Positions 1 through 64,000 of a stretch of DNA of 64,000 nt are shown here, piece after piece (the first letter of the stretch is position 1; every line of letters starts with the position of its first letter). Source of the DNA: an uncultured Gemmatimonadales bacterium (lineage in GTDB: Bacteria > Gemmatimonadota > Gemmatimonadetes > Gemmatimonadales > Gemmatimonadaceae); assembly GCA_963851265.1 (NCBI GenBank), contig CAWKNZ010000008.1:192001-256000 (forward strand), read 5' to 3'. Under the pieces are notes generated by a model that was given only the letters and a program-made list of their open reading frames with translations, searched no databases and was not told the DNA's origin. Made by a program: the position numbers and the translations under genes.

Positions 1-34
1 GAGACCGAGCTTCATGGACGGGAGTGGGCGGGCG

Positions 35-865
35 TCAGACGCCACTGAACGCGCTGAAACCGCCGTCGACGGGAAGGACGACGCCGGTCACGAACGACGC
101 GGCGTCGCTGGCGAGAAAAACGAGGGCGCCGACGAGCTCCGACGGCTCGCCGAAGCGCCCCATCGGGGTGCGGGCGATCACGGTCCGCGCGCGCTCGGTG
201 TACGAGCCGTCGGCGTGCACGAGCACGGCGCGGTTCTGGTCGGCGAGAAAGAATCCGGGCGCGATCGCGTTCACGCGCAGGCCGGGGCCGCAGCGGCGGG
301 CGAGGTCCACGGCGAGCCAGCGGGTCGCGTTGTCGACCGCGGCCTTCGCGGCCGAGTAGCCGAGGACGCCGCTGACGGCCTGCGCCGCGGCCATCGACGA
401 GATGTTGATGATGGCGCCGCGGCCGACCGCGGCCATCGTCTCGCCGAAGACGAGCGAGGGGGCGATGGTGCCGTGCAGGTTGAGGCGCACCACCTCGTCG
501 AACGCGTCCATCGGCATCGCGAAGGGCGGCACGCCGTCGGTGCGCGCGCGCGCGACGTTGCCGCCTGCCGCGTTTACCAGAATGTCCACGCGCCCCCACG
601 CGCCGACGAGCTCGTCGCGCGCCGCGCGGAGCGCGCCCTCGTCGAGCACGTCGGCGACGAGCGCGCGCGCGTCGGCGCCGGCCGCGCGCAGCTCCGCGGC
701 CCGCGACTCGGCGGCCTCACGCCGCCGCCCGAGGATCGCGACGCGCGCGCCGGCCGCGGCCAGTCCCGCCGCCATCGCCCCGCCGAGTACGCCGGAGCCG
801 CCGGTCACGACGGCCACGCGACCGGTCAGGTCGTAGCATCCCGGTGGCAGCGGATCCGACTCCAT
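35..865 (-). CDS. SDR family oxidoreductase (D-mannonate oxidoreductase / gluconate 5-dehydrogenase-like)
   Basis: TGGSGVLG Rossmann motif, NAAGG, ISSM, YSAAK catalytic YxxxK, VNAIAPG, C-terminal VDGGF. Confidence 0.9.
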   Translation of the reverse strand: MESDPLPPGCYDLTGRVAVVTGGSGVLGGAMAAGLAAAGARVAILGRRREAAESRAAELRAAGADARALVADVLDEGALRAARDELVGAWGRVDILVNAAGGNVARARTDGVPPFAMPMDAFDEVVRLNLHGTIAPSLVFGETMAAVGRGAIINISSMAAAQAVSGVLGYSAAKAAVDNATRWLAVDLARRCGPGLRVNAIAPGFFLADQNRAVLVHADGSYTERARTVIARTPMGRFGEPSELVGALVFLASDAASFVTGVVLPVDGGFSAFSGV

Positions 866-927
866 GGCTCATTCATTCCGGTGTGCCCACCACGCGCCCG
901 CTTCACTGGGGACGGCGTGAGAGCAAG

Positions 928-938
928 TCATATTATGA
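928..938. promoter_or_regulatory. Possible operator between divergent SDR and GH3 genes
   Basis: AT-rich inverted repeat TCATA-T-TATGA in an otherwise very GC-rich intergenic region. Confidence 0.3.
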
Positions 939-1013
939 ATCGCGCGCCGGCAGACTAGGAACGGCGCTCCCCGCCGTCAAGAGCGGCAGCAACGGCTCCA
1001 CCCAACGCCGAGC

Positions 1014-3716
1014 GTGTTCGTGACGTCGATGACGCGCGCCTGTCGCGCCGCCCTGCTCTACCTCGCCGCCGGCACCGCCGCCGGTACGGCTGCGGGCGCC
1101 ACCGCGCACGCGCAGGCGCCCACCCCCGCATCGACCCCGGCGCCCGCCCGCACGCCGCCCTACCAGGACCCGGCGCTTCCGTTCGAGACGCGCGTCCGGG
1201 ACCTCGTCGCGCGCATGACGCTCGAGGAGAAGGTTTCCCAGATGCAGGACGTGGCCGTGGCGATCCCGCGGCTCGGCGTGCCGGGCTACAACTGGTGGAA
1301 CGAGGCGCTGCACGGCGTCGCGCGCGCGGGGCTCGCGACCGTCTTCCCGCAAGCCATCGGCATGGCCGCGACGTGGGACACGGCGCTCGTCCGGCGCGAG
1401 GCGACGGTGATCTCGGACGAGGGGCGCGCCAAGTACCACGAGGCGCTGCGCCACGACAGCCGCGAGCGCTACCAGGGGCTGACCTTCTGGTCGCCCAACA
1501 TCAACCTGTTCCGCGACCCGCGCTGGGGACGCGGCCAGGAGACCTACGGCGAGGACCCGTTCCTCACCGGCACGCTCGCCGTCCCGTTCATCCGCGGGCT
1601 GCAGGGGGACGACCCGCGCTACCTCAAGACCGTCGCCACCGTCAAGCACTTCGCCGTGCACAGCGGCCCCGAGCCCGAGCGCCACGCCTTCGACGCCGTG
1701 GTGAGCGAGCGCGACCTGCGCGAGAGCTACCTCCCGCACTTCGCGCGCGGGATCGGCGCGGGCGGCGCGTACTCGCTGATGTGCGCGTACAACCGGGTCG
1801 ACGGCGCGCCCGCGTGCGCCAACGACCCGCTCCTGCGCACCATCCTCCGCGGCGAGTGGCACTTTCCCGGCTACGTGGTCTCGGACTGTGGCGCGATCGA
1901 CGACATCTACCTGCACCACAGGACCGCGCCCAACGCCGCGGCCGCCGCCGCGGCCGGCGTGCGCGCGGGCACGGACCTCGACTGCGGCCGCGTCTACCCC
2001 AACCTCGTCGACGCCGTCCGGCAGGGCCTCGTCGCCGAGGCGCAGGTCGACACCGCCGTCCGGCGCCTGTTCCTCGCCCGCTTCAAGCTCGGGATGTTCG
2101 ACCCGCCGGACCGCGTGCGCTGGGCGAGCATCCCGTACGCGGTCGTCGACGCGCCCGCGCACCGCGCGCTCGCCCGCGAGGCCGCGCGCGAGTCGATGGT
2201 GCTCCTCAAGAACGCCGCCGGCACCCTCCCGCTGCCGAAGACGCTCGGCACGCTGGCCGTGATCGGGCCTAACGCCGACCAGCCCCGCGTGCTGCTCGGC
2301 AACTACAACGGCGAGCCCGCCGACCCGGTCACGCCGCTGCGCGGGCTGCGCGAGGCGCTGCCGAACACGCGCGTGCTCTACGCGCGCGGCGCCGACCTGG
2401 CCGAGGGCGTCCCGGTGCTCGACGCCGCGGCGCCGGGCGTGTTGACGGGACCGGACGGCGCGCCTGGACTGCTGGCCGAGTACTTCGGGGAGCGCGCGAT
2501 GCAGGGCGCGCCGCGGTTCACCGCGCGCGACAGCGTGGTGCGCGCCAACTGGGGCGACGGCGCCCCGCGCCCGGACATGAACCCCGACGATTTCGGCGTC
2601 CGCTGGAGCGGCAGCTTCCGCCCGTCGCGGTCGGGCACGTACCGGCTCGGCCTGGCCGGCACGATGAAGGTGCGGCTCTGGCTCGACGACAGCCTCGTCG
2701 TACAGTCGACGTACGCGCAGCACGACGGCGAGACGCCCGACGCGCGCCTGTGGCAAAGCGCGGCGCTGCGGCTCGAGGCCGGGCGGAGCTACCGCGTGCG
2801 CCTCGACGCGCAGGAGTCGTACGGCGACGCGCAGGTCCAGCTCCTCTGGTCGACGCCGCCGGAAGCGCTCGACGACGAGGTCGACCGCGCCGCCCGCACC
2901 GCCGACGCCGTCGTCCTCGTGCTCGGCCTCACGCCCAACCTCGAGGGCGAGGAGATGCCCGTGCAGGTCCCCGGCTTTCGCGGCGGCGACCGCACGCGCC
3001 TCGACCTACCGGCGCCGCAGCAGCGCCTGATGGAGCGCGTCGTCGCGCTCGGCAAGCCGACGGTGCTCGTCCTGCTCAACGGGAGCGCGCTGGCCGTGAA
3101 CTGGGCGCAGACGCACGTGCCGGCGATCGTCGAGGCGTGGTACCCGGGGCAGGCCGGCGGCGCCGCACTCGCCGACGTGCTGCTCGGCGACTACAACCCG
3201 GGCGGTCGCCTGCCGGTGACCGTCTACCGCGACGTCGCCGACCTTCCCGCGTTCGAGAACTACGCGATGGCGGGGCGCACGTACCGGTTCTTCGGCGGCA
3301 CGCCGCTCTACGCGTTCGGCCACGGGCTGAGCTACACGACGTTCGCGTACGCGCGACTGCGCACCAGCGCGCCGCGCCTCACGCCGGCGGGGCGCGTCAC
3401 GGTCAGCGTCGACGTGAGCAACACCGGCGCGCGCGCCGGCGACGAGGTGGTGCAGCTCTACGTGCGGCACCTCGGCTCGCGCGTCGCGCGGCCGGCGAAG
3501 GAGCTGCGCGGCTACCAGCGCGTGGCGCTCGCCCCGGGGCAGACGCGCACGGTCGCGTTCCCCGTCGACGCGGCCTCGCTCGCCTACTGGGACCCCGCGA
3601 CGCACGCCTGGACCGTCGAGCGCGACACCGTCGAGTTCCAGGTCGGGGCGTCGTCGGCCGACGTCCGCGCGGCGCGGCGCGTGCCCGTCGACGGACGCCG
3701 GGGGTCAGCGCGTTAG
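1014..3716 (+). CDS. Secreted GH3 beta-glucosidase/beta-xylosidase with PA14 insert and Fn3-like domain
   Basis: Signal peptide; WWNEALHG, RDPRWGRGQETYGEDP, KHFA, VSDC nucleophile motif, EGEE, FGHGLSYT, EVVQLY; start may be 1029. Confidence 0.93.
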   Translation: MFVTSMTRACRAALLYLAAGTAAGTAAGATAHAQAPTPASTPAPARTPPYQDPALPFETRVRDLVARMTLEEKVSQMQDVAVAIPRLGVPGYNWWNEALHGVARAGLATVFPQAIGMAATWDTALVRREATVISDEGRAKYHEALRHDSRERYQGLTFWSPNINLFRDPRWGRGQETYGEDPFLTGTLAVPFIRGLQGDDPRYLKTVATVKHFAVHSGPEPERHAFDAVVSERDLRESYLPHFARGIGAGGAYSLMCAYNRVDGAPACANDPLLRTILRGEWHFPGYVVSDCGAIDDIYLHHRTAPNAAAAAAAGVRAGTDLDCGRVYPNLVDAVRQGLVAEAQVDTAVRRLFLARFKLGMFDPPDRVRWASIPYAVVDAPAHRALAREAARESMVLLKNAAGTLPLPKTLGTLAVIGPNADQPRVLLGNYNGEPADPVTPLRGLREALPNTRVLYARGADLAEGVPVLDAAAPGVLTGPDGAPGLLAEYFGERAMQGAPRFTARDSVVRANWGDGAPRPDMNPDDFGVRWSGSFRPSRSGTYRLGLAGTMKVRLWLDDSLVVQSTYAQHDGETPDARLWQSAALRLEAGRSYRVRLDAQESYGDAQVQLLWSTPPEALDDEVDRAARTADAVVLVLGLTPNLEGEEMPVQVPGFRGGDRTRLDLPAPQQRLMERVVALGKPTVLVLLNGSALAVNWAQTHVPAIVEAWYPGQAGGAALADVLLGDYNPGGRLPVTVYRDVADLPAFENYAMAGRTYRFFGGTPLYAFGHGLSYTTFAYARLRTSAPRLTPAGRVTVSVDVSNTGARAGDEVVQLYVRHLGSRVARPAKELRGYQRVALAPGQTRTVAFPVDAASLAYWDPATHAWTVERDTVEFQVGASSADVRAARRVPVDGRRGSAR

Positions 3717-5213
3717 GCGCTCGGCCGGGGCGGGCGGCGGCGGCTCCGCGCCGCGGACGAGCGCGTCGAGCCACGCGGTCGAGCGGGTCACGTACGGCTG
3801 CTGCGCGCGCGGCGACGCGAGGTTGTTGTGCGGCGAGTCGACGAGCGGCACCGCCTCCTTGGGCCCGCGGATCCCGTTGAACACCGACCAGATCCCGGCC
3901 GGCGTCGCGACGTCGTCGATGAACCCCATCGCGACGAGCGAGCGCGCCGTGATGCGCGGGGCGAAGTTGGCCGCGTCGAAGTAGCGCGCCGTCTCGCGCA
4001 CGTCGGGGCGCGAGACGTCCCAGTTGGGATAGCTCTTTGCGCGGCCGTGCAGCGCCGCGGTGACGTCGGCGCCCGCGGGCACGTCGACGATGAGCGCGGT
4101 CACGCGCGGGTCGAGCCCGGCCGCCGCGAAGCTCTGCTGCCCGCCCATGCTCGTGCCCATCACGACGACCGTCTTGCCGTCCCAGTCGGGGCGCGACGCG
4201 AGATACTCGATGGCGCGGTACGCGCCGAGGTACATCCGGAGGAAGTAGCTCTCGTCGCGGCTGTGCTGGCCGATGGTCGCGTAGTTCTTGATCAGGGCCG
4301 GGAGCGCGTCGTAGAACGCCTGCGGCATGTCGGCGGGCACGTCGTGCGGCTCGATGTTGAGCGCGAGCCAGCCCGAGGCCGCACGGTCGGTCACCCACGC
4401 CTTCTGCAGCGGGTACGGCGGGCTCGCCCACTGGTAGATGAGGAGCGCCGGGAACTTGCCCGCGCGCGCCGGCTTGGCGAGCTGTCCGTACACATGCGCG
4501 CCGTCGATGTTGTTCATCCGCACCGTGGCGTACTCGACGCCGGAGCGGCCGCTCTCGCCGGGGGTGACCACGGCACCCATCGGCACGGCGGCGAGTGCCG
4601 CGAGCTTCGCGGCCCAGAAGCTGTCGAAGTCGGCCGGCTTGGGTTCCGAGGGCTGGATCGCGGTCGGCGCGACCGCGGCGCCGAGCAGGATGCGCCCCGG
4701 CCCGCCCGTGGCGCGGCTGCCGAACGTCGTGTCGCGCGTCGCCGGGTGCACGTCGACGACGACCATCGCCGGCTCGGCGAGCGAGGTCTCGATGCGCCCG
4801 CGGCCGCGTCGCAGGTCGACCACGCCCGCGCCCACGCTGTCGCCGCCGTTGCGGCGCACCGTGTATGCGTAGGGCGCCCGCGGGCGCGCGCCGGCCGGCG
4901 CGGTGACGGTCCAGCCGACGCGCTCGCCGACCGCGTAGATGCCGCTCGGGTGGTCGGGCGTGAAGGTCGGCTGCGGTGCAGCGGGCGACGTAGCGGAAGG
5001 GGGGGGCGCGGCGGGCGGCGCGGCGGGCGGCGCGGCGGGCGGCGCGGCGGGCGGCGCGGCGGGCGGCGCGGCGGGCGGCGCGGCCGCGACCTGCGCGTCG
5101 AGGCGCGCGGCCGAACCGGCGAGGGCGGCGCCGGCGAGCGTGGCGCACGCGATGGCGGCGCACGCGAGGGCCAGGGACGCGCGGCGCGTGTGGCGGAGCA
5201 CGGGGCGAATCAT
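3705..5213 (-). CDS. Acetylxylan esterase / cephalosporin-C deacetylase (CE7-like), secreted
   Basis: P-x-DFDSFW, GTSMGG nucleophile elbow, YFDAANFA, GFIDD, His in DSPHN; signal peptide from ATG 5213. Confidence 0.82.
   Translation of the reverse strand: MIRPVLRHTRRASLALACAAIACATLAGAALAGSAARLDAQVAAAPPAAPPAAPPAAPPAAPPAAPPAAPPPSATSPAAPQPTFTPDHPSGIYAVGERVGWTVTAPAGARPRAPYAYTVRRNGGDSVGAGVVDLRRGRGRIETSLAEPAMVVVDVHPATRDTTFGSRATGGPGRILLGAAVAPTAIQPSEPKPADFDSFWAAKLAALAAVPMGAVVTPGESGRSGVEYATVRMNNIDGAHVYGQLAKPARAGKFPALLIYQWASPPYPLQKAWVTDRAASGWLALNIEPHDVPADMPQAFYDALPALIKNYATIGQHSRDESYFLRMYLGAYRAIEYLASRPDWDGKTVVVMGTSMGGQQSFAAAGLDPRVTALIVDVPAGADVTAALHGRAKSYPNWDVSRPDVRETARYFDAANFAPRITARSLVAMGFIDDVATPAGIWSVFNGIRGPKEAVPLVDSPHNNLASPRAQQPYVTRSTAWLDALVRGAEPPPPAPAERLTR
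5005..5084. repeat. 12-bp tandem repeat (GGCGCGGCGGGC, 6 full copies plus a partial) encoding a PPAA linker
   Basis: Read directly from the sequence. Confidence 0.95.
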
Positions 5214-5353
5214 GAGCACGGGTGAGGAGATTCGGGCCGAATTTATTGCGCGAGACACGCGCGTCCGCCGCTCTGGACATCGGTGCCGGGCGGGGCGTAC
5301 GTTGGCGCACCCAGCCGGCCGCGCTTCGCGAGCCGCCCCCCGAGAGGTGCGAC

Positions 5354-7533
5354 ATGGTCCACGCCCGCCCCCGCCCCCGCGCGTTCACCCTCGCCGCCGG
5401 GCTCCTCGCCGCGCTCGCCGGGGCCCACGTCGCCGGCGCGCAGCCCACGGCGCGCAGCCCAGCGGCGCGCAGCCGCATACCGTCCCGACCTTCGCGCAGT
5501 GGATCGGCCTGCGCTCGGTCGGCGCCCCGGCCATCTCGCCCGACGGGCGGAGCGTGGCGTGGACCGTGGCGTCCGCGGATTGGGAGGGCAACCGTTTCGC
5601 GCAGGAGCTCTGGCTCGCGCGTCCGGGCGAGGCGCCCATCCGCCTCACGAGCGGCGGGCGCGGCACGCTCGCGCCGCGCTGGTCGCCCGACGGGCGCTGG
5701 CTCGCCTTCGCCGACGACCGCGGCGACGGGCGGCAGCTCTATCTCCTGCGCGCGGCGGGCGGCGAGGCGCGGCGCCTCACGCGCGTCAAGGACGGGGTGG
5801 GCGACTTCGACTGGTCGCCGCGCGGCGGGCGCCTCGCCTTCACCGCCCCCGAGCCCGAGGACACGGCGATGGCGGTGCGCCGCCACGCGTACGGCGAGTT
5901 CACCGTCGAGGCGCAGGACTTCCGCCGCGACGCGCTCTGGGTCGTGCCCGTCGACACCGCCGACGACCCGCGCCCCGACTCGACCGCCGAGGCAGCCGCC
6001 GGCCGTGCACCCGGCGCGCGCGTGCTCGCGTCGCGCACGCCCACCCCGCGCGCGCTCACCGCGGGACGCGGCCTGCACGTGCACGACTTCGCCTGGTCGC
6101 CCGACGGCACGCGCCTGGCCTTCACGCACACGCCCGACCCGCTGCTCTCGTCGGGCGACCGGGCCGACATCTCGGTGGTCGACGCGCCCGGCGGCGCGGC
6201 GCCGGCGGCCGTGCGCCCGCTCGTGACCACGCCCGGGCCCGACGGCAGTCCGGTGTGGTCGCCCGACGGCGCGTGGGTGCTGTTCAGCACCGGCGCGGGC
6301 GACACCGCCACGTTCTTCTACCGCAACAGCCGCCTCGCCAAGGTGCCCGCGGCGGGCGGGCCGGTCACCGTGCTCACCCGCGCGTTCGACGAGATCCCGT
6401 CGAGCGTCACGTGGACGCGCGCCGGCGTGCGCTTCCTCGCCCAGGAGGGGACGGCGCAGCACCTGTACGCGCTCGACCCGGCGACGGGCGCGACGCGCGT
6501 CGTGCTCAACACGCCCGCCGTCGTGCGCGCGGTGAGCGTCTCGGAGGACGGCCGCGCGGCCGCCTACGTGGGCGAGGACGCGGCCGCGCTCCCCGAGGTC
6601 TACCGCGTCGCGTTAGGCACCGGCGCCGCCGCGGCGGCGCGCCCCGAGCGCCTCACGCGCATGACCGCGCAGACGGCCGGGTGGACGCTCGGCACGCGCG
6701 AGGTGGTGTCGTGGACGAGCACCGACGGCGCGCGCGTGGAGGGCGTGTTGTTCAAGCCGAGCGACTACGACCCCGCGCGCCGCTACCCGCTGCTCGTCGT
6801 CATCCACGGCGGGCCGACGGGCGTGTCGCGCCCGGTGTTGGGCGGCGGGTACGTGTACCCGGTCGTGCAGTTCCTGGCGAAGGGCGCGGTGGTGCTCATG
6901 CCCAACTACCGCGGCTCGGCCGGCTACGGCGAGAGGTTCCGCGCCCTCAACGTGCGCAACCTCGGCGTCGGCGACGCGTGGGACGTGCTCTCGGGCGTCG
7001 ACGCGATGGTCGCCCGCGGTATCGCCGACTCGACCCGGCTCGGCGCGATGGGGTGGAGCCAGGGCGGCTACATCTCCGCCTTCCTCACCACGACCACCAC
7101 GCGGTTCAAGGCCATCTCGGTCGGCGCGGGGATCTCGGACTGGATGACGTACTACGTGGCGACCGACATCCACCCGTTCACGCGCCAGTACCTGCAGGCC
7201 ACGCCGTGGGCCGACCCGGCGATCTACGCCAGGACGTCGCCGATCACGTACGTGAAGCAGGCGCGGACCCCCACGCTCATCCAGCACGGTGAACTCGACC
7301 GCCGGGTGCCGATCGCCAACGCGTACGAGCTCTTTCAGGCGCTGCAGGACGTGGGCGTCCCGACCAAGCTCGTCGTGTACAAGGGGTTCGGGCACGGCAT
7401 CACCAAGCCGCGCGAGCAGCTGGCGGCGACCTGGCACAACTGGCAGTGGTTCTCGCAGTACCTGTGGGGCGAACGCGTCGCGATGCCGGCCGACGGCGCC
7501 GTGGCGGTCGGGAGCGCGACGACGTCGCGGTAG
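5354..7533 (+). CDS. S9 family peptidase (acylaminoacyl/dipeptidyl aminopeptidase) with an apparent 1-nt frameshift at about 5447-5449
   Basis: PD40-like WSPDG repeats, HGGP, NYRGSAGYG, GWSQGG, HGELDRRV, GHG; the RBS, ATG 5354 and signal peptide lie in a different frame from the catalytic body. Confidence 0.85.
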
Positions 7534-7632
7534 GGCGCCACAAACGCCTGTTCGTCTTGTGCGCTCTGAGCGCCGCCCCTATGGTAGCGCGACGGCTACG
7601 GCCCAGCGCCGACCAGGGGGAGGACCCTGCGC

Positions 7633-10600
7633 ATGCACCCGCGCACCGCACCGGCGGACCCACCGGACGACACCCCGGCCATGCCGGGCGCCGACGGACG
7701 CTCCGTCGAATTCGCGGCCGTCCTGCGCCACGAACTGACCGCGCTCGGACGGCTGCGCGAGACGGGCGAGCCTGTGAACGGCGCGAGCGCGAACGGGGTG
7801 AGCCCGAGCGGCGCGCACGCGATCGTCCCGCCGCCGACCGGCATCAGCTTCAATCGCAACGCGCCGGGCGAGACCGCCGCGGGTGACCCCGCCGAGCTGC
7901 GCGCGCTCTTTCACGCCGTCGGCCGCCTCGACGACGCGCACGCGCTCTCCGCGCTGTGCCTGTCGGGCGGCGGCATTCGCAGCGCCACCTTCAACCTCGG
8001 CGTCGCCCAGGCCCTCGCGCGCGCCGGGCTCCTCGGGCGATTCGACTACGTGTCGAGCGTGTCGGGCGGCGGCTACATCGCGGGATGGCTCAAGGCGTGG
8101 ATGCGCCGCGAGGGCACCGCCTCGGTGATCGCGCGCCTCGCGCACGCGCCGGGCAGCGCCTCGCCCGACCCCCTCGCGCCCGAGCCCGCGCCGGTCGACG
8201 GGCTTCGCGAGTACAGCAACTATCTCACGCCGCGCCTCGGCCTGTTCTCGCCCGACACGTGGGCCGCGGGCACCATCATCATTCGCAACCTGTTGCTGAA
8301 CTGGCTCGTGATTGTGCCGATACTGGCGGCCGTGGTCGCGGTGCCCCAGTTCGCGCTCATCATCGCGGCCACGCGCGAGCACCGGACCGTCGGCGCGCTG
8401 TCGGCCGCGCTGGCCACCGCCGCCGAATTCTTTGCGAGCTGGACCGTCCACCAGTACCGCAAGCGCAGCCTGGACGGCGCCGGACGCGCCACCGAGGGGC
8501 GCGTGGCGCGGTGGAGCGTGCTGCCGCTCTATCTCGCCGCGGTGCTGCTCGCACAAGCCGGCCTGTGGTGGCTGCCCTGGACGGCGCCGACGTGGTGGCC
8601 GTTCTCGCCCCTGCTCGGCGCGTGGGCCTTCGCGCTCGGCTGGTGCGTCGTGGTGCCGACCGCGACCTGGCTCTTCCACATCCCGCGCGGCCGAGCCCTC
8701 GTCGAACTCGGCGCGCTGCTCGGCTCGGGGGTCGTCGGGGCCGCGCTGCTCGTGTGGCTCATGCTCGTCGCCGGGCCCGCGCTCTTGCTGCGCCCGACGC
8801 TGTACGTCGTCGCCTCGCTCCCCATACTCCTCGCCGTGTACCTCGTGTCGCGCATGCTCTTCGTCGCGATCGCGAGTCGCGCGGACGCGACCGCCCGCGC
8901 GGCGCGCGGTGCGAGGCGGCGGGCGGCCAACACGCCGGTCGAGGCGTCCGACGCGCTCGACCGCTCGGACCACGACCGCGAGTGGTGGGCGCGCTTCACC
9001 GGCTGGGTGCTCGCGCTCGCGATCGTCTGGCTCGTGGTCAGTGCGGTGTGCGTGCTCGGCGGCTACGCCCTCGACGAGGTGCGCGACCGCTACGCCAGCA
9101 CCGTCGTCGCGGCGCTCGGGGGCGTGAGCGGGGTGACCGCGGCGCTGCTCGGGCGGAGCGCGAGCACCGACTCGGGGCGCGTGGCGACCAGTACGCCGCC
9201 CCTGTCCTTCCTCCGCCGCGCCGCCCTCGCCGCGGCCGTTCCGCTCTTCTGCATCCTGCTCGTCGTGCTCGTCGCGCGCGGCAACACGCTCGCCGGCCGT
9301 CTCGCGACGGGCGACCCCACGCTCCTCTGCGTACCCGGCAATCTCGCGCGCGTGGCCCCGTGTGCGGCGACCGGCGCGCACGCCGGCCCCGCGGCCGCGG
9401 CGGCCCGCGCGTCGCGCGCGGCGCGCGACCAGGACGTCGGCGGGATCCCCGGCGTGCTCGCCCGCGCGGGGGTCGCCGACCCCGACTGGCGCCGCGCGCT
9501 CGCCTTCCTCGTCGTGCCCGCCCTGCTCGTCGCCGTCGGGGCGACCGCGGGCATCTTCGTCAACCCGAACCGCTTCTCGCTCCACGGCTTCTACCGCAAC
9601 CGGCTCGTGCGCGCCTATCTCGGCGCGTCGCACGTGCGGCGGCGCCCAGACCCGTTCACGGGGTTCGCGGCGAACGACAACCTGCGGCTGTACGACCTGT
9701 GGCACCCATCCGGCGCCGGCGCGAACGCCGCCGTCGACTGCACGCGGCCGCTTCCGATCGTCAACGCCACGCTCAACCTCGTCTCGGGCGAGCGGCTGGC
9801 GTGGCAGCAGCGGCGGGCGGAGTCGTTCTCGATGACGCCGTTCTACTGCGGCAACTACCGCGAGGGCTTCCGCGTGAGCCGGCGGTACGGCGACGAGGGT
9901 GGCATCACCCTCGGCACGGCGATGACGATCTCGGGCGCGGCCGCTAACCCGAACATGGGCTACAACTCGTCGCCGCTCGTCACGTTCCTCATGACGCTGT
10001 TCAACGCACGCCTCGGCGCGTGGTTGGGCAACCCCAACGCGCACGGCGATGCGACCTACGCCCAGGCCGGGCCGCGCTGGGCCGTCGGCCCGATCTTCAA
10101 CGAGTTGCTCGGCCGAACCACCGACCGCAACCCGTACGTGAACCTCTCCGACGGCGGCCACTTCGACAACCTCGGCCTCTACGAGGTGGTGCTCCGCCGG
10201 TGCCGCCACGTCGTGGTCTGCGACGCGGGGCGCGACCCGGCGTGCGGCTTCGGCGACCTCGGCAACGCGATCCGGAAGATCCGCATCGACTTCGGGATCA
10301 ACATCACGTTCCGCGACCAGATCGCCATCCACTCGCGCGACGCGGGCACGCCGGGCCTGTACTGCGCGATCGGTGCGATCGACTACGCGGCCGTCGACGG
10401 CGCCGACGTGGCGCCGGGATGGCTGCTGTACGTCAAGCCCGCGCTCGACGGCGAGCTCGCGCCGGTGCCGTACGACGTGTACAGCTACGCGCAGGAGTCG
10501 AAGACCTTCCCGCACGAGACGACCACCGACCAGTGGTTCGACGAATCGCAGTTCGAGAGCTACCGCGCGCTCGGGGAGCACATCATGTCGCGCATCGCGC

Positions 10601-10833
10601 GGGGCGACCGCGAGGCGTGCGTGCGTCTGGATTCGCTCGCCGCGCTGCGCGACGCCGCGGGCGCGTACCTGCGGAGCGTGCGCGACGCCACCGCGCGCAC
10701 GACGCCCGCGCCCGGCGCTCCGACGCCGGGCGGGCCGACATCCGGCGGTCCGGCGCCGGGCGGCGCGGCGCCGGGCGGCGCGGTGCCGGTCGCGGCGCCC
10801 GCGATCGCCGCACGCCCGACGGCGAACGCCTAA
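7633..10833 (+). CDS. Patatin/cPLA2-like phospholipase domain membrane protein
   Basis: LSGGGIRSA oxyanion loop, SVSGG serine motif, DGGHFDN aspartate motif, many hydrophobic helices between them; start 7633 or 7681. Confidence 0.8.
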   Translation: MHPRTAPADPPDDTPAMPGADGRSVEFAAVLRHELTALGRLRETGEPVNGASANGVSPSGAHAIVPPPTGISFNRNAPGETAAGDPAELRALFHAVGRLDDAHALSALCLSGGGIRSATFNLGVAQALARAGLLGRFDYVSSVSGGGYIAGWLKAWMRREGTASVIARLAHAPGSASPDPLAPEPAPVDGLREYSNYLTPRLGLFSPDTWAAGTIIIRNLLLNWLVIVPILAAVVAVPQFALIIAATREHRTVGALSAALATAAEFFASWTVHQYRKRSLDGAGRATEGRVARWSVLPLYLAAVLLAQAGLWWLPWTAPTWWPFSPLLGAWAFALGWCVVVPTATWLFHIPRGRALVELGALLGSGVVGAALLVWLMLVAGPALLLRPTLYVVASLPILLAVYLVSRMLFVAIASRADATARAARGARRRAANTPVEASDALDRSDHDREWWARFTGWVLALAIVWLVVSAVCVLGGYALDEVRDRYASTVVAALGGVSGVTAALLGRSASTDSGRVATSTPPLSFLRRAALAAAVPLFCILLVVLVARGNTLAGRLATGDPTLLCVPGNLARVAPCAATGAHAGPAAAAARASRAARDQDVGGIPGVLARAGVADPDWRRALAFLVVPALLVAVGATAGIFVNPNRFSLHGFYRNRLVRAYLGASHVRRRPDPFTGFAANDNLRLYDLWHPSGAGANAAVDCTRPLPIVNATLNLVSGERLAWQQRRAESFSMTPFYCGNYREGFRVSRRYGDEGGITLGTAMTISGAAANPNMGYNSSPLVTFLMTLFNARLGAWLGNPNAHGDATYAQAGPRWAVGPIFNELLGRTTDRNPYVNLSDGGHFDNLGLYEVVLRRCRHVVVCDAGRDPACGFGDLGNAIRKIRIDFGINITFRDQIAIHSRDAGTPGLYCAIGAIDYAAVDGADVAPGWLLYVKPALDGELAPVPYDVYSYAQESKTFPHETTTDQWFDESQFESYRALGEHIMSRIARGDREACVRLDSLAALRDAAGAYLRSVRDATARTTPAPGAPTPGGPTSGGPAPGGAAPGGAVPVAAPAIAARPTANA

Positions 10834-10891
10834 CGCGGCGGGCGCGGACGGCGGCGGGCGCGCGGGCGCACCCGGAAGGCGGGGCCGCGGC

Positions 10892-10947
10892 TTGACATCT
10901 GGACTGAAACGTCCATAATACGGGCGATGGTGGACGACACCGTCCAC
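10892..10947 (+). promoter_or_regulatory. Sigma70-type promoter with two TGGAC-N6-GTCCA operators
   Basis: TTGACA 10892-10897, CATAAT 10914-10919; palindromes at 10900-10915 and 10931-10946; RBS GGAGG 10964-10968. Confidence 0.75.
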
Positions 10948-10975
10948 TTACACCCGTTCCGCCGGAGGTGACCGC

Positions 10976-11452
10976 ATGTACCCCGCCACCCACCCCGCGC
11001 TGCCCGCCGCGGGGTCCACCCGGGCGACCGCGCCGGTCCCGGTCCCCGCGCGCCGCGACGCCGTCGCCCGCCGCGCCCTCGCCCGCCGCGCCACCGAACT
11101 CGCGCTCGCCCTCGTCTTCGTCGGCGCGGGTGCGGCCAAGCTGGCCGCCGCGCCAGCGATGCTCGCGCTCTTCGGCACGCTCGGCAACGTGACGGGCGTC
11201 GGCTCGTGGTTCCGCCCCGCGGTCGGCCTCGCCGAAGTGCTCGGCGCCGTGCTCCTCTGCGTGCCGGCGCTCGCCGGCGTCGGCGCGGTCGCGCTCGCGA
11301 CGATCATGGCGGGCGCGATCGTCGTCCACCTGGGACTGCTGCACACCACACCGGTCGCGCCCGCGGTGCTGCTCGCCGCCCTCGCCGCGGTCGCGTACGC
11401 CAACCGCGCGGGGCTCGCCGCCGCCGCCGCCGGCCTGGAGCGCAATCTGTGA
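10976..11452 (+). CDS. DoxX family membrane protein
   Basis: F-x-x-AG-x-x-K, G-x-x-EVLG and M-x-GAI-x-x-H DoxX-like motifs; good RBS. Confidence 0.8.
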   Translation: MYPATHPALPAAGSTRATAPVPVPARRDAVARRALARRATELALALVFVGAGAAKLAAAPAMLALFGTLGNVTGVGSWFRPAVGLAEVLGAVLLCVPALAGVGAVALATIMAGAIVVHLGLLHTTPVAPAVLLAALAAVAYANRAGLAAAAAGLERNL

Positions 11453-11461
11453 GGCGCGTCC

Positions 11462-11509
11462 GGTAGCGCGCGTGCGGGTAGCGCGCGTGCGGGAAGCGCG
11501 CGTGCGGGA
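11462..11509. repeat. Intergenic 15-bp tandem repeat GG(T/A)AGCGCGCGTGCG x3
   Basis: Read directly from the sequence. Confidence 0.9.
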
Positions 11510-11567
11510 CGACGGCCCACCGCGCCGCGCCGTGCCCGCCGTCCCACACCGCCCGCCTCCCGCGCGG

Positions 11568-11595
11568 GGAACCCCGCGCGACCGCCCGCCGTCTA
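11568..11595 (+). promoter_or_regulatory. Putative ECF-sigma promoter GGAAC-N17-CGTCTA upstream of the RND operon
   Basis: Same spacing and motifs as three other sites in the window. Confidence 0.6.
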
Positions 11596-11644
11596 CCCGG
11601 CGGCCGCCCTACGCCGTTCGCCTTTTCGGACCATCGAGGTCCCC

Positions 11645-12862
11645 ATGCACCGCCAGCTTACCCCCCGCGCGCGCGGTCTCGCGCGCGCGGGGCGCAGCGC
11701 CGCCGTCGGAACCGCGGCCGCCCTCGTGCTCGCCGCCTGCCAGCAGGCCAAGCCGGCGCCCCCCGCCCCGCCGCCGCCCGAGGTCGCGGTACTCACCGTC
11801 GCGCCACAATCCAGCGAGGAGCCGCTCGAGTTCGAGGGACAGGTGCGCGCCTTCCGCACCGTGCAGGTGCGCGCCCAGGTGAATGGCGTCATCACCGCGC
11901 GCCCGTTCACCGAAGGCGCGCCGGTGCACGCGGGTGAGGTGCTCTACCGCATCGACCCCACCACCTACGACGCCGACTACCGCGGCGCCCTCGCCCGCGC
12001 CGCGCAGGCCCAGGCGCAGCTCGCCAACGCGCAGACGAGCGTCGGCCGGCTGCGCCCCCTGCTCGCCGACAACGCGGTCGCGCGCCAGGACGTCGACAAC
12101 GCGGACGCCACCGTCAAGCAGTACGCCGCCGCCCTCGCCGACGCGCGCGCCACCGTCGACCGCACGCGCAAGCTCCTGAGCGAGACCACCGTGTACGCCG
12201 AGATCTCGGGGCGCGTCGGTCGCGCCCTGCTCGACCTCGGCACGCGCGTCACGGGGCCCGCCGACGTGCTCACCACGATCGACGTCGTCGACCCCGTGTA
12301 CGTCAGCTTCCGTCCGGCCGCGCGCCAGCTGCTCGCCTGGAAGCGCGACCCGTCGCTCGCGCACGCGATCCGCCCCGGCGGCGACGCGCGCGTGCAGGCC
12401 GTGCTCGCCGACGGCCAGCCGTTCCCCGGCGACGGCCGCATCGGGTACGTCGACCCGGTCGTCGATTCGGCGACGGGCACACAGGAGTACCGCGCGACGT
12501 TCCCGCACCCCGGCCAGCTCCTGCTACCCGGGCAGTTCGTCCGCGTGCGGCTGCGCGGCCTCACGCGGCACGACGTCATCCTCGTGCCGCAGCGCGCCGT
12601 GGTCGAGCAGATGGGACGGCAGACGGTGTTCGTCGTCGACTCGGCGAACAAGGTCGTCTCGCGCAACGTCACCGCGACCGGGTGGTCGGGCGCCAACTGG
12701 CTCATCGAGGACGGCCTCCGGAGCGGCGAGCGCGTCGTCGTCGACGGCCAGCAGAAGATCGGGCCCGGCGCCACCGTGCGCCCCGTCCCGCTCGCCCCCG
12801 ACACCGCCGCCGCCGCCCCGCGCGTCGCCGCCGTCACCCCCGCCGCGTCGGGGGGCCGATGA
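11645..12862 (+). CDS. RND efflux periplasmic adaptor subunit (AcrA/MexA-like lipoprotein)
   Basis: Lipobox LAAC, VRAQVNG, LYRIDP, LLPGQFV, GL-x-x-GERVVVDG. Confidence 0.93.
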   Translation: MHRQLTPRARGLARAGRSAAVGTAAALVLAACQQAKPAPPAPPPPEVAVLTVAPQSSEEPLEFEGQVRAFRTVQVRAQVNGVITARPFTEGAPVHAGEVLYRIDPTTYDADYRGALARAAQAQAQLANAQTSVGRLRPLLADNAVARQDVDNADATVKQYAAALADARATVDRTRKLLSETTVYAEISGRVGRALLDLGTRVTGPADVLTTIDVVDPVYVSFRPAARQLLAWKRDPSLAHAIRPGGDARVQAVLADGQPFPGDGRIGYVDPVVDSATGTQEYRATFPHPGQLLLPGQFVRVRLRGLTRHDVILVPQRAVVEQMGRQTVFVVDSANKVVSRNVTATGWSGANWLIEDGLRSGERVVVDGQQKIGPGATVRPVPLAPDTAAAAPRVAAVTPAASGGR

Positions 12863-15800
12863 CCACACCGGCCGCCAACGGAACGCACGTCGACAGCACG
12901 CACGTCGACGGCTCGCACACCAACGGTACGCGCGCCAACGGCGCGAACGGCGCCACGCCGGCCGTGCCCGACGCGCCGGCGGAAGGAGGGCGCGAGTACT
13001 TCTTCGTCCGCCGCTCCGTCCTGGCCATCGTCATCTCGGTCGTCGTCACGCTGCTCGGCGCGATCGCGATGGTCGCGCTGCCCATTAACCGCTACCCCCA
13101 GATCACGCCGCCGTCGATCCAGGTCGTCGCCGTCTACCCCGGCGCGAGCGCGCAGGACGTCGCCACCTCCGTCGCCGGCCCGATCGAGCAGCAGCTCAAC
13201 GGCCTCAACGGGCTGCTCTACTACAAGTCGTCGAACTCCAGCGACGGCGTGATGAACCTGTCGGTCACCTTCGACATCGCGCGCGACCAGGACCTCGCCG
13301 CCGTCGACGTGCAGAACGCGATCTCGGTCGCGAGCCCGCAGCTTCCCGCGGCGGTGCGGCAGAACGGCATCACGGTGACCAAGGCCAACGCCGACATCCT
13401 CATGGTCGGCGCGCTCACCTCGAGCAACGCGCGCGACGACGCGGCCTACCTCACCAACTACGGCAAGCTGTACATCGAGAACGAGATGAAGCGCCTGCCC
13501 GGCGTGGGCGACGCGAGCTTCTTCTCGCCGCTCGACTTCTCGATGCTCATCAGCCTCGACCCCGAGAAGATGGCGCAGCTCGGGATCGCCGTCGACGACG
13601 TGCAGGCCGCCGTCCAGCAGCAGAACGCGACCCAGCCCGGCGGCCGACTCGGCCGCGAGCCGTCGCCCTCCGGCACGCAGCTGACCATCCCGGTGGCGAC
13701 CAGCGGGCAGCTGACCACGCCGGACCAATTCGGCGCGATCATCGTGCGCGCGCTGCCCAACGGCTCGGTCGTGCGCGTGCGCGACATCGCGACCGTCCAC
13801 CTCGGCTCCCGCCAGTACGACATCTCGGGGCGCCTCAACGGCAAGGAGACCGCGCTGTTCGGCGTGTACGCGCGCCCGGGCGCCAACAACCTCGCCGTCA
13901 AGGCCGCGGTGGTCGCGCGCATGAACGAGCTGGCGAAGGCCTTCCCGGCCGGCGTGCGCTGGACGATCCCGTTCGACACCACCCCGTTCATCAACGAGAG
14001 CATCCGCGAGGTCATCATCACGCTCGCCGAAGCGATGGCGCTGGTGACGCTCGTCGTGTTCGTCTTCCTGCAGAGCTGGCGCGCGACGCTCATCCCGGTG
14101 CTCGCCGTCCCGGTCAGCATCATCGGCACCTTCCTCGGCATCTACGCGCTCGGCTTCACGATCAACACGCTCACGCTCTTCGGCATGGTGCTCGCCATCG
14201 GCATCGTCGTCGACGACGCGATCGTCGTGATCGAGAACGTCGAGCGCATCATGTCGACCGAGCACGTCTCGGCGCGCGTCGCGACCAACCGCGCGATGGG
14301 GCAGATCTCGGGCGCGCTGATCGCGATCGTGCTCGTGCTGTGCGCGGTGTTCATCCCCGTCGCCTTCGTGCCCGGCATCACCGGGGCGATGTACAAGCAG
14401 TTCGCCGTGACGCTCGTCTTCGCGGTGCTGCTCTCGGGCATGGTCGCGCTCACGCTCACGCCGGCCCTCTGCTCGCTCCTGCTCAAGGAGACGCCCGCGG
14501 GCGCGACGCGCGGCCGCTTCTTCGCCTGGTTCAACCGGCGGTTCGCGGCGCTCACCAACCGCTACGTGCACGCCGCGGGCGGCGTGGTGCGGCGCCCGCG
14601 CGTGTGGTATCCGGTGTTCGCGGTGGCCGTGGTGCTCATCGGCCTGCTCTTCCGCCGCGTGCCGAGCGGGTTCGTGCCGAGCGAGGACAAGGGGTACTTC
14701 GCGGTGAGCGTGCAGCTGCCCGACGCGGCGTCGCTGCAGCGCACGATCGCCACCGTGCAGCAGGTGGAGCAGATCGCGCGCGCGGAACCCGGAGTCAGGG
14801 ACGTGGTCGCGATCGCCGGGCTCGACCTGCTCACCAGCTCCAACCAGACCAACCGGGCGACGATGTTCATCGGGCTCAAACCGTGGAGCGAGCGCGGGCC
14901 GGGGAACGACGTCGAGAGCGTACTCGGGCGCGTCAACGGCAAACTGTTCGCGATGCGGCAGGCGATCGGCTTCGGCTTCAACCTGCCCGAAATCCCGGGT
15001 CTCGGCACCACCGCCGGACTCGAGATGAACCTGCAGCAGCGCTCGGGCACCGACATCGGGGCGTTCGGGGCCGCGGTGCACGCGTTCGTCGAGGATGCCA
15101 ACAAGGTCGCCACGCAGGGCGCCAACGGCGGCGTGCGCACCGACGTGCCGCAGCTCTTCGTGCACGTCGACGAGGACGCGGCGCGCGCGCGCGGCGTCGG
15201 CACGGCGCCGATCTTCGCCACGCTGCAGACGATGCTCTCCACCCTCTACATCAACGACTTCACCCTGTACGGGCGCCCGTACCGCGTCCAGGCGGAGGCG
15301 CAACAGCGGTTCCGGCAGAAGCCCGAGGACGTCGGCCGCTTCTACGTGCGGAACGCGGCCGGCGCGATGATCCCGGTCTCCGCGCTGGTCACCACCGAGA
15401 TGCGCAGCGCGCCGAGCCTGCTCACGCGCTTCAACGGCTTCCCGTCGGCCACCATCACCGGCACGCCGCGGCCCGGGGAGAGCTCGGGGCAGATGCTGAC
15501 CGCGGTCGAGAAGCTGCTCAACGACAAGTACGCGTCGCAGGGCATCGGCTTCGCGTACAGCGGCGAGAGCTACCAGGAGCAGACGTCGGGCGGCACGAGC
15601 AGCAAGGTGCTCGCGCTCGCGCTCGTGCTCGTGTTCCTCGTCCTCGCCGCGCAGTACGAGAGCTGGGCGGTGCCGTTCGCCGTGCTCCTCGGCGTGCCGT
15701 TCGGGTTGCTGGGCGCCGTGCTCGCGGTCTGGGTGCGCGGGATGCCCAACGACGTGTATTTCCAGGTGGGGCTGTTCGCGGTGATCGGGCTCGCGGCCAA

Positions 15801-16197
15801 GAACGCGATCCTCATCGTCGAGTTCGCGACCGAGCAGGTCGCGGCGGGCGCGTCGGTGCGCGACGCCGCGCTCGAGGCGGCGCGCGAGCGCTTCCGCCCG
15901 ATCCTCATGACCTCGCTCGCCTTCATCCTCGGCGTGTCGCCGCTCATCATCGCGAGCGGCGCGGGCGCCGGCAGCCGGCATTCGTTGGGCACGAGCGTGT
16001 TCTTCGGGATGCTCGGCGCCACGGCGCTCGGCATCTTCTTCGTCCCGCTGTTCTTCAGCACGATCCGCGGCTTCGTGGCGCGGCGCGCCGAACGCGGCGG
16101 CGCGCGCCCGCCCGACCCCGCGCCGGCGGCCGTGCCGGGTGCCGTGCCGGATGCCGCGCCGGCGCCCGCCTACGCCGCCGCCCGGGGGACCGCGTGA
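12859..16197 (+). CDS. Multidrug RND permease (AcrB/MexB, HAE1)
   Basis: YP-x-ITPP, YPGASA, IGIVVDDAIVVIEN, AAKNAILIVEF, RFRPILMTS; ATGA overlap with the adaptor gene. Confidence 0.95.
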   Translation: MTTPAANGTHVDSTHVDGSHTNGTRANGANGATPAVPDAPAEGGREYFFVRRSVLAIVISVVVTLLGAIAMVALPINRYPQITPPSIQVVAVYPGASAQDVATSVAGPIEQQLNGLNGLLYYKSSNSSDGVMNLSVTFDIARDQDLAAVDVQNAISVASPQLPAAVRQNGITVTKANADILMVGALTSSNARDDAAYLTNYGKLYIENEMKRLPGVGDASFFSPLDFSMLISLDPEKMAQLGIAVDDVQAAVQQQNATQPGGRLGREPSPSGTQLTIPVATSGQLTTPDQFGAIIVRALPNGSVVRVRDIATVHLGSRQYDISGRLNGKETALFGVYARPGANNLAVKAAVVARMNELAKAFPAGVRWTIPFDTTPFINESIREVIITLAEAMALVTLVVFVFLQSWRATLIPVLAVPVSIIGTFLGIYALGFTINTLTLFGMVLAIGIVVDDAIVVIENVERIMSTEHVSARVATNRAMGQISGALIAIVLVLCAVFIPVAFVPGITGAMYKQFAVTLVFAVLLSGMVALTLTPALCSLLLKETPAGATRGRFFAWFNRRFAALTNRYVHAAGGVVRRPRVWYPVFAVAVVLIGLLFRRVPSGFVPSEDKGYFAVSVQLPDAASLQRTIATVQQVEQIARAEPGVRDVVAIAGLDLLTSSNQTNRATMFIGLKPWSERGPGNDVESVLGRVNGKLFAMRQAIGFGFNLPEIPGLGTTAGLEMNLQQRSGTDIGAFGAAVHAFVEDANKVATQGANGGVRTDVPQLFVHVDEDAARARGVGTAPIFATLQTMLSTLYINDFTLYGRPYRVQAEAQQRFRQKPEDVGRFYVRNAAGAMIPVSALVTTEMRSAPSLLTRFNGFPSATITGTPRPGESSGQMLTAVEKLLNDKYASQGIGFAYSGESYQEQTSGGTSSKVLALALVLVFLVLAAQYESWAVPFAVLLGVPFGLLGAVLAVWVRGMPNDVYFQVGLFAVIGLAAKNAILIVEFATEQVAAGASVRDAALEAARERFRPILMTSLAFILGVSPLIIASGAGAGSRHSLGTSVFFGMLGATALGIFFVPLFFSTIRGFVARRAERGGARPPDPAPAAVPGAVPDAAPAPAYAAARGTA

Positions 16198-17726
16198 CGC
16201 CCCGCCGCCCCCGCCGCTCGGCGTCCACCGCCGTCGCCCGCGCCGGCACCCTCGCCGCCGCGTGGACCGTCGCCGCCTGCGCCGTCGGCCCGTCCACCCG
16301 CGTCAACACCGCCGTCGCGCCCGTCGTCTCGTACGACGACGCGACGCCGGCCGGCACGCGCGCGGTGCTCGACTCGCTCGCCGTCGTGCGCACCGACGAG
16401 CACACCGGCGCCGGCCCGCGGGCGTCCGACCCGTCGCGCCAGGTCTGGACGCCCGCGCGGCTCGTCGTCGACAGCGCCCGCGACCTCCGCTGGCTCGACG
16501 TGCTGCGCGACCCGCAGCTCGTCGCGCTCGTCGGCGACGCGCTCGGCAACAACCGCGACCTGCGCGTCGCCCAGGCGCGCGTCCGCGAGTACCGCGCCGA
16601 CCTCGCCGCGGCGCGCGGCGCCTACTTCCCGCAGGCCACCGCCGACCTCACGCGCAGCAGCAACCGGACCGTCTTCGGTCCGTTAGGCTTCAAGTACAAC
16701 GCCACGCAGATCGTCGGCAACGCCTCGTGGGAGCTCGACCTCTGGGGCCGCGTGCGGCGCGGGGCCGAGGCGGCGCGCTACGATCTCGGCGCGCAGCAGG
16801 AGGACGTGCGCGCGACCACGCTCAACCTCGTCGGCGACGTCGCGACCGCGTACCTGCAGATCCGCGAAGTCGACGCCGACCTCGCGCTCTCCGACTCGAC
16901 GCTCGCCTCGCGCCGCACCACGCTCGACATCGCGCGGCGGCGCTTCCAGCAGGGGGTGACGTCCGAACTGGACGTGCGCACGTTCGAGTCGGAGCTGGCC
17001 GACCCGGCCGCGCGCGGGGCCGCGCTGGCGCTCCAGCGCGTGCAGCTCGCCAACCAGCTCGCGCAGCTCGTCGGGCGCGCGCCGGTGGCGATCCCGCGCG
17101 GCGGGCCGCTCACCGACGCCGTACGCGCCGTGACGGTTCCCGACTCGATTCCGGGTGCGCTCGTCGCCGAGCGGCCGGACGTGCGGGCCGCGGCGCGCAC
17201 GCTGCAAGCGTCGGTCGCGCGCGTCGGCGTGGCCGTCGGCAACCGCCTGCCCACGCTCTCACTGAGCGGCGAGTACGGCACGCTGCAGCCCGGCTACAGC
17301 CACTTCTTCAACAAGGCGGGCGAGCTGTACGTCGCGCAGGCCGGCATCTCGGTGCCGCTGTTCACCGGCGGCCGGCTCGCGGCAGAGGAGCGCGCGGCGC
17401 GGGCGCGGGTCGACGAGGCGCGCGGGCAGTACGAGCAGACCGTGCTCACCGCGGAGCGCGAGGCGAGCAACGCGCTCGCCGGCGTACGGCTCGGCCGCGA
17501 CCAGCTCGTCGCGCAGGCGACGCAGGTCGCGGCGCTGCAGCGCGCCTTCGGCATCGCGCAGGCGCGCTACCGGAGCGGCATCTCGAGCTACCTCGAAGTG
17601 CTCGATGCGCAGCGGCAGCTGTTCGCCGCACAGCTCGCGCTCGTGCAGGACCAGCGGCAGTATCTGGTCTCGACCGTGGACCTGTACCGCGCGCTCGGCG
17701 GCGGGTGGAACGTGGGCGGGCGCTGA
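16194..17726 (+). CDS. RND outer membrane factor lipoprotein (OprM/NodT family)
   Basis: Lipobox AACAVGP, WELDLWG, RPDVRAA, YLEVLDAQR, LYRALGGGW; GTGA overlap. Confidence 0.93.
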   Translation: MTPRRPRRSASTAVARAGTLAAAWTVAACAVGPSTRVNTAVAPVVSYDDATPAGTRAVLDSLAVVRTDEHTGAGPRASDPSRQVWTPARLVVDSARDLRWLDVLRDPQLVALVGDALGNNRDLRVAQARVREYRADLAAARGAYFPQATADLTRSSNRTVFGPLGFKYNATQIVGNASWELDLWGRVRRGAEAARYDLGAQQEDVRATTLNLVGDVATAYLQIREVDADLALSDSTLASRRTTLDIARRRFQQGVTSELDVRTFESELADPAARGAALALQRVQLANQLAQLVGRAPVAIPRGGPLTDAVRAVTVPDSIPGALVAERPDVRAAARTLQASVARVGVAVGNRLPTLSLSGEYGTLQPGYSHFFNKAGELYVAQAGISVPLFTGGRLAAEERAARARVDEARGQYEQTVLTAEREASNALAGVRLGRDQLVAQATQVAALQRAFGIAQARYRSGISSYLEVLDAQRQLFAAQLALVQDQRQYLVSTVDLYRALGGGWNVGGR

Positions 17727-17756
17727 CGCCGCCGGGGCCGCTGCCTAACGTGCGCG

Positions 17757-18470
17757 TCAGGACGCGGCCGCGGCGCCCCGGCCGCGCGTGCAGCGCGCCT
17801 CCGCCCGCAACAGGTAGCCCGCGACCACGTCGTTCAGGCCGCGGATGAGCGTCGCGCGCTGCGCGGCCGGCATGCCGCCCGCAACGCTCATGATGCCGAG
17901 GACGGCGGCGAACAGCGTGAGCGCGCGCGCGCGGCACTCGGCCGGCCGCACGCCCGGCAGGCGCGCCGCGATGATCCGCTCGGCCTGCTGCAGGTGCAGC
18001 GCCTCCAGCCCCGAGCACCGCGCGGCGTCATGCCCCCACGTGGAGTCCGCGGCGAGGATCAGCAGCAGGTCGGGGTGCTCGTCGAGGTACGTGCGGAACG
18101 GGTCGAGGTACCGGTCCACCGTCTGCTCGAGCGTGAGGCGCGACCAGTCGACCGGCTCGTTCAGGCGCAGCAGGTCGCGCTCGAGGATGTTGGAGATGTG
18201 CCGCTCCGCGAGCGCGCGGACCACGTGCGCGCAGTCGGGGAAGAAGTGGTACATCGAACTCTTGGACGTCCCCGACCGCCGCGCGATCGCGTCGACCGTG
18301 AGCCCGGCGGTGCCCTCCTCGACGAGAATCGCGCTCGCCGCGTCGAGGATCGCGTCGACGCGCCGCCGCCCGCGCTCCTGCTGAGGGGCGCGCGCCTCGC
18401 GCGACGCGTCCGCACCCGCCCGCGGCCGCGTCGCCGCGTCCGCGTCCTGGTTCAGCGTCAGCGCCTTCAT
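17757..18470 (-). CDS. TetR/AcrR family transcriptional regulator
   Basis: PQQERG...ILDAA...LTVDAIARRSGTSKSSMYHFFPD HTH. Confidence 0.9.
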   Translation of the reverse strand: MKALTLNQDADAATRPRAGADASREARAPQQERGRRRVDAILDAASAILVEEGTAGLTVDAIARRSGTSKSSMYHFFPDCAHVVRALAERHISNILERDLLRLNEPVDWSRLTLEQTVDRYLDPFRTYLDEHPDLLLILAADSTWGHDAARCSGLEALHLQQAERIIAARLPGVRPAECRARALTLFAAVLGIMSVAGGMPAAQRATLIRGLNDVVAGYLLRAEARCTRGRGAAAAS

Positions 18471-18772
18471 GTGCGTGGATGTAGTCACAGTTTGGGCCCA
18501 ATCGCAAACATACACGCCCACACCGCGCCCCGTGTTGCGCGCGCGGTCGCCGCGACGTCTCTGTGGACCCGTCGCGACAGCCGACCTCGACTGTTGTAGC
18601 AGCGTCGCCACGCGCTGACGCGGTCGCCGCCCGCACCGGTGCGGTGCCTGGCGCGTAAGTCCAAGCGGCACAGGCTGTTAGCGGCAGAGCCGCAGACGCG
18701 CGGGGGCGGCAGACGGGTTGCATTCGGGCCTCACACCCGCGCAGGTCCCGCCACGCGACACCGCCCACCGAC

Positions 18773-19984
18773 ATGCCCGCACTCTCCGCCCCACCACGGC
18801 CCGCGACGTCGGCCGACCGCGCGACCAACGCCGGCCCGCTCCGACAGTACGAGCTCGATTGGCTGCGCCTCGCCTCCGTGCTCGCCGTCGTCGTGATGCA
18901 CGTGGCGCAGACGTACGCGCGGCCGACCGACCCCGCCGCCCGGTGGAGCGCGCAGTCGGAGACGTTAGGCAGCTTCCTGGCCCTCACCGGCTACTGGCGC
19001 ATGCCGCTGCTGTTCTGCATCGCGGGCATGGTCGCGACGCACACGCGCGGTCGGCGCGGGCTGGGCGAGTACGTGCGCGCGCGGGCCGAACGCCTGCTGC
19101 TCCCGCTCGCGGCGGGCCTCGCGCTCCTGGGACCGGCACAGTACGCCCTCGAAGCCGTGCTCGTCGGCGCGCCCGGCCTGCACTTCGCCTGGGGCTACTT
19201 CTGGTTCCTCGGCGCGCTCGCCGGAGTCACGGTGCTCACCCTTCCTCTCGGCGCGTGGCTCGCGCGCCCGGGGGTGCGTCGGACCCTCGCCCCGCTCGCC
19301 GAGCACGGCGGCACGCTCGTCGTCCTCGGCGCGTTGCCGATCGCCGCGACGCTGCTGCCGTACCGCCTGCTCGGCACCGCGCCCGTGCTGGGACACGTCG
19401 ACCTCAAGACGCTGATCGGCTACGGCGGTGACTTCGTCGCCGGCATGGTGCTCGGCAGCGCTCCGGCGTTCCGCGCGACCGTGATCGGGCGGCGGCGCGC
19501 GGCGCTGCTCGCGTGGGCGGGCGCGGCGGCGCTGCAGGTGGTCGGCACGCGGGCGGGGTGGGACGCGCACGTCGCCGTGGTGGCCGAGGGCGTGGCGAGC
19601 TGGGCGTGGGTACTCGCGTGCTACGGGTTCGCCGCACACCACCTCGCGACGCCGTCCCCCGTCCTGATGCGGTGGGCGTCCCGGGCGCTGGCCATCTACA
19701 TCCTGCACGGGGTCCCGCTCGCGGTCGCGCGCAACATCGTGCTCCCGCCCGAACTGCCGCTTCCGCTCCAGGTGGTGCTACTCGTCGCGATCACGGCGGT
19801 CATGGGACTCGCACTCGTACGGCTGGCGGAGGGGTTCGCGGGCACGGCTCGGCTGCTCGGCATGCGGCACGCGCCGATCTCGCCGGAGCCGGTGAGCGTG
19901 CACCTCGCCCACGCGGTCCGGCAGTTGGCCGTCGTCATACGGCCGAGCGCGGCGCCACACGTCGAACTCGGCGGCATCTCCTGA
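18773..19984 (+). CDS. Acyltransferase family 3 membrane protein (OpgC/MdoC-like)
   Basis: R-x-x-x-LDWLR, VV-x-H, RMPLLF-x-IAG, R-x-x-RLLLP, YILH; multiple TM helices. Confidence 0.82.
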   Translation: MPALSAPPRPATSADRATNAGPLRQYELDWLRLASVLAVVVMHVAQTYARPTDPAARWSAQSETLGSFLALTGYWRMPLLFCIAGMVATHTRGRRGLGEYVRARAERLLLPLAAGLALLGPAQYALEAVLVGAPGLHFAWGYFWFLGALAGVTVLTLPLGAWLARPGVRRTLAPLAEHGGTLVVLGALPIAATLLPYRLLGTAPVLGHVDLKTLIGYGGDFVAGMVLGSAPAFRATVIGRRRAALLAWAGAAALQVVGTRAGWDAHVAVVAEGVASWAWVLACYGFAAHHLATPSPVLMRWASRALAIYILHGVPLAVARNIVLPPELPLPLQVVLLVAITAVMGLALVRLAEGFAGTARLLGMRHAPISPEPVSVHLAHAVRQLAVVIRPSAAPHVELGGIS

Positions 19985-20002
19985 TCGCGCGCCGCGCGGC
20001 CG

Positions 20003-20521
20003 CTACTGCACCCCGGCCAGTTTGACGCGGAATACCAGCACCGCGTTCTGCGGGATCCCCGGCGGCGAGCCGGCGCCGTAGCCGAGCGCGGGCGGGACGA
20101 CGAGCGTGCGCGTTCCGCCGACGCGCATGCCCTCCATCCCCTCGTCCCAGCCTTTGATGACCTCGCCGCGACCCACGACGAAGGCGAGCGGCCGGCCGCT
20201 CGCCTTCGTCGAGTCGAACGTGGTCCCGTCGGTCAGGAACCCGGTGTAGCGCACCAGCACCCCGCGACCCGTCGTCGCGACCGCCCCCCGGCCGACCACG
20301 TCGTCGCGGACGTACAGCCCGCTCGGCCGCCGCGTGAATTTCGCGAGCGCGATGCCGAGCGCCGGCGCGTAGGTGACGGTCGCGGGGTCGGCGATCGGCG
20401 GGGACGCGGCGGCGGCCGGGGCGGCCGCCGCGGCGGAGTCACGCGCGGGCTCGGCACCGGGGCGGCACGCGAGGGCGAGTAGGGCGGCCGCGAGCAGGGC
20501 GGCGGGATGGCGGCGGCGCAT
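20003..20521 (-). CDS. FKBP-type peptidyl-prolyl isomerase (lipoprotein)
   Basis: Lipobox LALAC, YTGFL-x-DG-x-x-FDS, VIKGWDEG, PPALGYG. Confidence 0.93.
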   Translation of the reverse strand: MRRRHPAALLAAALLALACRPGAEPARDSAAAAAPAAAASPPIADPATVTYAPALGIALAKFTRRPSGLYVRDDVVGRGAVATTGRGVLVRYTGFLTDGTTFDSTKASGRPLAFVVGRGEVIKGWDEGMEGMRVGGTRTLVVPPALGYGAGSPPGIPQNAVLVFRVKLAGVQ

Positions 20522-20601
20522 GGGCGCGACGGATCGACGGGGGCGGGAGAGCGCGGAGTGGCGAGCTTACCCGCGCGCCGCAGCGCCGGCAACCGAGCGC
20601 C

Positions 20602-21225
20602 TCACACCAACTCACGCGCGGCCGACGCGCGCAACACCCCGCGCGCGACCTCGTGAAATGCCGCGTCGACCTGCACCGGCGTGGCGGCGGCCGGGTGGTC
20701 CTGCCACCACCGAATCGCCTCCATGAGGGCGCCCGCCAGCATCCGCGCGACCAGCGCGCGCGGCATGTCCGGCGCGCTGCCGCCCGCGTGTCCGAGCCGG
20801 CGCGCGATCATGCGCGCCGCGTGGTCCGCGCACAGCGCCCACATCTCGTCCAGCAGGCCGTCGCGCCGCAACGCGTCCACGAGCGCCGGCTCCTCGCCGA
20901 CGTGCGCGAGGAACTCGGCGACCGGAAAGAGGCGCGGTCCGGCGGGCGACGGCCGCTCGACGAGCGGCGCAAGCCAGGCGAACACCCCCTCGTAGCTCGA
21001 GAGGAGCACGTCCTGCTTGTTGCGGTAATGCGCGTAGAAGGTCGCGCGGCCGACCCCCGCCCGGTCGAGGATGTCCTGCACCGTGATCGCGTCGAACTCG
21101 CGCTCCTTGATGAGCCCGATGAGGGCGCGGGCGAGCGCGCGAGTGGTGCGGGCGACCCGCGGGTCGACCTCGTCGTCGGCCCGGACGGCGGGTTTCCGAA
21201 CACGTGCGGGAGAGTCGTTCGGCAT
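20602..21225 (-). CDS. TetR/AcrR family transcriptional regulator
   Basis: DPRV-x-RT...ITVQDILDRAGVGRATFYAHY HTH. Confidence 0.9.
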   Translation of the reverse strand: MPNDSPARVRKPAVRADDEVDPRVARTTRALARALIGLIKEREFDAITVQDILDRAGVGRATFYAHYRNKQDVLLSSYEGVFAWLAPLVERPSPAGPRLFPVAEFLAHVGEEPALVDALRRDGLLDEMWALCADHAARMIARRLGHAGGSAPDMPRALVARMLAGALMEAIRWWQDHPAAATPVQVDAAFHEVARGVLRASAARELV

Positions 21226-21297
21226 CGGGGGCGGGGACGGCGGGAAGACGCGATGTTCGGCGCGTACGCCGGACCACGATCACTCCCCGCGCCGCCG

Positions 21298-22044
21298 ATG
21301 TCCACCGCCCCACGCACGGCAGTCAGCAGCCTACCTGCCGACCGTCCCCAAGTCGACCGCCCCGCGGCCGACCACGTCGCCGCCGCGCTGCTGGCGGTGC
21401 CCGCGCTCCTGACCCTCGTCCTCCTCCTGCATCACCCAGCTCTGCACGGGCGACACGGCGTGGCCGACGTCGCGGCCGGCGTTCAGGCGATCGCCCCCAT
21501 GACCCGGTTCGTCCACGGCAGCATCGTCGCGATGTTCGCCCTGCAGACGCTCGGGTTCCTGCGCTTCTCCGCCTCGCTCGGCTGGAGGCGCCCCGCGGTC
21601 GGCGCGGCGTTCCTCGCGTACGGCGCGGGCGTCGTGCTCTCGGTCATCCCCGCCATGCTCGACGGCTTCGTGGCGCCGGACCTCGCCGCGGCCTGCCTCG
21701 GCACGTCGGCGGGATGCGGGCCGGCGGACGGCGGCGCGTTCCGTCTGGTCGCGGTGATGATCCAGGCGTTCACCAAGGTCGCACTCGTCGCGATGTCGGC
21801 CGGGACGTTCGGCTGGGCGTGCGCGCTGCTCGCCGACGCGGGCGCGGGCCGGCGGCTCGCGGGCGCGGGCGGACTCGTCTGCGCGGTGGTCCCCGTCGCC
21901 ATCCTCCTCCGCTCGGACGTGTACCTCAGACCCGGCAACCTGGCTGGCATGTTCGCGGCCCAGGTGGTCTGGACGCTGCTCGCGGCGGCGGTGGTGGCCG
22001 GCAGGCCGCGCGCCGCCTCACGCCATGCCCGACGTATCGCCTGA
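21298..22044 (+). CDS. Hypothetical multi-pass membrane protein
   Basis: About 6 hydrophobic helices, HHP motif, divergent from TetR; start 21298 or 21253. Confidence 0.7.
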   Translation: MSTAPRTAVSSLPADRPQVDRPAADHVAAALLAVPALLTLVLLLHHPALHGRHGVADVAAGVQAIAPMTRFVHGSIVAMFALQTLGFLRFSASLGWRRPAVGAAFLAYGAGVVLSVIPAMLDGFVAPDLAAACLGTSAGCGPADGGAFRLVAVMIQAFTKVALVAMSAGTFGWACALLADAGAGRRLAGAGGLVCAVVPVAILLRSDVYLRPGNLAGMFAAQVVWTLLAAAVVAGRPRAASRHARRIA

Positions 22045-22084
22045 CGCGGTGTCCTCCCCCACGTCGACGTGGCGAAGACGCCAT

Positions 22085-23716
22085 TCAAGGCGCGCACGTG
22101 GAGTTGGGCACCGCGTCCGGCGGGTCGAGCTCGACCGCGCCGCCGGCCCCGCGCGCGAGCGTACCGGAGTACGGGCCGACCAGCTCGCGCGCCCACCAGC
22201 GCCCGGTGGCCCGCCGCTCGGCGCGCGTGGTGAAGCGGTAGCGCCAGAGCACCGTCCGCACCGCGGCCGGCGGCACGCCCACAAACGGGTCGCCGCGGAA
22301 GAGCGCCAGCACGGGCGGGCTCCCCTCCAGCAGGCGGAGTTGCGCGCGCACCACCCACGGCGACGCGCGCCAGGGCCCGAGCGAGGCGAACCACAGGTTC
22401 CAGTCGAAGCGCGGCTGGTACGGCGCGTAGATCCCCGGCGCCTCGCGCGGGTCCTGCGGCTTGTAGCGGAACGGGTAGGCCGCCCACGTCCGCCCGTCGC
22501 GCGTGCCCTGGAACTCGATCTCGCACTCCGCGGGCGTCATCGTGGCGAACAGCCCGTACGTGTTGGCGACGCGGAACGGCGCGAGCAGCCGCTCGGGCTC
22601 GGTGAGCGGCGCGGGCAGCACGGGTTCGAGCGTGGCGACGAACGTGAAGGCGAGCACGGCCGCGCTCGCCCATCCGCGCCAGGTGACCGGGCGCCACGGC
22701 GGGGCCGGGGTGTCTAACGACACGTCGCCTAACGGATCGTCCGCCGCCGCGCGCCGGCGCGCCAGGCGCCGCGCCCACGCCGCGACCGGCGCGAGCGCGC
22801 GGTCGTCGAGCAGAAACACGCCGAGCAGGAGGACGAGGTGGTTGAGGAAGGCGTAGTTGGCGGTCGCGATGATGCCGAGCTGGAACAGCGTGACCAGGAC
22901 GCAGCAGGCGATGCGCGCGCGTCGCCCGAGGAAGAGCGCCCAGACGAGCACCAGTTCGAACACGAGCGTGACCACCACCGTGCCGGCGTGGTACCAGTGC
23001 GGGAGCTGCTGCACGTACCAGCCCGGCCACGACGGGAGCGGGCTCGTCTCGTAGTAGCGGTCCATCGCCGTGAGGTCGCGCCAGTGCGGGTCGCCGCTGG
23101 CGAGCTTGACCACGCCGCTCTCGAAGTAGATGCGGAACCACTCCCACTGGAGCAGGAAGACGCTCGCGCGCGCCGGGGGGCTCCCCGCCCCGAGCCCCGG
23201 CCGGCGCCCGGGCGGCGCGAGGAAGCAGGCCAGGAAGCCGGCTTCGAGCAGCATGCCGTCGCTCTGGTAGCCCGAGAAGTCCTGCAGGACGCTCACGAGC
23301 GAGAGGAAGCACACGACGCAGGCGACCACGGCGAGCCGCGGCACACGGTTGAGGGCGAGCAGCCCCGACGCGACGAGCCCGGCGGCGGCGACGGCGAGCA
23401 GCGCGCCGTCGTTAGGCCCCGCCCAGAGGACCGTGGGCGCGAGCCAGAAGTGTTCGAGCCCGGGCGCGGCGCGCGCGACGTCCGGCAGGTACTCGGCCGC
23501 GGGCAGGACCCCGCGCGCGCCGACGAGGCCGCGGACCTGGCCGGCGAGCGCGTAGAACGCGGAGCCGAAGACGAGCCCGAGCGCGCGCAGGAAGATCCAC
23601 CGCGGCCACAAGTAGCCCGGCGGCCGCGCGGGCTCCCGGGCGGGCTCCCGGGCGGGCGCCCGGGCGGGCACCCGGGCGGGCTCCCGGGCGGCCTCGGCGG
23701 CTGGCCGGTCGCTCAC
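22085..23716 (-). CDS. Lipase maturation factor (LMF1) family membrane protein
   Basis: FLRALG, D-x-MLLEAGF, FESG-x-x-K, YYET-x-PLP, ANYAFLN, YGLFA-x-MT, PYQPRFDW-x-LWFA; GTGA overlap with the RES gene stop. Confidence 0.88.
   Translation of the reverse strand: MSDRPAAEAAREPARVPARAPAREPAREPARPPGYLWPRWIFLRALGLVFGSAFYALAGQVRGLVGARGVLPAAEYLPDVARAAPGLEHFWLAPTVLWAGPNDGALLAVAAAGLVASGLLALNRVPRLAVVACVVCFLSLVSVLQDFSGYQSDGMLLEAGFLACFLAPPGRRPGLGAGSPPARASVFLLQWEWFRIYFESGVVKLASGDPHWRDLTAMDRYYETSPLPSWPGWYVQQLPHWYHAGTVVVTLVFELVLVWALFLGRRARIACCVLVTLFQLGIIATANYAFLNHLVLLLGVFLLDDRALAPVAAWARRLARRRAAADDPLGDVSLDTPAPPWRPVTWRGWASAAVLAFTFVATLEPVLPAPLTEPERLLAPFRVANTYGLFATMTPAECEIEFQGTRDGRTWAAYPFRYKPQDPREAPGIYAPYQPRFDWNLWFASLGPWRASPWVVRAQLRLLEGSPPVLALFRGDPFVGVPPAAVRTVLWRYRFTTRAERRATGRWWARELVGPYSGTLARGAGGAVELDPPDAVPNSTCAP
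23628..23690. repeat. 12-bp tandem repeat (x5) encoding an AREP-type N-terminal linker
   Basis: GCGGGC(T/G/A)CCCGG units. Confidence 0.9.
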
Positions 23717-24195
23717 CGGCGGGCGGGGTCGAGCAGCCGCGGCTCGAACACGTAGGGGATCGTCTCGACGATGGTACAACGCGCCGCGTCCGGGTGCGCG
23801 GGGTTGAGCAGGACGTTCTCGGCCAGCGGCACCACCGCCGACGGCACCCGCAGCACGGCCGCCGCGCCGCCCGCGAGCCACGCCGCGCCCGCCGCGAGGC
23901 ACCCGGGCGACGCCGCACGACGCCAGTCCGGGTCGGCGCGTTCGAGTTCGGCGCGCGTCACCGCGGCCACCGCGACGTCGTCCGGCACGGCGACGCGCAG
24001 GAAGACGAGCGCGTCGGGCAGGTCTTCGGGGTCGCGAACGTGTACGAGGTACTCGGCCACGGCGAGTGCCGGGTGGTCGCCGGCGTAGACCACGGCCGCC
24101 CCGCGCGGGTTCCAGCGCCCGCCCGCGCGGCGCGCCCCCTCGCCCGAGAGGTCCGCGTACCTCGGCGTCGTGAGCCGCCAGGCGACGAGCGCCAC
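23713..24195 (-). CDS. RES domain toxin (NAD+-consuming, ParT/MbcT-like)
   Basis: WRL, SGEGA...GGRWN, AEYLVH, VPSAV, NVLLNP-x-HPD. Confidence 0.9.
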   Translation of the reverse strand: MALVAWRLTTPRYADLSGEGARRAGGRWNPRGAAVVYAGDHPALAVAEYLVHVRDPEDLPDALVFLRVAVPDDVAVAAVTRAELERADPDWRRAASPGCLAAGAAWLAGGAAAVLRVPSAVVPLAENVLLNPAHPDAARCTIVETIPYVFEPRLLDPARR

Positions 24196-24228
24196 CGCGC
24201 GCGCTCCGTTAGGCGTGCGCGGCGCGCC

Positions 24229-24666
24229 CTACGCCAGGTCGCCGCTCGCGATGCGCGTGAGCTCGTCCTCGACGAGCCGCGCGCCGTCGGAGGTGACGAC
24301 GAGCGCGAGCGGAACCTCGCCGCGCAGCACGCGGCTCGGGCGGCGCAGCCATCGCCCGGCCTTCGCCGCGCTCCCGAAGCTCTCCCCCGCGACGGCCAGC
24401 ACGCGGGCCACGCGCGCCAGCCGGTCGGACTCGTCGACCGTGAGCCGCTCGCCGCGCGCACGCCGGTGCGACAGGGTGCGGCGCGGCAACACGAGGCGGT
24501 CGACCTCGTCGGCCGTGAGCAGCCCGCGCGCGAGCAGGTCGTCGACCGCGGCCGTCGGCAACCCCGCCTGTACGGCGTCGACGAGGTCGTAGTCCGTCGC
24601 GATCGGGCCGACGACGTCGTCGCCGCCGAGGTAGGCGCCGACCTGCGGGGCGAGTGCGGTAGCCAT
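24229..24666 (-). CDS. Xre/MbcA/ParS-type antitoxin (DUF2384)
   Basis: GLP...RTLSHRR...LT-x-DESDRL-x-R...FG...A-x-x-WL-x-x-P...P...G-x-x-LV-x-x-EL-x-RI-x-x-G; directly upstream of RES. Confidence 0.9.
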   Translation of the reverse strand: MATALAPQVGAYLGGDDVVGPIATDYDLVDAVQAGLPTAAVDDLLARGLLTADEVDRLVLPRRTLSHRRARGERLTVDESDRLARVARVLAVAGESFGSAAKAGRWLRRPSRVLRGEVPLALVVTSDGARLVEDELTRIASGDLA

Positions 24667-24689
24667 GGTGGTGAGGCGAAGCAGCCTGA

Positions 24690-24725
24690 GCGGCAAGATG
24701 CCGCGCTATTCTGGCAATATTGCCA
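24690..24725. promoter_or_regulatory. Putative TA autoregulatory operators
   Basis: Perfect palindrome TGGCAATATTGCCA (24712-24725) and related GCGGCA-AGA-TGCCGC (24690-24704) upstream of the antitoxin. Confidence 0.6.
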
Positions 24726-25668
24726 CGGCCCTCGTTCCCGTCAACGCGCGGCGACGTGTGCCACGGCGCCGCGCCTCCGCGGCGAGCAGCTCGAGGAACG
24801 CCCGCGCCGCCGCGCTCGGCCGGCGGCGAGCCATCGACAGCCGGTTGAACGGGCGCGTGATCCGGAGCGTGCGGACCGGGACGACCGTCAGCCGCCCGAG
24901 CGCGAGCTGCTCGACCACGGTCGCCCGCGACACGACCGCGATCCCGACGCCTTCCGCGACGAGCCGTTTGATCACCTCCGTGCCGTCCACCGCCATCGTG
25001 CGCGCGGGCGCCACGCCGCCGGCGGTGAGGCCGTGCAGGACGAGGTCGCGCGTCCCCGACTCGGGCTCGCGCAGGATCAGCAGTTCCTCGTCGAGCGCGG
25101 CGGGCGGCACGGGCCCGTGCGCCGCCGCCCGTCGGGCGAGCGGGTGCGAGGGCGCGGCCACCACGACCATCTCGTCGGTGATCCAGCGCGTGACCGTGAT
25201 CCGTGGGTCGGTGACCGGCGCCTCCGCGAGCGCGACGTCGATCTCGTAATTGCGCACGAGGGGCACGAGCACCCGCGTGTGCACGGACGACAGCCGCAGG
25301 TCGATCTCGGGGTGCGCCCGCGCGAACGCCCCGATCAACGGCGGTAGCTCGTACGTGGCGATCGTCGTGCTCGCGCCGATGTGCAGTGTGCCCCGCATCA
25401 GGCCGCGCGCCGCCGCCATCGCCTCCTCGGCCGCGCGCTCGGCCGCGGCCACCGCCTGCGCGTGCTCGAACAGCTCGAGGCCGGCCGCCGTGGGGTGCAC
25501 GCCGCGCGCGCTGCGTTCGAGCAGCTCGACGCCGAGGTCGCGCTCCAGTTCGGCGATCGCGCGCGACACCGCGGGCTGGCTGACGAGGAGCGCGCGTGCG
25601 GCCGCGCCGACGCCGTCGTGGCGCACCGCCGCCGCGAACATGCGGAGTTGGTGAAGGTTGAGGGCCAT
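24706..25668 (-). CDS. LysR family transcriptional regulator (CysL/CbbR-like)
   Basis: NLHQL...AA-x-x-L-x-VSQPAVS, GASTT, REPESGTR. Confidence 0.93.
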   Translation of the reverse strand: MALNLHQLRMFAAAVRHDGVGAAARALLVSQPAVSRAIAELERDLGVELLERSARGVHPTAAGLELFEHAQAVAAAERAAEEAMAAARGLMRGTLHIGASTTIATYELPPLIGAFARAHPEIDLRLSSVHTRVLVPLVRNYEIDVALAEAPVTDPRITVTRWITDEMVVVAAPSHPLARRAAAHGPVPPAALDEELLILREPESGTRDLVLHGLTAGGVAPARTMAVDGTEVIKRLVAEGVGIAVVSRATVVEQLALGRLTVVPVRTLRITRPFNRLSMARRRPSAAARAFLELLAAEARRRGTRRRALTGTRAVAILPE

Positions 25669-25682
25669 AACGAAAGCTGATG
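25666..25682. promoter_or_regulatory. LysR T-N11-A box overlapping the lysR start codon
   Basis: CAT-AACGAAAGCTG-ATG dyad between the divergent lysR and RND operon. Confidence 0.5.
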
Positions 25683-25786
25683 GCTAAGACGCGCTGTATC
25701 CAGCTGTGAGCGCCGGCCCGGCCACCTAGTATCCGCAGCGTCCGCATCCCGCGCGGCCCCACGTCCGCCCCTGCCCCGCCCGCCGT

Positions 25787-28700
25787 ATGTGGCTCGTCCG
25801 ACTCGCGCTCCGCCAGCCGTACACGGTCGCCGTCTTCGCCGCCGTGCTCGTGCTCATGGGCGTGCTCGCCATGAAGAGCATGCTCGTCGACCTGTTCCCC
25901 AACATCGACATCCCGGTCGTCGCCGTCGTCTGGAACTACAACGGACTCTCGGCCGAGGACATGGAGCGGCGCGTCGTGCTGCTCTCCGAGCGCGGCCTGT
26001 CGAGCACGGTGAACGGGATCCAGCGCATCGAGTCGCAGTCGATCCCCGGCATCGGGCTGGAGAAGATCTACTTCCAGCCCGGCATCGACGTCGGCAACGC
26101 GATCGCCCAGATCGCCGCGTCGTCGAGCACGTCGCTGCGCGCGATGCCGCCGGGCATGACGCCCCCGTACATCATCCAGAGCAACGCGTCGAGCGTGCCC
26201 GTGGCGCAGATGACGCTGTCGAGCAAGTCGATCGACGAGGCGAAGATCTCCGACTACGGGCAGAACTTCCTCCGCCTCCGGCTGTTCACGATCCCCGGCC
26301 TCTCGACGCCGGCGCCCTACGGCGGGAAGACGCGCGAGATCACCGTCGACGTCGACCCCGCCAAGCTCGCCAACGCGGGCCTCTCGCCGAGCGACGTCGT
26401 GCAGGCGATTCAGAGCTCGAACGTCATCATCCCCGCCGGCACGGCGCGCCTCGGCGACCGCGAGTACAACGTCGCGCTCAACTCGAGCCCGTCGGCGGTC
26501 GCCGACTTCGCCCACATCCCGATCAAGGTCGTGCGCGGCGCGCCGATCACCGTCGGCGACGTCGCCACCGTGAACGACGGCTACGCCGACCAGACCAACA
26601 TCGTCCGCGTCAACGGCCGGCGCGCGGCGTACCTCTCCATCCTCAAGAAGGCCGACGCGTCGACGCTCACGGTCGTCGAGAGCACGAAGGAGCTGCTCCC
26701 CACGCTGCGGAAGATCGCGCCTAACGGAATGGAGCTGAACCTCGACTTCGACCAGTCGACGTTCGTGAAGGCGGCCGTCGCCGGCGTCGTGCGCGAGGCG
26801 TTCATCTCCGCGCTACTCGTCTCGCTCATGATCCTGTTCTTCCTCGGATCGTGGCGCTCGGTGGTCGTCGCGATCGCGTCGATCCCGCTCGCGCTCGCCT
26901 GCTCGATCATGGCGCTCAAGGCGACCGGGAACTCGTTCAACATCATGACGCTCGGCGGGATCTCGCTGTCGATCGGGCTCCTCGTCGACACCGCGACGAT
27001 CACCGTCGAGAACATCCACCGCAACCGCGGGATGGGGAAGCCGCTCACCGTCTCGATCCTCGACGGCGCGCAGCAGATCGCGCAGCCGGTGATCATGGCG
27101 ACGCTCGCCATCTGCATCGTGTTCTTCCCGGTGGTGCTGCTCGTCGGCCCGGCGCGCTTCCTCTTCGTGCCGATGGCCCTCGCGGTGGTCACGGCGATGC
27201 TCGCGGCGTGGCTACTCTCGCGCACGCTCGTCAAGACGCTCGCGCGCATGCTGCTCGCCGGCGAGCGCGCGCACGGCCAGGGGCACGACGCCGAGGTGGA
27301 CCTGCCGCACGCGAGCGGCTTCTCGCGCCTTTCGCACGCCTTCAACGTGGCGCGCGACCGCTGGTTCGGCCGCTTCCAGGACCGCTACACGGCGGCCCTG
27401 CGCACGCTCGTCGCCCACCGGGCGGTCACGCTGCTCGCGTTCACGGGGCTCGCGGTCGTCAGCTTCTGCCTGCTCCCCCTCGTGGGCCAGGACTTCTTCC
27501 CGAGCACCGACGCCGGGATGATGAAGCTGCACTTCCGCGCCCCGCCGGGGACGCGCATCGAGAAGACCGACTCGCTCGTCGCCGACGTCGAGCGGCACAT
27601 CCGCGCCCTCGTTCCCGCGGGGCAGCTGGAGACGATCAACTCGATGATCGGGCTGCCGTCGCCGCTCTCGCTCGCCTTCGTCCCCACCGACAACACGAGC
27701 GCGATGGACGCCGAGATCCTCGTCGCGCTGAAGCCCGGGCACGCGCCCACCGCGGAGTACGTCGCGAGGATCCGCGACGACCTCGCGAGGAGCTTCCCGG
27801 GGAGCACGGCGTACTTCCAGACGGCCGACATCGTCAGCCAGGTGCTCAACTTCGGACTCTCGGCCCCGATCGACGTGCAGGTGCAGGACAACGACCTGCA
27901 GCAGGGCTACGCCATCGCCAGCCGGCTGGCGACGGCCATGCGGACCGTGCCCGGCGCGGCCGACGTGCACGTCAAGCAGTCGCTCGACTACCCGACGCTC
28001 CGCGTCGAGGTGGACCGCGAGCGCGCCGGCGTGCTGGGGCTCTCGCAGCGCGACGTCGCCAACAGCATGCTCACCTCGCTCTCGTCGAGCGCGGTGGTCG
28101 CGCCGAGCTACTTCATCAACCCGGCCAACAACGTCAACTACCTGGTCGCGGTGAAGACGCCGCTCGCCAACTTCCAGAGGACGTCGGACCTCCTCTCGAC
28201 CCCCGTCACGCCGCAGGGCGGCGGCCTCGGGCAGGGCGCGACGGCGGGGGGCACGCTCGACCGCGCGCCGCAGCCGCTCGACCTGCCGTCCGCGCCCACG
28301 CAGACGCTCGGCAACGTCGCGACGGTGAGCACCCGCGCGGTGCCCAACGAGATCGACCACTCGACCGTGCAGCGCGTCGTCGACGTCGACGCCAACGTCG
28401 AGGGGCGCGACCTCGGCTCCGTGGTCGCCGGCATCCAGGACCGGATCGCCGGGCTCGGCGCGCTCCCGGCGGGTGTCTCGATCGTGGTCCGCGGGCAGGG
28501 CGAGGTCATGCACCAGGCCTTCTCGTCGCTCGCGCTCGGGCTCGTGGTCTCGATCATCCTGGTCTATCTGCTGATGGTGATCATGTTCCAGAGCTGGCTC
28601 GACCCGATCATCATCATGATCGCCGTGCCGGGGGCGCTCGTCGGGATCCTCTGGGCGCTCGCGATCACGGGGACGACGATCAACGTCGTCTCGCTCATGG

Positions 28701-29146
28701 GCTCGATCATGGCCGTCGGGATCGCGGTCTCGAACTCGATCCTGCTCGTCAGCTTCGCCAACGACCAGCGCGTCGAGCTGGGGATGGACGCCGTCTCGGC
28801 CGCGATCGAAGCCGGACGGACGCGCCTCCGCCCGGTGCTGATGACCGCGCTGGCGATGGTCCTCGGCATGCTGCCGATGGCGATCGGCACGGGCGAGGGC
28901 GGCGAGCAGAACGCCCCGTTAGGCCGCGCGGTGATCGGCGGACTCGTCGTCGCGACGATGGTCACGCTGCTCGTCGTCCCGGCGGCGTACGCCGCGCTGC
29001 GCAAGGCGATCCCCGGCAAGCACCTCCTCGAGGCGCGGTTCCGCGCCGAGGCCGACGGGCGCGAGGGCGACGGCGCCGACGCCGCCCACGGCGCGTCCGG
29101 GCCGCCGCGCGAGCCGCACGGCGGGCTCGTGCCGGCCGCCGCCTGA
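25787..29146 (+). CDS. RND efflux permease (AcrB/AcrD/AcrF family)
   Basis: FPNIDIPV, LLVDTATITVEN, FFPSTDAG, RLRPVLMTA, APLGRAVIGG. Confidence 0.92.
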   Translation: MWLVRLALRQPYTVAVFAAVLVLMGVLAMKSMLVDLFPNIDIPVVAVVWNYNGLSAEDMERRVVLLSERGLSSTVNGIQRIESQSIPGIGLEKIYFQPGIDVGNAIAQIAASSSTSLRAMPPGMTPPYIIQSNASSVPVAQMTLSSKSIDEAKISDYGQNFLRLRLFTIPGLSTPAPYGGKTREITVDVDPAKLANAGLSPSDVVQAIQSSNVIIPAGTARLGDREYNVALNSSPSAVADFAHIPIKVVRGAPITVGDVATVNDGYADQTNIVRVNGRRAAYLSILKKADASTLTVVESTKELLPTLRKIAPNGMELNLDFDQSTFVKAAVAGVVREAFISALLVSLMILFFLGSWRSVVVAIASIPLALACSIMALKATGNSFNIMTLGGISLSIGLLVDTATITVENIHRNRGMGKPLTVSILDGAQQIAQPVIMATLAICIVFFPVVLLVGPARFLFVPMALAVVTAMLAAWLLSRTLVKTLARMLLAGERAHGQGHDAEVDLPHASGFSRLSHAFNVARDRWFGRFQDRYTAALRTLVAHRAVTLLAFTGLAVVSFCLLPLVGQDFFPSTDAGMMKLHFRAPPGTRIEKTDSLVADVERHIRALVPAGQLETINSMIGLPSPLSLAFVPTDNTSAMDAEILVALKPGHAPTAEYVARIRDDLARSFPGSTAYFQTADIVSQVLNFGLSAPIDVQVQDNDLQQGYAIASRLATAMRTVPGAADVHVKQSLDYPTLRVEVDRERAGVLGLSQRDVANSMLTSLSSSAVVAPSYFINPANNVNYLVAVKTPLANFQRTSDLLSTPVTPQGGGLGQGATAGGTLDRAPQPLDLPSAPTQTLGNVATVSTRAVPNEIDHSTVQRVVDVDANVEGRDLGSVVAGIQDRIAGLGALPAGVSIVVRGQGEVMHQAFSSLALGLVVSIILVYLLMVIMFQSWLDPIIIMIAVPGALVGILWALAITGTTINVVSLMGSIMAVGIAVSNSILLVSFANDQRVELGMDAVSAAIEAGRTRLRPVLMTALAMVLGMLPMAIGTGEGGEQNAPLGRAVIGGLVVATMVTLLVVPAAYAALRKAIPGKHLLEARFRAEADGREGDGADAAHGASGPPREPHGGLVPAAA

Positions 29147-29177
29147 CCGCGCCCCCGCCGTCCAACACCCGCCCGCC

Positions 29178-30386
29178 ATGATCGAGCCCGTCTCCATCCA
29201 GCCCCGGCGCGCGCCCACCCCGCGCGGCCTCGTCTTCGGCAGCGTCGCGCTCGTCGGGGTCGCCGCCGGGACCGTCGTCCTCATCGCCGCGCGCCGGAAC
29301 GCGAGCGTGCACCGCGAGGCCACCGCGCGCACCGCGGACGTCGCCCGCGGCGTCGTGGTGCGCGCGGCCGCGGTGACCACCTCGCCCGCCGTGCGCCACC
29401 TCGCGCTCATCGGCGAGGCGCGGCCGTACGCGGAAGTCACGCTTTACGCCAAGGTGAGCGGGTACCTGCAGAGCATCCGCGTGGACCGCGGCGACCGGGT
29501 GCGCGCGGGCCAGGTGCTCGCCACGGTGCAGAGCCCCGAGACCGACCGGGCGCTGGCCGGGGCGCGGGCGGAGTTCGAGCAGAAGAACGTGACCTCGCAG
29601 CGCATGGGCCAGCTGCTCGCGCAGCAGTTCGTGTCCAACCAGGAAGCCGACCAGGCGCGGGCCGACGCCGAGGTCGCGCGCCAGCGGATGAACGCGCTGG
29701 CCGAGGAGCGCGGGTACGAGACGCTGCGGGCCCCGTTCGACGGCACGGTGACGGCGCGCTTCGCGGACCCGGGCGCGCTCATGCAGAACGCGGCGTCCTC
29801 GCAGACGGCCGCGCTCCCCGTGGTCACCGTGAGTCAGCTCGACCGCTTACGGATCTTCGTCTACCTCGACCAGGCCGACGCGGCCGCGCTGCGCACCGGC
29901 GCGCTCGCGACGATCACCGAGAACGACCGCCCCGGCGTGCAGGTTGCGGCGCGCGTCACGCGCGTGAGCGGCACGCTCGACCCGCGGACGCGCAAGATGC
30001 TCGCCGAACTCGACCTCGACGACCGCAACGGGCAGATCGTGCCGGGCGCGTTCGTGCAGGTCACGCTCGACCTGCCCACCGTTCCGCACCCCGAAGCGCC
30101 GGTGGACGCGCTGATCACGCGCGGCACGGCGAGCTACGTCGCGCTCGTCGACAGCACGGCCGGCGCGAGTGGCGCGGGCGGCCCGGCCGCGGACGGCACG
30201 GCCAGCGCGCGGCTGCACCTGGTGCCGGTGACCGTGGCCGGCAACGACGGGAAGCTGGTCACGTTCTCGAGCGGCGTGGCGGCGGGGCAGCGGGTCGCGC
30301 TCAACGCCGCGTCGCTCGCCGACGGCGCGCGCGTGCAGCTCGCGCGCGACAGCACCGCGGTCGCGGCGCGCGGGACGACGCCGTGA
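29178..30386 (+). CDS. RND efflux periplasmic adaptor subunit
   Basis: N-terminal TM, YAKVSGY, GDRVRAGQVLA, APFDG-x-VT, PGAFV. Confidence 0.9.
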   Translation: MIEPVSIQPRRAPTPRGLVFGSVALVGVAAGTVVLIAARRNASVHREATARTADVARGVVVRAAAVTTSPAVRHLALIGEARPYAEVTLYAKVSGYLQSIRVDRGDRVRAGQVLATVQSPETDRALAGARAEFEQKNVTSQRMGQLLAQQFVSNQEADQARADAEVARQRMNALAEERGYETLRAPFDGTVTARFADPGALMQNAASSQTAALPVVTVSQLDRLRIFVYLDQADAAALRTGALATITENDRPGVQVAARVTRVSGTLDPRTRKMLAELDLDDRNGQIVPGAFVQVTLDLPTVPHPEAPVDALITRGTASYVALVDSTAGASGAGGPAADGTASARLHLVPVTVAGNDGKLVTFSSGVAAGQRVALNAASLADGARVQLARDSTAVAARGTTP

Positions 30387-31942
30387 GGGCGCGCCGCATG
30401 TTGGGCGCGGCGCGCGGCGCGGCACTGCTCGCGCTCGGCGTGCAGGCGTCGCGTGCGGTCGCGCAGGCCGCGCCGCGGCCCGCCGCGCAGGGTGCCGTCT
30501 CGCCGGCCGCGGCGCGGGTCGTCGGCGCGCCCGGCGACACGCTGCGCGTCACGCTGGAGCAGAGCGTCTCGACGGCGCTCACGCGCGCGACGCCCGTCCT
30601 GACGGCGCAGGAGGACGAGCGCGCCGCGGCGGCGACCGTGCTGCGCGCCTACGGGCAGTTCCTGCCCACGCTCTCGGGGATCGGCAGCACGTATTCCGAG
30701 ACGGGCAACCCGCTGCTCTCGTCGACCGCGCTCCTGCCCACCAACACCACGCTGTACGGGCTCAACGTCGGCCTGTCCACGACCTACACGCTGTTCAACG
30801 GCACGCGCGACCGCGCCGCGCTGCGCGCCGCCGTCGCCCAGCGCGAGGCCGCCGGCCTCACGCTGGGCCGCGCGCGCCAGGAGATCGCCTACGACGTCAC
30901 GAACGCGTACTACCAGGTGGTACTCGACGACCGGCTCGCGACCGTGGCGCGGACGACGCTCGACCTCTCGCGCAGCCGCGAGGCGCAGCTGACGGCGCAG
31001 GTGCGCGCCGGCATGCGGGCCCCGCCCGACCTCTACCGCCAGCAGGCGCAGACGCGCGCCGACGAGGCGGCGGTGATCGCCGCCGACAACCGCGGCGACG
31101 CGGACCGCATCGCGCTGCTGCGGCGGTTGCGGTTCGACCCCGCGCGGCCGGTGGCCGTCTCGCTCCCGCCGGTCGCCGCGGACGGCACGCCCGCGCCGTT
31201 CGCGGCGAACGCGGCGCCCGGCGCCCGGCCCGACGCGGTGCCTGACGGGTCCCCGGCCGGCGCGACGACGCCCCCCGTGGCGACCGCGGCCGACGTCGCC
31301 GCGCTCGAACGCGAGGCGCTCGCCGCGCGCCCCGACCTCAGTGCCGCCGCGGCGCGGCACCGCGCGGCGGACCAGCAGCTCCGCTTCGCGCACGGCGAAC
31401 GCCTGCCGTCGATCGGCATCGAGTTCGACCTCGTCGACCAGGCACGCCTGTTCGGACGCGCGGTGCAGAACGGCCAGAACCTGCTCGCGCCGGGACAGCG
31501 GAGCCCGTTCTCGCAGCTCGGCTCGCAGGTGGCCGGGCTGCTCTCGCTCGGCGTGAACCTGCCGATCTTCGACCGCCACCAGGCGCGCGCCGACGAGGAG
31601 CGCGCCCGGGCCCTCGAGGAGCGGAGCGAGGTGGCCGAGGCGGACGTGCGGGACCGCATCGTGGGCGAGGTCGCGCAGGCGGCGGCCGACATCCGCGCGG
31701 CCGACCTCACGGCGCAGGCCGCGGCCGCGCAGGTGGCCGCGGCGGACAAGGCGTTCGCCGCCGTGAGCGGTCGCTACGAGGTCGGGATGGCGAACTTCAT
31801 CGACGTCGCGAGCGCGCAGACGGCGCTCGCGCAGGCCCGCGTCCAGCGCGAGCAGGCGACGGTCAACCAGTCGCTCGCCCGCGCCCGCCTCGGCCTCGCC
31901 ACCGGGCGCGGGGTGGCGGGCGCCGGGCGGGCGGCGCCGTGA
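30383..31942 (+). CDS. TolC family outer membrane protein
   Basis: Signal peptide, LPTL, AYYQV, RPDL, LPIFD, RYEVG; GTGA overlap. Confidence 0.88.
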   Translation: MRARRMLGAARGAALLALGVQASRAVAQAAPRPAAQGAVSPAAARVVGAPGDTLRVTLEQSVSTALTRATPVLTAQEDERAAAATVLRAYGQFLPTLSGIGSTYSETGNPLLSSTALLPTNTTLYGLNVGLSTTYTLFNGTRDRAALRAAVAQREAAGLTLGRARQEIAYDVTNAYYQVVLDDRLATVARTTLDLSRSREAQLTAQVRAGMRAPPDLYRQQAQTRADEAAVIAADNRGDADRIALLRRLRFDPARPVAVSLPPVAADGTPAPFAANAAPGARPDAVPDGSPAGATTPPVATAADVAALEREALAARPDLSAAAARHRAADQQLRFAHGERLPSIGIEFDLVDQARLFGRAVQNGQNLLAPGQRSPFSQLGSQVAGLLSLGVNLPIFDRHQARADEERARALEERSEVAEADVRDRIVGEVAQAAADIRAADLTAQAAAAQVAAADKAFAAVSGRYEVGMANFIDVASAQTALAQARVQREQATVNQSLARARLGLATGRGVAGAGRAAP

Positions 31943-32280
31943 CGGCGCGCGTGACGGCGCGCGTGACGGCGCGCGCGCCCGCGATGCGCTGCTTCACCGT
32001 GCGCGCCCGCGTCGTCGCCGCCCTCGGCAACGGCCAGATCGACGCGCTCCGGGCGTCGCTCGAGGCGCTCGCCGCCGCGCGCGACCTGCGGCTCGACGGG
32101 ACGTGGGCGCCCGAGCCGTCGTTCGTGCTGCACCGCGGCGGGCATGCGGTGCACGACGCCGACCGGCGCGCCACGGCCGCGTGGGCGGCGACGCGGCGCG
32201 AGTTCGTCGACTACACCGTCGGGCCGCTCGCGCGCGGCGACGGGCGGGTCGCGGTGGGCGCGGACGGGGGGGACGCCTAA
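31939..32280 (+). CDS. Small hypothetical protein, YggL/DUF469-like
   Basis: GTGA overlap with tolC; F-x-V...QID...L-x-x-DG...DR...W...VGPL pattern; start could be ATG 31984. Confidence 0.5.
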   Translation: MTARVTARVTARAPAMRCFTVRARVVAALGNGQIDALRASLEALAAARDLRLDGTWAPEPSFVLHRGGHAVHDADRRATAAWAATRREFVDYTVGPLARGDGRVAVGADGGDA

Positions 32281-32289
32281 CGCCCCGGG

Positions 32290-32640
32290 TCAGGGGATGA
32301 GGTGCATCAGCGCGCCCGCCGCGGTCGCGATCGCCGTGGCCGCGCCCGCGGCGCTGGTGATTCCGGTCAGGAGTCCACGCAGCGTCGGGCCGTCCGGCTT
32401 CTCGGCGGCGGCCTCGCGCGTCACCGCGGCGGCGCGCTCGCGCACCGCCGCCTCGTCGGCGGACGCCGGGCCGTAGCGCGCCACCGCGTCCTCGAGGTCG
32501 CGCACCCGCCGCGCCAGCTCGCCCGGATCGGCCGCCGGGCCCCCGCTCGACAGGCGCACGCCCGAGACGCGCTCGGCGATGACCTGGTTGGTCGCGGACA
32601 CGGTGCTGCCCGAGATGTGGACGCCGCCGGACGAGGACAT
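32290..32640 (-). CDS. Small hypothetical protein: N-terminal beta/amyloid-like motif plus helical bundle ending in a hydrophobic helix
   Basis: RBS GGAG, GC3-rich codons, 28 bp downstream of its co-oriented partner gene. Confidence 0.75.
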   Translation of the reverse strand: MSSSGGVHISGSTVSATNQVIAERVSGVRLSSGGPAADPGELARRVRDLEDAVARYGPASADEAAVRERAAAVTREAAAEKPDGPTLRGLLTGITSAAGAATAIATAAGALMHLIP

Positions 32641-32668
32641 GGAAGCTCCGATGTGTTAGGCGGACGCC

Positions 32669-34216
32669 TTATGCGGCCGCGGTGGTGACCGACTGCGCCG
32701 CCGTCTTGACGGACTGCGCGGCGGTCTTGACGCTGTTCATCGTGGCCGTCGCGCGGCCCCCCAGGACGACGTTGTCGCCCTCGATCTTGCTCTGCGAGAC
32801 GATGACGCCCGTGTTGAGGATCGTGTCGCGGCGCCCGATCAGCTCCGCCGTGTCGATGTCCTTCGCGTCGAGGAAGTCGGTGACGGCCTCGAGGATCTGA
32901 CGCTCGAGCAGCTTCGCGTGCATCTCCTGGTCGACGCGCTGGAAGTAGCGCCGGTAGTCCGCCGACGCCGCGGTTTCGCGCACCGACTTTCCGGCCCCGT
33001 AGTCGTACTCCAGGTTGTCGTCGATGCGCCGCCGGCGCTCGCGCTCCGCCGTGCGGCGGCCTAGCCGCTCCTGCAGCGCCGCGGTGGCGCGGAGGTACGC
33101 CGCGGCGGCCGAGAACGGCGCGAGCACGACCGCGACGATGCCGAGTCCGAACATCTCGCCGACGCGAGCGTCCTTCCGCAGCGCGTCGACCTTGTGGTAC
33201 GACTCGTGGATGGGCGGCAGCAGGTACTTGTTAACCTCGACGAACAGATTCGAGCCCTGGCGCACGCAGCGCAGGAACATCGTCACGACCAGCTCGCCGT
33301 CCCAGCTCGTGCTCTGCACGCACCGGTACGCGCGGATGCGCGGGTCGGCCCGCTCGGTGAGCGCGTGCACCTGCTCGGCGGGGATGCTCACCGAGGGCGC
33401 GGCGTACGGCGACGGCAGCAGCTGACGGTCGTCTCGGACGTCGCGCCCGTTGACGTACGCGACGGGGTCGAACGTGACGTGCGGCAGCCCCAGCCCCACG
33501 AGCGACTGCTCGACGCAGTCGTAGAGTTCGTGCACCGCGAACGGGCGGGGCGAGCAGCAGCCGTCGAGCATGCGCTTGCCCTTGGTGACGTTGAGGGCGA
33601 ACGACCAGCGCTCGACGAGGACCCCCGCGCCGACGAACGGCGTGAAGCCGCTGTAGACCACGAGATTCTGGCGCGCCTGCTCGCCGCACCGGGCGATGAG
33701 GGGCGCGTACTGCGCGGACGCCGGGGGGAGTGGCGCGCCGGCGAACGCGCGGCGCGACAGCCCCGACGCGATCGCGCCGAAGCGCGGGCTGTAGTCGCGG
33801 GCGAAGACGATCGCCGCCAGCACGGCCCACGCGGTGACGAGGGCGGGCACCACGTTCTGCGCCCCGATGAGCACTTCCGTCGCGAGCACCACCGCCGCGC
33901 CGCCGATGGACGCGAGGATGAGCCAGAGCGCGAACGACCGGTCCCGCCGGTCGGCCGCCGCGCAATGCGCCGCGACGGTTTGCAGGTCCACGCCGTACTC
34001 GGGCGCGGTGGCCGCGTGCTCGCGCCGGCGCACACGGTCGAGCACGTCGCGGCGGAACGCCGCGTTGGTGTACGCCGCGATCGCGAGCAGTCGCGTCGCC
34101 TCGCTCCCCGCACGCGGCGCGGCCGGAGCGGGCGGCGCGGCGGTCCCGGGTGCGGGCGCACCGCTCGCGCGCGGCGTGTAGGTGAACACGTCGTCGGACT
34201 GCGTGGGCATCGGCAT
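32669..34216 (-). CDS. Hypothetical membrane protein (515 aa) with a C-terminal amyloid-like motif
   Basis: RBS GGAG before ATG 34216; two N-terminal TM helices, a third hydrophobic segment, globular-looking core; the longer 1171-aa ORF overlaps czcA and is spurious upstream. Confidence 0.8.
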   Translation of the reverse strand: MPMPTQSDDVFTYTPRASGAPAPGTAAPPAPAAPRAGSEATRLLAIAAYTNAAFRRDVLDRVRRREHAATAPEYGVDLQTVAAHCAAADRRDRSFALWLILASIGGAAVVLATEVLIGAQNVVPALVTAWAVLAAIVFARDYSPRFGAIASGLSRRAFAGAPLPPASAQYAPLIARCGEQARQNLVVYSGFTPFVGAGVLVERWSFALNVTKGKRMLDGCCSPRPFAVHELYDCVEQSLVGLGLPHVTFDPVAYVNGRDVRDDRQLLPSPYAAPSVSIPAEQVHALTERADPRIRAYRCVQSTSWDGELVVTMFLRCVRQGSNLFVEVNKYLLPPIHESYHKVDALRKDARVGEMFGLGIVAVVLAPFSAAAAYLRATAALQERLGRRTAERERRRRIDDNLEYDYGAGKSVRETAASADYRRYFQRVDQEMHAKLLERQILEAVTDFLDAKDIDTAELIGRRDTILNTGVIVSQSKIEGDNVVLGGRATATMNSVKTAAQSVKTAAQSVTTAAA

Positions 34217-34518
34217 ACGGAACTCCACCTCGCGGCACGTGGATGCGCCGACGGTTGCCCGGCACTGGTCGCGTGCCGGGTTCCGGGGGCGGGGCGGGCA
34301 CGGCCAGACTCGCGACCGGCGCCGCCCCGCAGGCGCAGCGCCACTGTTGCAACCGATCGGAAATCGCGCCAGACCTCGGGGCCCGTGCGCGCAAGTCGCA
34401 AACGGCGATTTATGTCCGCGCCACGACGCTGCTACGTGATATTGCGCACAGTCGCGTGGCGCGAGCCGCCGTGCGGAGCCGGGCCCGGCGGCACGCGCGC
34501 GGCGAGCCCCGCCGTGCC

Positions 34519-37500
34519 TTACGCGGGCTCGGCGCGCACCGCGGCGGCGATCGCCGGCACCGCGGGGCGGGCGGGCCTCGCCTCCGTACCGCCGCCCGTC
34601 TCGGGCGCGGCGCCCGCGCCCGGCCGCTGCCCCGCCCCGCCCCGGTCGTGCCGCCGCTCCGCCCACCCGATCACGGCGCGGTACAGCACCGGCAGCAGGA
34701 ACAGCGTCAGCGCCGTGCTCGTCAGCAGCCCGCCGATCACGACCGTCGCGAGCGGCCGCTGCACCTCGCTCCCGGGCGTCGACGAGATCGCCATCGGCAC
34801 GAAGCCGAGGCTCGCCACGAGCGCCGTCATCAGCACCGGTCGCACGCGATCGCTCGCGCCCATCCGCACCGCCTCGTCGACGTCGTGCCCCGGCTCGCCG
34901 TCCAGCCCCTGCCGCAGTGCGTTCACGTGCGACACGAGGACGACGCCGTTGAGCACCGCGATCCCGAACAGCGCGATGAATCCGACGCTCGCCGAGAGCG
35001 ACAGGTTGAGGTGGCGCAACCACAGCGCCGCGACGCCGCCGACGAGCGCGAACGGAACGTTGGTCAGCACGAGCGCCGTCTGCAGCACCGAGCGGAACGA
35101 GGCGTAGAGCAGCAGCACGATCAGCCCGAGCGCGAGCGGCACCACGACCCGCAGCCGCTGCATCGCGCGCTGCTGGTTCTCGTACTGCCCGCCCCACTCC
35201 AGGAAGGTGCCCGACGGGATCGGCACCTCGCGCGCCACGCGCGCGCGCACCTCCGTGACGAAGCTGCCCAGGTCGCGCCCGCGCACGTTCGCCATCGCCA
35301 GCGTGCGGCGCTGCGCGTCCTCGTGGCTGATCTGCTCGGGGCCGGTCTGCGGCACGACGTCCGCCACCGCCGAGAGCGGCACCACCGCGCCCGTGGTCGG
35401 GCTGCGGAGCAGGAGGTTGGCGAGCGCGCCCGGGTCCTGCTGCTGCGCCGCCGGGTACCGGACGGCCACGCCGATCCGCCGCGGCCCGTCGACCATCTCG
35501 GTCGCGACGTCGCCGCCTAACGCCATGTTCACCGCGTCGCGCACGTCGGCCACCGACAGGCCGTAGCGCGCGAGGTCGGCGCGCCGCACCGAGACCTGGA
35601 GCTGCCCCGTCCCCTCGCTCACCTCGACCGACACGTCGGCCGAGCCGGGCACGGTGCCGAGCACCCCCCGGATGCGGTTGGCGATCTGCTCGTTCCGCTC
35701 CAGACTGGGGCCCACCACCTTCACCCCGAGGTCCGTGCGGATCCCGCTCTCCGCCTCGTCGAGCCGCATCGCGAGCGGCTGCGTGAAGCTCACCCACAGC
35801 CCCGGCACGCTCTTCAGCGCCGAGTCGAACGCGGCGATCATCCCCTCGGGGTCCTTCGCCGTCTTCCACTCGCCGCGGTCCCGGAGCGTCACGTACTGGT
35901 CGCCCTCGTAGAGTCCCATCGCCTCGGTCGCGAGGTCCGGACGCCCTTCCTTCGTGACGACCGAGAGCACCTCCGGAAAGCGCCGCACGATCCGCTCCGA
36001 CTCGAGCGAGAGCTTGGTCGCGTCGGCGAGCGACACGCTCGGCAGACGCCGGGTGTTGATGAGGATCGCCCCCTCGTCGAGCTTCGGCATGAACTCGGTG
36101 CCGATCCGCGTCAGCGACCACGCGGCGCTCACCGCGAGCAGGACCGCGACCGCGGTGATCACCTTCCCGTGCCGGATGCTCCACTCCAGCGCGCCCGCGT
36201 AGCGGTCGCGCAGGCGCGATTCGAGGCCGGAGGCGCCGCTCTTCCCCACGGCGCCGTCCTTTTCGCGCGCGCCGGAATCGCCCGCCTTCTCCTTCGGCGC
36301 CTTCAGCAGCGCCGCCGAGATGGTCGGCACGTACGTGAGGGCGAGCAGCAGCGAGCCGAGCACGGCACAGACGACCGTGAAGGCCATCGGTTTGAACATC
36401 CGCCCTTCCATCCCCTCGAGCGTGAAGATGGGGATGTACACGGCGACGATGATCGCGATGCCGAAGAGCACCGGCCGCCCGACCTCGACGGCCGCGTCGC
36501 GGAAGAACGCCGCGCGCGCGTCCGCGTCGTTCGCGTCCGGCGGGGCCTTCTCCATCCGGTGCACGAAGTTCTCGACCATCACGATCGCGCCGTCGACGAT
36601 CAGCCCGAAGTCGAGCGCGCCGAGCGACATCAGGTTGGCCGAGTAGCCGAACAGGTACATCCCGCCGAACGCGATGAGCATCGAGAGCGGGATCACGCTC
36701 GCCACGATGAGCGACGCGCGCACGTTGCGCAGGAACAGGAAGAGCACCGCGATGACGAGAATCCCGCCCTCGAGCAGATTCTTCGTGATCGTGTGCGTGG
36801 TGCGCCCCACCAGCTCGGTCTGGTCGTAGAACGGTACGATGTGCACGTGCTTCGGCAGCGCCGAGCGGATCTCGTCCATGCGCGCCTTCACCGCGTCGAT
36901 CACCCGGCGGCTGTCGGCGCCCTGGAGCTTGAGCACCATGCCCGTCACGACCTCGCCCTTGCCGTTCTGCGTGACCGCGCCGTAGCGCGGCATCCCGCCG
37001 TCCTGCACCGTCGCCACGTCGGCCACGGTCACGGGGGTACCCCCCGGATTCGCGATCACCACCTGCCCGATCTGGGCCGCCGACGTCAGCCGCCCCACGC
37101 CCCGTACGGTGTAGCGGGTTCCGGCGCGCTCCAGGTACGGCCCGCCGAACGACAGGTTGTTGTCCGCGAGCGCCTTACTCACGTCTCCCATCGTCAACCC
37201 GCGCGCGACGAGCCGCGCGGGGTCGACCTCGACGTGCATCTGTTCGATCAGCCCGCCCCACGAGTTCACGTCGCTCACGCCCGGCACCGTGCGCAGCCGG
37301 GGGCGGATCGTGTAGTCGTGGAGCGCCTTGAGTTGGATGAGCGACATCGAGTCGCTCGTCACCGTGTACTGGAACAGCTCGCCCATCGGCGTCGACAGCG
37401 GCCCCATCGTGGCCTCGACCCCCGCGGGCAGCGCGTTCTTCGCCTGCGCCAACCGCTGTTCCACCAGCGTGCGCGCGAAGTACACGTCCGTCCCGTCGGG

Positions 37501-37788
37501 GAACGGCACGGTGATGATCGTCAACCCCGTCTTGGACGTCGACCGGACCCCGGTCACGCCGGGGAGTCCCATCAGCGCCGACTCGAGCGGGTACGTCACG
37601 AGCTGCTCGACCTCCTCGGGGGCGAGCCCGGGCGCGGTGGCCGACACGTCGACGCGCACCCCCGTGAGGTCGGGGTACGCGTCGAACGGGATGCGCAGGA
37701 GCGCGAACAGGCCGAAGGCGACGACCGCGAGCAGCCCGCCGACCGTCACGATCCGATTCTTCAGGACGAACCCGATCAGCTTGCGCAT
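34519..37788 (-). CDS. czcA: CusA/CzcA family heavy-metal efflux RND permease
   Basis: DAYPD, APEEVEQLVTYPLE, NLMSLGALDFGLIVDGAIVMVEN, GTEFMPKLDEG, GSEVQRPLATVVIGG. Confidence 0.93.
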   Translation of the reverse strand: MRKLIGFVLKNRIVTVGGLLAVVAFGLFALLRIPFDAYPDLTGVRVDVSATAPGLAPEEVEQLVTYPLESALMGLPGVTGVRSTSKTGLTIITVPFPDGTDVYFARTLVEQRLAQAKNALPAGVEATMGPLSTPMGELFQYTVTSDSMSLIQLKALHDYTIRPRLRTVPGVSDVNSWGGLIEQMHVEVDPARLVARGLTMGDVSKALADNNLSFGGPYLERAGTRYTVRGVGRLTSAAQIGQVVIANPGGTPVTVADVATVQDGGMPRYGAVTQNGKGEVVTGMVLKLQGADSRRVIDAVKARMDEIRSALPKHVHIVPFYDQTELVGRTTHTITKNLLEGGILVIAVLFLFLRNVRASLIVASVIPLSMLIAFGGMYLFGYSANLMSLGALDFGLIVDGAIVMVENFVHRMEKAPPDANDADARAAFFRDAAVEVGRPVLFGIAIIVAVYIPIFTLEGMEGRMFKPMAFTVVCAVLGSLLLALTYVPTISAALLKAPKEKAGDSGAREKDGAVGKSGASGLESRLRDRYAGALEWSIRHGKVITAVAVLLAVSAAWSLTRIGTEFMPKLDEGAILINTRRLPSVSLADATKLSLESERIVRRFPEVLSVVTKEGRPDLATEAMGLYEGDQYVTLRDRGEWKTAKDPEGMIAAFDSALKSVPGLWVSFTQPLAMRLDEAESGIRTDLGVKVVGPSLERNEQIANRIRGVLGTVPGSADVSVEVSEGTGQLQVSVRRADLARYGLSVADVRDAVNMALGGDVATEMVDGPRRIGVAVRYPAAQQQDPGALANLLLRSPTTGAVVPLSAVADVVPQTGPEQISHEDAQRRTLAMANVRGRDLGSFVTEVRARVAREVPIPSGTFLEWGGQYENQQRAMQRLRVVVPLALGLIVLLLYASFRSVLQTALVLTNVPFALVGGVAALWLRHLNLSLSASVGFIALFGIAVLNGVVLVSHVNALRQGLDGEPGHDVDEAVRMGASDRVRPVLMTALVASLGFVPMAISSTPGSEVQRPLATVVIGGLLTSTALTLFLLPVLYRAVIGWAERRHDRGGAGQRPGAGAAPETGGGTEARPARPAVPAIAAAVRAEPA

Positions 37789-39155
37789 CAGCCGCCTCCC
37801 TCCCCGCCGCCCCCGCCGCTGCGCTGGTCGCGCCGGCGCTGGATTTCGGCCTTCGCGATTCCCGCCCCTTCCGTCACGACTGCGGCGCCCGGCGCGAGCC
37901 CGGCGACGATCTCGGCCAACCCCTGCGCACGCCGTCCCGCGCGCACGGGGAGGGCCTGCAACACCACCCCGCCGGCGTTGCCCGGCCCCGGCCGCTGGGT
38001 GACGACCACCGTATCGCCCTGGAATTCCTGCACCGCCGCGTCCGAGACGGCGAGCACCGATGCCCCGGCCGTCCCGAGCAACTCCGCCGCCGCGGTCATC
38101 TCCGCCTTCAACTCGCCGCGCGCGTTCGGCACGGTCGCCAGCACCTCCGCCGTGCGCGACGCCGAGTCGAGCGCCGGCGCCACGCGCACCACGCGCGCCG
38201 TGAAGGCGCGGTTCGGGTAGGCCGGCACGGTGAACCGCACCGTCGCGCCCACCCGCGCCGCGCCGAGCGCCTGCTCGGGGAGCCGCATCATGAGCCCGAG
38301 CGTGCCGAGCCGCCCGACCGTGACGAGCGGCGCGCCGACCGCCACGACGCTGCCCGGCTGCGCGTCGCGGGTCGTCACCACGCCGTCGTACGGCGCGCGC
38401 ACGAGCACCTCGTGCTCGTCGACGCCAGCCGGGATGGGCCCGCGGCCGACCAGGTGCGCCACGTACTCATTCGCGTACGACAGCTCTGCGTCCGCGCGCG
38501 CCGACGACGCGCGCGCGTCGGACTGCGCGTTGCGCGCGCGCTCGAGATCGGCGAGCGCACCCGCTTTCGCCGCGTACAACCGCTCGGCGCGCGCCGTGGC
38601 CGATTGCGCGTAGCGCAGGTCGCTCGCCGCCTGCGCCTTGGTGGCCTGCGCCTGTGCCAGCCGGTTCCGCGCGTCGAGCATCTCGTCGCTGTGCAGGATG
38701 ACGAGCACCTGGTCGCGCCGCACGCGGTCGCCCGGCTGCGCGAGCACGCGCACGACGCGCCCCTCCACGATGCTGCCCAACGGCTGCGTGGTGGTCGGGT
38801 CGAGCACGAGGCGCGCGGGAGCCGCCCACACGGCGCGCCACGGCACGAGGCGGGCGGTGTCGGTCTTGAACCCGGCCACGCGCGCGGCCTCGGCGGTGAG
38901 GAGCGCGGTGTCGGGCACGTTCGCGGCGGACGCGGGCGCCCCGGCGCCCTTCCCCGTGCCCTTCGCGTCGCCCTTCGCGTCGCCCTTCGCCGCGCCCTTC
39001 GCATCGCCGCCCTTGTCGGCCCCCTTGTCCGCGGCGTTCGTGCCGCCGGCGGACTTGGCCTCGCCCTTTCCGCACGCGGCGGCACACGCGAACGCCAGGA
39101 CGGCGCCGCGCCGCGCGTGCAGCGCGGCCGCGCGGAGGAATCGTGTCAGCATCAT
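37788..39155 (-). CDS. CzcB-like periplasmic adaptor subunit
   Basis: Lipobox-like AAAC, EGRV...GDRV, APYDGVV, LDSASRT; between OMF and czcA with overlapping start/stop codons. Confidence 0.88.
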   Translation of the reverse strand: MMLTRFLRAAALHARRGAVLAFACAAACGKGEAKSAGGTNAADKGADKGGDAKGAAKGDAKGDAKGTGKGAGAPASAANVPDTALLTAEAARVAGFKTDTARLVPWRAVWAAPARLVLDPTTTQPLGSIVEGRVVRVLAQPGDRVRRDQVLVILHSDEMLDARNRLAQAQATKAQAASDLRYAQSATARAERLYAAKAGALADLERARNAQSDARASSARADAELSYANEYVAHLVGRGPIPAGVDEHEVLVRAPYDGVVTTRDAQPGSVVAVGAPLVTVGRLGTLGLMMRLPEQALGAARVGATVRFTVPAYPNRAFTARVVRVAPALDSASRTAEVLATVPNARGELKAEMTAAAELLGTAGASVLAVSDAAVQEFQGDTVVVTQRPGPGNAGGVVLQALPVRAGRRAQGLAEIVAGLAPGAAVVTEGAGIAKAEIQRRRDQRSGGGGGEGGG

Positions 39156-40543
39156 TTCGTCAGCGTCGTAGCGGGGGCGGCCGGGGCGCCGGTCGCGCGC
39201 TCCAAATCCAGGCGGGCGAGGCGCAAGTCCGCGGCCCACCGCAGCGCAGCGGCGCGCACGTCGCCGCGCGACCGCACGGCGTCGAGCAGTTCGAGCAGCG
39301 TGGCGGCCCCCTCGCGGTACGCCACCTCGGTCACCGCGGCCACGTCGCGCCCGCGCGCGTCGAGCGACGCCGCGTTCAGCGCGCCCCCACCGGACGTCGC
39401 CGCGCCCCCGCTCTCAGCCAGAAGCGTCGCGTACGCGCGCACCCCGGCCTCGACCTCGGCGGTCACCTGGGCCTCCGCGGCGCGCAGGTCGTTCTCGGCG
39501 GCCACGAGATCGCCCGCGGCGCGCGCCCGCCCACCCTGGTTGCGGTCGAACAACGGCACCGAGACGTACACGCCGACGAGGCCGGTGTTCGCAGCGGCGG
39601 TGCGCTTGTACCCCGCAACCCCGCCCACGCCGGGGCGCCCGCCGAGCCGCTCGACGCCCGCGCGACGCTGCGCTTCGACGAGGCGCGCGCGGGCCGCGAC
39701 GACCTCGGGGCGTTGGCGGAGCGCGGCCTCGACGAGCGCGCGCGCGTCCGGCTCGGGCTGGTACTCGGCGGCAGCACCGGCACCGCCGCCGACGGCGGTG
39801 CCCGCGTAGGCGACCGTGCGCACCGCGGGCGCGCCGCCCGGCACGTCCACCGGGTCGGTGGGCCACGGTACCCGGTCGAGCGGGAGGGCGAGCGCGCGCG
39901 CGAGGTCGCCACGCGCGCGCTCTGCGTCGGCGCGCGCCGTGGCCGCGACGAGCCGCAGACGCGCGGCTTCGAGCTGCGTGCGCATCGCCGCGCCTTCCGC
40001 GATCGCGCCCTCGCGCGCGCGCCGCACCTGCACGGTACTGAGGCTGTCGAAGGCCTGTCGCTGCGCGTCGGCCACGCCGCGGAGGGCGACCGCGAGGGCC
40101 GCGCGCCAGTACGCGCGCGCCACGTCGTACTCGACCGTGCGCGCCGTCGTGGTCGAGTCGGCCGCGGCGCGCGCGGCGACCGCGCCGACGAGCCCGCGCA
40201 GCGCGTACCGGCGCCCGTACGCATCCACGCCGAGAGCCGCGGTGACGAACTCGTCGGGTGCGATGGGACCGCCGATGTTCTCGCGGCGGTACTCGAGCGT
40301 GGGGTTGAGGAAGGCCGCGTCCTGGCGCGCCTGGCCCACGGCCGACTGCCGGCGACCGCCCGCGGCCCGAAGCGCCGGATGCTCGCCGCGCGCCATGGCG
40401 AGCGCGTCGGCGAGCGAGAACCCGTCCTGCGCGACGGCGGGCCGGAGCGCGGCGGCGAGCAGCACGACGAGCAGGGCGGCACACGCGGCCGCCGACCGGC
40501 GAGGGGCGCGCGGTCGGAACGGGCGCAGACGAGGACTCCACAT
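39152..40543 (-). CDS. CzcC-like TolC family outer membrane protein
   Basis: Signal peptide, NP-x-L, VPLFDRNQG, AY-x-EG...LLELLDA. Confidence 0.88.
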   Translation of the reverse strand: MWSPRLRPFRPRAPRRSAAACAALLVVLLAAALRPAVAQDGFSLADALAMARGEHPALRAAGGRRQSAVGQARQDAAFLNPTLEYRRENIGGPIAPDEFVTAALGVDAYGRRYALRGLVGAVAARAAADSTTTARTVEYDVARAYWRAALAVALRGVADAQRQAFDSLSTVQVRRAREGAIAEGAAMRTQLEAARLRLVAATARADAERARGDLARALALPLDRVPWPTDPVDVPGGAPAVRTVAYAGTAVGGGAGAAAEYQPEPDARALVEAALRQRPEVVAARARLVEAQRRAGVERLGGRPGVGGVAGYKRTAAANTGLVGVYVSVPLFDRNQGGRARAAGDLVAAENDLRAAEAQVTAEVEAGVRAYATLLAESGGAATSGGGALNAASLDARGRDVAAVTEVAYREGAATLLELLDAVRSRGDVRAAALRWAADLRLARLDLERATGAPAAPATTLTK

Positions 40544-40569
40544 CACTGGGCCAACGATAGCCGGCCCGC

Positions 40570-40588
40570 ATGAACCGACGATGAACCG
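40570..40588 (-). promoter_or_regulatory. OmpR-type direct repeat upstream of the czcC-like gene
   Basis: CGGTTCAT-CGT-CGGTTCAT on the minus strand, 11-bp period. Confidence 0.6.
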
Positions 40589-40593
40589 CGCAC

Positions 40594-41976
40594 TCACGCG
40601 GCGGGCGGAAAGGTCACCCGCGCCAACGTCCCCCCCCAACGCCCCGGTTCCAGCCGCAGCACCGCTCCGTGCGCGTCGGCGATCACCCGCGCGATCGCGA
40701 GGCCGAGCCCGCTGCCGTCCGGCCGCCGCTGGCGCGCCGCGGCGCCCCGGAAGAAGCGCTCGGTGAGGCGGCCGCGCTCGGCCCCGTCGAGGCCGATCCC
40801 CGTATCCTCGACCTCGAGCACCGCCGCGCCCGCGTCGCGCCGCACGCGCACGTCCACCACGCCGCCCGCGGGCGTGTAGCGCACCGCGTTGTCCACGAGC
40901 ACACCGAAGAGCCGCTCGACGAGCACCGCGTCGCCGTCGGCCGGCGCTTCCTCGACGACGCTCTGCGTGAGGCGCAGCCCCGCCGCCTGCGCCGGCGCGC
41001 GCCACCCCGGGAGCGCGTCGCCGACGACGTCGTCGAGGAACACGCGCGCGCGCTGCAGCTGACCGCCCGGGCCGCCGCCGGGGCCGCCCGCCGCGTCGGC
41101 GCGGGCCAACTGCAGGAGGGCGTCGACCAGCCGCCCCGTGCGCCGCAGGTCGTCGTGCGCGCGGGCGAGCGCCGCGACGTGCTCCGCGTTCGGGGTCTCG
41201 TCGAGCAGGGCGAGCTCGACGCCGCTCAGCATGCGCGCCACCGGGGTGCGCAGCTCGTGCGCGGCGTCGGCGAGAAACTGCCGCTGCTGCGCGAGCGCGC
41301 CGTCCAGCCGGTCGAGCAGCGCGTTGAAGCGCGTGCCGAGGCGCCCGAGCTCGTCGGCGGGGTTGCGCACCGGGAGCCGCGCGGGGGACCCCGGACTCAC
41401 GTGCTCGGTCGCGGCGGCCATCGCGGCCACCGGCCGGAGCGCCCCGCCCGCCAGCCACCAGCCGAGCGCGCCCGCGAGCGCGACGCCTAACGGTATGCCG
41501 AGCAGGAGCAGCGCGTCCGCCCGCGCGACCGCCTCCGCGAGCGGGGCCGTGCTCGCCTCGACGCGCACGCGCCAGCCCGGCGCGTGGCGCGCGTCGAGCG
41601 GCTCGTCGTGGCGGCGGATCGGCCCCCGCAGCGCGCGCGACACGCGCGGCGCCGACGCGACCGCGCGCCCGTCGGGGCGCAGGTACTCCAGGCTGCGGTC
41701 GGCGAAGGCGACCTCCGCGACGATCTGCTCCACGGTGCGCTCGGTCGTCCCGTACTCGGACGCTTCGAGCTGGTAGAAGCTCCGCGCCAGTTCGGCGGTC
41801 GCCGCGAGCGAGCGGTCGAGTTCGCGCGAGAGCGCGTGCACGAACAGGGCCCGGAAGACGAACGCGGCGACGACGAGACTCGTCCCGACCGACCCCGCGT
41901 ACCAGAGCGCGACGCGCCCGCGGATGGGCAGCGCGCGCCACGCCGCGCGCACCGGCGCGCCCGTGCGCGCGCTCAC
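40594..41976 (-). CDS. Sensor histidine kinase (HAMP-HisKA-HATPase, CusS/CzcS-like)
   Basis: Two TMs, DELGRL, ADAAHELRTP, DNAVRY, DTGIG, GSGLGL; GTGA overlap. Confidence 0.92.
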   Translation of the reverse strand: MSARTGAPVRAAWRALPIRGRVALWYAGSVGTSLVVAAFVFRALFVHALSRELDRSLAATAELARSFYQLEASEYGTTERTVEQIVAEVAFADRSLEYLRPDGRAVASAPRVSRALRGPIRRHDEPLDARHAPGWRVRVEASTAPLAEAVARADALLLLGIPLGVALAGALGWWLAGGALRPVAAMAAATEHVSPGSPARLPVRNPADELGRLGTRFNALLDRLDGALAQQRQFLADAAHELRTPVARMLSGVELALLDETPNAEHVAALARAHDDLRRTGRLVDALLQLARADAAGGPGGGPGGQLQRARVFLDDVVGDALPGWRAPAQAAGLRLTQSVVEEAPADGDAVLVERLFGVLVDNAVRYTPAGGVVDVRVRRDAGAAVLEVEDTGIGLDGAERGRLTERFFRGAAARQRRPDGSGLGLAIARVIADAHGAVLRLEPGRWGGTLARVTFPPAA

Positions 41977-42680
41977 GCCGGCCCCCGCGGGTCGCCCCGC
42001 GCGAGCTCGAGCCGGTAGCCCACGCCGCGGACGGTGGCGAGGACCGCGGACTCGCCCGGCGCTTCGAGCTTGCGGCGCAGCCGCGCGACGTAGACGTCGA
42101 CGACGTTGCTGAGCGGGTCGTGGTTGTCGTCCCAGGCGTGCGTGCTGATCTGCTCGCGCGTGACCACGCGCCCCGCCTGGCGCATCAGGTATTCGAGCAC
42201 CGCGTACTCCTTCCCGGTGAGCACGATCTCGCGCGCCTCCCCGTGCGGCCCCCGCCGCGCGCGCCGCGTGCCGGTGTCGAGGGCGAGGTCGCCCACCGCG
42301 AGCACCGCGGGCACCGCGTCGGCCGGCCGGCGGAGCAGCGCCCGCACGCGCGCGACGAGCTCGGCGAGCGCGTAGGGCTTCACGAGGTAGTCGTCGGCGC
42401 CCAGTTCGAGTCCGGTCACGCGGTCCTCGACCGCGTCGCGCGCGGTGGCCATGAGGATGCGCGTGTGGTCCCCGCGGGCGCGCAGGCGGCGGCACACCTC
42501 GGTGCCGTCGAGGTCGGGAAGGCGCAGATCGAGCACCACCGCGTCGTAGGGCGTGAGCGTGGCCGCGCGCAGCGCCCCGTGCCCGTCGCCGACGACGTCG
42601 ACCGAGAAATCCGCGCGCCGCAGGTACGCGGCCGCCGCCGCGGCGAGTTCGGGGTCGTCTTCGACGAGCAGGAGGCGCAT
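41973..42680 (-). CDS. OmpR family response regulator (CusR/CzcR-like)
   Basis: MRLLLVEDD, LDLRLP, GADDYLVKP, NVVDVYV-x-x-LRRK, TVRGVGY. Confidence 0.94.
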   Translation of the reverse strand: MRLLLVEDDPELAAAAAAYLRRADFSVDVVGDGHGALRAATLTPYDAVVLDLRLPDLDGTEVCRRLRARGDHTRILMATARDAVEDRVTGLELGADDYLVKPYALAELVARVRALLRRPADAVPAVLAVGDLALDTGTRRARRGPHGEAREIVLTGKEYAVLEYLMRQAGRVVTREQISTHAWDDNHDPLSNVVDVYVARLRRKLEAPGESAVLATVRGVGYRLELARGDPRGPA

Positions 42681-42753
42681 GGCGAATAAATGGGAGACTG
42701 GCGGCGTCGGCGTGCGTGTCGGTGTGCACGGACCGGGCGCAGGCCGCTCCGCA

Positions 42754-42769
42754 TTCATGATGCGTTCAT
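42754..42769 (+). promoter_or_regulatory. OmpR-type direct repeat upstream of the divergent redox cluster
   Basis: TTCAT-N6-TTCAT, same core and 11-bp period as the 40570-40588 site. Confidence 0.55.
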
Positions 42770-42888
42770 CCGGGCCCGCTAGGGTCCCCCCCGGTCCAGC
42801 GTGTACCGCCCGATTGCTCCGCGACGCGGCATGGGCGTAAGGGTCCGCCCCGGATCCGGTGTTCCGTCCACGTCCCTCCGACCCGCTC

Positions 42889-43452
42889 ATGCTGCTTCCC
42901 CTCATCGTCCTCGGCGTTCACGCTGCAGCGCCCGCCGCCGACACCGCCGCGCCGCCGGCGCCCGACGTCGTCACCGTCGCGCCCGCCACGACCGCGACGC
43001 CCGACACCGCACGCCGCCCGCGCGCGATCGAGTACAGCGACGCCTACGCGACGCGCCTCGCGATCCACCGCATCGCGAGCTACACGATGCTGCCCCTCTT
43101 CGCGGGCGAGTACTGGCTCGGCGAGCGCCTCCTCAGCCCCAACCCGCAGCCCGGATGGGTCAGGAACGCGCACGTGGGCACGGCGTTCGGGCTCGCGGGG
43201 CTGTTCACGATCAACACCGTGACGGGCGTATGGAACCTGTACGACTCGCGCCACGACACGAGCGACCGCACGCGCAAGTACCTGCACACCGCGCTCCTCC
43301 TCGCGTCCGACGCGGGCTTCGCCTACACGGGCTCGATCGCCGGCCAGGCCCACAACTCGGCGGTCGGCCGCACGCGCCACCGCAACGCGGCGCTCGTCTC
43401 GATGGGGCTCAGCACGGCCGGCACCGCGCTCATGTGGTTCTGGAAGAAGTGA
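42889..43452 (+). CDS. Hypothetical membrane protein, possible di-heme cytochrome b-like fold
   Basis: Signal-like N-terminus; four hydrophobic helices each carrying a His (IHRIAS, AHVGTA, LHTALL, RHRNAA). Confidence 0.65.
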   Translation: MLLPLIVLGVHAAAPAADTAAPPAPDVVTVAPATTATPDTARRPRAIEYSDAYATRLAIHRIASYTMLPLFAGEYWLGERLLSPNPQPGWVRNAHVGTAFGLAGLFTINTVTGVWNLYDSRHDTSDRTRKYLHTALLLASDAGFAYTGSIAGQAHNSAVGRTRHRNAALVSMGLSTAGTALMWFWKK

Positions 43453-43459
43453 GCCGCGC

Positions 43460-44038
43460 GTGCCGCCCCTGACCCCGATGCTCGCCGCCGTGCTGCTCAA
43501 GCCCGACGCCCCGGCCCCCGCCGTCGTCGAAACGCTCGCCCGCCTCTGCGCGCCCTGGCAGTCACTCTACAGCGACTCGAAGGTGCTCTCGACCGCCGTG
43601 GTCACCGTGCACATCGTCGCGCTGCTGTTCGGCGGCGGGCTGGCCATCGCGGCCGACCGCGCGACGCTGCGCCTGGCGCGCGGCCGCAGCGCGCCCGACG
43701 CGGCCGCCGAGGAGCGGCGACTGCTCGCCGACCTCGGCGCGGTGCACCGGCCGGTGCTGGTCGCGCTCGCGTTGCTGTTCGTGAGCGGCATCCTGCTCGC
43801 CACGGCCGACGTGAAGACGTACGCGCTCTCGTGGGTGTTCTGGCTCAAGATCGGGCTCGTCGCCCTGCTGCTCGTGAACGGCGTCGTGCTCGAGCGCGCC
43901 GAGCGCGTGCTGCACCGCGGCGGCGCCGAGTCCGCGACCGGCCCCTACTGGGGCCGCCTGCGCGCCGCCTCATGGGCGAGCCTCGCGCTCTGGACGGCGA
44001 CCACCGTGGTTGGCGTCGCCCTCACCAACGCTGCCTAA
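43460..44038 (+). CDS. Hypothetical 4-TM membrane protein (DUF2214/DUF6644/CopD-like)
   Basis: H-I-x-AL...D, SG-x-LL, FWLK...N pattern; start 43460 or 43478. Confidence 0.65.
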   Translation: MPPLTPMLAAVLLKPDAPAPAVVETLARLCAPWQSLYSDSKVLSTAVVTVHIVALLFGGGLAIAADRATLRLARGRSAPDAAAEERRLLADLGAVHRPVLVALALLFVSGILLATADVKTYALSWVFWLKIGLVALLLVNGVVLERAERVLHRGGAESATGPYWGRLRAASWASLALWTATTVVGVALTNAA

Positions 44039-44051
44039 CACTCGCATCGCC

Positions 44052-44585
44052 ATGTCACACTCCACCGACCGCCCCGCCGCCGCGTGCGGCGCCTGCGAGG
44101 GCGACGCGCCCGTCGACGGCCGCCGCCGCTTCCTCCACGACGCGCTCTGGGGCGCGGCCGCGCTCGTCGCGCTCGGCGCCGCGCGCGAGACCGCCGCGGC
44201 GCTCCCCGCGCGCCTCGCCCGCGCCGCCGCCGTCGCCGGCGACGTGCGCCGCTACCCCGTGCCCGCCGCCGACGGCGTGACCATCGACCGCGACGCGGAG
44301 GTGATCCTCGTCCGCTGGCAGAACGCGGTCTACGCCTTCGCGCTCAGCTGCCCGCACCAGAACACGGCCCTCCGCTGGCTCGACGCGGACCACCGCTTCC
44401 AGTGTCCCAAGCACAAGTCGAAGTACCAGCCCGACGGGGCGTACATCGAGGGGCGCGCGACGCGCAACATGGACCGCTTCAGCATCACGCGCGAGGGCGA
44501 GCAGGTGGCCGTCGACCTCTCCGCCCTGCACAAGAACGACGCCGACGCGGCCGGGTGGGCCGCCGCGGTCGTGCGCCTCGCCTGA
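44052..44585 (+). CDS. Rieske [2Fe-2S] protein with Tat signal
   Basis: GRRRFL, CPHQ...CPKH. Confidence 0.88.
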   Translation: MSHSTDRPAAACGACEGDAPVDGRRRFLHDALWGAAALVALGAARETAAALPARLARAAAVAGDVRRYPVPAADGVTIDRDAEVILVRWQNAVYAFALSCPHQNTALRWLDADHRFQCPKHKSKYQPDGAYIEGRATRNMDRFSITREGEQVAVDLSALHKNDADAAGWAAAVVRLA

Positions 44586-44609
44586 CCCCACGGCCCCGGA
44601 TTCTCCCCC

Positions 44610-45137
44610 ATGTCGCACGACACTGCATTCCCCGGTCACGACTGCGCGGCGCGCTGCCCGCTCGCACAGACCGGCCGCCTTGAGGGCGGCCTCGCCCACG
44701 TGCCCGGCGTCGACCGGCGCACGTTCCTGTCGCAGGCGGTGCTCGCCTCCGCCTACGCCGCGGCGGCCGCCGCGCTCGCCGCGTGCGGCGGCGGGGGCGG
44801 TGACGTCACGGGGCCGACCCCGACGCCGATCAGCTCCAACGCGGTCACGCTCGCCAACTACCCCGCGCTCGCGAGCGTGGGCGGGGTGCAGACCGTCACG
44901 CTCAACGGCACCCCGCTCGCGATCGTCCGCACCGGCACGGCGAGTTACCTCGTGCTCTCGCTGGTGTGCCCGCACCAGCAGACGACCCTGAACGTGACGA
45001 GCACCGGCTTCCACTGCCCCAACCACGGCGCGACGTTCGACAGCACGGGCAACTGGGTCGGCGGCCAGAACACGACCCACATGGCGACGCGCACGAGCAC
45101 GTACGACGCAGCCACGGGCACGCTGACGATCGGCTAG
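44610..45137 (+). CDS. Rieske [2Fe-2S] lipoprotein with Tat signal
   Basis: DRRTFL, lipobox LAAC, CPHQ...CPNHGATFD. Confidence 0.88.
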   Translation: MSHDTAFPGHDCAARCPLAQTGRLEGGLAHVPGVDRRTFLSQAVLASAYAAAAAALAACGGGGGDVTGPTPTPISSNAVTLANYPALASVGGVQTVTLNGTPLAIVRTGTASYLVLSLVCPHQQTTLNVTSTGFHCPNHGATFDSTGNWVGGQNTTHMATRTSTYDAATGTLTIG

Positions 45138-45233
45138 AGCAGATCGCGTCCGGGTGTCGCACAGGGGGACCGCCGCCGGACACAGACGCATCTCGCCCTA
45201 GCGATCGACGGACGTCACATCGGCCGGAGACCT

Positions 45234-45287
45234 GCACGCGCCCCCGGGCGAGCGCCACGATGGTGGCGCTCGCCCGGGGGCGCGTGC
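45234..45287. terminator. Perfect 25-bp hairpin between convergent genes (probable bidirectional terminator)
   Basis: GCACGCGCCCCCGGGCGAGCGCCAC-GATG-GTGGCGCTCGCCCGGGGGCGCGTGC; no strong U-tract. Confidence 0.7.
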
Positions 45288-45297
45288 CTTCAGCGAC

Positions 45298-46455
45298 TCA
45301 GGCGATCGGGTCGCGACGGCGCCGCGCGGCCGCCCCGACGGCCGCCAGCCCAGCGCCTAACATCACCCACGTCGACGGCTCGGGAACCGTCGCGAGGCTG
45401 CCGAACAGCCCGTGCTGCTCGTCGTCGATCCCGGCCGCGAAGTAGAGGACGTTGGGGTCGCCGCCCTGACCGCCGTTGCCGAACGTGAGGCCCCACAGCC
45501 CGCTGTTCGTGATCGGCACCCCGGCCGCGTCGACCAGCGCACCGAGCGACGCGCCGGTGGCGAAGTCGAACGCGTTGATCCTGCCGTCGCCGAAGTTGCC
45601 GACGAGCAGATCGCCGCCGTAGCCGCCGAACGTCGCCGGCGCGAGCGCGACGCCCCACGGCGAGTCGAGCGCGCCCCCGTTCGACAGTCGGCGCTGCAGC
45701 ACGCCGCCCGTGCTGTACACGTCCACCACGCCGTTGCCGGCGCCGGCGACGTCCTGCCCCGTCACCGGATCCTTGACCGCGTACGTCACGACGATCGCAC
45801 TGCCCACGTGCTGCACGTTGAACGGCGCGTAGCCCGCGGGCAGCCCCGGATCGACGAAGCCCGCGCCCCCGACGTTCGCGAAGTTGCCGTCGAAAACGTC
45901 GACGCGGCCGGTGCCGAAGTTCGCCGCGTACAGGCGCGCGTCCGAGCCGGTCCCCGCGATCGCGAGCCCCGTGTACGACGCGCCACCGGCGAACCCGTTC
46001 ACGCGCGTCACGGCGTTGGTCCCGCTCGCCCCGTTCCACGCCGAGATGGTGCCCGTCGCGCTCGCGAAGATGAACGAGGCGTTGCCGCCCGCGGCGAGCG
46101 CGAAGCTCCCCGTGTTGTTGAACACCTGGCCGGTGGGCACGGCGGGTACGGGACCGCCCGGACCGGGGATCGCGACCACGAGTCCCAACTTGGTGCCGAC
46201 CGAGTTGTAGAGGGTCGAGGTGCCCGTGCCGGCGTTGGACACCCAGAACGGGCCGGTGGGCGACGCGGAGATCCCCCACGGATTCACGAGCTGCGGGTCG
46301 AGCGTGCGGGCGAGCCCCGGGACGTCCGACACGAGGTTGGTCTGCTGGATGGCGCGCTGCGCGGCGGCGGGGCGCCCGGCCACGACCAGCGTGAGGGCGA
46401 GCGCGGTCGCGGCCGCGGGACGGTGGCGGCGGCTCGAAGCGGGGCGACGTGGCAT
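45298..46455 (-). CDS. TIGR03118 family protein with PEP-CTERM sorting signal
   Basis: QTNLVSD, LVNPWGI, PTGQVFN, YAPFNVQ, LLVGNFGDGRINAFD, HGLFG, then VPEPST + TM + RRRR. Confidence 0.9.
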   Translation of the reverse strand: MPRRPASSRRHRPAAATALALTLVVAGRPAAAQRAIQQTNLVSDVPGLARTLDPQLVNPWGISASPTGPFWVSNAGTGTSTLYNSVGTKLGLVVAIPGPGGPVPAVPTGQVFNNTGSFALAAGGNASFIFASATGTISAWNGASGTNAVTRVNGFAGGASYTGLAIAGTGSDARLYAANFGTGRVDVFDGNFANVGGAGFVDPGLPAGYAPFNVQHVGSAIVVTYAVKDPVTGQDVAGAGNGVVDVYSTGGVLQRRLSNGGALDSPWGVALAPATFGGYGGDLLVGNFGDGRINAFDFATGASLGALVDAAGVPITNSGLWGLTFGNGGQGGDPNVLYFAAGIDDEQHGLFGSLATVPEPSTWVMLGAGLAAVGAAARRRRDPIA

Positions 46456-46546
46456 GCGTGGGGTGCCGGAAAGTCCGAGAGGAAGTGCGCAGGCCGGATC
46501 GGCATCCGGCCCCGCGACGGCGCGCGATGCGGCCCGTCTTTCCGGG

Positions 46547-46574
46547 TAGACGGCGCGAGCGCGCCGAGCATTCC
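46547..46574 (-). promoter_or_regulatory. Putative ECF promoter GGAAT-N17-CGTCTA
   Basis: Upstream of the TIGR03118 gene; matches the site upstream of the ECF sigma gene. Confidence 0.65.
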
Positions 46575-46582
46575 CGTCCCGG

Positions 46583-48772
46583 CTATCCGAGGCGCGCGAA
46601 GAGCGCGTACGCCGCGTGCGCCGACGCCGGGCGGGCGGCCGGATCGGCGGCCGCGAGTCGCGCGATGGCCGCCGCCACCGTGTTGGCCGCGACGGCCGGC
46701 GCGGGCGCGCGCGCCACCGAGGCTGGCGCCGTGGCCGTCCCCCCGCCCGTCCCCCCGCCCGGCCCGTCGAGCTTGCGCGCGAAGAACGCGACCGGCGTAT
46801 CGTCGTCGAACGGCGTCTCGCCGGTGAGGCACGCCTGCAGGACGACCCCCGCCGAGTACAGGTCGCTCGCCACCCCCGCGGGCGCGCCGAGAAGGAGTTC
46901 CGGCGCCATGAACGCCGGCGTCCCGATCTGCGCCCCGGCGATGTCGGGCGCGGTCGACCCCGACGCGGACGCCCCGGGCGTGGACGCGCCGGGCGTGGAC
47001 GCCCCGGGCGCGAACGGCGCACGCACGAGCCGCGCGACGCCGAAGTCGGCCACCTTGAGCACGCCGCCCGCGCCCAACAGCAGGTTGGCCGGCTTCAGGT
47101 CGCCGTGCACCACGCCGTGCGCGTGTGCCACCTCGAGCGCCCGGGTGAGCTGCTTGGCCACGCCGAGCACCGCGTCGGGCGGGAGCGCGCCGTGCGCGGC
47201 GAGGAGCGCGGCGAGCGACGCACCCTCCACGTACTCCATCGTCAGGAACGCGGTGTCGCCGTCGCGTCCGAGGTCGTGCAGGCGCACGACGTTGCGATGG
47301 GTCAGCCGGCGCGCGAGTCGCAGCTCGTGCCGGAACCGATCGAGCACGTCCGCGCCCGCGGCCGCGACCTCGGGGCGCAGCACCTTCACCGCGACGGTCT
47401 CGGCGAGCTCGCCGTCGCGCGCGCGCCAGACGACGCCGGTGCCGCCGGTGCCGAGAATCGCGTCGAGCGTGTAGCGCCCGGCGAGCACGGTCCCGGCGCC
47501 GACCACGCCGCCGCTCCCACCCGCGCCCGCGCCCGCGCGCGGCAGGGCGAACGTGCGGACGGTGCGCGCGCCGTCGCGCGGACGCTCGCCGGCGACTCGC
47601 CCCGCGCCCACCCCGGGCGCCGCCAGCACGCGCACCACCTCGAGCGCGGCCCGGTCGAGCGGCGCCCGGTCGCGCAGGTCGGCGAGCAACGCGCCGAACG
47701 CGGCGCCTAACGCGCCGATCTCGTCGCCCGCTCCGCCGCCCGCGTCGCCCCCGCCCACCGCGGCGCCGGTCCGGTAGTCGCCCTCGGTGGCGCGGCGCGC
47801 GGCGTCGGCGAGCGCGCGCACCGGGCGCGCGACGCGGCGCGCGGCGAGCCACGCCGCCGCGAGCGCCAGCACGAGGCCCACGCCCCCGGCGACGAGCAGC
47901 GACCGCTGCACCCCCGCGAGCTCGGCGCGCTCGACGTCGAGCCGCCGGAGCACGACGAAGCCGCCCACCGGCTCGCCGCCGGCCGTGGTGGTCGCCCCGC
48001 CCTGCGCGAGGTAGTCGACGCCGTCGACCGCCACCGGCGCGCGCCGGCGCGGCGCGGGCACGGCGTGCACCGCGAGCCCCGGCGCGGCGACCACGGCGGC
48101 GAGCGCGTGACGCGCCGTGCCGCGCCCGGCGAAGCTGGTCGCCGCCACGTGCGCGACGTCGCGCGCGTCGCGCGTGTAGAACACCACCTCCGCCGCCGTC
48201 GCCGCGCGCACGTCGCGCGCGAGCCGGTCGTCGACGAGCTTGGTCGCGACGAGCGCGCCCACGGGCGCCTCGCCTGGCACGGCGACGGGCACCGCCACCG
48301 CCTGGAACAGCAGCGAGTCGCGCGAGACGCCGAACCCGCTCGCCACCTGCCCGCGCAGGGCGCTCGCCACGAGCGGCCGGCCGCCTAACGTGTCGCCGCT
48401 GGCGCTCGGCTCGTCGCTCTTGGCGAGCAGGCGGCCCGCGCCGTCGGTGATGAACACCCAGTCGGCGCCCAACTGCTCCGCGCCCTCGAACGTCTGGTCG
48501 AGCACGTCGTCCCGATGCTGGGCGGCCACGAGCGCCCGGAAGTACGGCCCCTGGGCGAACACGCGCGCCCCGCCCGCGAGCGCGCGCTCGCGCCCGGCGA
48601 GGAACTGGGCGACGAGGTCGGCCGCCTGCTCGAGTTCGCGCTGGGCCGCCGCGTCGCCGGCGCGGCGGACCGACGTCGACGCCGCGAGCAGCGCGGCCGC
48701 GAGCACCGCGACGACCACGCCGGCGGTGCCGGCGAACACGCGCCCGGCGAGCCCCAGGGGGCGCACGCTCAA
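46583..48772 (-). CDS. Membrane Ser/Thr protein kinase with periplasmic Cache-like sensor and HAMP domain
   Basis: TM-periplasmic-TM, RPVRAL...DEIGAL HAMP, GTGGTG, VAVK, HGDLKPAN, DFG, APE, DLYSAG. Confidence 0.85.
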   Translation of the reverse strand: MSVRPLGLAGRVFAGTAGVVVAVLAAALLAASTSVRRAGDAAAQRELEQAADLVAQFLAGRERALAGGARVFAQGPYFRALVAAQHRDDVLDQTFEGAEQLGADWVFITDGAGRLLAKSDEPSASGDTLGGRPLVASALRGQVASGFGVSRDSLLFQAVAVPVAVPGEAPVGALVATKLVDDRLARDVRAATAAEVVFYTRDARDVAHVAATSFAGRGTARHALAAVVAAPGLAVHAVPAPRRRAPVAVDGVDYLAQGGATTTAGGEPVGGFVVLRRLDVERAELAGVQRSLLVAGGVGLVLALAAAWLAARRVARPVRALADAARRATEGDYRTGAAVGGGDAGGGAGDEIGALGAAFGALLADLRDRAPLDRAALEVVRVLAAPGVGAGRVAGERPRDGARTVRTFALPRAGAGAGGSGGVVGAGTVLAGRYTLDAILGTGGTGVVWRARDGELAETVAVKVLRPEVAAAGADVLDRFRHELRLARRLTHRNVVRLHDLGRDGDTAFLTMEYVEGASLAALLAAHGALPPDAVLGVAKQLTRALEVAHAHGVVHGDLKPANLLLGAGGVLKVADFGVARLVRAPFAPGASTPGASTPGASASGSTAPDIAGAQIGTPAFMAPELLLGAPAGVASDLYSAGVVLQACLTGETPFDDDTPVAFFARKLDGPGGGTGGGTATAPASVARAPAPAVAANTVAAAIARLAAADPAARPASAHAAYALFARLG

Positions 48773-49539
48773 TACCGGTCCGCCCGCGTGGCCGCGTAGG
48801 GCAGGCCGAACTTGTTGGGGTGCGCGGTGGCGACGTAGCCGCGCGCGTCGAGCGCGAGCCGCACGTCGTCCGCGCCCCCCCCGCCCACGGTGAGCGGGCG
48901 CGCCGTATCGCCCGCGCGCTCGTGCCAGGCGTGGAGCACGTACGCGCCGGCGGGCACGTCCGCGATGGTGAAGCGCCCGTCGCGCGCGGCCATCGTCGCG
49001 TAGGGCGAGGCCACCGCCACGACGAAGCTCACCATCCGGTGGTGGATGTTGCAGTAGATCGGGTACACGCCCGGGCGCGCGAAGCGCGCGCTCCGGCTCG
49101 CGTGCGAGCGGTAGAGGCCGAGGTCGAACGCGTTGGTCTCGGTGTTGCTGAACACGTTGTGACTGAACGGGTCGTCGTTCGGGAACGCGACCTCCCCGCC
49201 GGCGGCGACGATCCGCACGTGCGGCACGAACTCCCGCCCGCGCATGCTGATCTCGGTCGCGAGCGGCACCGGGTCTGGCGCTGCGTTAGGCGTCGCGTTA
49301 GGCGCCGCGCTCGCGGCGAGCGCGGCGGTGACCGCGACCGGTTCGAGGTAGAGCACCGTCTCGGCGAGGTTCGCCGGCGTCGCGCCGTCGCGTTCGGTGA
49401 CGGTGACCTGGCCGCGGACGTCGTGCCCCGCGCGCGCGGCACCCCGCACCGGACTCGCCAGCGCGCTCGCCACGACCGCGCTCGCCACAACCGCGCTCGC
49501 GACGGCCGCGCCCGCGACGAGTCGCGCGGTCAGTTGCAT
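48769..49539 (-). CDS. Secreted cupredoxin plus carboxypeptidase-regulatory-like domain protein
   Basis: FPNDDPFSHNVFS...YCNIHHRM (H/C/H/M type-1 copper pattern), DGRFTI-x-x-VPAG-x-Y-x-x-x-AWH. Confidence 0.8.
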   Translation of the reverse strand: MQLTARLVAGAAVASAVVASAVVASALASPVRGAARAGHDVRGQVTVTERDGATPANLAETVLYLEPVAVTAALAASAAPNATPNAAPDPVPLATEISMRGREFVPHVRIVAAGGEVAFPNDDPFSHNVFSNTETNAFDLGLYRSHASRSARFARPGVYPIYCNIHHRMVSFVVAVASPYATMAARDGRFTIADVPAGAYVLHAWHERAGDTARPLTVGGGGADDVRLALDARGYVATAHPNKFGLPYAATRADRY

Positions 49540-49555
49540 GCCCCCGTCCCCGCGC

Positions 49556-51094
49556 TCACAGCTCGAACCCGAGCGCCAGGTTGACGTGGTCGGCCGCGAA
49601 GGTGCGCCCGCCCGCGTAGCGCGTGCCGAGCCGCCGGTATTCGAGCCCGAGTACGAGGGGCTGCGCCGGACGCCAGCGCAGGTGCGCCGCACAGGTGGCG
49701 TTCCGCTCCCGGTCGGGGCGGTCCTCGGCGCGCGGGTGGTCCACGCCGCAGCCGACACCGCCGGCGAGCGCGCGCGTCGCCTGCACGTTCAGCTGTGCCC
49801 AGCCGGCCACGGTGCGCACCGCCGGCCCGAACGAGCCGGCCGGCGCGCCCGGCACCGGCGACCCGAAGTTCTGCCCGATGCCGCCGCCCCCGAGCCCCGC
49901 GAGTAGCTGCCCGCCGTACGCCTCGCCGCGCAACTCGAACCGGCCGCCGAACGCGATGCGCGCGTCGACCGTCACCGCGTTCGCGGTGAGCAGCCCCGCG
50001 TTGCCCACGCGCAGCCACCCGCGGTGCACGCCCACGCCGACCTCGCTCGGCCCGTCGCCGATGCCGAAGTCCCGGATGTCGGACTGCGGCGGCGCGTCGG
50101 GGTCCTCGGCCCCCCACCGCGCGCGCAGCCGCGCTTCGAGCGACGGTCGCCCCGACCGTTCGGCCGCGTCGCCCCCGGTGCCCGGCGCCGGCGCGTACGG
50201 GTCCGCCCCCGTCGCCGGCGCGAGCGTCGAGTCCGGTGGCGCGTACGAAGTGCCGGCGTACGGCATGAGCACCGCCCCCTGCACCGCGAGCCGCACCGCG
50301 CGGGGGCCGCGGCCCGCGCGCGCCACCTCGCGCGACGCGCGGATTTGCGGCAGCCAGTTCCACAGGTTGCCCGCGGCCCCGAACACGGGCACGCCGATGG
50401 CGGCGAGGCTTCGCGGGTCGAGGTCCGAGACGAGCGGCGTCTCCGCGCCGACCAGCACGAACCCGCTCGGCCACGCCAGCCGCGCGCCCGCGGTGCGCAG
50501 GCGCGGCTCGGGAAAGAGCGGGAGGTCGCCGTTCGCGTTGCGCGAGCCGCCGTAGAAGTCCACGTCGGCGTCGGCGTCGAGCGTGCCGCCTAACACGTCG
50601 CGCACGACGAGCCCCGCGCCGACGCGCGTCTGCCGGACCGAGAGCCCGACGACGCCGGCGGCGCGCGTACGCACCTCGGGCACCGCGAAGCTCGGGACAC
50701 CGCGGTCGTCGGTGGGCCGCGACGTCCACGCGGCGTTGGTCAGCACGCGCGCCGAGACCTCGAACGCGACGCGGGAGCGCGAGCGGACCGCGCTCTCGCT
50801 CTCGCTGCCGAGCTGCTGGCGGAGCAGGGCGATGGCCGCTTCGGCGCGCGCGAGGCGCGCGGCGAGCGAGTCGGGATTCACGCGCGCGGTGTCGCGCCGC
50901 ACGGTGTCGCGCCGTGCGGTGTCACGCGGCGCGACACCGCTGGGCGCTACGCGCCCCGGCACCTGCGCCGCGAGCGGCGCGCCGGTCGCGCACGTGGCGA
51001 CGACGAGCACGCCCCATCCGCCGCAGGACGCACGACGGGCGCGGTGGCGGGCGGCGGGCGAGACGACCCGGCGCGGCGGTCGGAAGAGCGGCAC
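49556..51094 (-). CDS. Probable outer-membrane beta-barrel porin with N-terminal coiled coil (DcaP-like)
   Basis: Signal peptide ending AAQ, coiled coil LAARLARAEAAIALLRQQ, PRLR-x-A, alternating beta-strands, C-terminal LGFEL; start uncertain. Confidence 0.7.
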   Translation of the reverse strand: MPLFRPPRRVVSPAARHRARRASCGGWGVLVVATCATGAPLAAQVPGRVAPSGVAPRDTARRDTVRRDTARVNPDSLAARLARAEAAIALLRQQLGSESESAVRSRSRVAFEVSARVLTNAAWTSRPTDDRGVPSFAVPEVRTRAAGVVGLSVRQTRVGAGLVVRDVLGGTLDADADVDFYGGSRNANGDLPLFPEPRLRTAGARLAWPSGFVLVGAETPLVSDLDPRSLAAIGVPVFGAAGNLWNWLPQIRASREVARAGRGPRAVRLAVQGAVLMPYAGTSYAPPDSTLAPATGADPYAPAPGTGGDAAERSGRPSLEARLRARWGAEDPDAPPQSDIRDFGIGDGPSEVGVGVHRGWLRVGNAGLLTANAVTVDARIAFGGRFELRGEAYGGQLLAGLGGGGIGQNFGSPVPGAPAGSFGPAVRTVAGWAQLNVQATRALAGGVGCGVDHPRAEDRPDRERNATCAAHLRWRPAQPLVLGLEYRRLGTRYAGGRTFAADHVNLALGFEL

Positions 51095-51147
51095 GTACGC
51101 GAGAGAGCGCGAGATCGGCGCGCGGCGCCGCGCGATGTGCGTGACGC

Positions 51148-52131
51148 TTACGGCGCCGCCCCGGGCGCCGGCCGCACGCCCGGTGCCCCCAATCCTAACG
51201 CCGGTACCGAAGCCAGCAATCGCGCCGGCGTATCGTCGCTCACGAGGATCACCCCGTACGCCGCGTCGGGCCACGCGACGACGGCCTGCGCGCCGTCGGC
51301 GGCGGCCAGTACGCGGTGCGCGGCCGCGGCGCTCCGCAGCGCCGCGTACCGAAAGAAGAGCGCCTCGGGCACGCGGTACTCCAGGACGAGGCGGTCGTTG
51401 CGGCGGTACGCGAGCACCGCGCTCGCCTCGCCGTCGAGCACCGTCGTCCACGCGGCCAGCAGCCGCAGCCCGGGCGCGCGCAGCGGCTCGACCGGAAAGC
51501 CGACCGCCGCGCGCAACGCGTCGAGATCGCGCGCCCGCCCCGGCAGGTCCCCGGCCGTCGACCGGCGGTAGTCCGCGAGCACCGCGGCGAGCAGCGGCAT
51601 CTCCGCGACCGGCATCGACAACGGCGCCACGCGCCCGCGCACCGCCAGGTCGGGCGACGGGGCGCGCCAGAGCGCCGCGCCTCCTCCGACGGCGAGCGCC
51701 GCCGCGACGACGGCGGCGATCACCTGCCCCCGGCGGCGCATCCACCACGCGGGCGCTCCACCAGGCGCGCGCTCGGACGCCGCACGCGGCGCGGTGTCGG
51801 CAGGGGTGGCCGTCGCGTGCAGCCCGGGCGGCGGCGCGAGGGCGGCCGTCGCCGCCAGAATCCGGTCGCGGAGCGCGGCGGGCGCGGGCAGCACGGCGTC
51901 GGCGGCCAGGCGGTCGCGCAATGCCGTCTGCGCCGCGAGGTCCCGCCGGCAGCGGACGCACCCGACGAGGTGTGCTTCCACCCGCGCGGCCGACTCGGCG
52001 GGCAGCTCGCCGTCGGCGTAGGCGCCGAGCAGGTCGGCGAGCGTCGCGTGCTGCGCCTCGCGGACGCGGGCACGCTCGGCGGCCTCGCCCGCCTCGTTCC
52101 GGCGCGCCGATCCCCCCCAGCGGTTCGTCAC
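51148..52131 (-). CDS. Zinc-finger (ZAS/zf-HC2) transmembrane anti-sigma factor
   Basis: AY-x-DGEL...HLVGCVRC, one TM, GTGA overlap with the sigma gene. Confidence 0.87.
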   Translation of the reverse strand: MTNRWGGSARRNEAGEAAERARVREAQHATLADLLGAYADGELPAESAARVEAHLVGCVRCRRDLAAQTALRDRLAADAVLPAPAALRDRILAATAALAPPPGLHATATPADTAPRAASERAPGGAPAWWMRRRGQVIAAVVAAALAVGGGAALWRAPSPDLAVRGRVAPLSMPVAEMPLLAAVLADYRRSTAGDLPGRARDLDALRAAVGFPVEPLRAPGLRLLAAWTTVLDGEASAVLAYRRNDRLVLEYRVPEALFFRYAALRSAAAAHRVLAAADGAQAVVAWPDAAYGVILVSDDTPARLLASVPALGLGAPGVRPAPGAAP

Positions 52132-52838
52132 AGCCGGGGCCCTCCACGGCGCGCATCGGGCGCGCGGCGCAGGGGGAGCACGCCGCCCATGCCCACCCCG
52201 CGCGTCCCGGTTCCGCGCGCGGCCGCGGGCGGCGCGTCCACGGCGCCGGCGCCGCGCGCGCTTCCGTCGTCGAACCACGCGCGGCGGCCCGTCATCACCG
52301 CGCCCGCCAGCAGGCGCCGCCCGCGCGAGATCCGGCTCATCACCGTGCCAATCGGGATTCCGAGCACGTCGGCGATCTCCTGATACTTGAATCCGTCGAT
52401 GTCGTGCAGCTCGACCGGGGTGGCGAAGTCGTCGGGCAAAGTCGCGAGCGCGGCGCGCACCACGACCGCGTCGAGCCGCGCGGCCACCTCGGCGAACACC
52501 GGATCGGCCTCGCCGTCGGGGTCGGCGAGGAACGCCTCGTGGGCGTCCTCGAGACGCGTGATCGAGACGAGGCGCTCGCGGCGCTCGTCGCGCTCGCGGC
52601 CGTCGGCGAGCACCGTGCGGAGAATGCGGTAGAGCCACGCCCGCGCGCTCGTCGCGTCGCGCAGTTCGCCGAACCCGACCCACGCGCGCATGTACGCCTC
52701 CTGCACCGCGTCCTCGGCGGCCGCCGCGTCCGACGTGCGGCGACGGGCGAAGCCGAGCAGGCGGTCGAGGTGCGGCAGCACGAGCGCGTGGAATCGCGCG
52801 TGTGCGTCGGCGGTCGGATCGGCGGGCGGTGAGGACAC
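52128..52838 (-). CDS. ECF RNA polymerase sigma-70 factor
   Basis: AEDAVQEAY-x-RAW...AWLYRILR (region 2), YQEIADVLGIPIGTVMSRISRGR (region 4). Confidence 0.93.
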   Translation of the reverse strand: MSSPPADPTADAHARFHALVLPHLDRLLGFARRRTSDAAAAEDAVQEAYMRAWVGFGELRDATSARAWLYRILRTVLADGRERDERRERLVSITRLEDAHEAFLADPDGEADPVFAEVAARLDAVVVRAALATLPDDFATPVELHDIDGFKYQEIADVLGIPIGTVMSRISRGRRLLAGAVMTGRRAWFDDGSARGAGAVDAPPAAARGTGTRGVGMGGVLPLRRAPDARRGGPRL

Positions 52839-52883
52839 GAGAGGACACGAACGAGAGACCCATGGGTCGGGCGCGTCCTCGAG

Positions 52884-52911
52884 TAGACGGCGCGTGCGGA
52901 GAACTTATTCC
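52884..52911 (-). promoter_or_regulatory. Putative autoregulatory ECF promoter GGAAT-N17-CGTCTA
   Basis: About 45 bp upstream of the sigma start codon. Confidence 0.7.
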
Positions 52912-52933
52912 GGCACGGCCGGGTACGCCGCAC

Positions 52934-53347
52934 ATGCGCGCCCGTCCCGCCCGCCCCACGCCCGTCCACGCGGCCGCCGCTGGTGCGGCCGTCCTGCTCG
53001 CCGGCGCCGCCGGGTGTGGCGCGAGCCACTACGCGACGGCACCGGTCACCGCGCCACGCAACCGCGTCGCGGCGACCCCGAGCCTGTACTTCGCGCCCGC
53101 CGACCTCACCATCGCGGTCGGCGACTCGGTCACGTGGGCGTTTGCCGGCGTGACGCACACGGTGATCTTCCAGCGCGGCACCACCACCGGCCCCGCGGGC
53201 ACGCCCGTCGCTGCCTCGCCCGGTGCGCCGGCGGACGTCGGGCCGACGGCGGACGCGTCGGTGACGCGGGTCTTCCCCACGCGCGGCACGTTCGGCTACG
53301 GGTGCCGGCTGCACCCGGGCATGGGCGGGGTGATCCGGGTGCGCTGA
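52934..53347 (+). CDS. Cupredoxin (plastocyanin/azurin family) lipoprotein
   Basis: Lipobox AAGC, F-x-P-x-x-LTI-x-x-GD-x-VTW, HTV, CRLHPGM. Confidence 0.85.
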   Translation: MRARPARPTPVHAAAAGAAVLLAGAAGCGASHYATAPVTAPRNRVAATPSLYFAPADLTIAVGDSVTWAFAGVTHTVIFQRGTTTGPAGTPVAASPGAPADVGPTADASVTRVFPTRGTFGYGCRLHPGMGGVIRVR

Positions 53348-53378
53348 GCGCGCGGGCGTCGGAGCCCGCCGCCGCGCC

Positions 53379-53765
53379 CTAGCGCGCGGCGACCGTCACC
53401 GTGCCGACCATCGACGGGTGGATGTGGCAGGTGTACCGGTACGTGCCGGGCGTGGCGAACACGCGCGGGATGTTGATGCTCACGTTGCTCCCCGTGATGT
53501 TGGCGGGCGCGCCGGGTACGGAGTCGAAGAACACGTTGTGCTGGAGCGCGCTGAACGCGAACGTGACGGTGTCGCCGGCCGTGACCGACACCGCCGGCGG
53601 CGCGAAGGTGAACGACGTCGTGGCGTCGACGACCTTGTTGGCCGCCGTGGCGACCGGCGCGGGGGTGGGCGCGGTGGAGTCGGTGCCGCTCCCACAGCCG
53701 AGTAGTGCAGCCATGGGCAGGGCCACGGCGCAAGCGGTCACGGCGGGGCGAATCGTTAGGCGCAT
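53379..53765 (-). CDS. Cupredoxin (plastocyanin/azurin family) lipoprotein
   Basis: Lipobox LLGC, HNV, GTY-x-Y-x-CHIHPSM-x-G. Confidence 0.88.
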   Translation of the reverse strand: MRLTIRPAVTACAVALPMAALLGCGSGTDSTAPTPAPVATAANKVVDATTSFTFAPPAVSVTAGDTVTFAFSALQHNVFFDSVPGAPANITGSNVSINIPRVFATPGTYRYTCHIHPSMVGTVTVAAR

Positions 53766-53822
53766 GGAACGTCTCCGGTAGGCGGGAAGAGCCGGCGTCG
53801 CTCGAACGCCGCCTCCCCCCCG

Positions 53823-53850
53823 CAGACGGAACGACGGTCCGCGCTATTCC
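53823..53850 (-). promoter_or_regulatory. Putative ECF promoter GGAAT-N17-CGTCTG
   Basis: Upstream of the cupredoxin gene starting at 53765. Confidence 0.65.
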
Positions 53851-53869
53851 GTCGCGCGACTCCGTGCGG

Positions 53870-54904
53870 CTACTCCAACAACAGCCGCGCGGGGTCGTAC
53901 GCCCGGTCTGCTCGCGGTGCGTCACCCCGGGCGGCAGCCGGCGCCGGCCGTCGGGTCAGCAGCGCCACTGCGCCGACGATCACCCCCGCCGCGACCACCA
54001 CGCGTGCACCGAGCGGCTCGCCCGCCACCGCCCACCCGAGCGCCACCGCCACCACCGGGTTCACGAACGCGTAGGTGGCCACGCGCGACGGCGGCTCCAC
54101 GCTCAACAGCCACACGTAGGCGCTGAACGCGACGATCGACCCGAACACCGCGAGGTAGCCGAGCGCGACGAGCGACGTGGCCGACACGGCCGACGCGCGG
54201 AACGTGGCGGGCTCGCCCGCGAGCGCGCTCGCGCCGAGCAGGAGGGCGCCCCCGGCGAGCATCTGCATTCCCGTCGTGAGCGCGGCGGACTCCGGCAGGC
54301 GCGCACGCCCGGCCGGGCTGCTCGCCCAGAGCGAGCCCGCGGCCCACGTCAGCGCGCCCGCCATCACGACCGCCGCGCCCGCGAGGTCGACGTGCCCGCC
54401 GCCCGTCGCACCCGGCCCGATCAGGACGACCACCCCCGCGAGACCGAGCGCGAGCCCCAGCGCCGTCGTCGCCGTCGGCCGCGTGCCGCCGGGCCGCCAC
54501 CATCCGAGCAGCACGATCCAGAGCGGTTCGGTGGCGATCAGCAGCGCGGCCACCCCCGACGGCACGCGCTGCTCGGCCCACGTCACGCCGCCGTTGCCGA
54601 CGAGCAGGAGGAGCGCGCCAACGACCGCCGCCGCCCCCCACTGCCCGAGCGTGGGCCGTGCGGCACCACGCGCCCGCGCCCACCCGTACAGCAGCGCGCC
54701 GGCCAGCAGGAATCGCACGGCGGCCATCCCGAACGGGGGCAGCGTCGTGAGCCCGAAGCGGATGCCGAGGTAGGTCGATCCCCAGATCAGGTACAGCGCG
54801 GCGTACGCGGCGAGCACCGCGGCCTGCCGCGGCCGCGCCGCGTGGCGCGCCGCGTGGCGCGCCGCGTGGAGCGCGCCGCGCGGCGCCTCAGCCGCGGCGG
54901 ACAT
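53870..54904 (-). CDS. yedA: EamA/DMT family transporter (YedA-like)
   Basis: LYLIWGSTYLGIR, PPF, VPSGVAAL, GSIVAFSAY, YAFVNPVVAV. Confidence 0.9.
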   Translation of the reverse strand: MSAAAEAPRGALHAARHAARHAARPRQAAVLAAYAALYLIWGSTYLGIRFGLTTLPPFGMAAVRFLLAGALLYGWARARGAARPTLGQWGAAAVVGALLLLVGNGGVTWAEQRVPSGVAALLIATEPLWIVLLGWWRPGGTRPTATTALGLALGLAGVVVLIGPGATGGGHVDLAGAAVVMAGALTWAAGSLWASSPAGRARLPESAALTTGMQMLAGGALLLGASALAGEPATFRASAVSATSLVALGYLAVFGSIVAFSAYVWLLSVEPPSRVATYAFVNPVVAVALGWAVAGEPLGARVVVAAGVIVGAVALLTRRPAPAAARGDAPRADRAYDPARLLLE

Positions 54905-55394
54905 CCGACGCCTCGCGGTATGGCGACGCCGGTGCCACCGCGTCGTCGGGCATCGGCAGCACGGTCGTGGTCTTCAGCGTCTTGAGCACGATCGTCGTAC
55001 GCGTCGAGAGTACCGACGGCACGCCGTTGAACGTCTCGCGCAACCGCTCGTAGAGGTCCTCCGGATCGGCCGCGCGCACCTTCACGAGATAGCAGTCCTC
55101 CCCCGCGACGTCGTGGACTTCGAGGACACCGGGCACGTTCGCCAGCCGCTCGGCCGTGTCGGGCGACCCGCGGTCGGTGGTGCGGACGAACACGAACGCG
55201 AGCAGGCCGAGGTCGAGCGCGCGCGGGTCGAGGTCGAGCGCGTACCCGCGAATCACGCCGCGCTCCTCGAGCTTGCGCACGCGCTCGACCACGGCCGACG
55301 GCGCCATCCCGACCCGGCGCGCCAACTCGGCGTGCGAGGTCCGGGCGTTCTCCTGGAGCGCCGCAATGAGCTGGCGATCGATCGCGTCGAGCAT
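54888..55394 (-). CDS. Lrp/AsnC family transcriptional regulator
   Basis: LDAIDRQL...NARTS-x-x-ELA...ERVRKLE-x-x-GVI-x-GY, GEDCYLVKV. Confidence 0.93.
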   Translation of the reverse strand: MLDAIDRQLIAALQENARTSHAELARRVGMAPSAVVERVRKLEERGVIRGYALDLDPRALDLGLLAFVFVRTTDRGSPDTAERLANVPGVLEVHDVAGEDCYLVKVRAADPEDLYERLRETFNGVPSVLSTRTTIVLKTLKTTTVLPMPDDAVAPASPYREASDVRRG

Positions 55395-55685
55395 GATCGT
55401 TTCGGTATGCGTGTTCGGTTGGCGTTGATTCAACGACGATATGCATGATTATACGCACCTTCCACGCCGTGTAACCGCTTCGACAGAAATATCGACGTCT
55501 GCTTCTAGGCGGGATTTCGTGACCCGCGTCCGGATCCGGCGCCGCGAACGTCCGTCACCCCCCGCAGGTCGGCGTCGCGCGGCTTGCCGTGCCGGGCCCG
55601 GTGCGTAGCGTGTGCCCCGCGGTCGAGCGCGCCGTCGGGCCATCCGGGTCGGCGGCCCCACCGTCCCACCTCGGTCACAGCGTTC

Positions 55686-58076
55686 ATGATCTCGCGCCTC
55701 GTCCCGCCCGCGCTTCTCGCGTGCCTGCTCGCGCCGGCGTTCTCCGCCGCCGCGCAGCCTGCCGACACGCTGCACGCGCCGGGACTGCACGGCCCGGTCG
55801 CGATCGTCCGCGACTCCAACGGGATCGCGCACATCCGCGCGCGCGACGAACACGACCTGTTCTTCGCGCAGGGGTGGAACGTCGCGCGCGACCGCCTGTT
55901 TCAGCTCGAGCTCTGGCGACGGCAGGCCACCGGCACCATGGCCGAAGCGCTGGGACCGCGCTGGGCGCCCCGCGACCGCGCGGCACGGCTGTTCGCGTAC
56001 CGCGGCGACCCGGACGCCGAGCTCGCGCACTACCACCCGCACGGCGCGGCCATCGTCCGGGCGTTCGCCGACGGCGTCAACGCCCGCATCGCGCAGGTGG
56101 ACGCCGACCCCGCGCTGCTGCCGCCCGAGCTGCGGGCGTTAGGCATGCGCCCCGGCCGCTGGACGCCCGCGGTGGTCGTCTCGCGCCACAACGCGCTCGC
56201 CGCGAACGCGGAGCAGGAGGTCGACCTCGCGCGCGCGGTGCGGGCGATGGGCGTCGACGCGGTGCGCGCCGTCGGCCGCTTCGAGCCAGCGCCCGTGGTG
56301 CTCGCCCCCGACTCGGCCGTCGACGTCGCCGCGCTCGACGACTCGGTCCTCGCCGCGTACCGCGCCTGGCGCGCGCCGGTCACCTTCACGGCGGGCGAAC
56401 TGGTCGCGTCGGCACCCCCGGTCCCGCTCGTCCCGGCCGGGGACGAGCAGCGCGACGGCTCGAACAACTGGGTGATCGCCGGTACGCACACCGCGAGCGG
56501 CAAGCCGCTGCTCGCCAACGACCCGCACCGCACCATCCAGCTGCCGTCGCTCCGGTACTGGGTGCACCTCACCGCGCCCGGGTGGGACGTGGTCGGCGCG
56601 GGCGAGCCGGCGCTGCCGGGCGTGTCGGTCGGGCACAACGCCCACGGCGCGTGGGGCCTCACCATCTTCGGCCTCGACGTCGAGGACGTGTACGTGTATC
56701 GCACCGACCCGGCCGATCCCACACGCTACCGGTACCGCGGCGGGTGGGAGCGGATGCGCGAGGCGCGCGACACCGTGCGCGTGCGCGGCGCGCCACCGCA
56801 GCCGGCCGTGCTCCGCTTCACGCGCCACGGCCCCGTGCTCTGGGAGGATCGCGCGCGGCACCTCGCCTACGCGCTGCGCGCGGCGTGGCTGGAGCCGGGC
56901 ACCGCGCCCTACCTGGCGAGCCTCCGCCTCGACCAGGCGCGCACCTGGGCCGAGTTCCGCGACGGGGCCGTGCGCCACCTGATGCCCGCGGAGAACCTGA
57001 TCTGGGCCGACACCGGCGGCACCATCGGCTGGCAGGCCTCCGGCATCGCCCCGGTGCGACACGGGTGGACGGGGCTCGTCCCCGTGCCGGGCGACGGCCG
57101 GTACGAGTGGGCGGGATTCCTCCCCATCAACGAGCTCCCCCACGTGGTGAACCCGCCGGGCGGCGTGATTGCCACGGCCAACGAGAACAACGTGCCCGCC
57201 GGCTACGCGCACACCGACGCCGTGGGCCGCGGCGGCTGGGCCGACCCGTGGCGCGTCCGGCGCGTGCGCGAGGTGCTCGACACGACGCGCGGCGCGACCG
57301 CCGCCCGCATGGCCGCGCTGCAGCAGGACGTGGTCTCGCTGCCCGCGCGCGCGCTCACGCCGCTGCTGCGCGCCGTCACGCCGGCGGACACCGCGGCACG
57401 TTGGGCGCGCGACACGCTGCTCGCCTGGGACCACACCCTCGCGCCCACCAGCGTCCCCGCGGCGGTGTACGTCGCGTGGGAGCGCGCCCTGCTGCAGCGC
57501 GCGGCCGCGCGCGTCGTCCCGCCCGCGGCCCGCGCCTACCTGCACGGCGTGAGCGTGGCGCGCCTCGTCGAGTGGCTCACGGCGCCCGCCACGGCCCCGC
57601 GCACCCTCTTCGGCGGCGCCGGCGCGGCCGCGCGCGACTCACTCCTTGCCGCCGCACTCGACGACGCGGTCGGCGACCTCCGACGCCGGCTCGGCGCCGA
57701 CCACGGCACGTGGCGCTACGGTCAGCTCGCCTTCCACCACGTGCTGATCCACCACCCGCTCGACGCCGCGCTCGACTCGTCGGGGCGGGCCGCGTACGAC
57801 GCGGGCCCGCTGCCGCGCGGCGGGTACGCCAACACGGTGAACGCCACGGGCAACACCGACAACCAGACCCACGGCGCGAGCTTCCGGCTCGTCGCCGACC
57901 TCGCCGACTGGGACGCATCGCTCGGCACCAACACGCCCGGCCAGAGCGGGGACCCGCGCGACCCGCACTACCGCGACCTGTTTGCGCCGTGGGCCGCCGG
58001 GCGCACGTTCCGCGTGCCGTACACGCGCGCGGCGGTGGACCGGGCGGGCGAGTCGCGGCAGGTGCTGGTGCCGTAA
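55686..58076 (+). CDS. Penicillin acylase family Ntn-hydrolase (secreted)
   Basis: RDSNGIAHI, DRLFQLEL, GSNNW autocleavage site, ANDPH, TANE, PGQSG-x-P-x-x-PHY-x-D. Confidence 0.92.
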   Translation: MISRLVPPALLACLLAPAFSAAAQPADTLHAPGLHGPVAIVRDSNGIAHIRARDEHDLFFAQGWNVARDRLFQLELWRRQATGTMAEALGPRWAPRDRAARLFAYRGDPDAELAHYHPHGAAIVRAFADGVNARIAQVDADPALLPPELRALGMRPGRWTPAVVVSRHNALAANAEQEVDLARAVRAMGVDAVRAVGRFEPAPVVLAPDSAVDVAALDDSVLAAYRAWRAPVTFTAGELVASAPPVPLVPAGDEQRDGSNNWVIAGTHTASGKPLLANDPHRTIQLPSLRYWVHLTAPGWDVVGAGEPALPGVSVGHNAHGAWGLTIFGLDVEDVYVYRTDPADPTRYRYRGGWERMREARDTVRVRGAPPQPAVLRFTRHGPVLWEDRARHLAYALRAAWLEPGTAPYLASLRLDQARTWAEFRDGAVRHLMPAENLIWADTGGTIGWQASGIAPVRHGWTGLVPVPGDGRYEWAGFLPINELPHVVNPPGGVIATANENNVPAGYAHTDAVGRGGWADPWRVRRVREVLDTTRGATAARMAALQQDVVSLPARALTPLLRAVTPADTAARWARDTLLAWDHTLAPTSVPAAVYVAWERALLQRAAARVVPPAARAYLHGVSVARLVEWLTAPATAPRTLFGGAGAAARDSLLAAALDDAVGDLRRRLGADHGTWRYGQLAFHHVLIHHPLDAALDSSGRAAYDAGPLPRGGYANTVNATGNTDNQTHGASFRLVADLADWDASLGTNTPGQSGDPRDPHYRDLFAPWAAGRTFRVPYTRAAVDRAGESRQVLVP

Positions 58077-58111
58077 GTCGGCCGACGGCGCCAGCTCAGG
58101 GAAGAGCCGGG

Positions 58112-58717
58112 TCAGCCGCCGCCCCCACCCGAAGCGCCCCCGCCCCGGCGGAGGCGCGCGCCGGCGAGCCGGGTGGTCCGCCACGTCACGGCCGCCGAGG
58201 TGAGCGCGAGCACGGCGGCCGCCGAGTCGAGCACCGGGGCGATGCCGTGCACGGACGTCCCGTCGACCAGGACGGCGTAGAGCAGAAACGCCACGGCGAG
58301 CATGGCAGGCAGCAGGGCGACGGCGAGCCAGACGCCCGCCTGCCACTCGACGCGGCGCGCGGCCCCGGGCTCCGCGCGCGCCAACGCGACGCCGTCAGGC
58401 GCTAGCCCCGCGCCACCGTCGCCACCCGCGAACACCCCGACGTGGCGCTCCCGCAGCCACTCGTGGATCACGCTCCGCTGGGCGCGCGTCAGCGCGCTCT
58501 GGTGCTCGGCGTCGTAGTACGCGACGACCTCCACGGCCCCGGCGTACACCAGCCGCACCGGGCGTAGCGCGTAGTCGTGCGCCGCGAAGTCCCGCAGGTG
58601 CGACGCCGCCTCCACGTCGTCACCGAGATCCAGCACGCTGGCCCCGTGCGCCCACAGGTGACGGCGGACACGCCGCGGGCCGGCGCTGCGGCGGAGCCGG
58701 CGCGCAGCAGTCGTCAT
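58112..58717 (-). CDS. Hypothetical protein with two C-terminal TM helices (N-terminus weakly YggL-like)
   Basis: ATGA overlap with the upstream gene; hydrophobic C-terminal helices. Confidence 0.55.
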   Translation of the reverse strand: MTTAARRLRRSAGPRRVRRHLWAHGASVLDLGDDVEAASHLRDFAAHDYALRPVRLVYAGAVEVVAYYDAEHQSALTRAQRSVIHEWLRERHVGVFAGGDGGAGLAPDGVALARAEPGAARRVEWQAGVWLAVALLPAMLAVAFLLYAVLVDGTSVHGIAPVLDSAAAVLALTSAAVTWRTTRLAGARLRRGGGASGGGGG

Positions 58718-59367
58718 CGCCCGGCTTGCGCGCCGCGCGCCACGGCCCCGCGCAGCGTGCGCAGCACCGCAGCCGCCGGCCGGCCCGCCGCTAACCGGCC
58801 GCTGACCAGCACGAAGTGCCCGCTCGCCGTCGCCCCCCACCGGCCCGCGCTCCGCAGGCGCCACGTGCCCACGACCGAGTCGGCGCGCCACGCGCCGCGC
58901 AACACCACCTGCGCCCGCTCGCTCGCGGGTCCGAGTACGACCTCCACCGAATCGCCACCCGTGGCGGACGCGGATCCGAGCGGCTGGCGCGTCGTCGCGA
59001 CCAGGTCGGGCACCCGGTCCGCGTCGCGCGGATCGAAGCCGAACGGCGAGAAGTCGACGTCGTACGTGCCGTACACGGCGGGCCGGGCCTGCGACACGTC
59101 GCCCGTCGCGGCCGACGCCGTGAGCCAGTGGTTGGCGACGAGGGCGAGCGTCCCCCGCACACGTCCGCCGCTGGACTCGTGCAGCGCCGCGCTGTCGAAG
59201 CCGAGCGGGGGGCTGTCGAGCGCGAACGTCACATCCCACACACCCACCAGTCGCGAGGTGGGCGCCGCCAGGGACTCGCGCTCGTGTGCCGAACGGCACG
59301 CGCCGAGGAGGGCAGCCAGCACAGCAGCCAGCACGGTCGCCGATGCGGCTCTCGATGCGGCGCGCAT
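58714..59367 (-). CDS. Hypothetical lipoprotein
   Basis: RBS GGGAGG, lipobox LLGAC, beta-rich G-x-W motifs. Confidence 0.65.
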   Translation of the reverse strand: MRAASRAASATVLAAVLAALLGACRSAHERESLAAPTSRLVGVWDVTFALDSPPLGFDSAALHESSGGRVRGTLALVANHWLTASAATGDVSQARPAVYGTYDVDFSPFGFDPRDADRVPDLVATTRQPLGSASATGGDSVEVVLGPASERAQVVLRGAWRADSVVGTWRLRSAGRWGATASGHFVLVSGRLAAGRPAAAVLRTLRGAVARGAQAGR

Positions 59368-59609
59368 CAGTAGTCCCTCCCACCGTCGCCCCATGTCCCG
59401 GCGCGCATCGCCGTCGCGACGTCCGGCCACTCCGCGCGCCAGTCCCGCTCTCTCGACGCGGCCGCTGCCCGGACGCGCGTGCGGCGCGCCCCCGTGCCGT
59501 CGCCCGTCGACTGCCGGAGCAGGCGCGCGGCACACACCGTCGCCGCGATCACCACGACGAGGCCAGTCTGGCGATTCGACCACTGCACCACGTGCTGCGA
59601 CATGCCCAT
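59367..59609 (-). CDS. Possible small hypothetical protein
   Basis: TGATG stop/start overlap with the lipoprotein gene and one hydrophobic stretch; otherwise unsupported. Confidence 0.25.
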   Translation of the reverse strand: MGMSQHVVQWSNRQTGLVVVIAATVCAARLLRQSTGDGTGARRTRVRAAAASRERDWRAEWPDVATAMRAGTWGDGGRDY

Positions 59610-59824
59610 GCGGCTACCCGCGCTCGGTGGGCGCACCGGCGCGTCGCCCGGTCGGGCCGGTCACGCGCGGTGCGCGGTCCCATGAGGCTACCGCGGCGAG
59701 CGCGCAGGCCGCACAAACATCCTCGGGACGCGCGTGAAGATCGCGTAAACGGCGTGCCCGCTACCTTCGCGGGTGCCGGTGTGCACCCGCGAACATCTCC
59801 GTCCCCTTCCACCTCCCCGCCCGC

Positions 59825-61843
59825 ATGGCTCCAGCTCGTCGCACCCGCCGCGCCCTCGCGGTGCTCGCCACGCTGGCCGCACCATCCGCCGCGCCGCGCC
59901 GCGCCGCCGCCCAGCAGGCGCCGCCGACCGCCCAACCGCCACTCGGCACCCGCGGCGGCCCGACGATCGAACAGGGCGGGCTCCGCTTCCGCGACCTCAA
60001 CCGGAACGGCACCCTCGAGCCGTACGAGGACTGGCGCCTCACGCCCGAAGCGCGCGCGCGCGACCTCGTCGCCCGCATGACCGTCGACGAGAAGGCCGGC
60101 GCGATGATGCACGGCACCGCGCGCACGGTCGGGGCGATGGGCACCGCCGGCGTGGGCGCACACTACGACACCGCGGCCGACCGCGTCCTGATCGACAGCG
60201 CCAAGGTCACCAGCATGATCACGCGCCTCGGCGGCGACCCGGCGACGCTCGCGGCCGAGAACGATGCGCTGCAGGAGATCGCCGAGCACACCCGGCTCGG
60301 CATTCCGATCACCGTCAGCACCGACCCGCGGCACCACTTCCAGTACGTGATCGGCGCGAGCGTCGCGCCCGGCCGGTTCTCGCAGTGGCCCGAACCGCTC
60401 GGCCTCGCGGCGATTGGCGACCCCGCGCTCGTGCGTCAGTTCGGCGACGTCGCGCGGCAGGAGTACCGCGCCGTGGGCATCCACCTCGCCCTCTCGCCCC
60501 AGGCCGACCTCGGGACCGAGCCGCGCTGGCCCCGGATCACCGGCACCTTCGGCGACGACGCGGCGCGCGCCGCCGCGCTCGTGCGCGCCTACGTCGAGGG
60601 GTTCCAGCACGGCGGCGCCGGAGTCGACCGCGAGGGCGTCGCCACCGTCGTCAAACACTGGGTGGGCTACGGCGCGGCCAAGAACGGCTTCGACAGTCAC
60701 AACTATTACGGACGGTTCGCGAATTTCTCCGCCGGCCCCGCCGGGGCGCGCCACCTCGCCGAGCACGTGCGGCCCTTCCTCGGCGCCTTCGCGGCCCACG
60801 TGGCGGGGGTGATGCCCACCTACTCCATCCTCGAAGGCGCCTCGTGGGCGGGCCGCCCCCTCGAACCGGTCGGGGCGGGGTTCAACCATCAGCTGCTCAC
60901 CGACGTGCTCCGGGGACAGTACGGCTACCGCGGCATCGTGCTCACCGACTGGGCGATCACGAACGACTGCACACCGCGCTGCCGCGAGGGCGCGCCGGCG
61001 GGTGTGCGCCCCTCGTTCGCGGACGTCGGCATGCCCTGGGGCGTCGAGGATCTGCCCATGCGCGAGCGCTTCGTGAAGGCCGTGCGCGCGGGCGTCGACC
61101 AGTTCGGCGGAACGGAGCGCGCCGACGTCCTCGCGGCGGCAGTGCGCGCCGGCGAACTCCCCGAGGCGCGGCTCGACACGTCGGTCGTGCGCGTCCTCAC
61201 GCAGAAGTTCGCGCTCGGCCTGTTCGAGAACCCGTACGTCGACCCAGCCGACGCCGCACGGCGCGTCGGCACCGACGCCTTCCGCGCCGCGGCCGACGCC
61301 GCGCAGCGCCGCGCGCTCGTGCTGCTCGAAAATCGGGGCGGCATCCTGCCGCTCCGCGGCACGCGCCGCGTCTACCTCCACGGCATCGCACCCGAGGCCG
61401 TCGCGCGCGAGGGGTGGACCGTCGTCACCGACCCGGCGCAGGCCGACGTCGCCCTCATGCGCCTCGCGGCCCCGTTCGAGACGCTACACCCCGGCTACGT
61501 CTTCGGCGCGATGCAGCACGAAGGCAGCCTCGCCTTCCGCGACGGCGACCCGGAGTACGAGACCTTCAAGCGCGTGAGCGCCGTCGTCCCGACGATCGTC
61601 ACCGTCTACCTCGACCGCCCCGCGATCCTCACGCCGCTCAAGGCGCGCGCCCGCGCCGTGGTCGCCAACTTCGGCGTGAGCGACGCGGCGCTCCTCGACG
61701 TGCTCACCGGGCGGGCACGGCCGGGCGGCACGCTGCCCTTCGAGCTACCCGCGTCGATGGCGGCCGTCGAGGCGCAGCACTCGGACGTGCCGCACGACAG
61801 TCCGCACCCGCTCTATCCCACGGGGTTCGGCCTGCATTACTGA
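59825..61843 (+). CDS. Secreted GH3 beta-glucosidase
   Basis: FRDLNRNG...PYEDWR, RLGIP...DPRH, EPRW-x-R-x-x-GTFG, KHW, TDW, DQFGG, FGLHY. Confidence 0.92.
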   Translation: MAPARRTRRALAVLATLAAPSAAPRRAAAQQAPPTAQPPLGTRGGPTIEQGGLRFRDLNRNGTLEPYEDWRLTPEARARDLVARMTVDEKAGAMMHGTARTVGAMGTAGVGAHYDTAADRVLIDSAKVTSMITRLGGDPATLAAENDALQEIAEHTRLGIPITVSTDPRHHFQYVIGASVAPGRFSQWPEPLGLAAIGDPALVRQFGDVARQEYRAVGIHLALSPQADLGTEPRWPRITGTFGDDAARAAALVRAYVEGFQHGGAGVDREGVATVVKHWVGYGAAKNGFDSHNYYGRFANFSAGPAGARHLAEHVRPFLGAFAAHVAGVMPTYSILEGASWAGRPLEPVGAGFNHQLLTDVLRGQYGYRGIVLTDWAITNDCTPRCREGAPAGVRPSFADVGMPWGVEDLPMRERFVKAVRAGVDQFGGTERADVLAAAVRAGELPEARLDTSVVRVLTQKFALGLFENPYVDPADAARRVGTDAFRAAADAAQRRALVLLENRGGILPLRGTRRVYLHGIAPEAVAREGWTVVTDPAQADVALMRLAAPFETLHPGYVFGAMQHEGSLAFRDGDPEYETFKRVSAVVPTIVTVYLDRPAILTPLKARARAVVANFGVSDAALLDVLTGRARPGGTLPFELPASMAAVEAQHSDVPHDSPHPLYPTGFGLHY

Positions 61844-61886
61844 CACGCACCGCGGCGGCACGGGGCGCGCCCGACTCGAGCACTCT

Positions 61887-62321
61887 CTAGTCGAGCACCT
61901 TCACCCACGCCTCCCCGTCCACCACCGTCTCGCCGCGCTGGTTGGTGCACACGGTCGAGAGCCGCACGCGGCGCTTCGCCTCGTGCAGCTCCAGCACCTC
62001 CAGCCGCACCGTGACCACGTCGCCGGGGCGCACCGGCAGCTTGAAGGCGAGCGTCTGCGACTTGTACGCGCTCCCCGGCCCGGGCAGCACGTTCGCGATC
62101 GCCGCGGAGATGAGGCCCGCGCTCAGCATGCCGTGCGCGACGCGCCCGCCGAAACGCGTGCGTGCCGCGTGCACCTCGTCGAAGTGCAGCGGGTTGAAGT
62201 CGCCGGTGGCCGCGGCGAAGTGCGCGATGTCGGCGTCGGTGATCGTGCGCGTGACCTCGGCCGTCCGGCCCACTTCGGGCAGGGGTGCCACCGGCTCCGG
62301 CGTCACGGGATCAGCCGCCAA
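61887..62321 (-). CDS. MaoC family dehydratase (R-specific enoyl-CoA hydratase-like)
   Basis: FA-x-x-TGDFNPLH-x-D...FGGRVAHGML, LPGPG; start TTG 62321 or GTG 62306. Confidence 0.9.
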   Translation of the reverse strand: MAADPVTPEPVAPLPEVGRTAEVTRTITDADIAHFAAATGDFNPLHFDEVHAARTRFGGRVAHGMLSAGLISAAIANVLPGPGSAYKSQTLAFKLPVRPGDVVTVRLEVLELHEAKRRVRLSTVCTNQRGETVVDGEAWVKVLD

Positions 62322-62381
62322 TCGCGCACCACGCCCCGGGGCGACACCCAGCGGCGGCCCGCCCGCAACCTGCGCGCCGCG

Positions 62382-63530
62382 CTACGTCGGCCCAATCGGC
62401 CCGAGCTGCAGGTACGGCCCCACGCGACACGACCACCGCCCGGCGGCGTCGCATTCGACGACGAGCGGCGTCCCCGCGGGCGCATAGATCGGCGTCCCGG
62501 CGAAGCTCCCGATGAGCGCCGGTGCGGCCCCACTCGCCCCCACGACGGGCCCCGAGATCGGTGCAGCCCCCGGCGCGTCCGGCGCTGCTGCGGCCTGAGC
62601 CCGCACCGCGCCTCGGGGTGCCGCCGATCCCGCGGCGCCGGCCCCCGGCACCGGCGCCGGTGAGAGCCCCGTCGTCGCGCCCGATTGCACCGCTGGCGCG
62701 TCGTCCGGGGCGCCGAAGGCCGCAGCGCGGAGCACGAACCGGCCCGTGTGGCCGGCGCGCGTGTCGACGTCCAGCAGGCGCGCCCGCACGAGCGCGGCGA
62801 CCGCGTCGCTCACCGTGCTGCGCCCGAACCCGGTCAACCCCTCGAGGTCGCGCACCGACAGTCGTACCGGTGCCCCTGGGCCATCCGCCGTCCGCGTGCC
62901 GTCGCCCGCCGCGTCGGCCTGCTCCGCCAGGGCGCGGAGCACGGCGCAGGGCGCGGCGATCGCGGCCCCGACTGCGCCGAGGCGCTCGCGCACGGCGGCC
63001 CATCCAATCGACGCCACGGCGGGCGCTGGGACGATGGCGTCGGGCGCGAGGGCGAGCGGTCCGCGCGCGCCGTTGGGCTGCGCGACGACGCCGGCGCCGT
63101 ACAACACGTCCAGCGCGCGCTCCACGTCCCGCAGCCCCGCACCGGCGAGATCGCCCAGCCGCCGGAGATCGTACGGGACCGGCCGCATCAGCGCGAATCG
63201 CGACGCATCCTCGGCCCGACCGCCTTCGAGCCGCGCCTGCAGAGACACCGCGTCCGGACTGTCCGGCATGCCCGCTGCCAGCTCGGCGATCGCGCAGGCG
63301 ACGCCCACCGCGGTGCGAATCGTTTCCGCGCTGGGGCGCTCCGGACCGGGGCGTACGCGCCCGGCCCGCGACGTGGCAGCCCACGCGCCGATTGCCTCGC
63401 GCACCGCGTCCGGCGACACCCACCAGGTCAGGCCGTCGTGCGCGGCCTCCGGAACGGCGCGCACCGACACCGCCGACGCTCCGGTGCGATTGCCCGCTCC
63501 GACTGCACGCCGCCGCGGCGCGATGCTCAT
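62382..63530 (-). CDS. Hypothetical DNA-binding protein with two winged-HTH-like segments
   Basis: LRRLGDLAGAGLRDVERALDVLYGAGVV and LSVRDLEGLTGFGRSTVSDAVAALVRARLL; start uncertain. Confidence 0.6.
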   Translation of the reverse strand: MSIAPRRRAVGAGNRTGASAVSVRAVPEAAHDGLTWWVSPDAVREAIGAWAATSRAGRVRPGPERPSAETIRTAVGVACAIAELAAGMPDSPDAVSLQARLEGGRAEDASRFALMRPVPYDLRRLGDLAGAGLRDVERALDVLYGAGVVAQPNGARGPLALAPDAIVPAPAVASIGWAAVRERLGAVGAAIAAPCAVLRALAEQADAAGDGTRTADGPGAPVRLSVRDLEGLTGFGRSTVSDAVAALVRARLLDVDTRAGHTGRFVLRAAAFGAPDDAPAVQSGATTGLSPAPVPGAGAAGSAAPRGAVRAQAAAAPDAPGAAPISGPVVGASGAAPALIGSFAGTPIYAPAGTPLVVECDAAGRWSCRVGPYLQLGPIGPT

Positions 63531-63618
63531 CCCGCGCCCTGCCCGACGGCCAGGTCGAGCCCCGGCGACCGTCCATGTCCCGCCACACCATCGGCCACCC
63601 AAGCAGCCGCGTCCGATC

Positions 63619-63963
63619 TGTCTATCCCCCGCCACACCGCACGTCGTCGGACACCAGCCGCGAACGCGCTGGACTGTCCGGCGGTACCCAGGGGTGAGGA
63701 AGGGGGCATAGGTGCGGTAGACACTACGGGTGCGTTCGCGATCCGTCCAGGGGTGTCCGGTGGACGGACACCGGTCACCTCGTCGGCCGTGCGGCGGACA
63801 CCGGACAGACGCACGCCAGCGCCGGGCCGCAAACGTCTACGCTGCGCCACACGACCCGCACTCCGTTCCTGCGGTACGACCGCGCCGTCCGCGCACGACG
63901 CCCGTCGGTTCGGTCGGCGGGGTGGTTCCCGGCTCTCTGGACAGTGTGGAGCACCATAGACAA
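63619..63963. repeat. Cluster of short (C/T)(G/A)GACA motifs, including CGGACACC x4
   Basis: CGGACACC at 63648, 63765, 63795 and inverted at 63752; related copies at 63619, 63674, 63718, 63802, 63938, 63957. Confidence 0.6.
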
Positions 63964-64000
63964 TCCCACACCAGGCGAACGATGCGGCGACGAGGTGGCC

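Follow-up and report, generated by a model that had tools for sequence, protein, structure and literature searches.

Two adjacent genes in the window (the whole 64,000-nucleotide stretch of DNA analysed here, from an uncultured Gemmatimonadales bacterium) probably encode a sensor-effector module in which a membrane-anchored protein, P0001, and a small neighbouring protein, P0002, are coupled by an amyloid-like or β-zipper motif, with the motif at the ends opposite to those used in Bell/NLR pairs. As the preliminary description had it, the two open reading frames adjoin and are co-oriented: both lie on the minus strand, with a spacer of 25 nt between them (Table 1). A scan of positions 32100-34600 found no promoter or terminator sites. 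Neither a second copy of either gene nor a further motif-bearing protein was found in the window's own genome, and among 401 genomes sampled from the phylum the large gene was found only in the one that contains the window, which fits the expectation for an accessory module.

Table 1. Features of the two-gene locus, with positions in the window
Feature	Residues	Positions	Strand	Basis or remark
P0001, gene for the 515-aa membrane-anchored protein		32669..34216	-	Translation; constant partner, presumed sensor
Transmembrane helical hairpin, outer loop very short	99-139	33800..33922	-	
Central α/β domain, presumed input domain	171-345	33182..33706	-	Conservation and AlphaFold2
Long helix	352-400	33017..33163	-	AlphaFold2 and homologue comparison
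C-terminal helical domain, leading into the motif	405-469	32810..33004	-	Homologue alignment and AlphaFold2
Shared motif of the large protein, N-x-G-V-I-V-S ... N-x-x-x-G	468-491 (family register)	32744..32815	-	Alignment; pLDDT below 50 for 471-495
GGAG, ribosome-binding site		32646..32649	-	Within the spacer, 7 nt before the ATG of P0002; read from the sequence
P0002, gene for the 116-aa partner		32290..32640	-	N-terminal motif, then DUF5955-like four-helix bundle; presumed effector
Shared motif of the small protein	4-27 (family register)	32560..32631	-	Alignment; pLDDT below 50 for 1-33
Four-helix bundle, Ala/Gly-rich apolar helix last	39-114	32299..32526	-	AlphaFold2 and tail hydropathy

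A large family of membrane-anchored proteins

A search returned 17 homologues of P0001, and the family extends to 2618 representatives at E ≤ 0.001. It comprises more than 2600 clusters at 50% identity, in at least seven phyla. P0001 has no Pfam or NCBIfam match at E ≤ 1. The membrane partner is not an NLR, as had been proposed: no NTPase or repeat family matches it, and its AlphaFold2 model (pLDDT 87.3, pTM 0.83) consists of a transmembrane hairpin, an α/β domain and helices. An ESM Atlas search returned unnamed clusters only, with no Pfam family common to them, and sequence-profile searches of the PDB with the alignments of both proteins gave nothing meaningful.

Most invariant residues of the family (N184, Y188, S189, G190, P193, F194, V195, G196, G257, R295, W305 and P335) lie in the central α/β domain. 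Judging from its model, this domain is new: no PDB structure matches it at E ≤ 0.001, and only weak START/helix-grip matches were returned (E 0.02-0.1, probability ≤ 0.41). The C-terminal helical domain carries the conserved stretches FDYGA, SxRE, YRRYFQ and DTSEL. The first 19 residues of the long helix are hydrophobic in P0001 and amphipathic in many homologues; over 41 homologues, this 19-residue stretch contains 1.46 K+R and is flanked on either side by basic residues. AlphaFold2 models this third hydrophobic helix as one long helix; should it in fact span the membrane, the tail would end up outside the cell and apart from the partner, which lacks a signal peptide, and this would count against the module.

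Longer forms of the large protein vary at the N terminus. FHA domains are fused there in 10 of the 30 long forms scanned, and these cytoplasmic input domains, together with the multi-transmembrane additions also found N-terminally, look like input modules. In all 150 family representatives listed, the match ends no more than about 45 residues before the C terminus, so no C-terminal effector fusion was seen among them; fused forms of 1393-3975 aa were not found either, which is weak evidence.

A terminal motif shared by neighbouring genes

The reading put forward from the sequence of the window had been made to depend, among other things, on the conservation and pairwise co-variation of the two motifs and on the adjacency of the two genes, and these three were found in the family at large. 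In the motif region of P0001, N468 is invariant across 41 homologues, and conservation at I466, G470 and G486 is 90% or more. Of the genome loci that could be evaluated, 69 of 73 have beside the large gene a partner with the same motif, about 24 residues long, at its N terminus; in a metagenome set drawn separately the figure is 60 of 67, which makes 129 of 140 together. The partner motif profile was derived from the genome set, so hits in that set are circular, and the independent evidence is that of the metagenome set and of the pair-specific scores. Gene order varies, the partner being upstream or divergent in cyanobacterial loci, and the association is retained; across 48 diverse loci, only these two genes recur. 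In the window and in all partners found, the motif stands at the C terminus of the receptor and at the N terminus of the partner, and the polarity, reversed relative to NLR/Bell pairs, had therefore been described correctly.

The motifs also co-vary within pairs. In 59 of 68 loci the motif score of a pair exceeds the mean score with partners from loci of less than 50% identity, by 17 points on average. Among 100 distinct aligned pairs, in-register identity is 10.69 of 24 positions for the own pairs versus 7.86 for permuted ones, and none of 1000 permutations reaches the own value. In motif score, the window pair itself shows no such excess. At least seven lineages have their own matched variant of the motif (for example L076, L080, L042/L058, L124, L158, Micromonospora and L032/L046).

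In composition, the motif contains 20.6% G, 16% A, 11.1% V, 9.7% N, 7.6% I and 5.5% Q, with 0.3% P, 2.5% K and 2.7% L. The bias reported for BASS motifs, in the accessible text of Dyrka et al. (2020, 10.1101/2020.01.06.895854), is an enrichment in G, N, Q, V and I, with A not included, and a depletion of P, K and L. The excess of G, N, V and I and the scarcity of P in the present motif fit that bias. AlphaFold2 models both motifs of the window pair as disordered beside confident folds. A complex prediction for residues 401-515 of P0001 with P0002, run without controls, scored 0.00 (mark 0.32) and speaks neither for nor against binding.

The small partner and its exchangeable bodies

P0002 is a helical bundle with an apolar last helix, as anticipated. 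AlphaFold2 places its four helices at residues 39-55, 63-78, 84-98 and 102-114 with pLDDT about 90, and the last 22 residues scored carry no charge except one His (mean Kyte-Doolittle 1.25). Foldseek of the model against the PDB returned generic helical bundles only (best E 0.71). Against Pfam DUF5955 (PF19380), P0002 scores 21.5 bits (E 3.2e-4) with a gathering cut-off of 27.1 bits. That cut-off is attained by 12 of 67 partners from related loci, and 41 of the 67 have a match at E ≤ 0.01; P0002 in turn matches a profile built from the partners of other loci at E 6e-17. By this transitive homology, P0002 can be classed as a divergent relative of DUF5955. A direct homologue search with P0002 yields a self match only, and its family is detectable only via gene neighbourhoods.

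DUF5955-like bodies make up 102 of the 129 partners, as in the window. Other related loci have different bodies behind the motif: TIR_2 (up to 67 bits), PNP_UDP_1 (up to 88 bits), EAD11 (68 bits; in two loci, L013 and L014) and one α/β hydrolase. In the accessible text of the BASS survey (Dyrka et al. 2020), TIR2 and α/β hydrolase domains are reported alongside BASS motifs in bacteria, and PNP-UDP domains alongside amyloid motifs in fungi.

Proposed mechanism and alternatives

In the mechanism that we favour, the large protein would be held in the inner membrane by its helical hairpin, and most of it, the C-terminal tail included, would most likely be cytoplasmic. The tail would present a disordered motif, some 24 residues long, in which G, N, V, I, A and S are abundant and proline is nearly absent, and this motif is repeated at the N terminus of the neighbouring protein. 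A trigger of the membrane protein, likely its clustering, would gather the tails and allow them to co-assemble with the partner's motif, presumably by direct binding. The assembly would most likely be a stacked β-arch of the amyloid-like kind, templated as in BASS and HET-s systems, and the partner would thereby oligomerise and be switched on, provided that the signal runs from membrane to partner. From its position in the system, the output in the window would be the DUF5955-like four-helix bundle, which perhaps acts on membranes, while in relatives it would be a TIR, PNP_UDP or hydrolase domain or an EAD11 adaptor. The outcome may be cell death or defence.

The preliminary description went further, in that the templated fold was to free a membrane-damaging helix and cause abortive infection or programmed death. 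The description is supported in part, by the conservation and co-variation of the motif, the adjacency of the genes and the swapped partner bodies, and the amyloid fold, the membrane damage and the abortive infection are putative. The last helix is amphipathic in the DUF5955-like family (on average, 2.24 of 22 residues are charged), and no family of PADLOC-DB 2.0.0 matches P0001 or P0002 at E ≤ 1. Among 77 neighbours in low-GC related loci, PADLOC gave 11 matches, mostly generic (ABC ATPase, permease, methyltransferase, nuclease, helicase), so that no defence island is evident. Phage records gave no match, and plasmid records gave just two.

One may argue that the motif is a plain docking tag, a stable and non-propagating β-zipper that parks the effector on the membrane protein, with activation by release or a change of shape and not by templated polymerisation. 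We consider this unlikely, even though the pairing, co-variation and effector-swap data fit it as well as they fit templating. Its logic would resemble that of the effector-associated domains (EADs) of other conflict systems. In NTP-dependent conflict systems, EADs are homotypic adaptors common to a core protein and to exchangeable effectors encoded nearby, and they are folded helical domains; the element shared here, unlike them, is short, predicted to be disordered and of β type. In favour of docking, EAD11, an adaptor, is itself among the partner classes, the alanine enrichment of the motif equals that of asparagine while glutamine is modest, and Pfam RHIM finds no match in eight motif segments at E ≤ 10, a search in which the HMMER filters drop most weak matches. 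Against it, TIR effectors need self-association, which polymerisation would supply. Moreover, the composition, length, lack of proline, terminal position and predicted disorder of the motif are those of amyloid signalling motifs, as far as these are described in the accessible text of Dyrka et al. (2020).

It is improbable that the roles are reversed, with the membrane protein acting as executioner, by way of a channel or a platform that disrupts membranes, and the variable small partners as its regulators or sensors. The channel-like matches of the large protein span a helical hairpin only and fall within the range that the tool calls common, and the FHA and multi-transmembrane additions at its N terminus resemble inputs. 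Furthermore, in the amyloid-signalling pairs covered by the available part of that survey, TIR, PNP_UDP and hydrolase domains typically serve as the output (Dyrka et al. 2020).

The window pair is the weakest example of motif sharing. The shared ungapped 19-mer noted earlier was reproduced: GVIVSQSKIEGDNVVLGGR (residues 470-488 of P0001, positions 32753-32809) and GVHISGSTVSATNQVIAER (residues 6-24 of P0002) are the top ungapped match between the two ends, with 7 of 19 residues identical and a BLOSUM62 score of 30. By itself this match is marginal, since 45 of 2000 shuffles of the first 50 residues of P0002 reach the same score, and in cross-pairings with distant loci the own score of 30 (mean 26.8) ranks 24th of 67, with no pair-specific excess. 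The family profile of the C-terminal motif does not pick up P0001's own motif at E ≤ 10. The match is nevertheless taken as real because it is positioned in the register of the family-wide motif. With the profile of partner N-terminal motifs from other loci, the P0002 reading frame ranks first of 44,235 in its own genome, albeit weakly (E 0.29). That the resemblance arose by chance between two low-complexity ends of functionally unrelated genes is therefore very improbable, despite the shuffling result, given the shared register, this ranking and the match of the helical part of P0002 to the partner family, and it is already contradicted by the pairing across the family.

Relation to known amyloid-signalling systems

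The accessible texts of two studies describe amyloid signalling between bacterial gene neighbours in two settings, NLR/Bell pairs and a single soluble sensor that is not an NLR (Bab/Agp), and in both the receptor carries its motif N-terminally (Dyrka et al. 2020; Ibarlosa et al. 2024, 10.1101/2024.11.07.622273). Like the Bell/NLR pairs of BASS1-10, the present module consists of neighbouring genes with a common terminal motif of 20-25 residues that contains much G, N, V and I and little proline, has a small helical protein as the commonest partner and TIR2 or α/β hydrolase domains as alternatives, and shows lineage-specific motif variants matched within pairs, as far as the available text of that work goes (Dyrka et al. 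2020). In contrast to those pairs, the receptor here is membrane-anchored and has no NB-ARC/NACHT domain or repeats, and the motif order is the reverse, C-terminal in the receptor and N-terminal in the effector (Dyrka et al. 2020, accessible text). The small partner also differs from Bell: it is DUF5955-like, with its motif N-terminal and its apolar helix C-terminal, and so would mirror the Bell/HeLo layout, as far as sequence and models tell.

In the antiphage system Bab/Agp of E. coli (BASS11), a non-NLR sensor drives a small helical executioner via a common amyloid motif of about 20 residues, and the BASS11 motif is also found with TIR and EAD-type domains, according to the accessible text (Ibarlosa et al. 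2024). The present module is similar in this respect; unlike Bab/Agp, its sensor is a membrane protein of another family, its polarity is reversed, and its role in defence is putative. Fungal NWD2/HET-S and the HRAM, sigma and PP pairs are alike in that a receptor templates the motif on the effector encoded by the adjacent gene, and in some of them PNP_UDP and α/β hydrolase effectors replace the pore former; these pairs, however, are eukaryotic, NLR-driven and of opposite polarity, according to the accessible texts (PMC13506858; Dyrka et al. 2020; Ibarlosa et al. 2024). A search of openly accessible main texts found no account of a membrane sensor or of reversed polarity in such pairs and no paper mentioning DUF5955, and nothing relevant was found in the available parts of PMC7159879 and PMC8195603.

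Implications

The module would add a very large new class of membrane-anchored receptors, an opposite motif polarity and a likely role for DUF5955. The motif itself may serve as a search handle, since any protein whose N terminus repeats the tail variant of a given sensor is a candidate output. With two genes and a coupling element of 24 residues, the system is small, and if the amyloid step holds, it would be a tractable model for a switch from a membrane event to cytoplasmic polymerisation. Tentatively, prokaryotic amyloid signalling may have a widespread branch that does not depend on NLRs, in which the C-terminal tails of a large unannotated family of membrane sensors nucleate a fold of prion-like kind that templates the N-terminal motif of exchangeable effectors, with DUF5955 as a mirror-image counterpart of Bell/HeLo whose apolar helix is C-terminal. 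If true, amyloid-switch immunity would also operate at the membrane and would extend well beyond the multicellular bacteria in which BASS motifs were first described.

The gene pair and its shared motif

The large gene, encoding the 515-aa membrane protein P0001, and the small gene, encoding its 116-aa partner P0002, share one orientation with a 25-nt spacer between their ORFs, and GGAG lies 7 nt ahead of the P0002 start codon. The pair is flanked by one RND efflux operon on each side, and 302 nt separate the start of the large gene from the end of the pump gene in the minus-strand operon. G+C is 74–78% throughout, leaving the pair compositionally unremarkable. An ORF of 113 aa that converges on the small gene overlaps the OEP gene end by 4 nt. 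Its product opens with ARVT repeated in tandem, MTARVTARVTARA, and matches nothing in Pfam; in DNA of 75% G+C it may not be a genuine gene.

The 19-residue ungapped match proposed in the preliminary description, between P0001 residues 470–488 and P0002 residues 6–24, was recovered with its seven identities. It is the top ungapped match between the last 70 residues of P0001 and the first 50 of P0002 (BLOSUM62 score 30), a score reached in 45 of 2000 shuffles. Against partners from distant loci the P0001 tail scores a mean of 26.8, and its own pair ranks 24th of 67. Thus, the window match by itself is marginal, and it is the relatives that settle whether it is real.

Features of the window, of P0001 (AlphaFold2) and of partner bodies other than the DUF5955-like type
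Feature	Position or loci	Strand	Remark
Large gene, P0001	32669–34216	minus	ORF, 515 aa
Small gene, P0002	32290–32640	minus	ORF, 116 aa
113-aa ORF	31939–32280	plus	
RND efflux operon (ACR_tran, HlyD, OEP)	25787–31942	plus	complete-looking
RND efflux operon (ACR_tran, HlyD)	34519–39239	minus	complete-looking
P0001 N-terminal helical region	residues 39–64		
P0001 long helical hairpin	residues 78–152		hydrophobic core 99–139, membrane anchor
P0001 alpha/beta domain	residues 171–345		most invariant residues
P0001 49-residue helix	residues 352–400		
P0001 two further helices	residues 424–469		
P0001 motif	residues 471–495		pLDDT below 50
TIR_2 body	L012, L110, L111, L112, L121, L139		up to 67 bits
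PNP_UDP_1 body	L076, L080, L134, L138, L140 (scanned); L141, L142 (equal length and locus similarity)		up to 88 bits
EAD11 body	L013:4868–5254, L014:5398–5784		68 bits
DUF7379 / alpha/beta hydrolase body	L018		
Weak TIR-like body	L006		

The large-protein family

P0001 has no match in Pfam, NCBIfam or PADLOC at E ≤ 1. Seventeen homologues were found in a word-indexed protein collection, and their profile retrieved 2618 cluster representatives at E ≤ 0.001 (1460 at E ≤ 1e-30). Family alignments give the C-terminal motif consensus ILNNGVIVxGGxxxAxNxAVGxxA; in the 41 sequences aligned, N468 never varies and conservation at I466, G470 and G486 is 90% or more. AlphaFold2, run with these 41 sequences, modelled P0001 at pLDDT 87.3 and pTM 0.83.

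Of the 30 long forms scanned, 10 have an FHA domain fused N-terminally (P0003, P0020, P0025, P0044, P0065, P0070, P0075, P0115, P0117 and P0131), and other long forms, of about 750–870 aa, carry a multi-TM extension in its place, which hints at phospho-threonine or membrane inputs. We infer that the C-terminal domain is cytoplasmic because of these fusions, the basic flanks and short outer loop of the P0001 hairpin, the charge of a third hydrophobic stretch (mean 1.46 Lys/Arg per 19 residues across homologues, flanks basic on both sides), and partners none of which has room for a signal peptide ahead of the motif.

A Caldilineaceae MAG carries a tandem pair of large-gene paralogues (L015:3099–6524), where no small partner was found at the thresholds used. 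A divergent subgroup (L043, L150, L151, L153, L154, L158) ends in NKGIWIG rather than NNGVIVSGG; L154 and L158 have a downstream ORF with the matching IWIGGDQ variant, no partner was found in L043, L150 and L153, and L151 was classed among the loci whose downstream flank is too short.

Conservation of the pair and co-variation of the motifs

Relatives of the large gene were collected as 80 loci from reference genomes (Actinomycetota, Acidobacteriota, Cyanobacteriota, Chloroflexota, Pseudomonadota, Bacteroidota and Nitrospinota) and 80 further loci from metagenomes. Adjacency is kept in both: a motif-bearing partner accompanies the large gene in 69 of 73 evaluable genome loci (6 not evaluable, 1 with too little flank) and in 60 of 67 evaluable metagenome loci (7 and 6, respectively), with 4 and 7 loci lacking one. 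Because the motif profile was built from the genome set, its matches there are circular; independent evidence for pairing comes from the metagenome set, which played no part in building it, and from pair-specific scores. Of the genome-set partners, 65 immediately follow the large gene; the other 4 precede it, 2 in the same orientation and 2 divergently. At the thresholds used, the four exceptions comprise two loci with weaker matches (31–32) at the expected place (L018, L040), one with a truncated tail (L029) and one with a possible partner upstream (L045). Across 48 diverse loci, only these two genes recur, besides their antisense shadow ORFs and one upstream gene (6 loci). In cyanobacterial-type loci (L017, L020, L044, L050, L106, L107, L113, L115, L117) the motif-bearing small gene precedes the large gene, in some about 490 nt ahead of it in the same orientation and in others divergent from it at about 150 nt; thus, pairing is independent of a single gene order or of translational coupling.

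The two motifs also co-vary pairwise across the family. In 59 of 68 loci the own-pair motif score exceeded the mean with partners of loci whose large proteins are <50% identical, by 17 points on average, and for 30 of the 68 it ranked within the top 10%. When both motifs were anchored on N-x-G plus a hydrophobic residue (121 pairs, 100 distinct), own pairs shared 10.69 of 24 positions versus 7.86 in 1000 permutations (sd 0.2, maximum 8.51), with the excess distributed across motif positions 6–21; separate events number far below 100, because related loci are not independent. Lineage-specific variants appear on both proteins in at least seven lineages (L076; L080; L042/L058; L124; L158; a Micromonospora group; L032/L046). 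The variant tracks the sensor, not the effector type: the motif on the PNP_UDP partners of L076/L080, and likewise on those of L134/L138, is the variant found on the sensor of the same locus.

Partner bodies

Most partners (102 of 129) are of the DUF5955-like type; the remainder include the bodies tabulated above, and a number of others are truncated at contig ends. P0002 residues 36–116 match the partner profile of the other loci, built without the window, at E 6e-17; Pfam DUF5955 gives P0002 21.5 bits, under the cut-off of 27.1, and at E ≤ 0.01 it detects 41 of the 67 related partners, 12 of which attain that cut-off. Where the body is the EAD11 adaptor, this suggests that the signal is passed on once more, to an effector whose gene lies elsewhere.

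The preliminary description had pictured P0002 as a helical bundle with an apolar, membrane-damaging last helix. AlphaFold2 indeed predicts a four-helix bundle (pLDDT about 90; residues 1–33 below 50), and the last helix of P0002 is apolar, but across the DUF5955-like family this helix is amphipathic (mean Kyte-Doolittle 0.95, 2.24 charged residues in 22), so that a membrane-damaging role is proposed by analogy.

Distribution

Of 401 genomes sampled across the phylum to which the window belongs, only the window's own was found to carry the large gene, and it holds one copy of each gene. Plasmid records gave two matches, both on megabase-size replicons, and phage records gave none. PADLOC on 77 neighbour ORFs from low-GC loci returned mostly generic domain matches. 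The data support a module that is accessory and has spread horizontally; they do not support its location in a defence island.

Relation to amyloid signalling

In Bell/NLR pairs the motif lies on the NLR N-terminus and the effector C-terminus (10.1101/2020.01.06.895854), and Bab/Agp uses a non-NLR sensor on the same principle and with the same polarity (10.1101/2024.11.07.622273). Relative to Bell/NLR pairs, the module here has reversed polarity, a DUF5955-like small partner and, as its sensor, a membrane protein from a family that lacks annotation; relative to Bab/Agp, the sensor is likewise non-NLR, but it is a membrane protein and polarity is opposite. The reversed polarity and non-NLR membrane partner first proposed hold. 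The source on Bell/NLR pairs names TIR2 and alpha/beta hydrolase among domains found with bacterial BASS motifs, and PNP-UDP and alpha/beta hydrolase with fungal ones (10.1101/2020.01.06.895854). Pfam RHIM gives no match to the motif in 8 segments scanned at E ≤ 10. Full-text searches of a paper library with few subscription journals found no published account of such a system.

The shared motif is confirmed, and its reading as an amyloid-signalling module is partly supported, by family pairing, co-variation and swappable bodies. The motif resembles amyloid signalling motifs in its length, its place at a protein end, its predicted disorder and its composition (G 21%, A 16%, V 11%, N 10%, P 0.3%). 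A non-propagating beta-zipper merely docking the effector is the foremost alternative, and a less likely one; sequence does not tell docking from templating. It is improbable that the membrane protein is itself the executioner; a sub-threshold Pfam Anoctamin match in the long helix region of P0025 (residues 476–588; 25.5 bits, cut-off 28), which bears on a channel role, is probably helix composition. Chance resemblance of the two ends, still conceivable from the window alone, is highly improbable given the relatives.

We favour, with moderate confidence, a trigger-induced co-assembly of the tails that would oligomerise the partner, about two thirds of this weight going to templating, amyloid-like assembly. 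The system shares the genetics of amyloid signalling: its genes adjoin, their motif variants match and its outputs can be exchanged.
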